This document shows positions 1 to 64,000 of a stretch of DNA of 64,000 bases, one piece after another. The position numbers and the translations under genes were made by a program. The stretch is taken from positions 3,277,675 through 3,341,674 of the forward strand of contig CAJINV010000001.1 in NCBI GenBank assembly GCA_905178155.1, read 5' to 3'. The notes below the pieces were generated by a model. The model saw only the letters and a program-made list of their open reading frames with translations. It was not told where the DNA came from and ran no database searches. Source of the DNA: Amoebophrya sp. A120 (lineage: Eukaryota > Protista > Dinoflagellata). Within the stretch, counting starts at the first letter, position 1. Each line of letters opens with the position of its first letter.

Positions 1-606
1 AGTGCCTGGACGAGCGGTTTTTGAAGATGCCGTGTGGGGGACCACAGTGGTGCCGGATCTTGACGAAGACGCGGAGGCAGACGAAACGGTCTGCGGATGC
101 CTCTCACTGTATCCAGCTTGGCGGAGAGTAGGATTCTCCTCCGCACCATTCGCGCCAACGTTTTGGTGATCCCTGGTGTAGTTCTTCGGTTGTTTGCCAC
201 TAGACCCCAGCGTGGGCGTCGCTGGAGAAGCCATGCTGGTGTCCCGGCACGAAGGCTGGCTCTTGTTGCCCTGATCTGCTGTCATGTTTGACGAATGGTC
301 CAGGTTGTTCATCCGGCTTTGTACTGGCAGCCCAGCTGGTATGGAAAAAGAGGATGTTGCTTCTTGTCCGAGAGTAGCTTGTCCACACTCGTCGCCGCCG
401 AGAGTCGCAGTTGTCGCTGAGGCACTGCCCGAGGCGTCCGCAATAACCGGATGCGAATTTTTGCTGAAATTATCGTGCTCCTGTTCCTGCGGCCGCACTT
501 CGCTCGTTGAATGTCCGTCTCTTGTCGTATGCTCCTGCTTTCGTTCTTTCGAGTTCGCGCGCCACTTTTTCCACGAGGAGTCGTCTGACAGAACGTCAGT
601 CCACAT
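1..606 (-). CDS. 5' part of a hypothetical low-complexity protein, running off the left edge
   Basis: ATG at 606 (MWTDVLSDDSSWKKWRANSKE...) has an in-frame stop just upstream. The frame stays open to position 1. It is absent from the ORF track because no stop lies in the window. Confidence 0.7.
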   Translation of the reverse strand, partial: MWTDVLSDDSSWKKWRANSKERKQEHTTRDGHSTSEVRPQEQEHDNFSKNSHPVIADASGSASATTATLGGDECGQATLGQEATSSFSIPAGLPVQSRMNNLDHSSNMTADQGNKSQPSCRDTSMASPATPTLGSSGKQPKNYTRDHQNVGANGAEENPTLRQAGYSERHPQTVSSASASSSRSGTTVVPHTASSKTARPGT

Positions 607-1327
607 GGCTCATGAATCTAGCGGTAGTAGAAAAACGCTGATGTGTAAGACTTTGCATAAGTTTTGCAAAAACACTGTGGTCTACTACTAACTCCATTTT
701 CAACAGTAGTACTTGGACGAATAAACTGCGAAACCAAGTCACTGCGTTGAGTGCGTCTCTTCCTTAGTCGGACAAGCGAAAAAAATGATGTTTACTGAGA
801 CTGACTATCTAAATCCAAAAAAAAAACAGCCGCCATGATGAACGCAGAATTGGATGACTGCTTGCAAATACCGCCAAATGTGAACCTTTCTCAGAGATGA
901 AGAGGAAGATCTTCAATTTCGCATTAAAACTCTCAAAAAGGAAAAGCGCTAGAGTGATCTGACGGGTAAAATTATACGAGCATTTCACATTTGTATCGGT
1001 AGGCTTCTTCGATTTTGCGTGTAAGCGCTCGCGATTGAACTATGAACTTCATGTACGATCGCAGAAACTTTTCAGAACCAGGATAAAGGTTGAATTCCAA
1101 AGGAGCGCCGAATTTATCGAGCACTGTGAAGATTTGTACTTACTTCACGAAGAAGGCAGTCCGAGTGTACTAGTCTGTGGCCGTGCTTCATGTTCGAGTC
1201 GAAAAGAAGAACGAACTGTTGTTCATCCAGGTGGAAAATAAACATCGTGTGGCAGCAGTGCCTCTGTAGAGAAGAGTCTCATGTCATCTCGTCCTCACTT
1301 CCTCCTACCCGGCGCATCAATGGCTTC

Positions 1328-4300
1328 TCAATAGTTCTGCGCAAATTTGATGGGCAGGGCGGCCGCGGAGTTCTGCTGGCGCGGGCAGAAGGGGCACTTG
1401 AAGGAGGCGCGCGCGTTTCTGCTCAGACGGTCCACGCACTCCCTGGACAGGACGTGGCCGCACGCGAGGAGGTAGGGAGTTCTGGTCAGCGAACGGTTGA
1501 CCGCTATCCAAGAAAAAAACTGTGTTAGTGTAAGTATCATTGGCTGACAGCATCACAAATTTGCTCTACATGACAGAGAAAACCTGTCATGCGTGGCTTG
1601 TAAGGGAAAACACACATGAAAAGAGAACTTCGTGGCTGTCTGGCATGACAGGTGTAAATCTGTTGCGTGTTCTGCATTACAGATTTACACTTACACAGTT
1701 TTTCTCTTGCATAACCGGACAAACGAAGTTGCTGGCGTAGGCGAATTCCGGAGGCGAATCCAGGGTGACCGGCAGCGTGTCGCCGACAACGGCCGTGGTC
1801 AGCGACCAGTTGCCCGTGGAGAGACCCTTGTCCTGGTCCACGCACCACTGGTGGTACTCCAGAATCTTCGGCAGGGCCTGCTGGCCCGCGTCCAGAATGA
1901 CCGACAGCAGCGATTTCTGCGACATCTGCTGCATCCGCAGATGGGGTCTGCTCACCAGCATCAGGTAGTGACTGCTCGGGTTCTATAGCAGTGCACAACT
2001 CCCCCTCCCCCTCGTTTGTCATGCAAAACCCCGAATCTAGTCGCTGTCATGTGGCACTGTTTGCATGACAAGTTCTGGCAGCCCAAATAGCACTACTCTC
2101 CAGTGTAAATAATCTGTCATGCAAAACCGGCACTCTGGCTGACGCTTGTATTGCCGTTCATGCTATACAAATGAGGCGGAGGGGGAGTTGTGCACTTTCA
2201 TAGGTTCAACAACGCGTCTTCCTCCGGTGGCTCATAAAAGGCTTGTTGTTCCTGTGTCAGAACTGATGTTGCGTCCGCTTTCGGATGGTGCGCTGCTTTA
2301 TTCAGCGGGCCCTTCCCTTTGGAATAATTCATCTCCGCTGCGGCATGGTCAGAAGCAATTTTACGTCTTGCTCCGGGGCCTCTGTGCCATGATTGCATCG
2401 TCCGGGAGGTGGGCCGCAGTTCCCTTCGGTGCTTCAGCGAAACGGTGGTGAAAACTTCTGACAAATCTTCTCCTCCTGCTCTCCCGAACGATTTGTCACC
2501 ACCCGGACTCGTGGGATCGTCCAGAGTGGAACCGGCGTAGGCTGCGGACAGGGGATTGTACCGCGGAAAAAGCTGCGCGTTCCGATTCAGATTCGCCCCG
2601 AAGCTTTGGAAAATCCCGCGCGGGCGCGCCGCTCTGGCCGCATTGTCTTTTTTTTCGTAGTGGGCCTCCCGGACGAGGTACGAAATCGCTTCCGCCTGCG
2701 CGTGCATCACCTCGGCGGATTTGCGCGCAGCGCTCGCGTCGCGGGAATCTACCATCTCGACGTCCTGCGATTGGTGGATTTCAATTTTACTTTCTTTGCT
2801 CTGATGTTTTATATTTTCATTGCAGTAGCCCTAGAAAACTACTGTAGGAGTTCAAGTCAATAACTATGTGTATGTCTTCAAAGAATCATACATAAAGTGC
2901 AGCTGCAGAGAAGATGAGGATGACCTCCACGACTGCATGAAAAGTATAGTGGCACCTCCTTGTTCCCCTCCACGGACTCAACAGACTCGCTTCGCCTTCG
3001 CCGCGTCGCTGACCGACTTCTCCGTCGATTTCTCCGCGGACGTACTCCCCTAGACGGCGCACTGGATACCGAGGAGACCGATCCGGAGCGGTTCCGACGC
3101 GGACTGCGGAGCGGGGAATGGTCTCGCTCAAGCCCAGCGTCCGCCCGCGCCCAGAGGTAGTAGGATGCCAGTTGCACGTCGGGAACAAGACCTTGCTGGG
3201 GGAAAAACTCTGTGTTGGACAAATAGGATGTTGCGGTGTCTTCTTGCATGACCCCCTCGTGCGGAGACCGCTCCGCCGAACTGTCAACTACGCTGAAGCT
3301 CGAGTTACTATCGTCGTCGGCTGGCTCATCATACTCGTCATAATCTAGCGCAAGGCCCGAGGTCGTTCTATGTTGCGAAGACGGCGGCGCTGCCCAGTAA
3401 TGAGCCAAGCACGCACGCCCACCGGGCCCCCAGTATGGCGGCTCGACGCTAGGCGGCGCAACTCCGCTCAGGTTCAGATTTCGTGTGAAAAACGCATCTT
3501 CCTCTTCGTCCTGCAGATACGCTGGCAAGGCTCTGGCGTGAAGATTCATGGAGGCGGAATTGTACGGACGCCGGAGCTGATGACGTGCTGGTCCCAAGCC
3601 CGGCGGACTGTAGTTTTCCTCTAGTACTTCTGAACCGGTGGCCGCACCATTGGCACAACCCTGCTCCAGCGGTTCATCTTCCGTCAAAATCCTTTCGACC
3701 GCAGCGACATGTCTGGCATAGTCGATGTCGATCCATTCCGGGTTCACTTCGCAGCGAGAAGAAAGGGCTTCCTCTGCGACATTCTTGTCGTCCGCTGCCC
3801 GTTGGTCTGTGCTCGATGTGCTATCGGTGTCATCGTCGTCGTCTTCGTCTCTGACGTTCAACACGTCGTAGTAGTCGTCGCTGGCTGGCACGAGTAGCGG
3901 AAAGGGGGTTATGTCCGGAAACATAGGTCTGGTCGGTGGCAGGAGCGACCTCGGTTCCACCTGCGACGGCCACGCGTGGTGCTGGTGGTCGACAGCATCT
4001 TCGTCCGTGCTGCGCCTACGCTTTAAACTCGGTGGCCACATCTCTCCCTGGGCGGGTTGATGCCCCTGACGACTGTTGTAGCCGTGGCCACCTCCGGGAG
4101 AGCGTGCGGAGCCCGTTCCGTTGTCTGCTCCACCGGAAGCGGAGGCGAGGAAAGAAGATGAACTCTTCTGGAGGTCACGACCATTGCGATTTTTGTGTCT
4201 TCCTAGTTGCGCCGCTGTGTTTCCGGTGCCTGGCTGCGCCGTGCGCTTGAAGGTGTTGTCGGGTGAAATTTTGATACCCGATTTCACCAAAACGTCATAA

Positions 4301-5850
4301 TGAAGCTCCACCATCTCATCATAGTTCACAAGCTGCTCTTGGGACAAAGCCGGCACTTCGGTGGTCAGGAAAAAAACCTTTCTCAGCAAATTCCTCAGCA
4401 CAGTGAGGCGCTTTTGAAGTGTTCTCTTCAACAGTACCTCCCCATTCGCTTGCAGCGTCGAAAGCGTCAGCAACCGCCCCACCTCCTGTCCGCGGCATTT
4501 CAGGAAGGGCGCGAAGCTTTTCTGCGCGAACTGAAACGCCTCGAGCCTCTGTGTGCTGAGAGACGCAGTAGAGGTTGAAGAGCCCGTGTTTGATGTTCTT
4601 GCAAAGCAAGACAACAGCATCTGCATGTACTTGCAGACTAACAGCTCGAACTCGAAACAGGACAGCAGATGCCCCTCGTGCGCTACGCTGGCCCAGCAGT
4701 TTTCGCTCCAGACCACTTCGCCCAAAATGTTCAGGCTTGTCTGAAACTGGTGCTTCACGTGGGCCAGATACCGGAACAATGGATCCAGCTTCTTCGAACC
4801 GAATAAATGCTCCTGTCGCTCGTCATTTTTGCCTGTCGCGGCCGAGGATGATGAATCCAAAACATCAGGATGGAGGTCGCAGCACTTGCACAGCTCCTTC
4901 AGCGTCTTCAGTGCGAAGGCCCAGGACGCGGAAATCACGTCGCCCACGCTGCTGCAGCGCACGGCGTCGCCACCCTCGTCCTCCTCAACCGCGAAGACCG
5001 CATTGCCGTAGCCCGCAAAAAAACCGCCTCCCGGTCCGGATTCGTGCGCTTGAAAAAACCGCTGGAAAGACGAGGGGTTGGTGAACAGAAAATGAAATTC
5101 ATCGATTTGATCTGCCGGTTTTTGTCGTGTAGTGGAATCTTCGTTCCAGACCTCTTCCTCGTCGTAATCTTCGTCATAATTTCCGTAAATGTCATTCCTA
5201 TAATTCTCCTGTGCCTGCTCTTCTTGTGTTCCATGCTGCCGCTGTCCACCGGCTCCCTCGTAAGTAGTGTCGCCGTTCTTATCCTTTTCTCCCGATTCCT
5301 CCGCACCGAAAGCCAAGCTGTGCCGGTAGTTTTCCCCGTCCTCGGCAAACGAGTCGTGAACCTGGCGCTCCACCTCTTGCCGAAACGTTTCGAACGACTC
5401 AAACAGGCCGCTTTGCAGCAGGTGTTCGCCGAGAAGCGTCGTGATGGCCGGCAACTCCCCGACGGACCGCAGTCTGGACACGCCGGCCTCCTCTGGCCCT
5501 TCGAAGTTCAGGATTGCGGGGTACGGGTGCTCCTTCCCCCCGTAGGGAAACGCAGCATTCACTTTCCGCTGGAGGGCCTGCACCATCTGCAGCCGCTGCT
5601 GGTGCGCGAGAATCGCGCGACTGGCCGGCTTCGTGCGTTTGGTGTGTTCCGCCTGCTGCGCGATCTCGTCTTTGAAGTTTTCGTTTGTCAGCCGCAGGCT
5701 GAGGGCCTGCAACTCTTCGATCAGCAGGTCGATTTGTCCGGTCACCACGTTCCCACGGTCCAGGTAGCCGTCAGCAACAATCTCAACCTGCTTCTCCACG
5801 CCGCCGTTCTGAATGACCACCCGCTTGGCGGCACCAGTCTGCGGATTCAT
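1328..5850 (-). CDS. RMND5: RMND5/Gid2-like GID/CTLH-complex RING E3 ligase (~1297 aa; exons 5850-2956, 2764-2203, 1978-1714, 1499-1328)
   Basis: LisH-like TLLGEHLLQSGLFESFETFRQE, CTLH-like FEFELLVCKYMQML, CRA-like EAFQFAQKSFAPF, SLLSVILDAGQQALPKI, and degenerate RING FVCPV...PYLLACGHVLSRECVDRL...FKCPFCP. One GT-AG intron (2765-2955) and two introners. Exon sum is 3894 nt, in frame. Confidence 0.85.
1505..1713. mobile_element. Introner A (TIR element forming a non-canonical intron in RMND5)
   Basis: ~29-bp TIR: tatccaagaaaaaaactgtgttagtgtaa versus rc tatgcaagagaaaaactgtgtaagtgtaa. Flanking duplication accgc (1500-1504) / accgg (1714-1718). Excision restores CPVNRSLTRTPYLLACGH. Confidence 0.85.
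1984..2202. mobile_element. Introner B (different TIR type) in RMND5
   Basis: TIR tatagcagtgcacaactccccctccccctcgtttgt versus rc tatgaaagtgcacaactccccctccgcctcatttgt. Perfect ggttc duplication (1979-1983, 2203-2207). Excision gives in-frame LLNPSSHYLM. Confidence 0.88.
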
Positions 5851-6448
5851 CCTGTTGCCACTCGGGAGCCCTGGAGATTCACTTTAACTGGAGGAAACGG
5901 AGACCATGGTGTCCGTCGTATCTCAATAAAATGAAAGTGGATGGTTGAAAAAAATTTGCTGTGGAAAGCCGGCGTAGAATTTTACTTCCAAAAGGAAAGA
6001 TCGATAGAAAATCTCATGTTGAAGAACTTGCAGGAGCACAACAACTCACAACATCTGCATCTGACTCCAGACGTATGTTCCGGGAAAGGTAAGACTGTCT
6101 CTCTCTCACAGGAAAAAAAAGTCCTCATTCATAAACTGCACCTGGCCCTGGCGCCGTACTACCGTAGTCCAAAAAATAGAGATCTCATTGCAACAAGCAA
6201 ACGGATCGGTTCTATTCGTGAGATCGTCCATCGCGAGCGACACACACAATATCTGGATCGAGGACCCCGAAAGAAGACCATGAAGAACGTAGGACGAAAA
6301 CACACTATGGACACGCCCTGTCCTGCTTTCTGCGCGTCGTCCCCGTATGTACTTATGTAAAGATCAGGCCACTATCCATATGCTGGCGAGTCATTTCTTC
6401 TCCAGCGTTTTGACTCTGTTTTGTTCCCTGGTATCATGGTTTTCACTT

Positions 6449-8170
6449 TTATTTATCCTCTGCTTCTTGTCTGTTCTCCTCATCTCCGCTTTTGCGCGAG
6501 AGATCATTTTCCTCTGGTTCCGTGAGGCTCTGCAGTAATTTCCCAACCTGCCGGCTTGCGCTCGTCACCTCGCCATGCACAGTGTCTAAAAACGCATGCA
6601 GGCCCTTCCCGAGGTCAGGAAATCCAGCCGCTGCAAATTTATCGACAAACACCTCATCCAGCCAAGATTTCAAGCGCTCTTTTAACTGAACCTCGATCCA
6701 ATGCGGCACAAACGTGCGCCTAACGGAAGGCCGCTCGTCTCGAAAACGGTACAGAGTCGGCTCCGGGTGTAATGGATCAGGTGGCGGAAACCGGGAATTA
6801 GGGTTGGCCTTGAAATTTCGTTCCTTGTACCTCTGACGGATGACACTCTTGCAACCCTCATACACTTTTTCTAAGCGGGAGCGGGAATTCCCGAGACGCT
6901 CGAAAACAAGACGCGCCACCGGTAGCGACGGGTCCTCAGGAGGAAAAACAGGGAACTCGCAGAAGTTTCTTGCCGTCCGATTTGCAAATTGCGCGAAACG
7001 AAACCTGTCCCAGTCAGTGACTTGATCCAGTGCGGGGCCGATGACAAAACGGAGCAGCGCCTCCTTCGCATCGCTGCGGGAGTCTGCAAGCTCGAAGAGA
7101 ATGCCTTCGCAGTACCGCTGCCGCACTTCTGAGAAGCCACTCACTCCGCTGGGCGGTAGCCATCCGTGCTTGATCCACTCTGTGTCACTTAGGCGCAAGA
7201 CTACGGCCAACAACGGCCATGCTCGGCTATGGATTTTGAACTCCGTGCTCGCCTTGCTGTAGACGACATACTGAAACTTTCTCGAGTCGGGCTGATCAGC
7301 ATATTGCGGTGGAAGCAGCGCTTGCACTTCGGCACCCACGTCGGTCCTCCTTGTAGTTCCGGCGTCGTTGTAGTACGTCCGCTCCCGCTGACGCACGAGC
7401 CGCTCCGGCCCATACGTTTCTTTGAATTCGTCCGAGTTCCCGGGGAGCAAAAAATAGCGGTAAAACCTGTCATACAACCAGTTCTCCGCTGCGGCGATAC
7501 TTTTGATCTTCTCGGGTTCCTGTGGCACGCGCCGCGGTAGTACCTCCTGTTCGGACACCGAATACTCGTCGTCGCTGCTTTCCTCGACCTCCATCAGGTT
7601 GCCGGACGGCCCCTCGACTTTGACCATGAAGCGATAGACAGCCTCTCCGTCCGCACTGAACACCAGTTCCTCACTATGTGCAAAAAAAGCGGAAGCATCG
7701 GACGAGGCCGGGAGCTGCGGCGGGTCGCCCTGCTCGCCTCCATCACCATCTTCAAGTGGCGAATGATTTTCATCTGCGCTGTCTCTGTCTTCCTCTGCAG
7801 GCTCGTCTTCGCCTGCCAACCAGAGCAGCCGCGAAGACGGCGGGCAAAGTTCGTCGCTTTCGCTCGTGTAAAAGGTTGGCACAAATAACTGGGCCAGGTC
7901 TGCAACACACTTAACCTTTTCGGTGTCAATACAGAACTTTTTTTCCTCACCGGACAGCCCTTTGCGCAGAATCACGACTTTCTTGTCCACTTTGGAGGCA
8001 CTTGCGGTTGGAACAGCCGGATTCTTGTCGGCCGCTTGAGAGCTGGCAGTAGCGCTTCCGTCTTTTGCTGTCGACTTCTTTGTCTTCAAACAGGCCTCGA
8101 CTGACGGCTCTTCCGATTGCTGCAGCTCCACCTCCTCGCCCGGCGGCAGTTCACTTGTTAGGGAGGCCAT
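6449..8170 (-). CDS. Hypothetical protein, tandem paralog 1, with putative N-terminal ubiquitin-like domain
   Basis: Intronless ORF; likely ATG at 8170 (MASLTSELP). Homologous along its length to 8727-10280. VILRKGLSGEEKKFCID...PPSSRLLW resembles a beta-grasp/Ubl pattern. Confidence 0.8.
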   Translation of the reverse strand: MASLTSELPPGEEVELQQSEEPSVEACLKTKKSTAKDGSATASSQAADKNPAVPTASASKVDKKVVILRKGLSGEEKKFCIDTEKVKCVADLAQLFVPTFYTSESDELCPPSSRLLWLAGEDEPAEEDRDSADENHSPLEDGDGGEQGDPPQLPASSDASAFFAHSEELVFSADGEAVYRFMVKVEGPSGNLMEVEESSDDEYSVSEQEVLPRRVPQEPEKIKSIAAAENWLYDRFYRYFLLPGNSDEFKETYGPERLVRQRERTYYNDAGTTRRTDVGAEVQALLPPQYADQPDSRKFQYVVYSKASTEFKIHSRAWPLLAVVLRLSDTEWIKHGWLPPSGVSGFSEVRQRYCEGILFELADSRSDAKEALLRFVIGPALDQVTDWDRFRFAQFANRTARNFCEFPVFPPEDPSLPVARLVFERLGNSRSRLEKVYEGCKSVIRQRYKERNFKANPNSRFPPPDPLHPEPTLYRFRDERPSVRRTFVPHWIEVQLKERLKSWLDEVFVDKFAAAGFPDLGKGLHAFLDTVHGEVTSASRQVGKLLQSLTEPEENDLSRKSGDEENRQEAEDK

Positions 8171-8726
8171 GGCGTCGTAGGAATGAAACATGAATTTATG
8201 ATGTAAGTACAAGAAACTCAATACAAATTCTCAAGTGTAGGAGAGGAAAAAGACTTCTTGGAGGGTATAGATTGACTTCCCGGATTTCTTCGCAGATAGA
8301 TGATTAGCAGTAGGCCGCATAGAATACTCGTTTTACTTTTACTTTCCGTTTCCCATTCTCCAATTTATGATCTTGGGCTTCGTATTCGCATTTGGCCGAA
8401 AAAGGTATGCCAATGAAAGTCTCACTCTGGCTACTCCGCGGAACAATAGGCATCCTTAGAAACTCAGACCAGGTACACAAGGCGGGCCGCAGTGGAATCA
8501 AAAGCTAGCGGACCATAGAGATCTTCTTACGAAGACAAGTAGAAGCCGATCATCGACTGATACGCGCAATATCGATCCAAGACCACGGAACAATAGCAAA
8601 AGTTATACGGTCACTCGAGGCAACGCAAAACAAAAAAACCTCCAATAAGAGGAGCACCAGCACTATCTAGTGCGCATATGAAACTCGAACAACTTCTAGC
8701 TGCCGTTTTCGCATCGGTGATTCAAA

Positions 8727-10280
8727 TTAATGTGCTTCGTCCTCCAGCCTCTGCAGTTTCTCTTCCCACATGGATCTACTCGAGGGGGTTCCTTCGGGCT
8801 CTGTGAGCTTCTCCTGCAATTGCCTCACCTGCCGGTTTACTGTCTTCACATCGTCATGCACCGTTTCCAGAAACGCACTCAAATCTCGACCAAGGTCGGG
8901 GAATCCAGCCACCGCCAATTTGTCAACAAAAAACCCGACCCAGGTTTTTAGGTGTTGATGTAAGTCTTCTTCCCAAGGCTTGAAACTCCATTTCTTGTAT
9001 TCATGGCGAATAGCACTCTTGCAGCCTGCACAAATTTTTTCTAAGCGGGAGCGAGACTGTCCGACACGCTCCAGTAGCAAGGCGGCCGTGCTCGTGCCCC
9101 GAATCGGAGAAAACAGTACTGGAATGGCCCGCTTTGCAAACTCCGCGAAAGGAAACCCATCCCAGTTAGTCACCTGATCCAGTGCGGGAACAATGACACG
9201 ACGCAGAATGTCCGAATCGCGGTTGTAGTTTGCTAGCTCGAGAATAATTTTTTCGCAGTACTGCTGGCGCTGCTCCTTTCCGGAACTAATTCCCCCAGGT
9301 GGCAGCCACCCGTGCTTAATCCACTCTGTGTCATTTAGACTCAGCACTGCGGCCAACAACCTCCATGCCGGAAGATGCCTTTCGAAGTCACGGGCCAAGA
9401 GTGGGTAAGCGACACACTCGAACTTTCTCTGGTGGGGCCGATTGCTGTACTGCAACGGAAGAAGTGCCTGGACTACAGCTCCAATCGAACGCCTGTCCTG
9501 TTGCATTCCGTCGCAATCCGGATAATACGCACGCGGCGGATCCCGCCCGTATGTTTGTTCGAATTCGTCCGAGTCTTCGCGGAGCAAAAAGTAGCGGTAA
9601 AGCCTGTCATACAACCAATTCTCTGCTGCGGCGATATTTTTGATCTGCTCGGGTTTCTGTGGGACGCGCCGCGGTGGTACCTCCTGTTCGGACACCGAAT
9701 ACTCGTCGTCGCTGCTTTCCTCGACCTCCATCAGGTTGCCGGACGGCCCCTCGACTTTGACCATGAAGCGATAGACAGCCTCTCCGTCCGCATTGAACAC
9801 CAGTTCGTCACTGTGTGCGAAAAAAGCGGAAGCATCGGACGCGGCAGGGAGCTGCGGCGGGTCGCCCTGCTCGCCTCCATCACCATCTTCAAGTGGCGCA
9901 TGATTTTCTGTGCTGTCTCTGTCTTCTGCAGGCTCGTCTTCGCCTGCCAACCAGAGCAGCCGCGACGACGGCGGGCAAAGTTCGTCGGTTTCCTGTGTGT
10001 AAAACTGTGGCACAAACTGGGCCAGGTCCGCGAAACACTTCACTTTCTCAGCGTCAACGCAAAACTTTTTTTCTTCACCAGAGAAAGCCTTGCGCAAAAG
10101 TACTACGAAGCGTTTCTCTATGAAGATCTCGGAGGTGGAACGATTTGCAATTCCAGCAGCCGCTTCCGTTTGCGGGCTGGCGGAAGCGCTTCCGTTCTTC
10201 TTCGAACTGGCTTCGACTGACCGCTCTTCCGATTGCTGCTGCTTCGCCTCGCCCGCCGGCAGTTCGCTGAGGGAGGCCAT
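8727..10280 (-). CDS. Hypothetical protein, tandem paralog 2, with putative N-terminal ubiquitin-like domain
   Basis: Likely ATG at 10280 (MASLSELP). Shares motifs such as AAAENWLYDR.YRYFLL, DTEWIKHGWLPP and AGFPDLG with paralog 1. The upstream non-coding DNA is also similar. Confidence 0.8.
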   Translation of the reverse strand: MASLSELPAGEAKQQQSEERSVEASSKKNGSASASPQTEAAAGIANRSTSEIFIEKRFVVLLRKAFSGEEKKFCVDAEKVKCFADLAQFVPQFYTQETDELCPPSSRLLWLAGEDEPAEDRDSTENHAPLEDGDGGEQGDPPQLPAASDASAFFAHSDELVFNADGEAVYRFMVKVEGPSGNLMEVEESSDDEYSVSEQEVPPRRVPQKPEQIKNIAAAENWLYDRLYRYFLLREDSDEFEQTYGRDPPRAYYPDCDGMQQDRRSIGAVVQALLPLQYSNRPHQRKFECVAYPLLARDFERHLPAWRLLAAVLSLNDTEWIKHGWLPPGGISSGKEQRQQYCEKIILELANYNRDSDILRRVIVPALDQVTNWDGFPFAEFAKRAIPVLFSPIRGTSTAALLLERVGQSRSRLEKICAGCKSAIRHEYKKWSFKPWEEDLHQHLKTWVGFFVDKLAVAGFPDLGRDLSAFLETVHDDVKTVNRQVRQLQEKLTEPEGTPSSRSMWEEKLQRLEDEAH

Positions 10281-10964
10281 GGTGTCGTAGAAATGCAACT
10301 GCGAATGGGAATGATGTACTTACAAGAAATTCCAATGAATTGATTCTCAAACGTCGGAGCGAGAGGAAAACGACGTCTTGCAGGATCAGATTCACTCTCC
10401 AGCAGATAGACGAACAACAATACGACGCATTCAATATTCTACAGACTTTTCCACTTTTGAATTCAGGATCTAGATCTTGATCTTCTTGATCTTGTTCCGC
10501 TCCTTCATGCGAGCCTGACTGTAAATGATGCATCCAGAGCTACCTTGTTTACCTAAGTGTTGCAATATGGCGCTACTTTTTATTCAAGGTCCGGACTTCA
10601 ACATCCTCGAAGCCTGCGGCTAGGTACAAGGCATTCATAAAAGTAGAAGACGCAGATCGAAAGGACGTCAGATCCAGAGCTTGCCCTCTCGCTGATCATC
10701 AAAAACAACTACAGCGCACCTCAGCCTCACACAGAACAACAAAAGAATTATCTTTTTTGTATCGATCCAGCACAGATGCTGCAGCGCAACAAGAAGGAAC
10801 AAACTCCACAGCCGGGCAGAGGCTGCAGCGCAGGAGGGGCCTTTCCTGCTATTTGGCGGCCTATCTTGGTGTGGTTTTTGATCATTTGCATGCGTCCACA
10901 CTCCTCAGCATTTTTATTGAAAAAGCATCACTGTTTCTAGTTCTTCATCCCTAGTATCCGTTCA

Positions 10965-13900
10965 TTAACCACCTCCAGCACATTTCTTGTCTTCACCGAC
11001 AGCCATCAGTGCTCCCATTTTCTTGATGAAGGTCGGCGCCGTAATGCGCGCTGATCCTTTGTGCTCCCGCACGAGCGTGGTTGAGCCGCCCCTGCCGTGA
11101 AACACCATGTGGGAACCGTGGGTCAGGATGCGTACTCCGCCGCCCTGCCCGAATTCGAGCATGCCAGCGCGCCGCAGAAGATTTGCGCCTCGAATGACCC
11201 GCCGAAACTTCATGCGTTTGCGCGAGATCAGCTCCAGCGCCTCCTGCAGCCGTTCTTCCGCAGTCGGCTCCGCGGCCGACGACGAAGCACTGTCCAGCTC
11301 CGCGAGCTTCTTCTGTTCCGATCGCGACAGGATTCGTGGCACAAAGCGCTTGGATCTACTGCCCTCGTGTCTACTCCAGTTGTTCTTTTCCCCCGTCCTG
11401 GACGACCACTCTGCCTGGATCAATTTCGCCCGCCTCCGCTGCTCTGCCAAAACTTTCGGATCACGCAACCACTGTAAAGTTTTTTTTTCCTCTTCGTTCC
11501 TCCCGTCGGTCGTCGCTGCCAGTTCTGCAATCTTCGTATCTTCGAGGTCTTCGAGCATCAGCACGGCAAGTTGTGCCACTTGGGACTGATCCAGGTCATC
11601 TTGCGAGATTCCATTTGCAACAGAAGACCAAAAAAATTCTTCGACCGCGAGATCGGCGATCGTCAAGGCGGGCGGCGGCAGGAATGGGATGCAGCCCTGC
11701 TCTTTTCCCCGCATCGTCTCGGTGATGTATCGAATCACCGCGGGATCGTCGGCCCGCATGCAGCTGTTTGCCAGTGCTGCGTACCCCCCTGCTTCTCCGG
11801 GACTGAATCCGCCCAGAAGCGCCTTCTTCCCATTCGCGCATGCATTGCAAATATGTCTGCAAGGGTGCAAGGTCTGTCATGCATCTCGTAGAGCAGGAAC
11901 ACAGTGTCGAATGAACCCACGAGCATCACAGATTGCGCAAGGGCTTCTTGATGCCTGTTCCGCATCAGAAATTTGCCTTTTGCGTGGCAAGATGGCACTT
12001 GCGGCTCATCATGCAACACAGATACAGATTTTTGGTTTGTACGATTCTGTTGATTCAGTAGATTTAGCATGACAACTTGCATTCTCCCACACGACCCAAA
12101 CTACATCTTTGCAGTGGATACCGCGTACAAATCGACTAGCCAGTCAGCGTCCGCCTGCTGTTCCGCGGAAACCGCGCTCGAACCGCTGAAGAAGATCTGT
12201 GCTGCCGACGGTACGTCGATCCTTCCTCTCCCGGACAGCTCAAGTCCGCCGATGATGCGGTCTAGCTCCTTGCGCACGTCAATAATCCTGTAGTCCATGA
12301 ACGCACTCCGTTCCACTTCGAGGGCCTCGATCATATTGCCGTGCTGGTGGACGACAAGCCTGCGCTTCGTCGGACTAGCGCCCGGACTGTCCGGATACGT
12401 CGCGAAGGGGCGCCCCGCAACTATATTGGGTTCGCAATGCCAGTGGTTAGCCGGATCAAGCAGCACGACGCGCGCCGAAGTCAAGCGGTAAGTCGTAGGC
12501 CCTGCGTCGCTCTGGGTCCTCGTCCCTCCGGCCCCCGCGGACGTGGCGCTTTTCCCGGGGCACAACGGCGCGAAATCGTCGAACAGGTGCAGAATGAACT
12601 GCCGATCGTCGCGGTTGTTTTCCCTCACGAAGCCCGAGATAATGGAAACGGGCTCGCGGCGGCCGATCTTTGCTGGGTAGACCTGTGCGAACAATGCTGC
12701 ACCGAAGGCCTGCACCGCCTCGGCAGTGTACGGAATTCTTTCTTTACCTATCAACTGCAAATATGTCTGGTGTTCTGGAGGATGGAGGCTTTGTCATGCA
12801 TTGCGAGAAACACTCTCAGCTCTGTCATGCACGTGACCCAAACACGCGTCTTTACTGTCACGCAAAAGGAAAATAAACACAGACTGGTACTCATAATGGA
12901 CAACTCCTAATAGCAACTCAAACACAAGTCATACTTGGCCGTCAATTTTTGAAGCTTCCTAGTAATGCCAGCCAGCCGGCAATACAAAAGCTTGCTCACG
13001 CACACGCAGACATCTTTGCAATGCATATTCCCATCTTGATTGCAATTCTGTTCGATCTGCACCAGGTACGCCAGCTGCACAAACGCGAAAGGGTAGTCGG
13101 CAGACAGCGCCACGACGCCGGTCTTTCTATCCACGGTCGCCACTCTTCGGCGGTACACTGCGGCCACAGTCTCCATCACCCGCGCGGAGGCAAGGAACGG
13201 AGCGTGCTCATCGATGCAATTATAGTTCCGGATGTGCTTGCGCAGAGTTTCAAGGTATTTGTTCCGCGGGCTCGCAAACACGTCGCACACCAACTTGCAC
13301 CTCGCCTGTACCCGATCAAATAAAGGTCCGTCCTCGGACAAAAATTTTCGAGCGTGCTCGATGCTTTTTTTCAGTTTTTCTCTCGGCTTTCCCCGCACGC
13401 AGTTGGTGTCGTCGGGAAGCTTTGCAGCGAAGAGCTGCTCGGCAGGTGAGAGGTACTGCTTCACGTCGATACGATCCAGGGCCTCCCGGGCGATCGCCAA
13501 CTTCTGAACAAGCGAGGCTGCCTCAAGTCCACACGCTTGCGCGGACTCATCCTGCGCAGCTTTCGGGTCTTTTTCGGTCTGCTTTTTCTGCGATTTGCTG
13601 GCGCGATCTTTTCCCACAAGCACGCGACAGCCTGGGCGTGGCTTCCCCATAACTGTCAGGCCTTCGCTGGCGCCATCCGTGTCCGACTCGGGGAGTTCTT
13701 CAATGGCGCAGGGCCCACCCGATCGGGAAAACGCGGGCACACTGTTGCCAGCACGCTGGCCAACCGTCCCGGCCGCCGCGGGCGCCGCCGCAAGGGCGTC
13801 AAAGCAATCTATTGTGGTCACTGGCGGCCTCTCCAGCGGCGCCCCGCCGCGCTTTTCCAGCAACATTTTCCGCAGATGCGCACCTGTGGGATACGGTTCT

Positions 13901-14496
13901 TGCAAAGACTGTCGCGGGCCGTGCCTGTCCTCGGCTTCAAGCATCCGTCGCGGCCAGGCTTGGATTGCGTGCCTCCGCCGGTCGAACCCAACATCGCGCA
14001 GCGTCGTGTCGGTGTCATAGTGGTCGAATGCTACTCGGTGGCCGGGGACGGCGGGGACATCAACTAAATACCCAGTGCACAGCTGCGGCTCCGTGGCAAA
14101 GCTTTTCGGCCCCTCATCAATCGGAACGAGCGCGAACCCTGCAAAGGCGAAGGGGGACAGCAAGCACTCAAAGAGGTACGTGAGGGACTCGCCGGTATGA
14201 TCCAGCAACCCTGGAATGTGAAGAATTAGGGTCCTCCCTTCCTGATCAAATTTTCGATGTACTCCCGACCTGGCTTCCCTTCTCGACAGGCAGTGGTGCT
14301 TTGAACAAAAAACGACCACCGCATCCCCGGACTCTTCGAGCTTTTGCTGAATCGAGGCCCCCTTTGACAGTTCACGAGCATCAACATGATCCAATGCCGC
14401 GTTTACTTCGCGAATGCGCGCTACTGGGAAATCGGTAAAGCCGTTTGCGGCAAGTAAGTCCAATTGGCTGAGGGTGAAGTTCATCCTTGACGGCAT
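10965..14496 (-). CDS. ~986-aa protein with C-terminal HicA-like (mRNA interferase) domain; exons 14496-13028, 12743-12121, 11833-10965
   Basis: Three ORF-track fragments join in frame (2961 nt) after removing two introners. The C-terminus MKFRRVI..LLRRAG...GSHMVFHGRGGSTTLVREHKGSARITAPTF matches the HicA pattern GSHxxFxH...T.VPxHxG..L..GT. Confidence 0.75.
11839..12120. mobile_element. Introner C (degenerate member of the TATCAAATGCAAA-ATGTCTG family)
   Basis: Ends catgcattgcaaatatgt / rc tatccactgcaaagatgt. Duplication tcgcg (11834-11838) / ccgcg (12121-12125). Excision gives in-frame DLYA(D/N)GKKALL. Confidence 0.8.
12749..13027. mobile_element. Introner D (same TIR family as C, E, F)
   Basis: Ends tatcaactgcaaatatgtctg / rc tatgcattgcaaagatgtctg. 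Duplication ttacc (12744-12748) / ttccc (13028-13032). Excision gives in-frame NQDGKERIPY. Confidence 0.85.
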
Positions 14497-15530
14497 TCTT
14501 CTTTTACTTTTTCAAAGAGTGAGGTAAGTTTGCTGAAAAAAAGTAAGGAAATAATCTTCAGTCAGCAACTCACATTATTGTCTTCAAACATCAACGTACG
14601 GGCACACATACAATGGAGCGACCACAAATACGAACTAAACCAATCAGAATCCTAGACAGTAACACTTGCAGTGACTACTACGCGACCAAAGCAAATGCGG
14701 CGTTCATTCATCAAGAGCCGAGCAAGGCTGTGAAGACTGCGTCACTAAATCATTCTGCAATGAGTGACCGTTCGTTATACTTCTGAGATCCTTATGCGCA
14801 ATCTTCAACATCGATTGATCGGTCATGTTTTAGAGGCGAAGAAGGTCGAGGCCACGGTATCTCCCTAAATATTAGAACCTTCGGCACAATGAATCACCTA
14901 CACGTCGAGGGTCCCCGACGGATCGAGAACGACTGCGTCGCGCAAAGAAATGTGATCTACAGGCGATCATGTTCGAAACTAGCTGGCCATGGATCTACAT
15001 CATGTCTTGTTTTTCCTGCTTTCGCGAATCCGGATCTTCGGGCTTGCAGAACAAAACTTAGCACAGCAACAGAAACAGTGCCATCATCTGACCCCAATAA
15101 GCAAAATGAACACAGTCACAGACACAGCCCTCAGAGAGATTGATAAGCACCCGGAAATTTCCGAGAAGATTGATGATCCATGCGTCAGAATAGGAAGTCG
15201 AGCTTCACGACAAATTGATCAAGGTCAAGAATTAAAAAAACAATCGGTACAAGACAAAAGGAATTGCGGAACCGCAAACAGTGTGCAAAGTGTCTACATT
15301 GTTTCTTCCGACATGCGAGTTGAGTTTTCCGTGTTGTTCTTCTTCGGTCCAGGTCCTATTGCTTTGGCATGATTCGTTTACAGCACTGTGTGCAAAAAAA
15401 TGATTCTGAATTCTCAAAAAAAATCAGCTCCGTGCTCGAGTGATGAGTGGAGCAAAAAAGACTGTGTGAGAAAGTTCAACTTGCACCGCTGTTCCACGAA
15501 CCCCGCTTAGGACGAGCATGACTCAAAATT

Positions 15531-18500
15531 CTACACGTCTACTACTGCTGCACCGTTATTAGCTCCACATCTTGCTTGCGGCCGGAACTGGTACTGCGCA
15601 CTACCAGGTCCTCCACCTCCTCGCAGATTATTTGGTGACTTTGATCTGGTCATCCCGGGCGATGGCTGCACAGGACCTCCGTTATTGTTATTCCCGTTCC
15701 CCACAGCGTTTTTCAATCCGTAGGGGATGACGTAGCCCTGCTGTTCCCGCATTTCCAGCGACTTTTTGTCCCGCTCGCTGTTCCGCTGTATCCTTTCCCG
15801 GTTGGCCTCCTCCCGGCGCGCCAGCGCGTTTTTCACTTGCTCCACCCGCTTCTGCTCCTTCAGCGCCATGGTGAAGTGCTCGGGGTCCATCGATTTCGCC
15901 TTGTTCAAGTAGTGCTGTTTCACGTCAAACAACTCGCCTTTCGAACTCGACAGCAAATCATTGCGCTTGCTATTCTTCTTCCGCAACACCGCCTCGCTCA
16001 TCGCCGCGATCTCCAAATCCAAAAACCACACGTCGTTGAAATTCACACCGCAGTGCGTGCCCGCGAACAGCACCACGCGCATGATCCGCTCCTGCGTGGG
16101 GTGCGGGATTACTTGCAGGGCGTGGCCGGCCCGCGGGGGGAGCAGTAAAACGTCCTGGAGGTAGTCCAAGTTCGGGTCGTCTTGCGGAGAAGAAGAACAA
16201 CCTCCGGCATGACCATTATTCCCGGTGTTGTTCTCGTTCGCCTTGAAGAACATGGTCTTGTGGTCTTGCTTCCCACCGTCCGGCGCGAGCTCGTACCAGG
16301 ATTGGGTCACCTCGTTGTAGATTGCGATCTGCCGCGTGGCGTCGAATAAGCATCTCCCGGTGATGTGCGAGGACTCTAGAAACCCGCCGTGGAGTAGATG
16401 CAAATGCGCGGGGACCAAGGTGACCATCCCGTGGAAGCTCCGCCCCCACGGCGGCGCGACCGGCTCCATAGTCGGGACGTGCAATTTCACCGAGGAAGGC
16501 TCGATGAAGCCCGCCTGCGTCACCGCGTCTGGGTGGGGACAGTAGTCGGGGAACTTGAAGAACTGGATACTTTTGTCTTTCCTTCCGCCGAACATCAGCA
16601 CCTGTCCGTTCGCCAACTGCGTCAGGCTGTGGCCCGCGCGCGCGTCGAACCGCGCCCCGCCGAGCATCCAGACCCGGTTGTGACAGTCGAAAAAATCTAT
16701 GTCCGAGCCGTACTTCCGATGGGTCCCGGTTTCCCCCCTGCCAACGACCATCAAGACATCCTGGTCGACCAGCGTGACCGCGTGGCTGGTGTGCGGCGGC
16801 GGCCACGTGGCGTCGTCCTGGTGGTACCGGCCCGGGTTCTTGTTCACCACCTCCTCCCAAATGTGTCTCTTCGTGTCGTAAAACCACACAGCGTTACACC
16901 GGCGGAACCCGTTCCACCCACCGAAGAGGACCAAGTAGTGCTTCCAGGACACCATGCTGTGCTTGCACAGCGGCCCGGGGTAGGTGTTGGGCGGGTGCTT
17001 GTGCTGCGTCCACTGTTGAGTGGTCAAATGCAGTTCCCACAAATCTTCAAAGGGGATGACCCCGGCGTTCGTGTCGTGCGTGCCGCCATAGATCCACAAG
17101 CGTTCCCCAACCACCGCCGAGCCGCCGTAGGCGCGCGCCGCCGGGCGGTACTTGCCGTAGCAGGGGACCGGCCGACCGCGGAACTTCGGTTGTAGTTCTA
17201 CTTCGGGCGACGTTGATGTGATGTTATTCTCCTGTTCCTTGTTCACCGGGATCTCCGGAGAAGCGGCTCTTTTCGCCGGCCTGGCGGCAATGTCACCCGT
17301 GGTTTTCAATACCGGCGAGGACATCCGCAGCTGGTTCGGCTTCGTGGTTTTGCTCGAACTCGTTGGCGGTGTCGAGCTCGCAGTCGCTGCAGTTCTGCCG
17401 GAGAGGTCGTCTTGCTGCGAAGATGAAGGTAGGTTTTTTACTATCAGTCTCTCGGAGGAGGCGAGAAGACTAGTTTTGGCTTTATTCGACGCTGCTACCG
17501 CGCCCACCGAACCGGACAAAGCGTCTGGCTTGGTAGAAGTTTCAGTGGCTCCTGGTTTCAACATCGTCAAGATTTTATTGCTACCTCCGCTCGAAGATTT
17601 TGCACTCGTGGTCCTAATTGTCTGTCTATTTGCGTTCGCCGCGGTAACTTTCTGCTGGTCTATCATCACGGCGTCGGGTTCTATCGGAGAGGAGACTGCT
17701 TGACTATCGGCGTTCGCACCAGGCGAAGCCGCCGCGACAGACTGACTCCTTACTTCGCTAGAACTACCCGCGGCCTTATTCCGTCTATTTCGGCGCGACC
17801 GCGGAACTGGCTGCAGCAGTACTACCTCACGCTCTTTGTTCTCAGCGCTAACATCCACAGCATCTACGGTGTTACTATTTCCCTTTGTAGTTGAAGACGC
17901 CACCATTGTCGGACTGCGCAGAGGAGACGGGGACGAGTCTGCACCGGACAGCGTAGTTGCGGTAGTAGGCTCCACGATGGAAAGATGCTTCGTGGCTTTC
18001 AACACAGAGGAAGTAGTTCCATGGCCTGTTGTTTCTTTCGTGTTGTTCGTCGTTGCGGTTGTTGTACTCGGACTACTTACGGCAGCATTCATCAACGCGG
18101 TCGGTGACTTCGAATCAATCGCTGCGACCTTCGGCGTCCCCGCGGCAGTTGTTGACTTCGTCAGGTCTCGCACCGGCGTGCTCGCAACCGGGATAGTTGT
18201 ATTTTTGTGGTCCTCAACTACTTTCTGGTCCTGTGTAGTTGGTAGCGATGTTGATTCCGTCCCAACAGACGCCTTCGGAAGCTGCTGAAACAAGCGCACC
18301 GCGCCCTGCAACTTCGCAAGCGGTCCAACTCCTAGCGAGGTCGTGACTGGCTTCAGGACCATTGCGCCCGCATGATTAGGGGGGCTCTGTGAGGACTGCG
18401 GTTCTACCACGCGCTGTTGGGGCTGAAACGTCGTCATCTGTGGCTGCAGCAACGAGCGTGGCTGCTGGAGAAAAGCGGCGCGTGGAGACAACAGAGGGGG

Positions 18501-20729
18501 CTTAGAAGGAGCCACGACTACCTGTGCGGCAGGCTGAGTAGTAGATCCAGGCTGCGTACTATTAGCACCACCCGCACCTGGCCCGCTGCTGGACATCTTC
18601 TGAGGTTGGGCCGTAGCTAGTGAAGACCCGACGACCCCACCAGCTGCGCCTCCGCCCGTCTGCAACAGCGGCCCGGCGCTCGTTCCCAACGGCCCGGCTG
18701 TGTTTGCAAGGCGCATTTGTAAAAATTTCGCGGTGGCTTGGTTCTGCGGTGGCTGAGCCATTTGCAGCCTTGTTTTCTGTTGCACAAGGAAGCCGACAGG
18801 TTGATTACCCCCACCGGGCGGTGACGCGTTCGGAGAACCGCTTGCATTCGAGATCGCAATGGTGTCCTGCGAACTGGTCTGTGCGCCGAGCGAAGACGGC
18901 GAGGCAGCGGTCGTTGGGCGCGAAATCCCGATTGTCCCGGGTGCCGTGTCCTGATGCTGATGATCTCTCTGTCGTGCTTCAGAAAATTCGTCTCGCCCAT
19001 CTCCTAGTGCAGCCCCAGATGCCCTGCTTACGGCCGCCAAATCCGGGCGCCCGATTTCGCGACTCTTACGCGCCGGCAGTGATCTTTTGTTTACGTGCTG
19101 TTCTATTCCAGAGGCCCTCGTAGCCTCTGAGAAAGAACTACGCGGCTGCTGCTCAGTAGTTGGTGAAGACGATAATTTCTCCTCCCCGGCACTGTTTCTC
19201 GGCACCTGTTCCCAGACGGACGGCCTCGCCGTCGGCGCGCCGCCACTGAGCATGCTCTGGTGCTTGGGGATCTTGTTGTCCCATGTGGGCTTGCGGTCCT
19301 TGCGGCTGACGGCAGCGGGGTCCTGGTTGCTCTCCCGCAACCCCCATGAGGCGGCTGGATCACCACGACCCGGGTTCGTCTCTGCCATTGCAGCGCTGCG
19401 GCCCCTGCATTGAAGGAGGTAATTTAGGCTTTGTTCTTTATGGTCGTACAAGCATGATCAGGAAAGGCGGGGCAATACTTTCATTCACACAGCACCAAGA
19501 CATGGATGTTGGCAAGAATCCTGAATATACAGGGGAAACCTCAACTTGGAGTAAACGCTAACTAACTAGTGTAGGTAAACGAGACGCACAAGTACTAATG
19601 TACATCAAAAACGAAATTTCGAACGATCAATTTGTTCGGATGAACAAACTTACTTACTTGAAAATCCTGGGGTATGTATTGAGGCGGCAAAAAATGCGAA
19701 TAGGGGTGGATGGGTTTTGGCTAGTGTTGCCTGTCAATTTGCGGCACACAAAAAAGAGAATCAATAGACTGCGTGAATCAAGAATCGTATATCAATGCGG
19801 GACGAAAGGCGCGACCGGACGGTGTTTCGATGGCACGAAAATTTAAACTTGTTGCACGATTAGTACCGAGTTTCAGTTTTTTTCTTTATGTGAGTGCTCA
19901 CCGAGGGCTTGCAGCAGTTGCAGACCGAAACTTGCAAATAATTTCACGACTATTTCGTCAAGTCATACCTTTCTAAGTCATACTTTTCTGGTTTCTGCAG
20001 GGAGACCAGTCCTTCTACTGAAAGAATTTCATAGCCTGACTACTACAGATTGCTCATACATCTTCAATCAAAACTATACCTGGCAGACGACGTCGCTCTG
20101 CTGCTCCCCCCCATTGCCGCCACCGTAGCCCGACCTTTCGTCCCACCTTGCACTTCTCCTGGGACAACTTTTTGAATATTAAAGGGATTACAGCGTGTCG
20201 TGGTCGACGATGAACCCGCAGCCACTACTACCACCGCGGGTCCCACTGATCTTTTCCTGCTCGCAAGAGGCGGCTTGTGTGCCGACGCAGAATTCGTCGC
20301 GTTTCCATGTTCGCTCTGATACTGATTCCCCCGCAACAACTGCGGCTTGACGTTTTCCTTGTCCGACGTTTGCAGCTGGGGCTGTTGCATTTGCACCATT
20401 CCGTTTTCATTTCTGCTAACCCTCGCAGGTTGCTGTTGTTCTGCGACCAGTTGTTCCGGTCTGCGAAAATTTCCAATGGGCGACATGAAATTGCTCCGTG
20501 CGGTTCGCGTCCGCTGTCTCGATGGCGGTGTCATGGGACGGTCATCTTTTGACGTGGTTGCGGTCGCACCAGCAGCTCTTCTCCCGGCCGGATTGCTTTC
20601 GCGGCGAGGCGAAGTGCGCACCAAACTGCATCCGCGGGGGGAGGCAAACTTGCTTGCAGGCACAGTGCGAGAGGAAAACTTCCGAGCGGTTGAAGTAGAA
20701 CCCGGGTCAGCCGGTGTGGTTGTCGGCAT
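15531..20729 (-). CDS. Kelch-repeat protein, KLHDC9-like, with long S/T/P/Q-rich N-terminus (probable exons 20729-20080 and 19404-15531, ~1507 aa)
   Basis: Kelch blades LWIYGG, LVLFGGWNGFRRCNAVWFYDTKRHIW, SHAVTLVDQDVLMVVGR..THRKYGS and ARAGHSLTQLANGQVLMFGG. The upstream ORF joins via a phase-2 GT (20079) to AG (19405); this 5' exon assignment is less certain. Confidence 0.8.
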
Positions 20730-21771
20730 TATTTTTTGGTTTTCTTTGTTGCAAAGAATCAAAGTGGAAAAAACTGCAGCTTTTGACCGCCAAGAAGCGG
20801 CCGTGACAGGCTAAAGATTTCTTCTTCTCGAAGCCTTTGCTTTGTTACAATGGCAGATAATCGCCAACCGGATCAGAGCCGAACATTTTGAAAGCAGATC
20901 ATAAACAGAACGGAAGCTTCTTCTTGAAAAATTCGCTTGTGAAAAAACGAGCACCACACAGCATCGTAATCACAATAATTTCCGAGTCCAACTTTTCGGG
21001 CACCTTTGCGCGTCGTTTTTTCAAAAGTCAATGTCGTGCTATTCTTAGTCATGAAGCCTAGAACGGGCATGACAAAGAAGGCGATGAACACAAGCGAACG
21101 ATATTACCTGACCGTTAGCCAAAATATTTCGGTAGCAATTTTCCTTTTTTATGGCATTTTTTACTAATCTCCCAATTTTGAGGCGGTTTGAAACCAAAAG
21201 ACCGCTTAAAAAGACATATTCGAAGCGAGATGCTGATATCATGCGTTCTTACTAGAGACCCTTGGCATAGGTATCGATATTTTTGCGTTTGCTTCTATAG
21301 ACTTGCGCGTGGTGATTGTGATTTTATCTGAACGTACTTACTGAATCGATCGTACACAAAAGAGCCTCTCCAACGGAGAAACCACGTCACCCCGCGTTGC
21401 TCCTGGAACGGCAAACCTTGCGCCACGACGGAAAATTCGTATGCTCGCTTGTTAATGGGCGTGGATGGGATCATCGTAGTGCGATGAAGGGTCACAAAAA
21501 ATGTGTACAGAAGTTTGGGTAGAAAGAAACTAGTGGCAAAATGGTACATTAATTTGAAGAGGCTCGTGATGCAGAATGTAGTTCATTGTGGAAAATTCGC
21601 AAAAGAGGGTAGTCGATTAATTAAAAACTCGAAGTTGGAACAACACTAAATTCATTTGTATTTTTTTACTTACTTTTTCGGTCGAGAACTGGTTCTTACT
21701 AGGCACACGGTTCCAGTGCACAAGTAGAAATGCAACTACGAGAGACACTTTTCCCAATACCACAATTATCG

Positions 21772-24700
21772 CTACCTGATCTCCATGGTCTCAGCCTTGG
21801 CTTTTAATTTTCTCATTTTGGTGTGCCGCGACATCAATCGCGCCCGGTTCTCGTTCGTTTCCAGGTTTTCCAAGCGATCCTTCTTTTCCTCTTCGTACAC
21901 CGGGCGCCAATCCTCGTAGATCCTTTTCAGCTCCTGCACGTACAGATCGTGGTACCGATCCACTTCCTCCTGCGTCGGGTTCTCGACCAACGGACAATCG
22001 ATTGGGTTGCCGACCACCGACCGGATGGGGGTGCGGAACGGGAAAATCCCCACGTTCAAGCCGAACACGCGGTGCAGCAACCCGCCGGAAAGAGCGCGGC
22101 CGACGACTAGGGGTAGAGCAAAACCCATGATTTTCTGCAGCTTGTCCTGGATCTTCTTCGCCGTGCCCGTGAGCTGGATGCTCCCGAACAGGTCGGTCTC
22201 GCCGAAACTGTATCAAATGCAAATATGTCTGGGTCTGGGAGATTCCGGGATTTGTGATGCTAGTCTGGCATGACTCTGAGCTCTGTATTGCGTGGCCGCG
22301 AATAGCTCATGCTCCCTGTTATGCAAAAACGCACTTTCTCATGCGGAATTCGCAACTCAGAACCATGAAAAAAGCCTGTCATGCTTGGCAGCTCCTTGCA
22401 GTGAGCTCACTATTCCCTTCCTTGCATCACAAGTTTCCAGACCCAGACATTTTTGCATTTGGTAAACTGTAAACGGGCACGAGACTGGCGCCGTTCTTCA
22501 TCGCGTACTTCACGAAGCCCTTACGCTGCCCGAGAATCTGGATTTTTTGGGATGCGTTTGCAGTGCTCCGTCCTGGTGGGCGGGCAAACTATGATGCGAG
22601 CAAAAAAAGTCGTTGTAAATTATGCCTCGCATTTTCTACCCGCAGTACTTACACGTCGAACTTTGTGCTACACATTTTCGAACTTTTTAACGAAACAAAC
22701 GACCTGAAAAAAAATCCCAAATACCAGAACATTCGTCCCAACGCCGCTCTCCAGCGACTCCTTTGCGCCTCCGGGAACTAGTGCTATCGACTTCCCGCGC
22801 TGCAGATTGTTGCAGATGGACTCAGCACTGACATCCTGCACGCCTAGCGCGAGCAGGAAATCCCGCCAGAAGGGGATCTTAAACTGGATCTGCATGGTCA
22901 GCAATCGGACATCGATCCCCGGGAAGAGCGCGTCAAAACCAGTGGCGTTCGTCGAGAAGTTCAGTAACGCCCCGATGGACAAGACCCCGTGCGGGTGGTA
23001 GCCGAAGACGTACCGCTTTTCCGGATCCAGTTTTCGTGTGCGGGTCAACTTCACGGGAAAATACATGGCAGCGTGGCGGTAGATTCTCCTACGCCGCATG
23101 GAGGGGCAAAACCGATCGTACCTCCTCGGGCAGAAGAACATAGTGAGTAACGACTTTCCGATGACGGTGAACAAACCGAGAGCGGTCTTCACCGTGTCGA
23201 CGAAAATATTTTCCCTCTTTTTGATTCCCAAATCGGCGAAGATCGAGTCCTGCTTGCTCCACATCGAAGATCCGAGACTGGATAGCATCGCTGTCTTGGT
23301 CACAGGTGTTTTCTTGCTGTAGTTCTCCGAGTCGTTATCCGTAGCTGCTGCTGCTCCTGGGGTCGTACTACCAGTCCTTTCCGTTATTATTTGCAGCCGC
23401 TCGGCGACGGTAGAAGATGTGACCTTTTCATCAGGCCTTGTTGCGCCTCCACCTGCGGCTGTTTGTCTCAATGTCAACGCCGGTGTGGTACTAACCGGGG
23501 TGGACGCGGCCGTTGACATGGAAACGGTCGACAAAGACGGATCCATCGAAGTTTTTGTGCAGCTCGTTTTATTCGTCTCCTCATAAGATGAAGACCTCTC
23601 ACACGTCGACCCTGGGCTCATCTTCGCGGTCGTCGCGTCTTCGAATTCATCCACCACACTGTCGCTTTCATTATCGTTACCATTTGGTTGTTCCACCCCT
23701 TCGTTTTGTTCACCAGTGCGACCACCACTACCTGAAGATTGTGGACTCCTGGCAATGACCGTGTATTCATCCCGGTCCTCCGGGTCCACATCATCGTCCA
23801 CATCATCGTCCGGGGAGTTTGACGTCCGGCTGCTCAACTTTTCGTCATCCGCGTGGAGGACTAATTCTTGCATTTTCTCCTCCTTACTAGTCTCGTATTT
23901 CCCCTTGGACGCGCCAGAATCGAAAAGCAGATACCAGTATCAAATGTAAAAATGTCTGGGTCTGGAAGAATGCAACTTGTGATGCTAAATTTGGACTCCA
24001 AAAAAATCTGTATTGCATGAGCAGCAAAGATAGTGCAATTTTTGCTACGCGGAGAGGGCATTTGTCATGCGGAATAGGCATCGCGAAGCCCTCAAAAAAT
24101 CTGTGACGCTAGGGCATGCATCACAGACATCATGGCCCAGGCAAAACATGCATGACAAGTCTCAGAATCTTCCAGACCCAGACATTTTTACATTTGATAA
24201 CCAGGTGACATACGCAATGTACAGCATGCGGACGGGACTCACGACAGTGCTCCCATATTCGGAGCCGAAGAGCCTGAAGAAAATCGCGATTATTTAGTAT
24301 TTGCTTTTCATTTTGCGATGAAGGGTTTTGTACTATAGCGTAGGCCCCCATACACATGACACGAGCAGTCTGCATTTGAAAACTTTTTCTTTGTTATACC
24401 TCTCATCCGCGTAGAGCAGGCACCACACGTTGAAGGAAAAGGCCATATTGAAGACCGCGAGGATGAAAACGAGAATCGACCGCATCTGCATCCGCTCGAG
24501 GCTGTCCCACTGGCCCACCCGGCCGGGCCACAGCAAGACGGCGAAATACCCCTGCACGATGACGGTGCAAATTTTTCCTACTATGCCGAACAGCCCCGAA
24601 AAAATATCGTAGTTCGCGACCGCGGAGAGCAAGAGGAAAAAGTACAGAATTCGCTTCTTCACCGTCGTGTGCGACTCCTTGCGGCGGAAGGTCGCGCAGA

Positions 24701-24905
24701 AGGTGCGGATCTCGGCGCCGGCGTTCCGGTCGGGGTCGGCAGCGCTGTTTGTCGAGCTGCCGCGCGGCGGCGCGGTTTCCGCTGCGGACTCGCGAATCGC
24801 GGAAAACCGCTTTGCACTGCTTCGGTACTTCTGCGGCAAGTACTGCAAATCCTCTTCGATACTGAACTGCCGCCCGAAGGCCAAGGGCGACAGATCGCCC
24901 GACAT
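21772..24905 (-). CDS. DGAT2: Diacylglycerol O-acyltransferase 2 family protein (~764 aa; exons 24905-24400, 24273-24200, 23932-22725, 22537-22465, 22205-21772)
   Basis: YFP, YVFGYHPHG, VPGGAKESL, RKGFVKYAMKNGASLVPVYSFGETDL and VVGNPI motifs. Two GT-AG introns and two introners. Exon sum is 2295 nt, in frame. Confidence 0.93.
22211..22464. mobile_element. Introner E in DGAT2
   Basis: TIR tatcaaatgcaaatatgtctgggtctgg / rc taccaaatgcaaaaatgtctgggtctgg. Perfect aactg duplication (22206-22210, 22465-22469). It splits the conserved VYSFGE motif. Confidence 0.92.
23938..24199. mobile_element. Introner F in DGAT2 (youngest-looking copy)
   Basis: Perfect 32-bp TIR tatcaaatgtaaaaatgtctgggtctggaaga. 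Perfect accag duplication (23933-23937, 24200-24204). Excision gives LYIAYVTWYLLFD. Confidence 0.93.
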
Positions 24906-25404
24906 GTTTGGGTTATATCGGTGTCACTCAGCACACTCGTCAAAGAAGTTTCGGCTATGTACTACGAACATGAACGAATGTATTTCCAGAACTTCAAGTG
25001 CTCCGCCACCGCTTCAGCAGCGACGGGGGCGAATCTAAAGATTTTATCTTGCCTAGGCAAAAAGACAAACATTTCGAGATCAGCTTGCCGAAGCATCAAA
25101 GTACTTACTCCAGTGGCGTTAAAAACTCAATGGGGATCGCAATGACATGGTGATGAGGTTCCTGATGCCGTAAACCAAATGTTGCTTGTTTCAGGGATGG
25201 CACAAACAGCTGCACTCGGACGGAGAAGTTGTAAATACACTACTGCTCGTGTTCGCTTTCTGTACTATGCGCAGTACCTCACGTATGACCATAGGCACTT
25301 CCTCGCTTTCTCTCGTGGATAACATGGGTGCTGGTTGATCACATTTTTTGTGCTGCCAATGTACTCCTTGAAGATTGTGTCCACGGACGTTCACCGACTT
25401 CTCT

Positions 25405-28000
25405 TTCACCTTTTTCTGGAGGAACACGAAAAAAAAACACTTTCGCCAGGGCGGCGCCGCGCCAAGACTATGCGCCGTGTACCCACGCAGGCCAGCTCAC
25501 CTGATTTCCCACATCGATCCGCAGCAACGCGCACACCGGGGCCCTTGCAGTGGTAGGGATGCCGTGGGAGGGCGGGCGGCAGCCTGTAAAAGGCAGTGTC
25601 TGCGAGCGCCATCGCAGTCGCGCCGGCTCTGAAAGCATTATGAGGGGGCACACGCAAAGCAAAAAAACTGACGAGCCCCGGAACCGCCAAAGGGTGCGGG
25701 TAGTGCGGGCGGCGCACAACAGCCGCCCCCCGGGGCCGCAACCCCACAGGCCGGCTGGAGCTCCCATCCGGGGCCGGCCCCGGGACCACAAGGCGAAGGC
25801 GCGCAAGCAGAGACGCCAAAGCGACGGGCCTGGGTGGTGCTTCGCCTTTTGGCAACGCTGCCGCAACAGCGGACCGCTAAAGTCTGAGACGAGAGGGCCA
25901 CGCGACGGGCTCGCCTGCGAAGATTCTCCCGGCCGGCTTCTCGCCCTTGCAGCCCTTCGGCATGTCGAGCACTTTTTTGCGGCCGCTCTCCTTTGGCTTT
26001 TTTTGCCCCCCCAATGGGCGCCGGCTCACCGAACACAGGAAAGCCCGGAGCGCGGAGCGGATCACCCTGGGGGCCCGTCTCGCTACCTATGCCGCGGCGG
26101 CCCGAGGTAGATCAGCCCGGCCGGAACCGAGTCAGTGGATGCGCATATAGCGGGCGACACACGACAGCCGCCCCATATCGCAGCAGCAAACTCGCTCTGT
26201 CGCTGAATTTGGGCGCTATGGCTGGGGGGTGCCTTTCAAAAGAAATTGGGCCGAAACAAAGCCAAAAAGCGCAGGCGGGCTCTCTCTTTCTTTTGCACCT
26301 TCCTGCGGTCTTGGCTTGGTGTGGTTGGCGTCTTCGAGGGGGCCACAATCTCAGGGGCCCGCCCGCTAAATAAGGCCGGCAAGAAGGCGAGCCGCTCGCT
26401 TAGCGAATCCCGGCCGGCGAGATCAGGCCGCGGGCCCCCGTCGCGTCCGCATTAACCGCCGCGAACGCCTTCGCCCCGCCCCGCCAAGCCTGAAAGCCCA
26501 CCGCGGTAGGCCCCAACCCCCGGGCGGCCTCAGTCGCATCGCCCGGCATCTGCCCGGGCGCGACGATCGCCCAGCCCCGGCATAGCTCTGGCGCAACCGC
26601 TCACCCACGCCGGCGCCGCACTGGGTCGCGGATGGGCAACTCTTGCAGCCGCCTCCTCCCCTCCCGCGCCAACTTCCCCCCCCGCGGCCAGGCCCCGCAC
26701 TGTGGCGCTTCGCCTTCGGCCGGGGGCCCGATGTAGCAGAACCACTGCAGCCCGTAAAAAACTACGCGCGTCGCGTCCGTGAGATAGCCGCACGGCTCTG
26801 CCGCTGCATTCATCGCAAAAGCGCCGCGCCTTTTCGCACCATACTCCCCGTCTGTGTTGTCGAGCATTGCGTTGATCTTTTTGATGTGCGGCGGGAGCTG
26901 GCGCTTCGCCTTCTCATATTCGGGGCCCCAGCTCCACAGGGCACGCCACAACGCTTGCGCTTCCCAAGCGCGCGCCGTGCGACCGATCACACGCGCCAAA
27001 CGCTCGCGCCCCTGCCCCCCCCGGCTTCAAGCGGCGCAGGCTTTCGCCTTCTGCGCCACCACGGTAGAGCTCTGAACCACACAACCCGCCGGCCGCCCCG
27101 GTGGCGCGGCTATCCAATTCAGCCGCGCCCGCGGCAGCCCGCCGCGCGGGTCCATAGGGCAAGCGGACGGGCCCGGGCGCGCGCCTGCAGGGTCGCAACC
27201 CGGGCAATTCGGCAGGCCCTTGCGCGCCTTGCTTTGCCGTCATGGGTTCGCTATCTAAGCGGGCCCATGATAACTGTAGTAACGCGGGGGGCTTGGCCAT
27301 CGAGTCCCTGCGGAAAATGAAGGCGCGGCGCCCGAGTTCTTCCAGGCGATTCTCGCCGTGCGCCCCGAAGTATTGCGATCCGGCTTGCCAGCTGTGGTCT
27401 AAGCCGACCGCTTCGAGGTTCTCGACGTTGTCGACCAGGACCATGAGTGTCCGCATCACATAGATGCCGCCACACATTTCGCAGCGTTTGTGCGACGCGC
27501 GCCGCCGCAATCGCCCCCGGTATGGATGCCGGGGCCCCCGTAATGCGCAGCGCCGGCCGCCGGCAATGCCAAAGGCGAACAGGCGCCCGACAATCAGCGG
27601 CCGCCGCCACCTCCGGTAGGCTGCGCGCAGACCTCGGGCGGCCTCATCTTCGTGTCTGTCGCCCGCCCGCGGGCGCGGCTCCGCTCGCGCCGGAGCCCCC
27701 GCCGCGCATTTCCGCCGCGCCATGGCGCTCCCATTCGCGCGCCTGCCAAGCTCGGCAGGTGCCTTCGGTTGTCTCTGTCGCTTCTTGCTGCCCCGGCCAT
27801 CGTGCTCGCGCGCGGCCCCTGTCCGCACCGGCTTCGCGAACCACAACGGAGCGGGCGGCTTCCCGGCACGAGCAAGCGCGCGGGGCCGAGCGTAGCGGCC
27901 CCCCTTGCTGTCACTAGACCCAGACGACGCAGCCAGCAAATTCTGAACCTGTAAAACCGCCACAGGTCGCGCACACAAGGCCATCGCTTATTCAAGCAGA
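25405..28000 (-). pseudogene. GC-rich degenerate repeat-derived block, possibly a decayed DDE transposase
   Basis: Abrupt GC rise with G/C runs. Protein-like fragments occur in shifting minus frames: RCEMCG..VGLDHSW, LDNTDGEYG, YLTDATRVV. No termini were found. Confidence 0.4.
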
Positions 28001-28251
28001 ATGACTTCCTCCGAACACACTTTCATCAAACACGACAGAAACTAAACATACCCCAACCGAGACTAGGGGTTTTCAAAACAAAACACTTTTCAGAATTTCC
28101 CGTATTTCAAAAACGCGTGAAACTACATCGTCTGAAATCGCTTCATGTTTGTCCTTATTCACACCTGTGTACACAACAAGAGCTGCTTTTTATTCATACC
28201 GCATCAATCCTGGATTTTGATTTTGATTCTCTTTTTATGTGGTACAGCTAC

Positions 28252-31200
28252 TTAGTAAAGTTGAAAATGATAAATCCGACTGCTGGCTACCCGCAACATC
28301 GGTAATGTGTTGTGCTGCTGTAGCAAGCGGTCGGTCTGTGGTGAGCTTCCAGAACTACAAGTGCCTATCGAGGAGTAATGTCGTAGAGTCCAGTGCGTGA
28401 GGCCTTCGTACAAGTTGAGCTGCGCCTGCTGCGTGTCCAGGCAGGTGGACTTGCGGCTGGCGCTGACCCCGCCTACTGCCTGCAGAATAGTTGTAGATCT
28501 ACTTCAGGACTGCAATCCAAATCCGGCTTCAGGTGAATCCGAAGCCGGACAGGAAAGCAATTATGTTGGCGGTGTCCAAAGAAAGCAAAGCTAAAAACAA
28601 TCGCCTTTCCACGAATTGCCGGGCATAGGTGCCGTGGTCGCTTTTCAAAATTTCATCTTCTTCTTCCCCCGAAGCATTCCAGCTTCATCTACGTACCGTA
28701 GACAAAGAGATGCTCGCGCTGCCACAGAGGAAAATTATCGAACGTGCATGACATATTCTTCAAATTTTTCCACATCGCAAAAAGCGGTAGAGTTCTGCGT
28801 TGCTGCTGTGATATAGGAATCAATTTATTTTTCGCAGGTAACGCGAACTAAGACTAACAGGCTCGTCCATTTTATCAAAGTGCATCTGAGTTGATATGCA
28901 ATCAACCAAATGCTCCGCGTCCCATGACAAGGATATTAATTCATCAGTTCCGTGCTAAAAGTTTTGAAAAAGTATGGTCTTGATGGTGATAAATGCAACC
29001 ATCTCTGGCTCCAATGACATCAGCGTGAATGCAGTTCTGAAAATCAGTAAAGGAAAATTACTTGAAAAAGTAGAGCAATACATTTTTGATGACACAAACA
29101 CTAGCCTAGTACTTTCGTTCATAACATTATCTACTCTCTTCGCACGACAGGAAGGTGAGCCTGCTCTGTTTCGATGAGTCCAGCTGCGGCGGTTTGCCTT
29201 CGTTTACTGCTCAGTGCGGGTTTTTGCCGTCGCTGCGCGCTGAAGAGGTAGTGCGAGAGCCAGAACCAGCAGTAGAATCATCCTAACCAAAAGTCGAATC
29301 CTCAATACTTTATTCCCTTTCCCGGGGGACTTTTTCTCTCGAGATACTTCCAACATATGAGGGTAGCAAATTCAATTAGTTGATGTTCGCAGTGATTGTA
29401 GCAGTAAATAGCCGCGTGGAGAACTAAAAAATCGTAATGTACATAGATGCCCGTTGTCTTACGGAGCGAGTCCTTTTTTCAACAATGAAGGGTAAGGATT
29501 GGCACTGCTTAGACTTTCCCGCAGCTTTTCAAAAATATAGCTCTTCAGATATTTTTTTGTTGAGGTAGCTTGAGCTTCATCCTATCCTCGTCTCATTTGA
29601 CATTGAACTTCTGAATTTAGGTTTCTAGGAAAATGATGCTGTTTCTTCAATGCCGGGGGATATCCGATAAAACCTCTGCTCCAGTCTCATAGGATTTTTG
29701 GAGCGCATCAAATCTATTGTCTATTGTTACAGCTCGTTTTATTTTGGTACTAAACGAGGTAGCACGACTTGAACTTTCGCAGTGGTTGATGTCAAATTTA
29801 CATAAATAATAATAATGTATCAGCTCTTGTATGAAGAATTTAGTGTCCTATCGCTCTTGAAACAAATCATCGTCTTGAAAATCATTGAAAATCCTTCGGA
29901 ATAAATAAACTATCGATGTAGAGGAGGAGGCGGTCACGATTTCAACCGGCGAAAGAATGTCGGCGTGGGGGTCAGAATTGTCAAAAAGTTGCAATTTCAA
30001 AGTCCCAGAAAAATTGAAGTTCTACTACGTCGGAATGTGTTACTTTTGAATTTTTTTGCTGGCATTGTTGCTACAACATCGAAGGGTGTCTTTTGTAGCC
30101 GCTCCACGCACCACTGAAAATCATGAGTATTCATATCAGCCCTTAGCATCTTTGAAGTTCTGTTTTCTGCACAAAATCGGAGGATGAAGCTCCTTTACGT
30201 AATTAGATGTAGTCTTCGACAATTATACTGTTACACAGGTGGAATCCTAATCTCTTGAAGTTGCTTCTTTTTCTAATTCCGTTTTCGACGTCAGTAGCTG
30301 CCACAGCAGCAGGTCTCCGCTGTCGTGATGAATGCTTTGGTGATATTACTGCGTACTCACGCGACCCAAAGATCGTCGGAATCGTACGAATCATTCACCA
30401 TAGCAGCCATTTCGTCGATCTCCTCCGCGCCGAGCCCTTCCAGCAGACAGTAGGAGCCTGTTTTTCATTTCATCCGGCAGTTTCTATACTTATGATCTCC
30501 TGCATTTTTCTTTGCGTTTCATCATTGTCATCGTTACCAGTCGTTATCGTGACCGTCACGTCAAACGACCGATAGGCTGGCACGAAAAACGATCAATACG
30601 CTCGACACGCTTGAGGGAGTTGGGTTCCGGCTTCGCCACCTCCTCCTCATCGTCAATCAATATCGCCGAAGTAATTTTGTCCGCAGCCTGTTTTCATCGT
30701 TTTGTTCATCTTTCTTGTGATAAAAGTGATATCCTTTGTCACACTGCAGCTGCAGGGACTGACTGAGTGATAAACCTATCATCCCGGGAGGTCGTCTTTT
30801 CGTGTCGTCAACATCGGTCCATAAAACCACCGAAGCTGCAGATAATGCATATCCGAACAGTATCAGTAGATCCCTCCGCAGTGCCATCAAACAAATAGTA
30901 CCTGTTGCAGCCATCCCGTGACCCGATGCGGCACGTAGCGCTCGATGCCCGATTTAGCCGCGACATCCTTGACCACGTTGACCAGCTGCAAAATTTGCGC
31001 CGGGGCCAGAATCGCGATCTCTGACGACTTCAAGGCCAGCATCTGTTTCAGCTTGGCGTCCTGCTCCCCGAGCAGGTCCAGATCCAGGGCCAACGCAGAG
31101 CAGGTGGCCGACATTAAGGAGCTAAACCGCTCGAACAACAGGTGCTGTGTGCTACCCCGCTTCATCGCGCTTGTTCGGAGGTGTGGTGAGGAGTGGACAC

Positions 31201-31372
31201 GACAGGACGCGTCGCAAAGCAAGGAACTCTTACGTAGCCAGTGAAAAAAAACCGCGGTTACTTTGCGACAGCAGACGAACTGCGATGTTGCGAGCGTTAC
31301 TGTGAAAAGAACAACAGCCAGTTCTTGCGACTGAATGGATGAGATTAGCAGCACCGCACCGCAACAGCCCAC
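28252..31372 (-). CDS. Multi-exon hypothetical gene with canonical introns (boundaries incomplete)
   Basis: Phase-compatible GT-AG exons: ...-30902 (…GWLQQ), 30687-30570 (AADKITSAILIDDEEE…), 30457-30361 (SYCLLEGLGAEEIDEM…), and a probable last exon 28479-28252. The 5' exons and linking exons are unresolved. Confidence 0.55.
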
Positions 31373-32403
31373 CTCGGCAGCCCGGCGACGTTATCCCAGC
31401 ACAAAACCCCGGTAGCCAGCGGATGTGTAGAAGTGAAACTGTCTTTGTTGAAACGAGGAGGCGGCAAGGTCGGGAAAGAAAGAGTAAGAGATTTGTCTCC
31501 AGTATATGGGTAGCACAGAGCAACACAAATCAAATTTCGTTTTGTTTTTTTTTGCACAAGAACTTCTGAGCACAACAATTCAAGAACAGGAGCACAGCGC
31601 CCAAACGAGGGCGAAAACAGAGAAAACAGCTAGAAGTGTTTTTGTGAGAAACCGTAATGTCATGGATGAAGTTGAATTTCCCGCGCCCAATAGGACGATG
31701 CTTCTTTGTCGGATGACGATGAGTCACAGAAGTTGGCGCTAAATGAAATGCAACATCCTCAAGACTTTCTCGCAAGTCATGATGACTTCTGGATTGTTTG
31801 TCGCACTGCAGGCTCCGAAGGATGTGAAATGAGTCCAACGTACGCATACTGAAACTTCGCTCAGACGCAGCAAACGGAAAAGCGTGCTCTCCTCTCATCG
31901 AAAAGTACACGCACGATGCGCCTTGAAATATTCGTTTACAGTTGGTGAACAGTAGCATTGTTAGTTTGATCTTGTGCTGTAGATCGCTCAGGAAGAAGAG
32001 CCGTTTGTAGTATGTAATGGATGTGCGTGTGCGTGTCATATTCATGATTTTGGTCAACGGGTTCGATTGTGACAAAAGACTATGGGGATTATTGGTTGAA
32101 GCTTTACTGTAAACGTCGGAATGCGCACTGCTTTTCAGCACTGGGTCCCAGGCCGCGGGACCCAGTATCTTTCGCGCTTCAACGAATGTGTGGCGCTTGG
32201 ATTATTAGGTTCTCACGCTTATGCTTAGCACTGTTTTACTGGTGGGATATAAGTACTACAATTTGGGTGCTCATTTCCTACGCCACGACGGTGTGTTATA
32301 CTCTGTCAGTATGGCCAAGGTTTCTAGCTCATGGGAAGAAGATGCTATGTCTTCTACTCGGTGGCCTTGCATAAACAGGCCCCGACTATTTTTTCCATCC
32401 CGC

Positions 32404-35400
32404 TCACGCTTCCGCGGGACTGGCAGCGCCGTTCGTGCCATTGCTTTCCTCTTCAGCCTGAGCCTTCAAAAGTTCCTCTAACCTCGCAAGCTCCGCTCGC
32501 ATGCGGTCTCCCCTGGTCCCGTTGGGCACCAAGTCGACGGGAAGCTGTCCGTAGCGGTTTCGCGTTTGCAAAATGTCGGCCAACACCCCTGACCTGACGA
32601 CAACGGCGGTGGACGGGGTCAAAGCGCGCAAAAGTAAGACGGCAGTCGCTTCGTTCACCGACTCCTGCATCAAGTAATGAAAAATCGTGTTCCCTGTCTC
32701 TCCGTCCTGGTGGCCGTAAATCAAGGGCTCCTGGATGCAGTCGCAGAGCCGGTGGAAGAGCAGCGCTCCGACCGACAACCTATGCTCGATACTTCTGTGG
32801 GCGTCGACGACCTTGGTTTCTACTCCGGCATTATTCCCGCTGTCGAGGTTGACGACGTTGCCCGCGAGGGAAGCCATTCTGTATTCCAAAACGCTCTTCT
32901 TTCCCGGTGGGGGTTTGCTGTTATTCGAAGCTGCACTTGAAGCTGCTATTTGTTCCGCGACGTTTTGCTCTAGAGGTTTGTTCACACCTGTCTCCTCGAC
33001 TAGCGCAGATGACCCTTCGCTGCGTGGGCGGGAGAAAATCTGCAGTTTTTGTTCTGGGTCAAGGTCTTTCTCCTCCTTCGCGCGCTCGGCCTCCTCGTCT
33101 AGGAACTGCAAACAGCTGACGGCGCACTGCTCCTCGGACGCGGATCTCAAGAACTTTCGGATTAGGTTGTGGAAGACGGTTCTGCTTCTCTCGTCCAGCA
33201 CGTAGATGCACGATATCCTCTGCGCCTCCAAAGCCACCTCGTACAGCATGGTCGCCTTCAGCGCAATAGACGCGGACACGAAGACGTCGCTGTTTTTTTC
33301 CGCCGATGCCGAATTGCTGCCACTTGACGCAACTGCGCTGCTAGACCCACAGATCCTTTGAATCAACCCGGCGAAACAGGAAACCGGTGCCGGAGCTGCA
33401 GCTCCCACTGTTCCCGATTGTGCAAGAGACGTCGTGTTTTCATTTTCATTCGCGGCAGTCTTGGGTGACGATAGATCCAGATTGGATTCGTTTGTATTCA
33501 TGTCCGCAGCCGTCTGCTTTAGTTCCTCAACTGTCTCCACCGAACCACGACGCGCTGGCGATTTGCTCTTGGAACCGCCGTTACTAGTAGTGCCTGTGGA
33601 TAGAGATTTGGCTCAAGCTCGTCTAGTCCTTTTTTATCTCATTCAAATGATCATTTACAGTTACCGCGACCAATGCCTAAGTAAAAACTTTCAATTTGGC
33701 TTGCTTTGGCTTTGCATTCTAAAAAAATTGTCTTGCTGACAACTACCGGCAGCACACAGTTTTTTTTTACTTATTCTATCCGTCCTACTACAAATCGAAA
33801 CAGCACACTTCTGTACCAAACAAGTTGTTCGCGGCATTGTTTCCCGGCACCAAGCCCGTGATAAGTTCCGTCTTCACCGGTAGCAATTCCGTGCCCCGGT
33901 CCTGCAGCGCCTTCAGTTGCGCCTGTCGCAAGGACGAGATCGCCTGTTCGTCCAGCCGCCAGAGGGAAAGCTTGTTTGCCGTGAACGGGTTCTCGTGCAC
34001 CACCCAGGGCACCGCGAGCAGCTGCTTCAGCAGGGATTGGCAGTGCTTGGTGCGCTTGTGCGGGAACTCCGTCTGCCCGATCATGCGCGAGAGCAGCGAT
34101 TCCACCGGTGCCGGGTGGCAGAGGTCGAGCATGCACCTGGTTTGGGTTTGGAGGCAGAGGCGTCGGGCCACTTCGCCTAAAGTGTCCCGTTTCCCCGCGG
34201 ACAATTGCGGCACGTCCTTCAACTCCGTTTCCATTTGCAGGCAGAAGGCGTCTAGAATGTCGTGCAGGAAGAAACTGATCAGCTGTCTCAGGAGATTCCG
34301 CAAACTGCCCGTCGCCTCCGGGTTCGCTGCGGTGTCGAGCAGCGCCGCCATGATGGTGTTCGAGAGGTAATTGGGCGGGAAAACCCCGGTCACTTTCGGA
34401 CTGCGGTTGCTCACCGCAGGCCAGAACCCGCGGAGGCACATCTCCAGTGCGCCCGCGCACTTCTTGATCGTGTTTTCCATGTCGATCTCGGGGTTCTCGG
34501 CATTCAAAGGTGGCTGCACCCAGACCTGCTTCGCGATTATATCCTCTAGAATGTTTTTCTGCACCGCCTGCAGCACCGTGGACAGCAAGCCAATGTCGGC
34601 CTTCCGCACGGCTGCGGGGATCAACCCGTCACTCACAATCCTGCCCCGCCAAAACGGGTGGGAGAGGAAGGCCGTGAGTAGCAGAGACGAGTTCGCGGCC
34701 GCGAGCTGTTCCGGGGTTTGCGTTTTTCGTGCCGCGCTTGTTGGTCCACTTGGTCTTCCCCCTTTCTTCTTATCACCCGCGGCTACCGGCGGCGCGGCTT
34801 GCACCTGCGCTGACCGAGGGTTGATCTTCTCGCTATTCTGCGTCAAAATGTCGAGAGGGGTCACTGTGACCGCCGGGTCGAAAGGAAGGGTGGTGACGTT
34901 TTGCAACACGTTCTTGAAAAACTCCGCTAAAACGAGCGTTTTTTCGTCCTCGCCGACCAGCCCGTTGAACAGGCAGCGGTCGACGAAGTTTTGCCGCAAG
35001 CCCAAGCTCGGCGCGAACATCACCTGCGCCCGCAGCGTGGCGTCGTTCGAAAACGCCAGCTTCAAACTCGACCGCACCAGCAGCCTCAACATCGTTGCGT
35101 TGCCCGAGTGGTGCAACAGTAAAACGCGACCTGTGAATGAAGAAAAGTCGTTGTGGGGCGAAACCCGCCCCTTCACATCCAAGTCCAGTACCCGGATGCG
35201 GTCCAGCACCAGGGACAACGACGAGGGCAGCCTGTTTCCGTCGATCAAGCGTTCCGGGTAGTACTTCGCATCAGGACTGTACTCAAAAGCCCCTGTATCC
35301 ACGGGGTTCAGCTGCTCGTTCAACCACAGGTAGGATTCCAACACGATCGCGGCTCGCCGCGCGGATTCATCTGTTTGTGCACCTGTTTGTGCCGGCGTCA

Positions 35401-38275
35401 GCCCGTCCTCCAAGATGAAATCGGAGAGGGAGCTCGGGATCAGCGCGGATGTTGTTCCCCTTTTCGCCCCCGCTGCGCCGGTTTTATTCCCAGAAGTACT
35501 CTGGTTCGCGTTGTTTCGCTCGACCGCCAGTTGCTTGCAGTGGCTGGGCAGCGGGTCGCGGCCGATTTCCGGGAGCGTGAGCACACCCTTTGCGGCGTGG
35601 AGCCCGGGGATCTGCGCCAAGAACTGGGCCAGAAGGTACTTGATGTTCAGCAGCAAACCCGTAGTGCCGAGATCCCCCAAAGGCAGCAACGAGGTTTGCT
35701 CCCGCGCCGCCCAACGCATGCGGCACACGCCGAGGGCGTCCGTGCCCTGCGATACGACCACCCCCGGCATGACGACGCGCAGCTCTTGCTGACTGGCCCC
35801 CCGCACAAACCACCGCTCGCGGTCGAGCGCGCCCGCGGACCCGCACGCGAAGTCAATGACCCCAAACCCGTCGCGGTCCCGGGCCGCGAAGAGTTTCGCC
35901 AACCGCTGCGACGCAGCAGGCGTTGGTCCGGCGGCGGGGGCCCCTCCTGGGAAGGGCGGCGATTTTGTGCCACTCGAGGACACCTGGCTCATTTTGGAAA
36001 CCTCGCGGCTGTTAATAAGGGCACCAGCACTTTCCGACTGAGGTTCGTCCGCCGTGGGTTTGCTAGTACTCTGCACGGACACAAGGGACTTCTTTGTGTC
36101 AACATTTTTCGGCGGTAGGTCCAAGACCCAGTTGATCAGCCGGTCGACGATTTTTGTGTGGCCCCCGAGACACGCCCAGTGGAGCGGGTTCCGGCCGAGG
36201 GCGTCCACCATGTAGGCGGAAAAGAGCAGGTCCTGCTTGGGTTCGGAACTCGGCAGATCCCGCAGCTGCGCCGCCTGGTTCGACAAGAAGAGCGGGTGGG
36301 CGAGGATGGCCTTCACTACTGCGTTGCAACCGAAAAAGCAGGCGCCGTGCAATGGCGTCCGCCCGTGCACGCAGTAGGGGTAGGCGGAGCCCTGGTTGAT
36401 GGCCGCTTCCCGCGTGAACGACATCGTGGGCACCCGCATGTTCAGCGCGCTCGCAATCTGCCCTGGGTAGGAGGAGCCCAGCGGCTGCACAGGACTCTCG
36501 TCGTCCGGCACCGCCCACAGCAGCTCGCACATCACGAGCGCGCCCTCCTCGCAGGCGTATTGCAGGGGCGTGTAGCCGTACTGGTCCACCTGTCCCAACA
36601 TTTGGTAGAACTCGTCCGGCCGCTCGTTTTTCAGCCAGTAGACTACGGCGTAGAACCCCCGCTGCACCGCGTCGTGCAGAATCGTGCCGTCGTGCTCCGG
36701 GTGCACGGCCTGCAACGCCGTGGAGCCCTGTTTGGGCAGCAGTTCCAGCACGCTCATCAACGCCGCCTCTTCGTCGCGGAACGCCTGCAATAAAGTCACC
36801 TTCCACCGGTCGCCAACGTTGCTGTGCAGTTTGTCCTCGTTTTCGACGGTGAAGATCCCGGTGGTGCGCTCGTAATCTTCCAAACACTGCACGACGTAGT
36901 CGCCGGTCAGCATCAAATTCGCCACCCGCCGCATCGCCTCCGTTCCCTCCACTTCGTTCAGCAGTTTCCACGAGTTCGTGGCCACGGCCGCAGCGGAAAC
37001 CGCGTCGTTCTGCGTCGCGGCCAGCAGGATCTGGCGATTCAAAAGATGCGTTTCCCAGAACTGCTCCAGCCGCGCGCGGACGTCGTTCGCCGATTTTTCC
37101 ACGAGCAGTGGCTGCGGCAGCTTTTCCACCTGCGTCATGCCGGGCGTGTGCATGCCCTCCAGATCAGCGAACACGCTCGTGGCGGTCAACTTGTCGCTCG
37201 GCGGATCCAACACCTCCGGCCGCTCGAACTGCGTCACGTAAAACGCAGCCTCGCTTAGGGTCAGTGTCTTCGCGGAAGTGGGCCTCGGGGGAACTCCGCT
37301 ACTCTGAGGAGACGCCTCAGACTGGAACTCCTGTGAAGCTAGTTCATCGCCTGCGATGCTCAGCAGCGCCATTTCTGCACCCTGGACCAGCGCCTGTTTG
37401 TATGTTTCGACAAATCGATGCATCTTTGTTGTGTGAGTCTTAGTTCATCATCATTCAAAATCTGAATTGCACGAAATGATCTACTTGCTTCACACATGAC
37501 AATCCAAGAAAAAATTCAATACCGCTTTCGGGCTTATGCCCCCGGGGGACGTTGCGGCATCCGCTCCTGGCAACAACGACGGCCTCCGGTAGGTCTGCGT
37601 GGAATCACACAGCCCCACTAGGTCGACGAAAAGCAAACTTCGATTCCGAATCACGTAGCGGATGAAGTCCGGCGCCGACTCGTTCTCGTTCCGGAGCCCG
37701 GTCCCGATGATGGCGAGCTTCATCACGAGCGGCTTCGCACTCTTCGCCTTGTTGTTCCTGTCCCCAGCCCCGATGTAGTCCTCCACGCTGGACTTGCTTC
37801 CCCGCTGGATCAAGCCCTGCACGCTGTCGGCGTTTTCGGGTAAAGACAAGTTGCTGTTGCACAGCCCGTTCAGAAAGTCCAGACTGCTGGCGTGGCCGAG
37901 GAACGTGATGTTATCCAAGACCCGCCCGTAGAAGCTGGACTCCGCGTTGTTGTTGTACAGCCGGAGGCAGTGCAAGGGTGTGGTCAAAATCAGCCGCACC
38001 ACCGTCGGGTCTTCGCGAACTAAATTGCCGAACTCCTCGTGCATCTCCGGCGACAGGGTCGACGAAAAGTGCTGCGTGTGCTCCCGCAGCTTGTGCAGGC
38101 GCCGCTTGATCGCCACCAGAATGTCCAGAGGCCGCAACTTGTTAAAGTGTTCGGGGTAGCGTAGCGGAGTTTCGCTCGTCTTGCTGTCGCGGGCGGGCGG
38201 AAACAGCTCCGAAACCTTGGAGAAGTACACCTCCGCCCCATCGGGAAGGCGCACCTCTACCGCGACTCCTACCAT
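32404..38275 (-). CDS. Large ankyrin-repeat protein (~1849 aa; exons 38275-37523, 37423-33817, 33593-32404)
   Basis: ANK motifs GTILHDAVQRG, DQYGYTPLQYACEEG, GRTPLHGACFFG, DALGRNPLHWACLGG, GNTIFHYL and NRYGQLPVDL. Two GT-AG introns join three ORFs in frame (5550 nt). Confidence 0.88.
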
Positions 38276-39083
38276 GCTTGCAGCGCTGTAGTAATGTTCT
38301 TACTGGAGGAGAAAAATAAGATCAGACGCAGTACTGGAAAAAGCAAATTACCCACTTGCAAGAGGAACTCGCAAGGTAGGGCAACACGCTGTCGCTCCCA
38401 TAATGTAAACAGGAAAACACTAAAAGACTATATAGGGGTGCAGTGCTCTCCAAGAGAATAAAGGATAAGGTTGGGAATAGGGGAAGATGCAGCGAGTCAA
38501 GTGGAAACCTGCAGATAATTCGCGACCAAAGAGACTTAGAGGCAAACAGTATTTTCTATTTCTTACGTGGACATTCTAAATTTTCTTTAGCACGTGGGCA
38601 CGAGAACGATTCCGATTTGGATTTTTGTGCACGGAAAAACGAAGACGCTTAGCTTACGAAGGGAAACACCAACACGTTTGTTCAAATGGAGGACGAAACC
38701 GAGAGTGAAGAAATATCAGAATCTGCAAACACCGACTGCTCGTGTGCGGCGAAATCTTCAACCGACATGCACAAATCACGGACGAGAGTGCCAGTCAAAC
38801 TTACAACCGATGGCGCTTTTCTTTCTCTACAGCTGCTTCCGACATTTCAATTTATATCACTTTGTTTCATCACCGACAATGCTTGTATTTTTCAGAAGTA
38901 CTGCTGGCGGTACATGTTCACGCCGACAGAGAAATGACTCGATCAATCAAAATCGCTTTGTTTCGTTTCTGGAAAACCTGTGCGCAACTGCGACAGAAGA
39001 GAATCGAATTCGTCACTTCTTTCGACGCAGTCGCAGACGCACCATGTTCAACATAATGTCACACGACAACTACGTAAGTAGCT

Positions 39084-42000
39084 CTACTTTATTTGTGGAA
39101 CGGCAGCCACTGGCGCTACGGGGGCCTTTGCAACTACACCCCCCTTCTGCAACATGTTTGCTTCGAAGAGCCTTCGGACGGCTTTTGCGACGTCCAAAAA
39201 ACTATTCTCCACGGACACGAATTCTCCCAACCAGGCGGAGAGCCTTCGCATGATGTGCCCCTTGTTCCATCGGGAATCGAACAGGACGACGGCCCCATAG
39301 TCCGTCTGGTGCCGAATGCAGCGCCCCACAGCCTGCGACACAGCTCTGTACGCTTGCACCGCGTACCACTCGTCTCCCGTTATCGGACAGTAGGGCATGT
39401 CCCGTGGGGATAAAACAGTTACAGGAGGAGCTAAGGTCGACGTCGGAGCAGCTATGATAGACGTCGTGGTTGTGCTACTTGTACTTGTTACCGCAGCTAC
39501 TGTTGCCACCACGGCACTGCTGGTGGTGGAGGAAAGCGTGGTACTACTAGTACCACTTGGGTGCAATTTATTTGCAACATCGGTGCAATTATCGTTCCCC
39601 GGCACATTCCCTTCCGCGTCCAGTTCTTCAAAGACGCCGGGTTGCGGCACGACCGCGGCGTGCTCGAGTTTTGACATACTCACCGACGTGACGCTGCCCC
39701 GGGTAAACCGTAGTTTGTCAAGAGTGACAGGTTGCTGTACATTCCAAGACACTCTGCCTTGTTCCTGCTTGCAGAAGTTGTCCCCTTCGTGGTTCTTATT
39801 ACTTGAAGCCGTGGAGGCAGCAGAAGAAGTTAACGCCCCTTGCTGACCTTGAACTGCCGTGGGGGCCCCGTTTTTCGCAGCCTGGACTTGACTTATTTTG
39901 ATGTTGTCCGCGAACGGAACTGGAACGCCCCCAGATGCTGGTGCTACTGCTTGCGGAAATGAAGGGGCGTTTGGCTGTAGAGCAGCACTGAATCCGGCTC
40001 CCACTGGTTGCTGCGCAGAAAAAGCTCGTCCGAAGCCGAAACTGGTCGCCGGGTTCGAACCGAATGACATCACCCCACCGAAATTCGAAGCAAATTGGGA
40101 AGTTGTTGTCGTTCCAAACGCATGCTGGTGCAACTTTTGGTTGGTGTTCATCTGTGGCGCTGGTGGCATAGATACGCTAGAAAATTGGCTCTGCAGTTGC
40201 CCTGCTTGCGGCTGCTGACCAGCAGAAGTAAGGCCATGTTGAAGAAACATACCAGGAGTTCTACTGGGTGCAGGTACCGGCACTACAGCAGCGACTGCTC
40301 CAACGGCAGGTTGAACTTGTTTCTTCGCATCTTCTTGAGGCCCAAGCAGATTTTTTTTCTCTGCTTCAGACTTTAGTACCTTCGCCTGTTTCATTTTCTC
40401 GATTTTGCACACCGCGTTGTTATATTCCCTTTTTTCTGCCACAAACGTGTCTTTGTAGGGCGGAAACGGAATCCCGACGCACACCACCAACCGACACAAG
40501 TGATCCCGTAGATCCAACCCCTCCGACGAGGAAGACCGGTACGCGGAAACTAAAACCGTGATCACCTGCTGATTCTCCACGGACTGCGCAAACGTTCTCA
40601 CTTTGTCGCACAAAACTATCCTCTCCTCCCAGGGTGTTTTCTCATTCAAGGACCCAAGCGCCGGTGGCGGTGGGAGAAAGTTCGTTGCGGCTGGGGAAAC
40701 TAACCGTTTCAGAATCTTGGCACTCCACAACCGCAGCGCCTTCTCCACCAGCGCCTGGCTGGAGAGAAAAATCAGGACGCCGCTCCCGCCCGGCACGTTG
40801 CACAACAATGTCATCAAAATCTGTTTCCCGATCGCTTCGAGAAACGCCTCCTTCTGCAGGTTCTCGTGCGTGCAGGGCAGGTTGGTTTTCACCGGCAAGA
40901 GCTGGAATTGGTCGGAGGTGACAACGTGCTTGGCAGATAACGGCGGCGGTCTTCGCTGCAGCCGTTTCGCAAATTCCGTCCCGAGTTCGGCAATCACGGC
41001 GGAATGGGGGTGCAACGTTCCGGAACTCAAAATAATCGTGTCTGCCATTTCGGACAGACCGGAAAACACCGCGGTAGGCACCATGCACATCACGGACAGA
41101 GATCCGAATTTCTCCCCCGCAGATGAACCACCGCTAGTCGTGCAGCCGGCTGCCCCACCAACTGGAGCGCGCTCTGCCCCAACGTTGTTCGAATCTTTTT
41201 TCACGTTGACATTTGATGTCCCAGTACTGCTAGAACTCGCCGAAGCGTTCCTCGAGGACAGCAAACTGGTGTTGTTTGCAAGCGCACTACCGAGACTGGT
41301 GTTCAACGCAACGCCACTCGTGTCCAGCGGGTTCTCCACATGCTCGACGCTGGTGTTCAGACCGCCGGCGCCCGCGTGTTGCTCATTCTTCGACGAAGAA
41401 CTTGTTTTCTTCGACTCGCTTCGGGAAGACGGATTCTTGTTTTCGCTGGGATTTTTGATCTGCTGCACCACAGGCTGTTGATGCAGCTCTTTGGCTTCGA
41501 TCCGCACCACGTAGCACTCCGGAAAATCGCACAGGCGTTTGATCCGTTCCAGCAAACTCAGCATCCGCCCCAGCTTCGTCAAACTCGCAAAATAGAAGGC
41601 TTCATCGCGCTCCGTCGGCTCGATCTGCGCAAGAATGGCGTCCTGCAGGTTTTGGCAAATGTCCTTCACGATGTCTAAACTGCCGCGCAGACTCGTTGTC
41701 GCGTCCGCCTTGGTCGTCACGGGTTTTGATGATGTTGCCGTGTTTTTATCCTTTTCTAATTCATCTCTTTCACTCTTCTTCTCTTCTCCTTTATTACCTC
41801 CATTTTGAACAGCCGCACAGTACGCATGGCTGAGTTCCTTGTACTTTTTCCGCACGAAGTGCTCTTGGATCATGTCTTTCGTGCTGACCGCGTAACCCAG
41901 TCCGAACTTTCCCAGAGGTAGCGCCTGCGCAAGCACCTTCATCCATCCGCGTAGGCGCCGGACGTGCTGTTGCACTTTAGCGCTGGCTTTTGTGTTGCGA

Positions 42001-43934
42001 GTCGTGTGTTGCTCCCCCATAGCAGCTAAGTTGTTGCTCATCCCTCCATTATTCCTCTGCAAGGACGATGCTCCCTGACTTTGGGAAGAAGACGACCCCC
42101 CACTGAGATCCAATCTTTTCCCGTATTTCTCGTAAATGGCGTCCAGCTGTTTAATGATGTCCTGCACTTCCTGGCGCTTCAGGTCAAAAGAGCCGGCGTC
42201 GCGACAGAAATCCTCCACGTTGTGCGCCTCGTCCAGGATCACGATCCGGTTTTTCAAACTCCAATTTTCCCGGTGGTGCGTGCTGCACCGGGCAATCACC
42301 GGATCCAAAATGTACGGGTGCGGACACACCACCACCTCCGCGGCCCCGGCGAGTACGTGGGAAGCGTAGTACGCACAGCTGGTTGTGCCAATCTCTCGGC
42401 GCAAGTCCTCCACATCGACGGCGGTGAGCGCTTGCACCGTGCGCCGCCACCTGCCGACCGGCAAATTGGACGTGGTGGCCGCCTGCTGGTACATGAAATC
42501 CATGGCCTGCTGCGAGTCCCGCGTCCCCTCCACGAAACTGGGAACAGCGGCGTCGCGCAGGTTAGCGTACTTGTCGCACCGGGTCTTCGTGGACCGACAC
42601 GCGAAGTCGATGTTCGCACTACTGGCAACCACCGGATTGGTACACAAGTGCTGTCTGCCCGCGATCACGACGGCGCGGTGGTTGCAGTAGGCGGTTTTGC
42701 GCAATTCCTTAATCACCTGGGACGCCTGAGCGTGGGTGCGCACCCCGTAAATGATTTGCGGCCGTTTGCCGCTCGGGCAAGATCGCTGGTACGCAATCGC
42801 GGAGCAAAGCAGTGCCATGGTTTTCCCGGTCCCAGTCGGGGATTCGAGCAGGGCATGCTCCTTCGCTTTTGCGGCCTTGATAACCCGTAGCATCACCTGC
42901 GTTTGCGCGGGAAGAACTTTCTCGTACGGAAGGGCAATGGATACCTGCTCGATGATTTTCGTGCTTTTTTGATTCCTCTGTTCCAAAGGAGGGAGCGGCG
43001 GACCAGCACACGAGGTTGTTTTATTCCCTTTTGAAGATGTTGTGTTCGCGCCAAACATTCTTTTCCCCGGACTGGGAGAGAGCCGGGAGGAGCAGCCGGT
43101 CTTGGCAGACGCTGGCTGGCGTGTTTCGTTTTCCTTTTCGCCGAAAACCAACGACGACTTTGCAGTAACGTCGTCACAAGCTCCTGCATGTCGGGCAGTC
43201 TTCTTGTCCTCCTGATTCGGCGACGCAAGAACTTGCTCTAATATTTTCGACGGCGTTCTTACTGGGCTGGGTACTACTTTCACACTAGTTGCGCCAGAGG
43301 GTCCACCTCCTGCACCTCCTGCTGCACCTACACTGCTTACTGATCCGAAATACGGCTTTGGGACCAAATGCCGGATCCGACTCATGTACACTTCCACGGG
43401 TGGCCGACACTGGTCGCTTTCGGACGATACATTAAATGGGTAGTTCAGGCCGCCACCCATAAAATTACTCACATTTCGCATCAGGTTCAACCCGGACGTC
43501 GACGTAGACGAGCCTATCATACCTCCACCCCGTGCGTGGTGCATTGGCGGGGTCCGAAACCGCTGCGAACTCTGGCCGAACGTGACATCGTTGTGAATCA
43601 GATTGCAATCCAAACTAGAATGTAATGTCTTCGTGCACTTGCCCCGATGATCCGTGCCGGCACCACTTGCGGTCGCGCCGAACTTCTGCTTTTGTCTCTC
43701 CAGTTTGCGCTGCTGCTTCAGTTCCGCTTCTTGTTCCTGCTTTTTCTTTCGTAATTCCTGCTCCTCTTCCCATTTGTCCAAATCCTCCCATTTGAACGTT
43801 TTTGGGTCGATCACGGGGTTGTTGCGTCGTTCCGCCTCGATTTTGCGCTGCTTCCGCAGCTTCTCCTCCTGCTCTTGCTCTTTTCGCCGCTTCTTGCGCT
43901 TCACGACAAGTTCCGCGCCCGGAACCGGCTGCAT
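39084..43934 (-). CDS. XPD/DinG-family Fe-S DNA helicase, FANCJ(BRIP1)/RTEL1-like
   Basis: LLESPTGTGKT, Fe-S cysteines (GRQHLCTNP..FAC..C..CAYY), ILDEAHNVED, LSSGTL, SEGLD, GIPFP and QAVGRCIRHQTDYGAVVLFDSRW. Intronless; first ATG at 43934. Confidence 0.92.
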   Translation of the reverse strand: MQPVPGAELVVKRKKRRKEQEQEEKLRKQRKIEAERRNNPVIDPKTFKWEDLDKWEEEQELRKKKQEQEAELKQQRKLERQKQKFGATASGAGTDHRGKCTKTLHSSLDCNLIHNDVTFGQSSQRFRTPPMHHARGGGMIGSSTSTSGLNLMRNVSNFMGGGLNYPFNVSSESDQCRPPVEVYMSRIRHLVPKPYFGSVSSVGAAGGAGGGPSGATSVKVVPSPVRTPSKILEQVLASPNQEDKKTARHAGACDDVTAKSSLVFGEKENETRQPASAKTGCSSRLSPSPGKRMFGANTTSSKGNKTTSCAGPPLPPLEQRNQKSTKIIEQVSIALPYEKVLPAQTQVMLRVIKAAKAKEHALLESPTGTGKTMALLCSAIAYQRSCPSGKRPQIIYGVRTHAQASQVIKELRKTAYCNHRAVVIAGRQHLCTNPVVASSANIDFACRSTKTRCDKYANLRDAAVPSFVEGTRDSQQAMDFMYQQAATTSNLPVGRWRRTVQALTAVDVEDLRREIGTTSCAYYASHVLAGAAEVVVCPHPYILDPVIARCSTHHRENWSLKNRIVILDEAHNVEDFCRDAGSFDLKRQEVQDIIKQLDAIYEKYGKRLDLSGGSSSSQSQGASSLQRNNGGMSNNLAAMGEQHTTRNTKASAKVQQHVRRLRGWMKVLAQALPLGKFGLGYAVSTKDMIQEHFVRKKYKELSHAYCAAVQNGGNKGEEKKSERDELEKDKNTATSSKPVTTKADATTSLRGSLDIVKDICQNLQDAILAQIEPTERDEAFYFASLTKLGRMLSLLERIKRLCDFPECYVVRIEAKELHQQPVVQQIKNPSENKNPSSRSESKKTSSSSKNEQHAGAGGLNTSVEHVENPLDTSGVALNTSLGSALANNTSLLSSRNASASSSSTGTSNVNVKKDSNNVGAERAPVGGAAGCTTSGGSSAGEKFGSLSVMCMVPTAVFSGLSEMADTIILSSGTLHPHSAVIAELGTEFAKRLQRRPPPLSAKHVVTSDQFQLLPVKTNLPCTHENLQKEAFLEAIGKQILMTLLCNVPGGSGVLIFLSSQALVEKALRLWSAKILKRLVSPAATNFLPPPPALGSLNEKTPWEERIVLCDKVRTFAQSVENQQVITVLVSAYRSSSSEGLDLRDHLCRLVVCVGIPFPPYKDTFVAEKREYNNAVCKIEKMKQAKVLKSEAEKKNLLGPQEDAKKQVQPAVGAVAAVVPVPAPSRTPGMFLQHGLTSAGQQPQAGQLQSQFSSVSMPPAPQMNTNQKLHQHAFGTTTTSQFASNFGGVMSFGSNPATSFGFGRAFSAQQPVGAGFSAALQPNAPSFPQAVAPASGGVPVPFADNIKISQVQAAKNGAPTAVQGQQGALTSSAASTASSNKNHEGDNFCKQEQGRVSWNVQQPVTLDKLRFTRGSVTSVSMSKLEHAAVVPQPGVFEELDAEGNVPGNDNCTDVANKLHPSGTSSTTLSSTTSSAVVATVAAVTSTSSTTTTSIIAAPTSTLAPPVTVLSPRDMPYCPITGDEWYAVQAYRAVSQAVGRCIRHQTDYGAVVLFDSRWNKGHIMRRLSAWLGEFVSVENSFLDVAKAVRRLFEANMLQKGGVVAKAPVAPVAAVPQIK

Positions 43935-45657
43935 GGTTGAAAAAACAACAGCTTTATATCTAGACGGCTTTCTCTGGTAACCTATGCAGAGTCGCAAAAA
44001 CTTGTCCTCTAAGTGGTAGAGCAATGCCAGACTTGTTGCGAAATCACGTCGCCCTCACCTATGTTTTCGCTAGAAAAAATAGTTTACTTCCTTACTAGGT
44101 CACAACTCTGCTAAACTAAAACCAAATCGATGACGAGCAAGACAAAACAAACCAAACGCTTTACGACTTGACTTGATATTGTGTTAGCTGCCATGGACTT
44201 CTAAACTTTGCCGTGTAGCAGAGAGTGAGAGAGTGAGAGCTGTGACGAGGCCATCAAAAATTTCTCATGCACACGATGATATTATAGATTTTGGCACCAC
44301 AACACAGCCAAAAAGAGCGACGACAATACTTCGAATCACCCCACTAACTTGCACAGGCAGCCGTACATTCCTACGGCTGCCTTCATATTTCGAATTTGGA
44401 AAGAATCTTTATCAAACAAGAAGGGCGTAGATGAAGAAGAAGAACCACACACACGACACAAACCACAAGCAGCAATATCACTTTCAGCATCAACGTTTCT
44501 GATGTTACACGCTACCGACGAGTAGCTAAAAATACCAACCTGCTGCACTGTGAACAGACCCCGATAGACTCATCGATACCTTCAGAGAGCCGCCGCCCTC
44601 CGTTGCCGGTGAAACCTCGATAAAAAAATAGTCTCAAATTTCTGCATGTTTTTTTTTTGCTGGAACGGCGTTGGGCGGTGCAGCGTAAATTCCTGTACGT
44701 AGAGTGAGCTTGCTACTACATCGCAATCGCGTGTGTTGCAAACTCTCCTCAAAATGAAATTCAAATTCTTGGCGTATCGACATCATATGATAAAAGTAAT
44801 GCATAAGGTCTGTGTGCGCAAGTGATGCTCTAATTTATGCTGGTTCATTGTGGCCTGCGCATAAAATCTAGTCTCTTCTGATGGAAAGGCTCGGAGCTAC
44901 AGATCAGAAAATGCTCCTACTTCCATGTTCCTGTTGCGACGGGACAAAGATACGACGTGATCATGTCCGACATCATCAACTCGATGCGCAAAATCGATTC
45001 CCCGCAGGTGAATCTTGATGACCACGCACTTCCTGAAAACAACAATATCCAGCGAGAGCCGCACGTTCGCGCCGGGGTCGCTATGCTGCATACGAAGAAG
45101 CGATCATGGTTGCAATGTAAAACTAAAAGATTTCATGAAGTACCTGTGTAAGAATGTCCTGGCGTGTGATAAAACAGTGGATTACCGTGTTCTTCTTTTT
45201 CGTTTTTTCGACGTGCATGCGTTGTGTAGAGCAGAAGGGCGTTGCTTCCCCTCCAGTGACGGACATCGATCCATCGGGTGGACCCAGTGTGGTTATTGGA
45301 TTTCGTAAAAAAAAGTTTCTTTAGTTTGATTAGTTAGTATACAAAGCGCGCGCGCAAGAGAAATATAGAAGTTAAAAGTTTGAAAAATAATCATAGGACG
45401 TATTTTGTTACAATGTTGTCCATTGTTGCTGCCACCACGCCCCGAAGCGGAACGGAAAATGCGGAGCACTGGTTAGACACGGAAAATTGGCTCAGTAGAT
45501 TACACTACGAAAATAAAAACGAAATAGCTGTGTACAAATTTGCTGCCATTGAAAGAAGATTTTCGTGAAATCCCCGGTGGGCATGTTTTTCGAGAGAAGA
45601 ATTTGTTTCATCTCGCCGATGCCGAGTCGCAGACTTGGAGTGCCGACGAGCACACCA

Positions 45658-47685
45658 TTACCAGCACAGCTTCTCCTTTACACTTAAACAATTGCTGTTG
45701 TCTGTCATCTTGAACTCAACTTGGCTCCGGCGCAACAAAAATTGAGCGGCTTTATCCATATCCGGATACAGCTCCTCCTCCGTAGCTTCTCGTGACATTA
45801 GCTTCTCGCAGATATCCGGTCCCACCGGAGGCGACTTTGTTTTGCCGCGGGAACAATCGCGCAGCTGTTCCACCGCACGACGACCTTCACTGTTAGTAGT
45901 ACAACCTCCAGAGGAGTTGAGCATCGGGTCGTGTTGGTCACGCTTGCACAGCTCCGGCGCAGCTCCCTGTGGTCCCGTGATTCCACGTGTCTTGGCGCTC
46001 GGAATGACTGGTAGGGGCGGAGGTTTGCCACAAATACCATCATTGCGTTTACTACTCGCAGCAGCTCGTCTCCTCTCCCGTTCCGCTGCGTTGATGCGCT
46101 CGATGTTGGCTGCGATTTTATCCCCCGCGTCTTTCAGCTGCGACTTGTACCATTTTTCCAGCGCCACCTGGCGGTCCATGGAGCCGATGATACGTGTCCG
46201 TCGCTCCTGCAGCTGCAGACTACTGTGAATATCATCCGGATCCTGTAACTCATCGCTGCTACTACTGCCCTCGTCTCCTTCATCGTCGTCTCCATCTGGC
46301 TCGGAAGAAGTATCACAAACGGCGGCACAATCATCCTGGAGGTGGTCCCCGCCTGTACTAGTTGTGGCGTGATCTCCGGTTTTTGCGGTGGAGCACCTGG
46401 TCGTGAGCGCAGAAGTGGTTTGACGCTCGAGGTTCTTCGCATCTGGCCTGCAGAGAACCCGTCTCGCTTTCGCCTCCAGGAAAAAACGCCAGCAACACTC
46501 ATTCTCGCTGGCCGACTTGCGAATGCGTTGGCACACGCACTCGGGTTCCCTGTACATAAAATCCAAATCGTCGGGCGGCGGATTCATATCGCAGCTTTCC
46601 CGCCCGGAACTTGCTCGCTTGCGGCTTTTCGGGAGTCTGGACCAGGGCAGCACTAACGCGGTTTCTTGTTGCGCAGGATGGTACTTTGCTGCTTGTTGAG
46701 ACGTTGCAGGGTGGTTTGGGTTTCTGCTGCCGCACCCGTTACTAGTAGTAGTGGAACAGCCGTGCGTGAATTGCGCCGACATTGAGCGCTGCTTCTTCTG
46801 CGGCGGTCCTCGAGTTGGCAGTTCCAAACCGCCCCGCGACTCCCCCGTTGTCAACACAGATCGGCCCGAGGGCCACGGCGTCCAGGACGCGAAACTACTC
46901 CCCGCCTCTGTGGAACTGTACGTCCGTCGACGCCAAAACGACGGCAACTGCTTCGTCGAAGTAGTTCCTCCCTTGTTGTCGTTGTTCTCAGACGCTGCTT
47001 TCTTCGGCCTTCGAAAGGTGGAAATTTCCACGCCCTGCGGCCAGCTTTCCCGCATTTCCTCCTCCTCTCGTTCCGTTTCGCTCTTAACCGCGTCCATTTT
47101 CCCCCTTTGTTCCGGCCAAAACAGCCGGGCCGGCGCGGAGTGGAAAAAACTTTGGTGGGATCCAATCGCGCGCTGCATGCTGTCGCGAATCACATCCTCC
47201 GGACTGGCCCTGTCCGCGCCGTCCTCATCCTGCACAAAGCCTGGCTGCCGCCAGAACGGGGGAATGGATTGGATTCTGTTCCCCAACCGTAGAAGAACCT
47301 CCTCGACCCACGGCAGGCAACCACCTGGAGGATCCTCGGCGAGCGGCCTGCGCGCCGGGCCCTTTACTTCCTGTCGCGAGAACGTAGTAGTGTCACCAGG
47401 AAGAACGGGTTCTTTGGCAGAAGCTGCAGGCCCATTTTGACCCGCAACACCCGCATCATTCCCCTTGTTCACCTCGGCTTGCACAGGCTCTCTGGAAGAA
47501 CGCCTTTGTTGCGCATCTGCTCCTACAACCGAAGACGGCTTTAGCGATACCTGCTGCTCCACCCCCTCGTCTATAAGTGTGGCTGTATCAATGCGCGGAT
47601 GAGAAAGAAATCCACCGAGCTGACTGGACACAATAACAGCGCACGCAGATGCTGCGTGCAAGGAAATAGTGATGGCTGCCTTCAT
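45658..47685 (-). CDS. Hypothetical 675-aa protein with putative signal peptide
   Basis: Long intronless ORF with hydrophobic N-terminus MKAAITISLHAASACAVIVSS. No recognisable domain. Confidence 0.7.
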   Translation of the reverse strand: MKAAITISLHAASACAVIVSSQLGGFLSHPRIDTATLIDEGVEQQVSLKPSSVVGADAQQRRSSREPVQAEVNKGNDAGVAGQNGPAASAKEPVLPGDTTTFSRQEVKGPARRPLAEDPPGGCLPWVEEVLLRLGNRIQSIPPFWRQPGFVQDEDGADRASPEDVIRDSMQRAIGSHQSFFHSAPARLFWPEQRGKMDAVKSETEREEEEMRESWPQGVEISTFRRPKKAASENNDNKGGTTSTKQLPSFWRRRTYSSTEAGSSFASWTPWPSGRSVLTTGESRGGLELPTRGPPQKKQRSMSAQFTHGCSTTTSNGCGSRNPNHPATSQQAAKYHPAQQETALVLPWSRLPKSRKRASSGRESCDMNPPPDDLDFMYREPECVCQRIRKSASENECCWRFFLEAKARRVLCRPDAKNLERQTTSALTTRCSTAKTGDHATTSTGGDHLQDDCAAVCDTSSEPDGDDDEGDEGSSSSDELQDPDDIHSSLQLQERRTRIIGSMDRQVALEKWYKSQLKDAGDKIAANIERINAAERERRRAAASSKRNDGICGKPPPLPVIPSAKTRGITGPQGAAPELCKRDQHDPMLNSSGGCTTNSEGRRAVEQLRDCSRGKTKSPPVGPDICEKLMSREATEEELYPDMDKAAQFLLRRSQVEFKMTDNSNCLSVKEKLCW

Positions 47686-49285
47686 CGTACTGATAATACT
47701 GTCGATCTCTAGAACACATCGAAATTAGATTACAGAGCTCTCAATAAATTACAATTTCGGTTTCGTGTGATTGCATAAATACGAGCGCACAGAGAGTAGA
47801 TTAAACGAGTAAAGTCGATGTACCTTGCTGTGTCTTATTGTTACCACGGCGATCCATCTCTACGATTCTATTTCTTTTATAAAAACAGTTACCTTGTCAT
47901 ACTTGCCTAGTCACCTTCTTGTCTCCTTTTTCTGGCGAAGAGGAAAGAATTGGCGAAAATTCCTTGCATATCGATTGACGTTTCGGAACTCAACTACGAA
48001 TCTGAACGAATTGCCCATTATACCAGCAGAGCTAGTACCTCAGCTGGATCTAATCAGCCTCTTGCTCATCGGTTTTCATGGGAGAAACAAAGGCTAGTAA
48101 GCTCGATCCCAAGGTGATGCCGATCTGCTGAGCTGCGTCGTGTGCTGTTCCTCTAAATCAAAATCTAGATCCACCGCACGAAAGGGACAAAGAGATCTCG
48201 GACACACGCACAGAGTTGTTCAAGAGGTAAGCGGGCTATTTGGGATCAGATCCTTTCTTCCGAAATCCTCTCTGGATCCTTACAAGAGATCGGTCACAAG
48301 CTCAACGAGTACAGTTCCGGTTGTCGTTTCCAGGAGGACGCTTGCGCTTACAAATAACGTGCTTGTACTTCGTGATCTCCACATGTTATCTCCATAATGA
48401 ATCTTGCTCACACGAGCTGGAACAGTAGTGACACGGAAACCCGCAATCCGCGGAGAACAAACGACTCTCATCGCATGGGGACACGGAGAGCCGCAACACC
48501 CATTACTCCTCGATAAAGATTTCCTTGCGTAGTCAGTTCATTTCATTTGAAAGTGGCTGCGATGCATTGTTTAGCGCAATGGTTTTCGTGTGATCATGCC
48601 ATCAAGAAATGCGGTCGGTGGTCTTAGAGTGGAGAACTTAGCTGTCGACGCGTTCGTTGCTCGTCATCTATCCATTCAAAGCATTTTACATTTGGTGCAA
48701 GAGTTTCAACGCTTGGTTTAAGTTACTTCTATCTCTAAAGTCACGTGTGGCATTTTCCAAGAGCGTGATCTCTGAATTCCACTTGTTTCATCTTTGTCTT
48801 TAAGGTGCGCATCAAGAGCGCCTCGTACAGAACTGTATGCATGTATTTTATCCTGCGTTTTTTCTTCCTTAGTTTCGGGCGTACTCGTTTTCTCGTCGGT
48901 ACATTTCTAAACTAAATCTCCATTTCTGCTCGGCGGTGTTTTCAATCAAAAAAACCACTCGATCAGAATCCTTGCGATGTCACTTTCAGATTTTACCTCG
49001 AAGTTTTAGGCGCCACACATTCTATCACATAGAATGCACTTTGCCTCAAGCGTAGGAAAGAGAAACTTTTTTTCTATAGCTAGCAACAGTCGTTGTCAGA
49101 CCTGCTGTAGTCACTAGAGTTGCAATTGAGTTTAATCAATGGAAAAATCGGATGCAGAAGCAAACGGCGCGCGTTTCGTAAGTAGTTCTTCCCTATGGTA
49201 GAACACAATATCATCTAGCCGTTTCATCTACCGGAGCTCTTTGGCCGAATCATGTTTTGGCAAACTCCCCAAGAACTAGAACTGC

Positions 49286-52440
<3,155 letters not shown>

Positions 52441-53491
52441 TTTGTTTTTTTTTGCAACAACAAAAACTTCTTAAAAAAATTCGAAGGAGATAAATCAAAG
52501 TGGATTTGCAGTTAAAACGTTCCGAACTGGAAGGTCAACCACAAACGGGCCTGGAGTTTCGAAATAGACAGTATTTAGAAACGCGGATTTTGTGAGAGAG
52601 AAATAAAAGATCGGTGTTTGGAGAAACGTCGTCGTCTAACTAGAAGCTAACCAGCAAACAGCTACTTAGATTGAAGTCGTCGTCGATATTTCTCGGAAAG
52701 AGCTACAACTAGCGGATTTACAGAACAAAGATGTTGTGAACTTGCTACGATTTGGAACTACAAAGCTTTGATCGTTCCAGTTGCGTTTCAAAAGATCACG
52801 TATCGTTTCTGGACAAATTGAATGTCTCGAATTGGGGTCGTTTCTCTGTCTGATGGAGATCGGAATCGGATTTCGGTTTTTTGGAATCAGATATCGTGCG
52901 CACTGAGCGTGATCTTTGCTTCAGCTGAAAATTTAGATTTCTTTGGGCGGATCTTTAGAAAAATATGCTCTCTCTCACGTCCGTAAACCGAGCAATGTCG
53001 TTCGAAATCTTTCCGTCACAGGCAGCATTGGCCGTAAAATTTCACTCAAAACCGAGAAGTATTTTGCCGGGCGCACCTCACTCAAAACCGAGTAATTCAC
53101 TGAAAACCGACAAGATTTGCTTACGCGTCATTCACTACCGAAACATTTCCTCACTGTTTCCAGAGTGCAACAACTATCAGCATGTCTCCAAGCAAGAATG
53201 CTGCTAACGTTGCATCATTCCTCACATCATGTTTAGGCACATTAGCGCTGTAGGTAGTGATTCCTTCATCTCAAAACGCATGTTCGTTTCGCAGGGTGAC
53301 ATTAGAGGACTCCTTCTGGTTCCTCAAAAGGTTCCGGTGCGCTTTTCAGACCAGCCAGGATGAACGACGAGGAGTGCAATTCATTGTACAGAATAGGTGC
53401 AGCGCCATGTTAAAATCGTCCTGCACTTCGTCGTGACCTTCACTCCTTAATTTTACAGTCCCATCTATCAGGCAAGAATTACGTGGAGATT

Positions 53492-56400
53492 TCAGAGAGC
53501 AAGCATAACGCTTTTGCTCGTCCCGCCTTGTCCTTCGAGAATATCAAAATGCTCCCGCAGCTGCGCGGAACGGGACACAGGAGGGGATCTCCCGTCATCT
53601 TGCTCATCTCCGTCTAATGACACTATTGCCCGCTTTGCGTCTGGCCCCCCCACAAAACGTGGTGGGGCAGTGGGAAGAGAACTCGTTGGTGGTGCTGGAA
53701 ATTGCGCTAGATCGCCCCGCTGATAGGTCGGACTAATAAATGCTGACGATCTGCTTTGATTTATTGTCGGGTCATTATCCTCACTAACGACACGATTTTT
53801 TTTTCCGGATTTTTGTACTCCTCCGGCTCCTGCACGCGCGGTGTCGCCGAATTCGCGACTGCAGTTGGTGAAAGGGAGGAGCCAACAGAGCGGATTGGTG
53901 CCAAACTTGGCGAGAAAATCCTCTTTATGCGAAGTCTTGCCGATTCGCGTCCCTCGCAAGCGCTCCGCCCACGTCTGTCCCTGACTTCCACCTTGAACTT
54001 CGAGCAAGCGCACCGTTTCGGATAGGCCGCAGAATAAGAGGAAAACAGTGAGGAAAAGCAGCAGCACCTCGAAGACCGACCAGCGCGGGAAAGCTGCCAC
54101 TGCTTCTTTTGTGAATTTCGAAGGACTGGCAGTTGTTTTGGCTGATTCTTTCGTGGCTTGCTCCAACCGTGCTGCTCTTCTAGTACTTCTCCGGCTGAGC
54201 CGGGGGGAAGTAGGCACATGCAACGGCGAAGTTTCGCCGGAAGAAACCATGAAGTCGTCGCCTGTTTCCGCCCCAGAGGATGATGATCCAGCGGCGGCAG
54301 GCAAATGCTCTTGAGAGGACTGAGATTGCTTCACTTCCTTCATTTCGGGAGGTAGTTGTCTCTCATGTATACTCCGTAGTTTCTTCTCGCTCTCCAGCTC
54401 GCCCGGCCGAAACACTGGCAATAAAATTCCCCCAACCGGCGCGCCGCTTGTGCATGTGCGCGGAGCGGCTAGATAAAACGCCGCCTCGACGAGAAGTCCG
54501 AACCGATACGCCAGGCCGAGGAACAGAAACAGCAGCCAACAGAGGAAAAATTTCACGTTGTCTTCACACACGCATGTGCCAAGGAACCCGCAGTGGTGGT
54601 CTCGCAGAGGAAAGCAGCGCTCGCAAATGTGACAGTGGTGCATGCGTGGCTTCTTGTGCATGCCGCAGTTTTTGCACGAATGGCGGGTGTTGTAGTGGTG
54701 TTGCATAGAAGATACAACAGGAGCGTCTACATCGTTATCCAGAGTCGTGTCAGTTGTTCTTATTTTCCCGGTCGCAGATACGGCATCTCCGTGAACGTCA
54801 TACCCGGAGATCATGTACAGTGTCGAGCAGTAATGCAACATCATCATCGTGTCGAAAACCACGAGCGGGATTAGCCTTCCTAGCGCCTTTCTCCATACTA
54901 AAACCCGCCACGCCAGCCAGACGAAGGCGCCGCTCACAATGGTGCCCGCCGGCAGCATCCACAGGTAGACCGAGCCGTTAGCGTGGAAGTCGTGGATTTT
55001 GCTACGGTTCAAAATTCTCTGTGCTGCCACGAACCCCCAGGGGATGGCTGAGTGGAAAACGGGAAAGAGGCCATGTTTGAGGAGGAACGCATTAAACCAT
55101 GGGGTTTTGTCAGGTGAACTACTATTCGTCCATCGGTGTAGTTGTTCCGACCCGGTGGATTCGGAGCGAGCGGAATCGGAAGAAGTCTCAGAGTTCCACA
55201 CGCGTCGGCAAGCAGTGGCATCGGCTCCATCCTGCTTATCATTTCTGCGGTTATCGTTATCCGAAATTCCCCTCAACTGCAGAAGTCGGCTCCTCTTTTT
55301 ATCGAGGCTTAACTCAGGTCTAGTCTCTTCAATATTCTCTGTCGGATGATCAGAGACGACACTATCTCGCTCTGGTTCTGGAGGTGCTTGTTCACACTCT
55401 GTAGCTTCACTGTTGTTCCACGGCTGTAGAAGCTCCCGGTTGTCGTTTTTACCGTTCCGACAGCTGCGTCGCACCACACGCAACACGCGATGAAACCTTC
55501 GCAACCAGGTGCACGCACCAACCAGGCTCGCGGCCCCCAGCACCGTACACACAAACATCGATATCCAATCGAAGTGGTACGGATAACCAACTTCCCGACA
55601 CGTGATTAAAGGCGGATGATTTTGCTTCTCCTCATACAGCGCAGCTGCGGCCGGCCGTCGAGAAATGGTCCCAGAAGATTGCTGGAACAGGCCCGTGCCT
55701 CCAAGTGAAATAATCGCAGAACGATCTTGCGCGGGAACATTCTGGTTAATACCGTTAGCCGCAGGCGAAGATGCGCTTCCATTTTCGGCAGCGAGGTCGA
55801 GCGTCACGGCCCCAGAGATGATACGTTCCCAGAGCAAGTCTCCTACCTTCAACTCGTAAGCGCCGTCTTCCGCTTGAAAGCAGGACAGTGACCGCCGAAT
55901 GGCCGCGACGTGGGGGTTTTTTAACGTTTCGTCCCAAGGAGAAACATTTTTAGAAGTAGTTGCTGCACTCCCTCCTGCTAGTCCTACTGTAGAGGTCGTA
56001 CTGCCCGTCGGCGAAATTCCAATCAACGCCATGGCGGATCTGGACTTGCGCTGTCGCGCTGGAATTTTTACACTGGCGGAGAAACTGCTCGTCTTGCACA
56101 CGCCTCGCCGTTTCGGTGCGGATGATTCGTTCGAAGAAAAAATCGCGCTTTTCGTGGTGTTTCGTGCGGCAGGAAGAGGAACTTGAACTTGTTCAGAAGT
56201 GGACATAGGATTATTTTCACAACTGGTGCTTTCGCTCCGGATAGATGAACGCGTTGCTTCACCAACCGCGGGCCAGCTGCTCAATGAAGACGTGGCTGAA
56301 GCCGCCGACGTGATTGCCGCCACCGCGGAATACTGACCCGAAGTTCTCGTCGTCTCTGCTTCTATTGTCGTGTTCGGAGTGGTCGTTTCACGTGAAAGAA

Positions 56401-58855
56401 CGCGGTCTGCGTCAGCGGAAGATGATCTCCTGCTAACCACTGAGAAATCATTCCCCGAAGACGACCGCTGGCCTGCAGGAAGGCAACTGGGCGATTTGGA
56501 ACTTCTCGTGTCCTTCTGCAACATCACGTCTTCATCTTTCCCCTCCACGTCCAGCTGCCCTTCTGACGCGCACATGCTCATACTCATTTTGCTTGCCTGG
56601 CGGACAAAATTTGTGGCCGCCCCGCACTCGTCGTCGCTGTGTCCGGTGCACTCGGAGTCAATTTCACCGCCGACTTTCTGGGCTCGGTACAAAAGCGGCT
56701 GCGGTCCTGCGCTTACGGGTGACATGTTGATCCTGCACTCAAACTCATCCTGCTTTTCCACTTCATCGTCGAAAGTGGGTCTCATCTCATTGGTTTGCGA
56801 TTGCGAAGATGTTCCGATCTCATTATTCTCCGCCCCGGCATTATCCTTTTGGTCACCTCCACCTGGGTCGTCTTCGGACTTCAACGAATGATCTCTGGGA
56901 CTAATTGGGCCCTGCAAATCACTTCGTGACTGCTGTTCGGCAGATTCTTCCTCCTCAACATCGCAATCTACTTCGCCTACGACTTGACCTCGGTCACCAG
57001 CAACTTTCTCCGCCTCATCCTGCAAAGCTGCCTCTCCTGCCACAGCGACCTGTTCGCGCGGCAGGTACTCGACTATATTCGCGCTCGGAATGCTAGGGAT
57101 CCAGTCGTTCCGCTTGCCGGTCTCGAACACTCGGCCGTACCACGTATTTTGTGCAGTTAGGTCAACCTTGGTTTCTATCGCAGTCCTCTTTTCGACCGTG
57201 AAAAGCCGCGGGAAGAGATCCTCGGCGCTTTTTTTCCTGGGCGATTCTTGTTTATGTCTACTGTTTCTCCGCTCGTGCTGCTCGTGCAGCGATTCATGAT
57301 CGTGCCCTTTTGCCTTTCTATGTTCGGCATCTAATTCTTCAAAACGATCCGTGTCCCCGGAAAGGAACTCCTGCTGAGAGCTCATCGCTGTGGATGCCTC
57401 ACCTCCCACCTCTTCAAAAAAGTACCCCAGAAACGTCCCCCAGGTGGCCGTCACCTGAAGCGTATCAAAGTACTCAGCCGCAGACATAACGGGGAGCACA
57501 CGTGCGAAGAGGGATAGCGTGAGCGCAGACACTTTCCCCTCCGGACCGTGGGGATCGCACTGATACCGCGCTATCGGGCATGTCTCCTGTAGTTCCTCGT
57601 CCGTGTGCTGACTCTCATCGTCACGACGGTGCGGCGAAAACACTGCCGGATCTGTTGTTTCTCGTCCAGGAAGTTGTAGAGACACGGTCTTGTAGTAAGC
57701 GAGCTCGGGGAAAGGATCCGATACTTTGTCCTTTTTTTTCCTCGTGTAGGGAGTTGAAGTTCGGGCACAATAACTACTCTTCGCGCTCCTGCTGTTCCCG
57801 GGAGCAGTAGTTGCGCCATCCACGGGACGGACGTTCGCCGAGCAAGCAGGATTCTCATCCGAAGATGCTCTGGTGCTTATTGTTGTTGTGCCCGCAAGGA
57901 CACCACTGCTCTGGTCCACCTCAACCTCCGTAGTAGAAAGCTGTCCTTCACTGTTCCAATTCACTACAGGTGTACTGTTGCCCCCGCCGGAATTACTAAT
58001 GCTCTCGGTTCGCGACAGCTCTAAGGCCCCGCGCCGCACATTCCTCCGATCATGCAAAAACACGACCTCGTTTGATGTGATCAAACCGTGCCTTCGAATC
58101 GCCCCGTCGGCACTTCCCGAACTCGTCAGAGGGGTGGAGTTAGCAAGTGAGAGCGATGTTGGTCGTCGTCGTGCCACGAACGCAGCCGGGGGAAGCAGGT
58201 GAACATCGGTGGTTTCGCGGTCAGCGTGATGTTGGTCTGCGACCAAAAGATCTAGATTTCGCTCCGCGGCGTATTGGGAAGGTGCTGCGTCATCGTCGTG
58301 CACAAACGGCAGCGGCGAATCCTGTTGATATTGCCTGTGAAGATCCGAAGGTTGTTGTTGAACCAGCAGACTCAGTCTGGAAGTCGAAGCACGACCAGGG
58401 TCAACCTCGGCGCCTGCTGCCCTATGGCTACGATAACTTTGCATACTGTGCAGCTCGTCGTGGTCCACACCCCTCTCCCGCGGCACGTCTGCATCCAAAA
58501 GTTCTGTCGCGTCGAAATCATTTTGTCCCGTGTCTGTGTCGACCGCGACCCCGATCGGACTGTCGCTGAGCATGGGGTACTCATCTTCGTCGACTGGTTG
58601 TGCGACATTAGAATTTGCCCGGTTTGTTTGTGCCGCCCCCGGCCTGTTGTTGTGGTCGACGTCGTGCTGGAAATAGTGATCCTCGCCACGCGTGGGCAGA
58701 ATAGCCCCACGAACTTCGGTCAAAGTCCTCCTCGAGGCGGAGGACAGGACGTCCAGCACACAACACAACCTCCACAGGACGATGCTGCTCTCCTTTAACC
58801 ACAGAGCGACTGAGACCCTCGTTCTTGTTCTCGTTCTTCTAGAGCTTCCCTTCAT
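53492..58855 (-). CDS. DHHC palmitoyltransferase with very long N-terminal extension
   Basis: CKNCGMHKKPRMHHCHICERCFPLRDHHCGFLGTCVCEDNVKFF flanked by TM segments, plus C-terminal FGTNPLCWLLP. Likely ATG at 58855. Confidence 0.9.
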   Translation of the reverse strand: MKGSSRRTRTRTRVSVALWLKESSIVLWRLCCVLDVLSSASRRTLTEVRGAILPTRGEDHYFQHDVDHNNRPGAAQTNRANSNVAQPVDEDEYPMLSDSPIGVAVDTDTGQNDFDATELLDADVPRERGVDHDELHSMQSYRSHRAAGAEVDPGRASTSRLSLLVQQQPSDLHRQYQQDSPLPFVHDDDAAPSQYAAERNLDLLVADQHHADRETTDVHLLPPAAFVARRRPTSLSLANSTPLTSSGSADGAIRRHGLITSNEVVFLHDRRNVRRGALELSRTESISNSGGGNSTPVVNWNSEGQLSTTEVEVDQSSGVLAGTTTISTRASSDENPACSANVRPVDGATTAPGNSRSAKSSYCARTSTPYTRKKKDKVSDPFPELAYYKTVSLQLPGRETTDPAVFSPHRRDDESQHTDEELQETCPIARYQCDPHGPEGKVSALTLSLFARVLPVMSAAEYFDTLQVTATWGTFLGYFFEEVGGEASTAMSSQQEFLSGDTDRFEELDAEHRKAKGHDHESLHEQHERRNSRHKQESPRKKSAEDLFPRLFTVEKRTAIETKVDLTAQNTWYGRVFETGKRNDWIPSIPSANIVEYLPREQVAVAGEAALQDEAEKVAGDRGQVVGEVDCDVEEEESAEQQSRSDLQGPISPRDHSLKSEDDPGGGDQKDNAGAENNEIGTSSQSQTNEMRPTFDDEVEKQDEFECRINMSPVSAGPQPLLYRAQKVGGEIDSECTGHSDDECGAATNFVRQASKMSMSMCASEGQLDVEGKDEDVMLQKDTRSSKSPSCLPAGQRSSSGNDFSVVSRRSSSADADRVLSRETTTPNTTIEAETTRTSGQYSAVAAITSAASATSSLSSWPAVGEATRSSIRSESTSCENNPMSTSEQVQVPLPAARNTTKSAIFSSNESSAPKRRGVCKTSSFSASVKIPARQRKSRSAMALIGISPTGSTTSTVGLAGGSAATTSKNVSPWDETLKNPHVAAIRRSLSCFQAEDGAYELKVGDLLWERIISGAVTLDLAAENGSASSPAANGINQNVPAQDRSAIISLGGTGLFQQSSGTISRRPAAAALYEEKQNHPPLITCREVGYPYHFDWISMFVCTVLGAASLVGACTWLRRFHRVLRVVRRSCRNGKNDNRELLQPWNNSEATECEQAPPEPERDSVVSDHPTENIEETRPELSLDKKRSRLLQLRGISDNDNRRNDKQDGADATACRRVWNSETSSDSARSESTGSEQLHRWTNSSSPDKTPWFNAFLLKHGLFPVFHSAIPWGFVAAQRILNRSKIHDFHANGSVYLWMLPAGTIVSGAFVWLAWRVLVWRKALGRLIPLVVFDTMMMLHYCSTLYMISGYDVHGDAVSATGKIRTTDTTLDNDVDAPVVSSMQHHYNTRHSCKNCGMHKKPRMHHCHICERCFPLRDHHCGFLGTCVCEDNVKFFLCWLLFLFLGLAYRFGLLVEAAFYLAAPRTCTSGAPVGGILLPVFRPGELESEKKLRSIHERQLPPEMKEVKQSQSSQEHLPAAAGSSSSGAETGDDFMVSSGETSPLHVPTSPRLSRRSTRRAARLEQATKESAKTTASPSKFTKEAVAAFPRWSVFEVLLLFLTVFLLFCGLSETVRLLEVQGGSQGQTWAERLRGTRIGKTSHKEDFLAKFGTNPLCWLLPFTNCSREFGDTARAGAGGVQKSGKKNRVVSEDNDPTINQSRSSAFISPTYQRGDLAQFPAPPTSSLPTAPPRFVGGPDAKRAIVSLDGDEQDDGRSPPVSRSAQLREHFDILEGQGGTSKSVMLAL

Positions 58856-59560
58856 TACTGCATCTTCCTGATCATCTTGAACTTCACAATGTGGGTGCTG
58901 ATAGATAATATCCCACTGCAACAGAAGATCAAGAATAGCACCGGATCTTCACGGCACTGTTATCTTCTCGCTCCATGTACATTTCAAAATGACCACGAAG
59001 TCGTGGGAAACAAGAAGTACTCGATATATTTCTAGGCACGTGAGAAATTGTGAACCACGGATCTGATCGACAGTGAACGAGGCTATGCAACAAGACATTC
59101 TTTTCCTACCAGTTGCAAGAGCCGCAATACTTTTTGATCTGCCGACGAACAACACACGCCAATTCGCGAAACAGTACGGCTGATTGCAGCTTTTTACTTG
59201 TTTTGTACATCGAGCGCGTCAAAACAGAAAGAAGGTGTGGCACCTCTATCGATCCAGTTTTTTTCGTTTTGGGCTATCTAATCTTTCTGCTTGATTATTT
59301 TGCACGATCATGCCAGTGACATCGCATTATGAAGCATCACGCCGAAGCGACAAAAAAAAACAAGTTCCAGTTTACAACCACCGAAGGGTATCTGCGTAAT
59401 CCTCGCTGAGGACTTGAGGCAGTCAATTGGAAACCAAAACGAAACTCCATCTTCCAAAAATGCTTCTAGTTCTAAACAGCACTGATAGATTATCATGAGC
59501 GTAGTACGTAGCTACAGAAAAAACTTAGAAAGACGTATCTTCCATGTCGAATTGATTTTC

Positions 59561-60007
59561 TCAGTCCAGATTTTCGATACTGATTGTATCGGACACGGTC
59601 GAACGCTCCTCCTCTTCCCGCTGCATCGCTTGTACTTTGAATCCGTCTACGGACGCCTGCTGCTGGAAGTCCTTTGTGGTTCGGGTCGACACTCGCTCAA
59701 AGAACCTATTTCCTACTACAACAGCTGAGCCCTCGGGAGTCCGCAGCTGCGACATGCCACGGGCCGCTCCGGCCGCTGGCGGGCCAGAGGATCTACTCAT
59801 CGCCATCTGTGTTATTATGAGGTCGCGGGACTGCTCGTGTGCGTGAAGTAAGTGGTTCTGCGCACGCTCGAGCATGCGGCAAGACTCGTCCGTGAGCCGC
59901 TGCAAGGTGAAAATGTCGTCTTTGTTCACCGGCCGCACCCGCTCCAACATCACCAACCCCAGACTGCTCAACCAAGTATCCCGTTGAAAACAGTCGAATC
60001 CTCCTTG
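59561..60007 (-). CDS. Terminal exon of an unidentified gene
   Basis: Open frame QGGFDCFQRDTWLSSLGLVMLERVRP...ENLD* is preceded by a pyrimidine tract and AG (60009-60008). Upstream exons were not identified. Confidence 0.5.
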   Translation of the reverse strand, partial: QGGFDCFQRDTWLSSLGLVMLERVRPVNKDDIFTLQRLTDESCRMLERAQNHLLHAHEQSRDLIITQMAMSRSSGPPAAGAARGMSQLRTPEGSAVVVGNRFFERVSTRTTKDFQQQASVDGFKVQAMQREEEERSTVSDTISIENLD

Positions 60008-60804
60008 CTAAAGAAAGACGCGGTGCAGTGCAGGTTCTTGTACGATCGATTTATGAAGGCCCTAAAATATCCACCTTTGTTTTCGCCCATCTTTTCAAAT
60101 TTTGGCCTGTTGATTGCTCGGCGCCCTCGCCATTTATCGCGTAGCGCCTCTTCGATGGCGGCTGCGCGTCCGCCTTTGCAAACGCGCCAAGCCGGGCTGT
60201 TCTATTTCTGCCCCGAGGCCCTGGGCAGAAACGCAAGCCAAACACCCCAAAGAGAAAAGCCACCCAAACGAGCCTCCCAATCATATGAGGCCATGGGCCC
60301 TGAGCGCGCCTCTGCTTGCGCAGGTAAGGAAAGGCTCCCGGCAATAGCGACAAACGCGGAAAATGCCCCTGGCCAATTTACCTTCGACAAGGCGTAGCCA
60401 AGCGAAAGGCTGCGCCCCCCCTCTTATCAGCCCCGGCCTGGCTTGGGCCTGATTCGCAAACAACGCCCGCCGCATCTTCTGCGCAGCTTCCCAAACCCCT
60501 AGCGGTTCAGGACTTTGCGCGCACCCAATAAAATGAGGACAGGCGGCGTAGGCTGGGAAACTCGGAAAACCCAGCTGGAATGGGAGGTCTCGGTAGAATA
60601 GGGAGGCGCGCACAGACCACAGCTGCCCGAGAAGCCAAAGGGGTCGGCAGATCCGTGAGACCTGAGGAGCGAGCAACCCCTGACGAGGTGGCTCGTGTTT
60701 CATGGCGCAACCTTTTCAAATGTGGACACGGCTGAAGCGGGGCAATATGCCTCGGGGCACATCTATTCAAATCTGAAAACCAACAGACGAAAGCGCTGCT
60801 GTGC

Positions 60805-61540
60805 TCTCCTGTGGTTCTTGAGATTTGAAAAGATGCCCTTTCAGCATCTTTTCAAATCTGAAGCGCGTGGCCTTTGGTCTGCAAAATTTGAAAAGATGCT
60901 GTAGAAGCATCTTTTCCATAACGAAGCCACTGGCGACCCGAGCAGTTTACTCTTCTGTGGTTTCCAGGATTTGAAAAGATGCTGAAGGAACATCTCTTCG
61001 AATTTCAAAAGGCGCTAAAAAGGAGGGTCGCCTGCTCTTCTGTGCTTTTCAAAATTTGAAAAGATGCTGAAGGAGCATCTTTTCAATTTTTGAAGCCGCA
61101 GAAGACGGGGTCGGCTTACTCGTCTGTGGTTTTCAAAATTTGAAAAGATGCTAAAGAAGCATCTTTTCAATCTTCGAAGCCGCAGAAGAGCCGATCCGTT
61201 TTCTGTCCTGAGGTTGCCAAGATTCGATAAGATGCTGAAGGAGCATCTTTTCAAATTTGACATGCCGCAGACGAGGAGGGCAGCTGGCTGCTCTGTGGTT
61301 TTCAGGATTTGAAAAGATGCCGAGGGAGCATCTTTTCAAATTTGAGAAACCACGCAAAGGGAGGTCAGCTCAGTCTTCTGTGGCTTCCAAAATTTGAAAA
61401 GATGCTACCAGCGCATCTTTTTCAAATTTCGACAGCCGCGGAAAGGGTGAGCAGCCTACTCTTCTGCGTGCCTTTCAAAATTCGCAAACTTGCTGAGGGG
61501 GCATCTTCGCAATCTTCGGAGCCACAAAAGAGGCAAGCAA
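60805..61540. repeat. Array of long imperfect palindromes, core TTTGAAAAGATGC-N7-GCATCTTTTCAAA, period ~84-85 bp
   Basis: Cores start at 60824, 60887, 60970, 61055, 61139, 61223, 61308, 61393 and 61481 (degenerate). Confidence 0.92.
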
Positions 61541-61747
61541 ACAGGTGTCGCCAGAGGCACGGCGTTGCTTACCATCTGGCGACCCGCCAGCCGGAGCGCA
61601 AGTTAAAGCCTTGCACTCTCGTCAGCAATTCTCTGTCTAGGTTCATCAAAGGGGTTGCCAAAAAGGTTTATAAAAATCCACCATACCGTGGGGAATAGCT
61701 CAAGTTAATGAGCTCTTTTTTAACCTCATCGAAGGGGTTGTCAAAAA

Positions 61748-62044
61748 GGTTGTCAAATTTTGAAAAGATGCTGAAGGAAACATCTTTTCAAAATTTGACA
61801 ACCTCAACAAAGCAAGTGCTTGCGTTGTTGAGGTTGTCAAATTTTGAAAAGATGTCTCTTTCAGCATCTTTTCAAAATTTGGAAAGTGAGCAGCCACCTA
61901 TCAAATTTTGAAAAGATGTTGAAGGAGACATCTTTTCAAAATTTGATACTTGCGTTGTTCGGGTTGTCAAATTTTGAAAAGATGTCTCCTTCAACATCTT
62001 TTCAAAATTTGGAAAGTGAGAAGCCACTTATCGAAATTTGAAAA
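61748..62044. repeat. Second block of the same hairpin core in alternating orientation, forming a nested palindrome
   Basis: Cores at 61759, 61843, 61907 and 61973, plus a truncated core at 62038 fused to the 50-bp motif. Confidence 0.9.
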
Positions 62045-62095
62045 GAATCCTCCTTGCTAAAGAAAGTGCTGACGCGGTGCAGTGCAGGTTCTTGT

Positions 62096-64000
62096 TATGC
62101 TGTAACAAAATACAAAACGCGCATTTTCGTTTTTCGATTTTTCGAAACAAAAACCTGAAAAAACACTTTTTAAATGCGATTTGCGAAACCGATTTTCGGG
62201 CGCGCCGGGAGCCCAAAAAAATGACGCGCCAAAGCGCCACCCCTCCGCGGCAAAAAACGCCGCAGTTCCGAGGACTCTGGCACCTATCCGAGACCTCCGG
62301 GCCCGCACCATTCGAAGGCATTCCCTGCGCTTCAGCTTCCTGGCTTGCGACCAAAAGCAAGCCGTGGCAACACCCTGAAAGCACAGCTCCGGGGGTGATT
62401 CAAAGCCGCTTCACTTGCCGCAGGCTGCGCCCCCATTCCTGAAGTTGCGCGCCCTGCTGCACGGGCCCGCCGTTTGGCGCGCCATCTTGTCCCGGGGCGG
62501 CGCCGGCGCGCGACGCCCCATCGAGAAACAACGGCCGCCCCAAGCAAAACGCCCGGGGCCCAGTCGATGCCGAGCACCCCGGCCGATGGCGGTGCCGATT
62601 CGGGGCCCACAAGAGAAGAGATGCCGCGGGCCGGGCGCTGTTTCGCCTCCATTTCCGCCCCTGCCCTTGCGAGTTTCCTGGGCGCCCCCCGCTTCTTTGT
62701 TTCCTGCCCCCCTGCCTTCGTGGCGCACAAGGTGGCGCGGGGCCGGGGGCCGGGCCGCTTTTCGATGCGCCCGGGCCGCGCGGGCTTGGGATTGCTAACG
62801 GCACGGGTGGCGCGGCGGCTTCGTCGCTACCCCCGCCCGCCCCTTCCGAATGAAAAAAGGCAGCGCGGCTGTTTGCGCCGCCTGCGGCCTTGTCGCGAGT
62901 ATTTCTTCTGCCCCGGTGGGGCTGCGCATTGTGGGGGCCGGGCGGCCGGGGGCCACCTCCTTTGTCCCGGCGGCCACAGCGTTCTCCCCGGGGCCTTGGT
63001 GTTTTTGCGCCCCGGCCGGCCCACCGAAAGAGAAGCCACTGCGCGTAGCGCCGGAGCCGTGGCCCCGCCATGCCGGGCCGCGGCCCCCCGCGGGGCGGCT
63101 GCCTGTTTGGCGGCAACACGGCAGGCAGACAAACAAAAGCCCTTCCGGCGCCAGCCTTCGGGGCGGGGGGCTCGCTCAAGAATACCAAGCAAGGCCGCGC
63201 GCAACCTGCTCGGGGGGCCCTCTCCAAGGGCGCGCCGTCAAGCCGCCTGCGCAGAACCAAGATAGACGAAACAAGCCGGCGCGCCCTGCACAATGCCGAA
63301 GACATTGGGGGGGAGGCGAAGTCAAGTGGCGCAGCAACATCGGCCGGCGCCGGGGGGGCTTGGCGTGAAAAAAAAACTAAAGAAAGTGCTGACGCGGTGC
63401 AGTGCAGGTTCTTGTATGGCGCGCTTAAAGTCGCGTTTTCAAAAGTCATAGTTTTTTTTTTTTGCTAGTCTTCAGGCATTGGCGCCGATTTTAATGCCCT
63501 GCCGATATGAGAATAGGGTCGCCCGAGCTGGCGCGCATAAATGCGATAGCACTGAGCCCCAGGAAGGCAATTCGGACGGGGCGCAAAAGAATGCCTCGCC
63601 GCGATCCTTCGTGGCGCATTCCGCGATGCAATTTCGAAAACCCCGGGGCCGCTTCGCCTCCCCCCGCCGCCCAAAGTTCTGAGCAAACAAAGGAAAGGCG
63701 GCGCGTCGCGGCTTAATAGCCGAGCCCCGCCAAAATCTGGCGCACTTGCATGTAGTCCCACCGAGGCCCGGAAAGGCCCGGCCGCCCCACATGCGCCGCT
63801 CAGCTTGGTTCTGCTTGTCAGCCGGGGCGCTGGGGCCTGCATGAGGGCGGATACCAATGCCGCCACGCGCCCCACCGGCAAGATGCGCCTCGCGGCCGCC
63901 TCATGAGCCAGGCGCGCCGGCAAGGCGAGGCCGGCCCCTTCGTGGCGGGCCACAGAAGGCCACGGCGGCGACGCCCTTTAAACAGGAAGCGCGCAGCCGC
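62096..64000. mobile_element. GC-rich degenerate repeat-derived sequence, continuing beyond the window
   Basis: Very high GC with homopolymer runs, no coherent ORF, and delimited by the 50-bp motif copies. Confidence 0.45.

Follow-up and report, generated by a model that had tools for sequence, protein, structure and literature searches.

Background

Descriptions of HicA present a small toxin of prokaryotes that is dependent on HicB; HicA-like C-termini also occur on some large fungal proteins. In HicAB systems, as set out in the available sections of PMC11594946, the toxin is a single domain of 50-100 residues that needs no ribosome to cleave RNA and falls silent once HicB covers the histidine; a role in phage defence has also been proposed. 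Gly22 and His24, both required for toxicity, lie at the beta1-beta2 turn, with a second histidine nearby in the beta3-alpha2 loop (accessible part of PMC3969222). HicA also forms the tip of bacterial polymorphic toxins, namely the S8-PTS BetaH toxins and an RHS toxin, where, in the excerpts of PMC9424270 at hand, it is one of 16 interchangeable tips, is about 50% identical to the HicA of toxin-antitoxin systems and is accompanied by immunity genes.

Among eukaryotic proteins, the Crinkler or CR plan combines a ubiquitin-like (Ubl) header, no signal peptide and a C-terminal nuclease of prokaryotic origin, with expansion of paralogs in parasites. The tips listed in the available portions of a review (PMC5289972) are of REase, HNH, LK-nuclease, kinase, peptidase and GTPase types, mostly DNA-directed, and 'HicA' is not mentioned in those portions. 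A literature search of titles and abstracts found no report of a eukaryotic HicA; subscription papers lay mostly outside its scope, including the supplements of Zhang et al. 2016, which may hold HicA among CR tips. There is likewise no eukaryotic case in the available sections of the HicAB review (PMC11594946) or of PMC2701414, 'HicA' is absent from the accessible text of PMC3482391, and six gene identifiers of Amoebophrya sp. A120 are absent from the searched supplements of PMC9478091, PMC7793755 and PMC6176090 and from the accessible text of PMC6176090, according to which little is known of Amoebophrya effectors.

Here we describe a divergent HicA-like domain with a fixed place at the C-terminus of an unannotated, multi-copy protist protein family with putative RNA-contig support.

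A spliced gene with two introner introns

The window (the whole stretch of 64,000 nucleotides of Amoebophrya sp. A120 DNA that was analysed) had been described in a first-pass annotation as holding a bacterial-type HicA domain at the C-terminus of a large eukaryotic protein. This is borne out: the HicA-like peptide lies on the minus strand at 11213-10965, runs to a stop codon and closes a gene of three exons, built as follows.

13028..14496, minus strand: exon 1, with the ATG at 14496; residues 1-489; drawn from the open reading frame, putative RNA contigs and the translation
12744..13027, minus strand: intron 1, 284 nt; a non-canonical introner whose terminal inverted repeat is 21 nt long (81% complementary) and whose direct repeat measures 2 nt
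12122..12743, minus strand: exon 2, carrying part of the alpha/beta core (residues about 465-745)
11835..12121, minus strand: intron 2, 287 nt; an introner of high copy number that shares the terminal-repeat motif of intron 1 and has a direct repeat of 4 nt
10965..11834, minus strand: exon 3, residues 698-986 and the stop codon

Joined, the exons (14496-13028, 12743-12122 and 11834-10965) give a frame of 2961 nt whose translation is identical to the 986-residue protein P0001, that is, CAD7923660.1 ('unnamed protein product [Amoebophrya sp. A120]'), the database entry with 100% identity to the query peptide. Since the exons translate exactly into P0001, some 900 residues do precede the HicA-like domain, which begins at residue 905, as had been supposed. 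The further suggestion that the protein would stay invisible without introner-aware gene building does not hold, as NCBI already lists it both as CAD7923660.1 and, in the same cluster, as the 987-residue model GSA120T00012806001.1, with neither a name nor a domain on record.

The joint that skips intron 2 (11835-12121) is present in putative RNA contigs from four of four runs, and that skipping intron 1 (12744-13027) in three of four; all four runs come from one sample, and their RNA nature is presumed, none being recorded as RNA. One contig of run X5 covers the stretch unspliced at a depth of 43, with values of 105-419 in the bins of intron 1 and 3462-6217 in those of intron 2. Both introns carry the marks of introners: they are non-canonical, have a terminal inverted repeat and a direct repeat, and are repeated in the genome. 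In this they are like the introners described from Amoebophrya, for which the available text of PMC7789003 gives direct repeats of 3-5 nt, although the 2-nt repeat of intron 1 falls below that range. Further intron-like stretches are found in the window at 22211-22457 and 23937-24199, one of them with the same terminal-repeat motif. The gene for the 986-residue protein is therefore genuine and spliced, and databases already list it, unannotated.

Evidence for a HicA-like tip

The C-terminal tip follows a charged linker, as the first-pass annotation had stated, and has three features of interest.

10965..11213, minus strand: HicA-like domain, residues 905-986, predicted alpha-beta-beta-beta-alpha
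11109..11117, minus strand: G937-S938-H939 (GSH) at the beta1-beta2 turn, with H939 the predicted catalytic histidine
11061..11063, minus strand: H955 in the beta3-alpha2 loop, the counterpart of the second histidine in many HicA proteins

The AlphaFold2 model of the tip (mean pLDDT 81) consists of a helix (12-24), three strands (36-41, 44-49 and 52-57) and a second helix (68-82). Compared with 48,161 solved chains, the model places HicA structures at ranks 1, 2, 4, 7 and 25 (Z 5.0, 4.2, 4.0, 3.8 and 3.2), although Z values around 5 are in the common range for this comparison. The best match is 6g26 (Z 5.0, rmsd 3.0, 57 residues aligned), followed among HicA chains by 5yrz (4.2), 1whz (4.0) and 4p78 (3.8); no canonical dsRBD protein is among the best 50 matches listed. 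An Atlas structure search puts HicA clusters first and third with scores of 0.79-0.81, to be read at lead level only, and Foldseek with the tip model returned nothing at E <= 0.001. GSH occupies the beta1-beta2 turn and H955 lies in the beta3-alpha2 loop, the places described for the HicA active site in the accessible part of PMC3969222.

Sequence profiles point the same way. A profile of the family aligned with 51 bacterial HicA sequences gives a probability of 83%, a pairwise E of 9e-6 and a score of 31, against 10.2 +/- 1.9 (maximum 15.2) for 60 column shuffles and 9.8 for the reversed profile. In 201 bacterial genomes the family profile has a single match, at E 0.0014, to a hicA gene that immediately follows a hicB-like gene; at that E value per genome a chance match is possible, but a chance match landing on hicA is unlikely. 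The HMM check that had been proposed at first pass gave a divided answer: the window's own domain has no match in Pfam, NCBIfam or PHROGs, but HicA_toxin is the Pfam family matched by most member domains, albeit weakly (6 of 23; best E 0.00057), and no member scanned reaches the Pfam cut-off of 27 bits, the best full-protein score being 19.2 bits. HicA in the PDB was found neither by sequence nor by family profile, and the profile does not match E. coli HicA taken alone, which lacks the GSH form. A tblastn search of the tip against plasmids gave only noise (E 3-8), and PADLOC reported nothing relevant on 28 members.

When set beside the HicA of HicAB systems (PF07927, COG1724; 6G26, 5YRZ, 1WHZ, 4P78, 6HPB), the tip shares the predicted fold, the GSH turn, the second histidine and a basic charge (17 K+R versus 4 D+E in residues 900-980). 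It differs in an additional invariant histidine (H943), in an arginine at the proline of the HicA motif VPxH and in a longer loop after helix 1. A HicA toxin is moreover a domain standing alone (available sections of PMC11594946), whereas the tip ends a eukaryotic protein of roughly 800-1250 residues, spliced in the case of P0001. Unlike HicAB systems, the family lies below the Pfam cut-off and is without hicB, either adjacent (in the window) or fused. A HicB profile built from 124 bacterial sequences and run at E <= 1 found nothing in 984 six-frame segments of the window, in line with the earlier remark that no HicB-like reading frame is visible, and nothing in the family proteins, though a very divergent or distant HicB could escape such a profile. 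We file the tip as HicA-like rather than as a member of a HicAB system because it is neither small nor single-domain, falls below the Pfam cut-off and has no HicB in the window or the proteins.

The lines of evidence are individually weak and converge, so that descent from HicA, as read from sequence and predicted structure, is quite probable. The first-pass annotation's observation of a HicA-like tip is confirmed, and its reading of a HicA/dsRBD-like fold, with a GSH histidine and a later histidine in HicA-equivalent places, is supported at the level of prediction.

A family in Amoebophrya and Durusdinium

HMMER searches of 1.84 billion representatives gave 32 matches at E <= 0.001, of which 30, P0001 included, were kept; P0005 and P0031 were dropped as repeat-protein false positives. 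Seven members belong to A120 (P0001, P0012, P0015, P0026, P0028, P0029 and P0032), four to Amoebophrya AT5.2 (P0002, P0017, P0021 and P0027) and one, P0003, to Durusdinium trenchii, while the remaining 18 of the 30 are unnamed. The distribution in dinoflagellates, which the first-pass annotation had singled out for checking, thus takes in these three, and named members were found only in Amoebophrya and Durusdinium. The A120 members P0032, P0015 and P0012 have gene numbers 10797, 10799 and 10800, which suggests a tandem cluster elsewhere in the genome. Pattern scans, which detect close relatives only, found none in prokaryotic genomes, viral contigs or metagenome contigs, and a near-length search with the domain alignment added no members. 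Searches with the core region returned only the protein itself or nothing; because one of them missed even known homologs, the core search is insensitive.

Conservation is concentrated in the tip. In an alignment of 28 proteins, which leaves out P0023, P0025 and the two false matches, G937, S938, H943 and T950 are invariant (28/28), H939 is shared by 27 of 28 proteins and H955 by 27 of 27, a pattern that makes the feature more than chance. The exception is P0022, where arginine replaces the catalytic histidine and the second histidine is missing, and which on this evidence is likely an inactive copy. Of the 30 representatives, 29 carry the motif at a distance of 41-78 residues from the C-terminus. 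Between P0001 and its AT5.2 ortholog, 59 of 77 positions are identical in the tip and 108 of 249 in the core; the corresponding values against Durusdinium are 44 of 75 and 57 of 221. The tip is the most conserved segment of the protein.

P0017 and P0028 have a different N-terminal half, their BLAST match to P0001 starting only at residue 749. Since they match from that point only, and since the helical module ahead of the tip is present in all homologs of sufficient length, module plus tip form, by sequence comparison, the smallest conserved unit, to which a changeable N-terminal half is joined. A quick tree (used for strong pairs only; it includes non-representative duplicates and omits eight short fragments, P0004 and the P0010 duplicates) contains three A120/AT5.2 pairs with support of 98-100: P0001/P0002, P0028/P0017 and P0029/P0027. 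Several paralogs are therefore older than the split between A120 and AT5.2, and many are divergent and sit on long branches. Two Durusdinium models, P0004 and P0037, continue beyond the point inside the tip where their match to P0003 ends, and P0037, of 2869 residues, also matches reverse transcriptase and RCC1; both are probably read-through gene models or disrupted copies.

The family resembles the bacterial polymorphic toxins in placing HicA at the C-terminal end of a large protein, but where those exchange their tips (excerpts of PMC9424270), here the tip is fixed and divergent, with no immunity gene in the window and no secretion signal in P0001. The 'polymorphic-toxin-like' reading offered at first pass is disfavoured because the tip is the most conserved and invariable part, and what varies, in two paralogs, is the N-terminal half. 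All homologs were found via the tip, however, and swapped tips could therefore have escaped.

The rest of the protein

A structure prediction for the full protein, also suggested at first pass, has a pLDDT of 71 and arranges four parts ahead of the HicA-like tip: a header, a helix bundle, the core and an acidic module.

13927..14235, minus strand: predicted ubiquitin-like (beta-grasp) header, residues about 88-190
13333..13566, minus strand: residues 311-388, a bundle of three helices in a generic GAT/BAG/MIT-like arrangement; Z reaches 9.4, as helical bundles commonly do
11391..11690, minus strand: acidic helical module, residues 746-845

The header region is common to eight other long members. 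It is likely a ubiquitin-like domain, judging from its predicted structure: the model aligns with the Ubl domain of TBCE (1wjn; Z 5.4, rmsd 4.3, 81 residues) and with SAP18 (Z 4.5, rmsd 3.9, 82 residues). The pattern that closes it resembles the last strands of ubiquitin. Confidence in the header model is modest, with several stretches below pLDDT 50, and the header has no Pfam match. Full-length structure searches are dominated by the helix bundle; among the matches listed by full-length Foldseek, 8 of 47 are beta-grasp proteins, none of them significant. The alpha/beta core (residues about 465-745) is confidently modelled, and no fold could be assigned to it (Atlas TM about 0.3). The helical module ahead of the tip (18 D+E versus 11 K+R in residues 756-845) is present in P0017 and P0028 as in every other homolog of sufficient length. 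P0001 shows neither a hydrophobic N-terminus nor a signal-peptide-like stretch, and any hydrophobic N-terminus among the ten other long members checked is modest at most.

A proposed latent RNase of biological conflict and its alternatives

To judge from the retained motifs and the predicted fold, the tip is probably an active RNase. As to its use, the reading that we tentatively prefer is a latent, switchable, intracellular RNA-destroying effector of biological conflict, serving in antiviral or suicide defence. A prokaryotic hicA would have been fused to the helical module in a protist ancestor, and H939, aided by H955, would cut RNA independently of the ribosome in the manner of HicA. Some other brake would be needed because the active site is kept, the gene is transcribed and no HicB is seen; the active site would then be covered from within the same protein, and the acidic helical module, a natural candidate brake for a basic tip, is the most plausible mask. 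A complex prediction for residues 392-848 with 888-980, made without an alignment and with the partner fold uncertain, returned 'no answer'. The more variable N-terminal part might sense a trigger, or the header might direct the protein to a processing step that releases the tip, and the outcome would be a shut-off of translation. The absence of a hydrophobic N-terminus in P0001 and its modest strength at most in the ten other members checked, the presence of the family in the photosymbiont Durusdinium, the divergent paralogs with a different N-terminal half (P0017 and P0028) and the phage-defence role proposed for HicA (PMC11594946) speak for such an intracellular conflict role. Against it, RNA contigs in four of four runs and the kept A120/AT5.2 pairs also fit housekeeping, paralogs are commoner in the parasite than in Durusdinium, as an exported effector would lead one to expect, and no single test for HicA is decisive.

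A eukaryotic family that keeps the HicA active site would be a further instance of eukaryotes recruiting a nuclease from a toxin-antitoxin system, and would illustrate how a toxin can be retained without its antitoxin. To our knowledge, the antiviral and suicide defences of dinoflagellates and the effectors of Amoebophrya are poorly known, and the 80-residue domain is a named candidate for work on either.

The main alternative is export in the manner of Crinklers, in which the Ubl header would route the protein into the host dinoflagellate or a competitor and the tip would degrade host RNA. We regard this as somewhat unlikely. A predicted Ubl header (for which the Z values of 5.4 and 4.5 are hints), a prokaryotic nuclease tip and the lack of a signal peptide fit the CR plan as given in the available portions of PMC5289972, and the seven A120 representatives, three with near-consecutive gene numbers, and four from AT5.2 contrast with one Durusdinium cluster. 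On the other side, the family differs from Crinklers in the core of unassigned fold between header and tip and in lacking LxLFLAK, which is absent from the header alignment, although CR headers without it are also described (PMC5289972, same portions). The want of a Pfam match and the modest model weaken the case for the header itself, the tips are constant, unlike those of CR proteins (with a search biased toward the tip), and ortholog pairs are retained across strains. A so far undescribed effector class of eukaryotes built around HicA, with a Ubl header, a core and an acidic brake replacing HicB, expanded in Amoebophrya and shutting down the RNA metabolism of the host dinoflagellate, is a possibility we hold at the same low level; if true, such effectors would be the RNase counterpart of Crinklers in a parasite with few known effectors.

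A domesticated housekeeping nuclease, acting in RNA processing or quality control after loss of any role as a weapon, would account for the strong conservation of the tip, for the orthologs kept between A120 and AT5.2 and for the transcript contigs (putative RNA) in all four runs. We consider it unlikely, given the patchy record of the family, with named members in two genera among 1.84 billion representatives, its many divergent, long-branched paralogs and one copy, P0022, that has lost both H939 and H955. Less probable again is a HicA/dsRBD-fold tip that binds RNA or, through its three conserved histidines, a metal, and does not cut. Likeness of fold alone shows no function, and the invariant H943 is foreign to HicA, as is the replacement of the VPxH proline; yet the glycine and histidine of GSH that HicA needs for toxicity (accessible part of PMC3969222) persist in 28 and 27, respectively, of the 28 proteins aligned, and the best 50 structural matches listed are free of canonical dsRBD proteins. 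That an unrelated small alpha/beta domain bears GSH by chance is very improbable, for although all scores are sub-threshold or middling, five different methods rank HicA first or near first and the motifs stand at the correct structural places.

Neighbourhood in the window

The following genes of the window border or approach the HicA-like gene.

2881-5883, minus strand: flanking gene, a frame of 1001 residues with a weak CTLH match (E 0.004)
6452-8170 and 8730-10280, minus strand: a tandem pair of intronless paralogs directly downstream, with 58% identity and a central stretch that is almost the same in both
15534-19457, minus strand: flanking gene for a Kelch-repeat protein of 1308 residues (Pfam scan)

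No adjacent immunity gene was found, the neighbours of the HicA-like gene being the Kelch protein and the two unannotated paralogs. The latter have no Pfam match, and the family header does not match the N-termini of either. Both are covered by RNA contigs and are net acidic, with N-termini that look beta-grasp-like by eye. At 7762-7791, RNA contigs from two runs carry two substitutions and two 3-nt deletions, which are likely due to contigs of the neighbouring paralog being misplaced on this copy.
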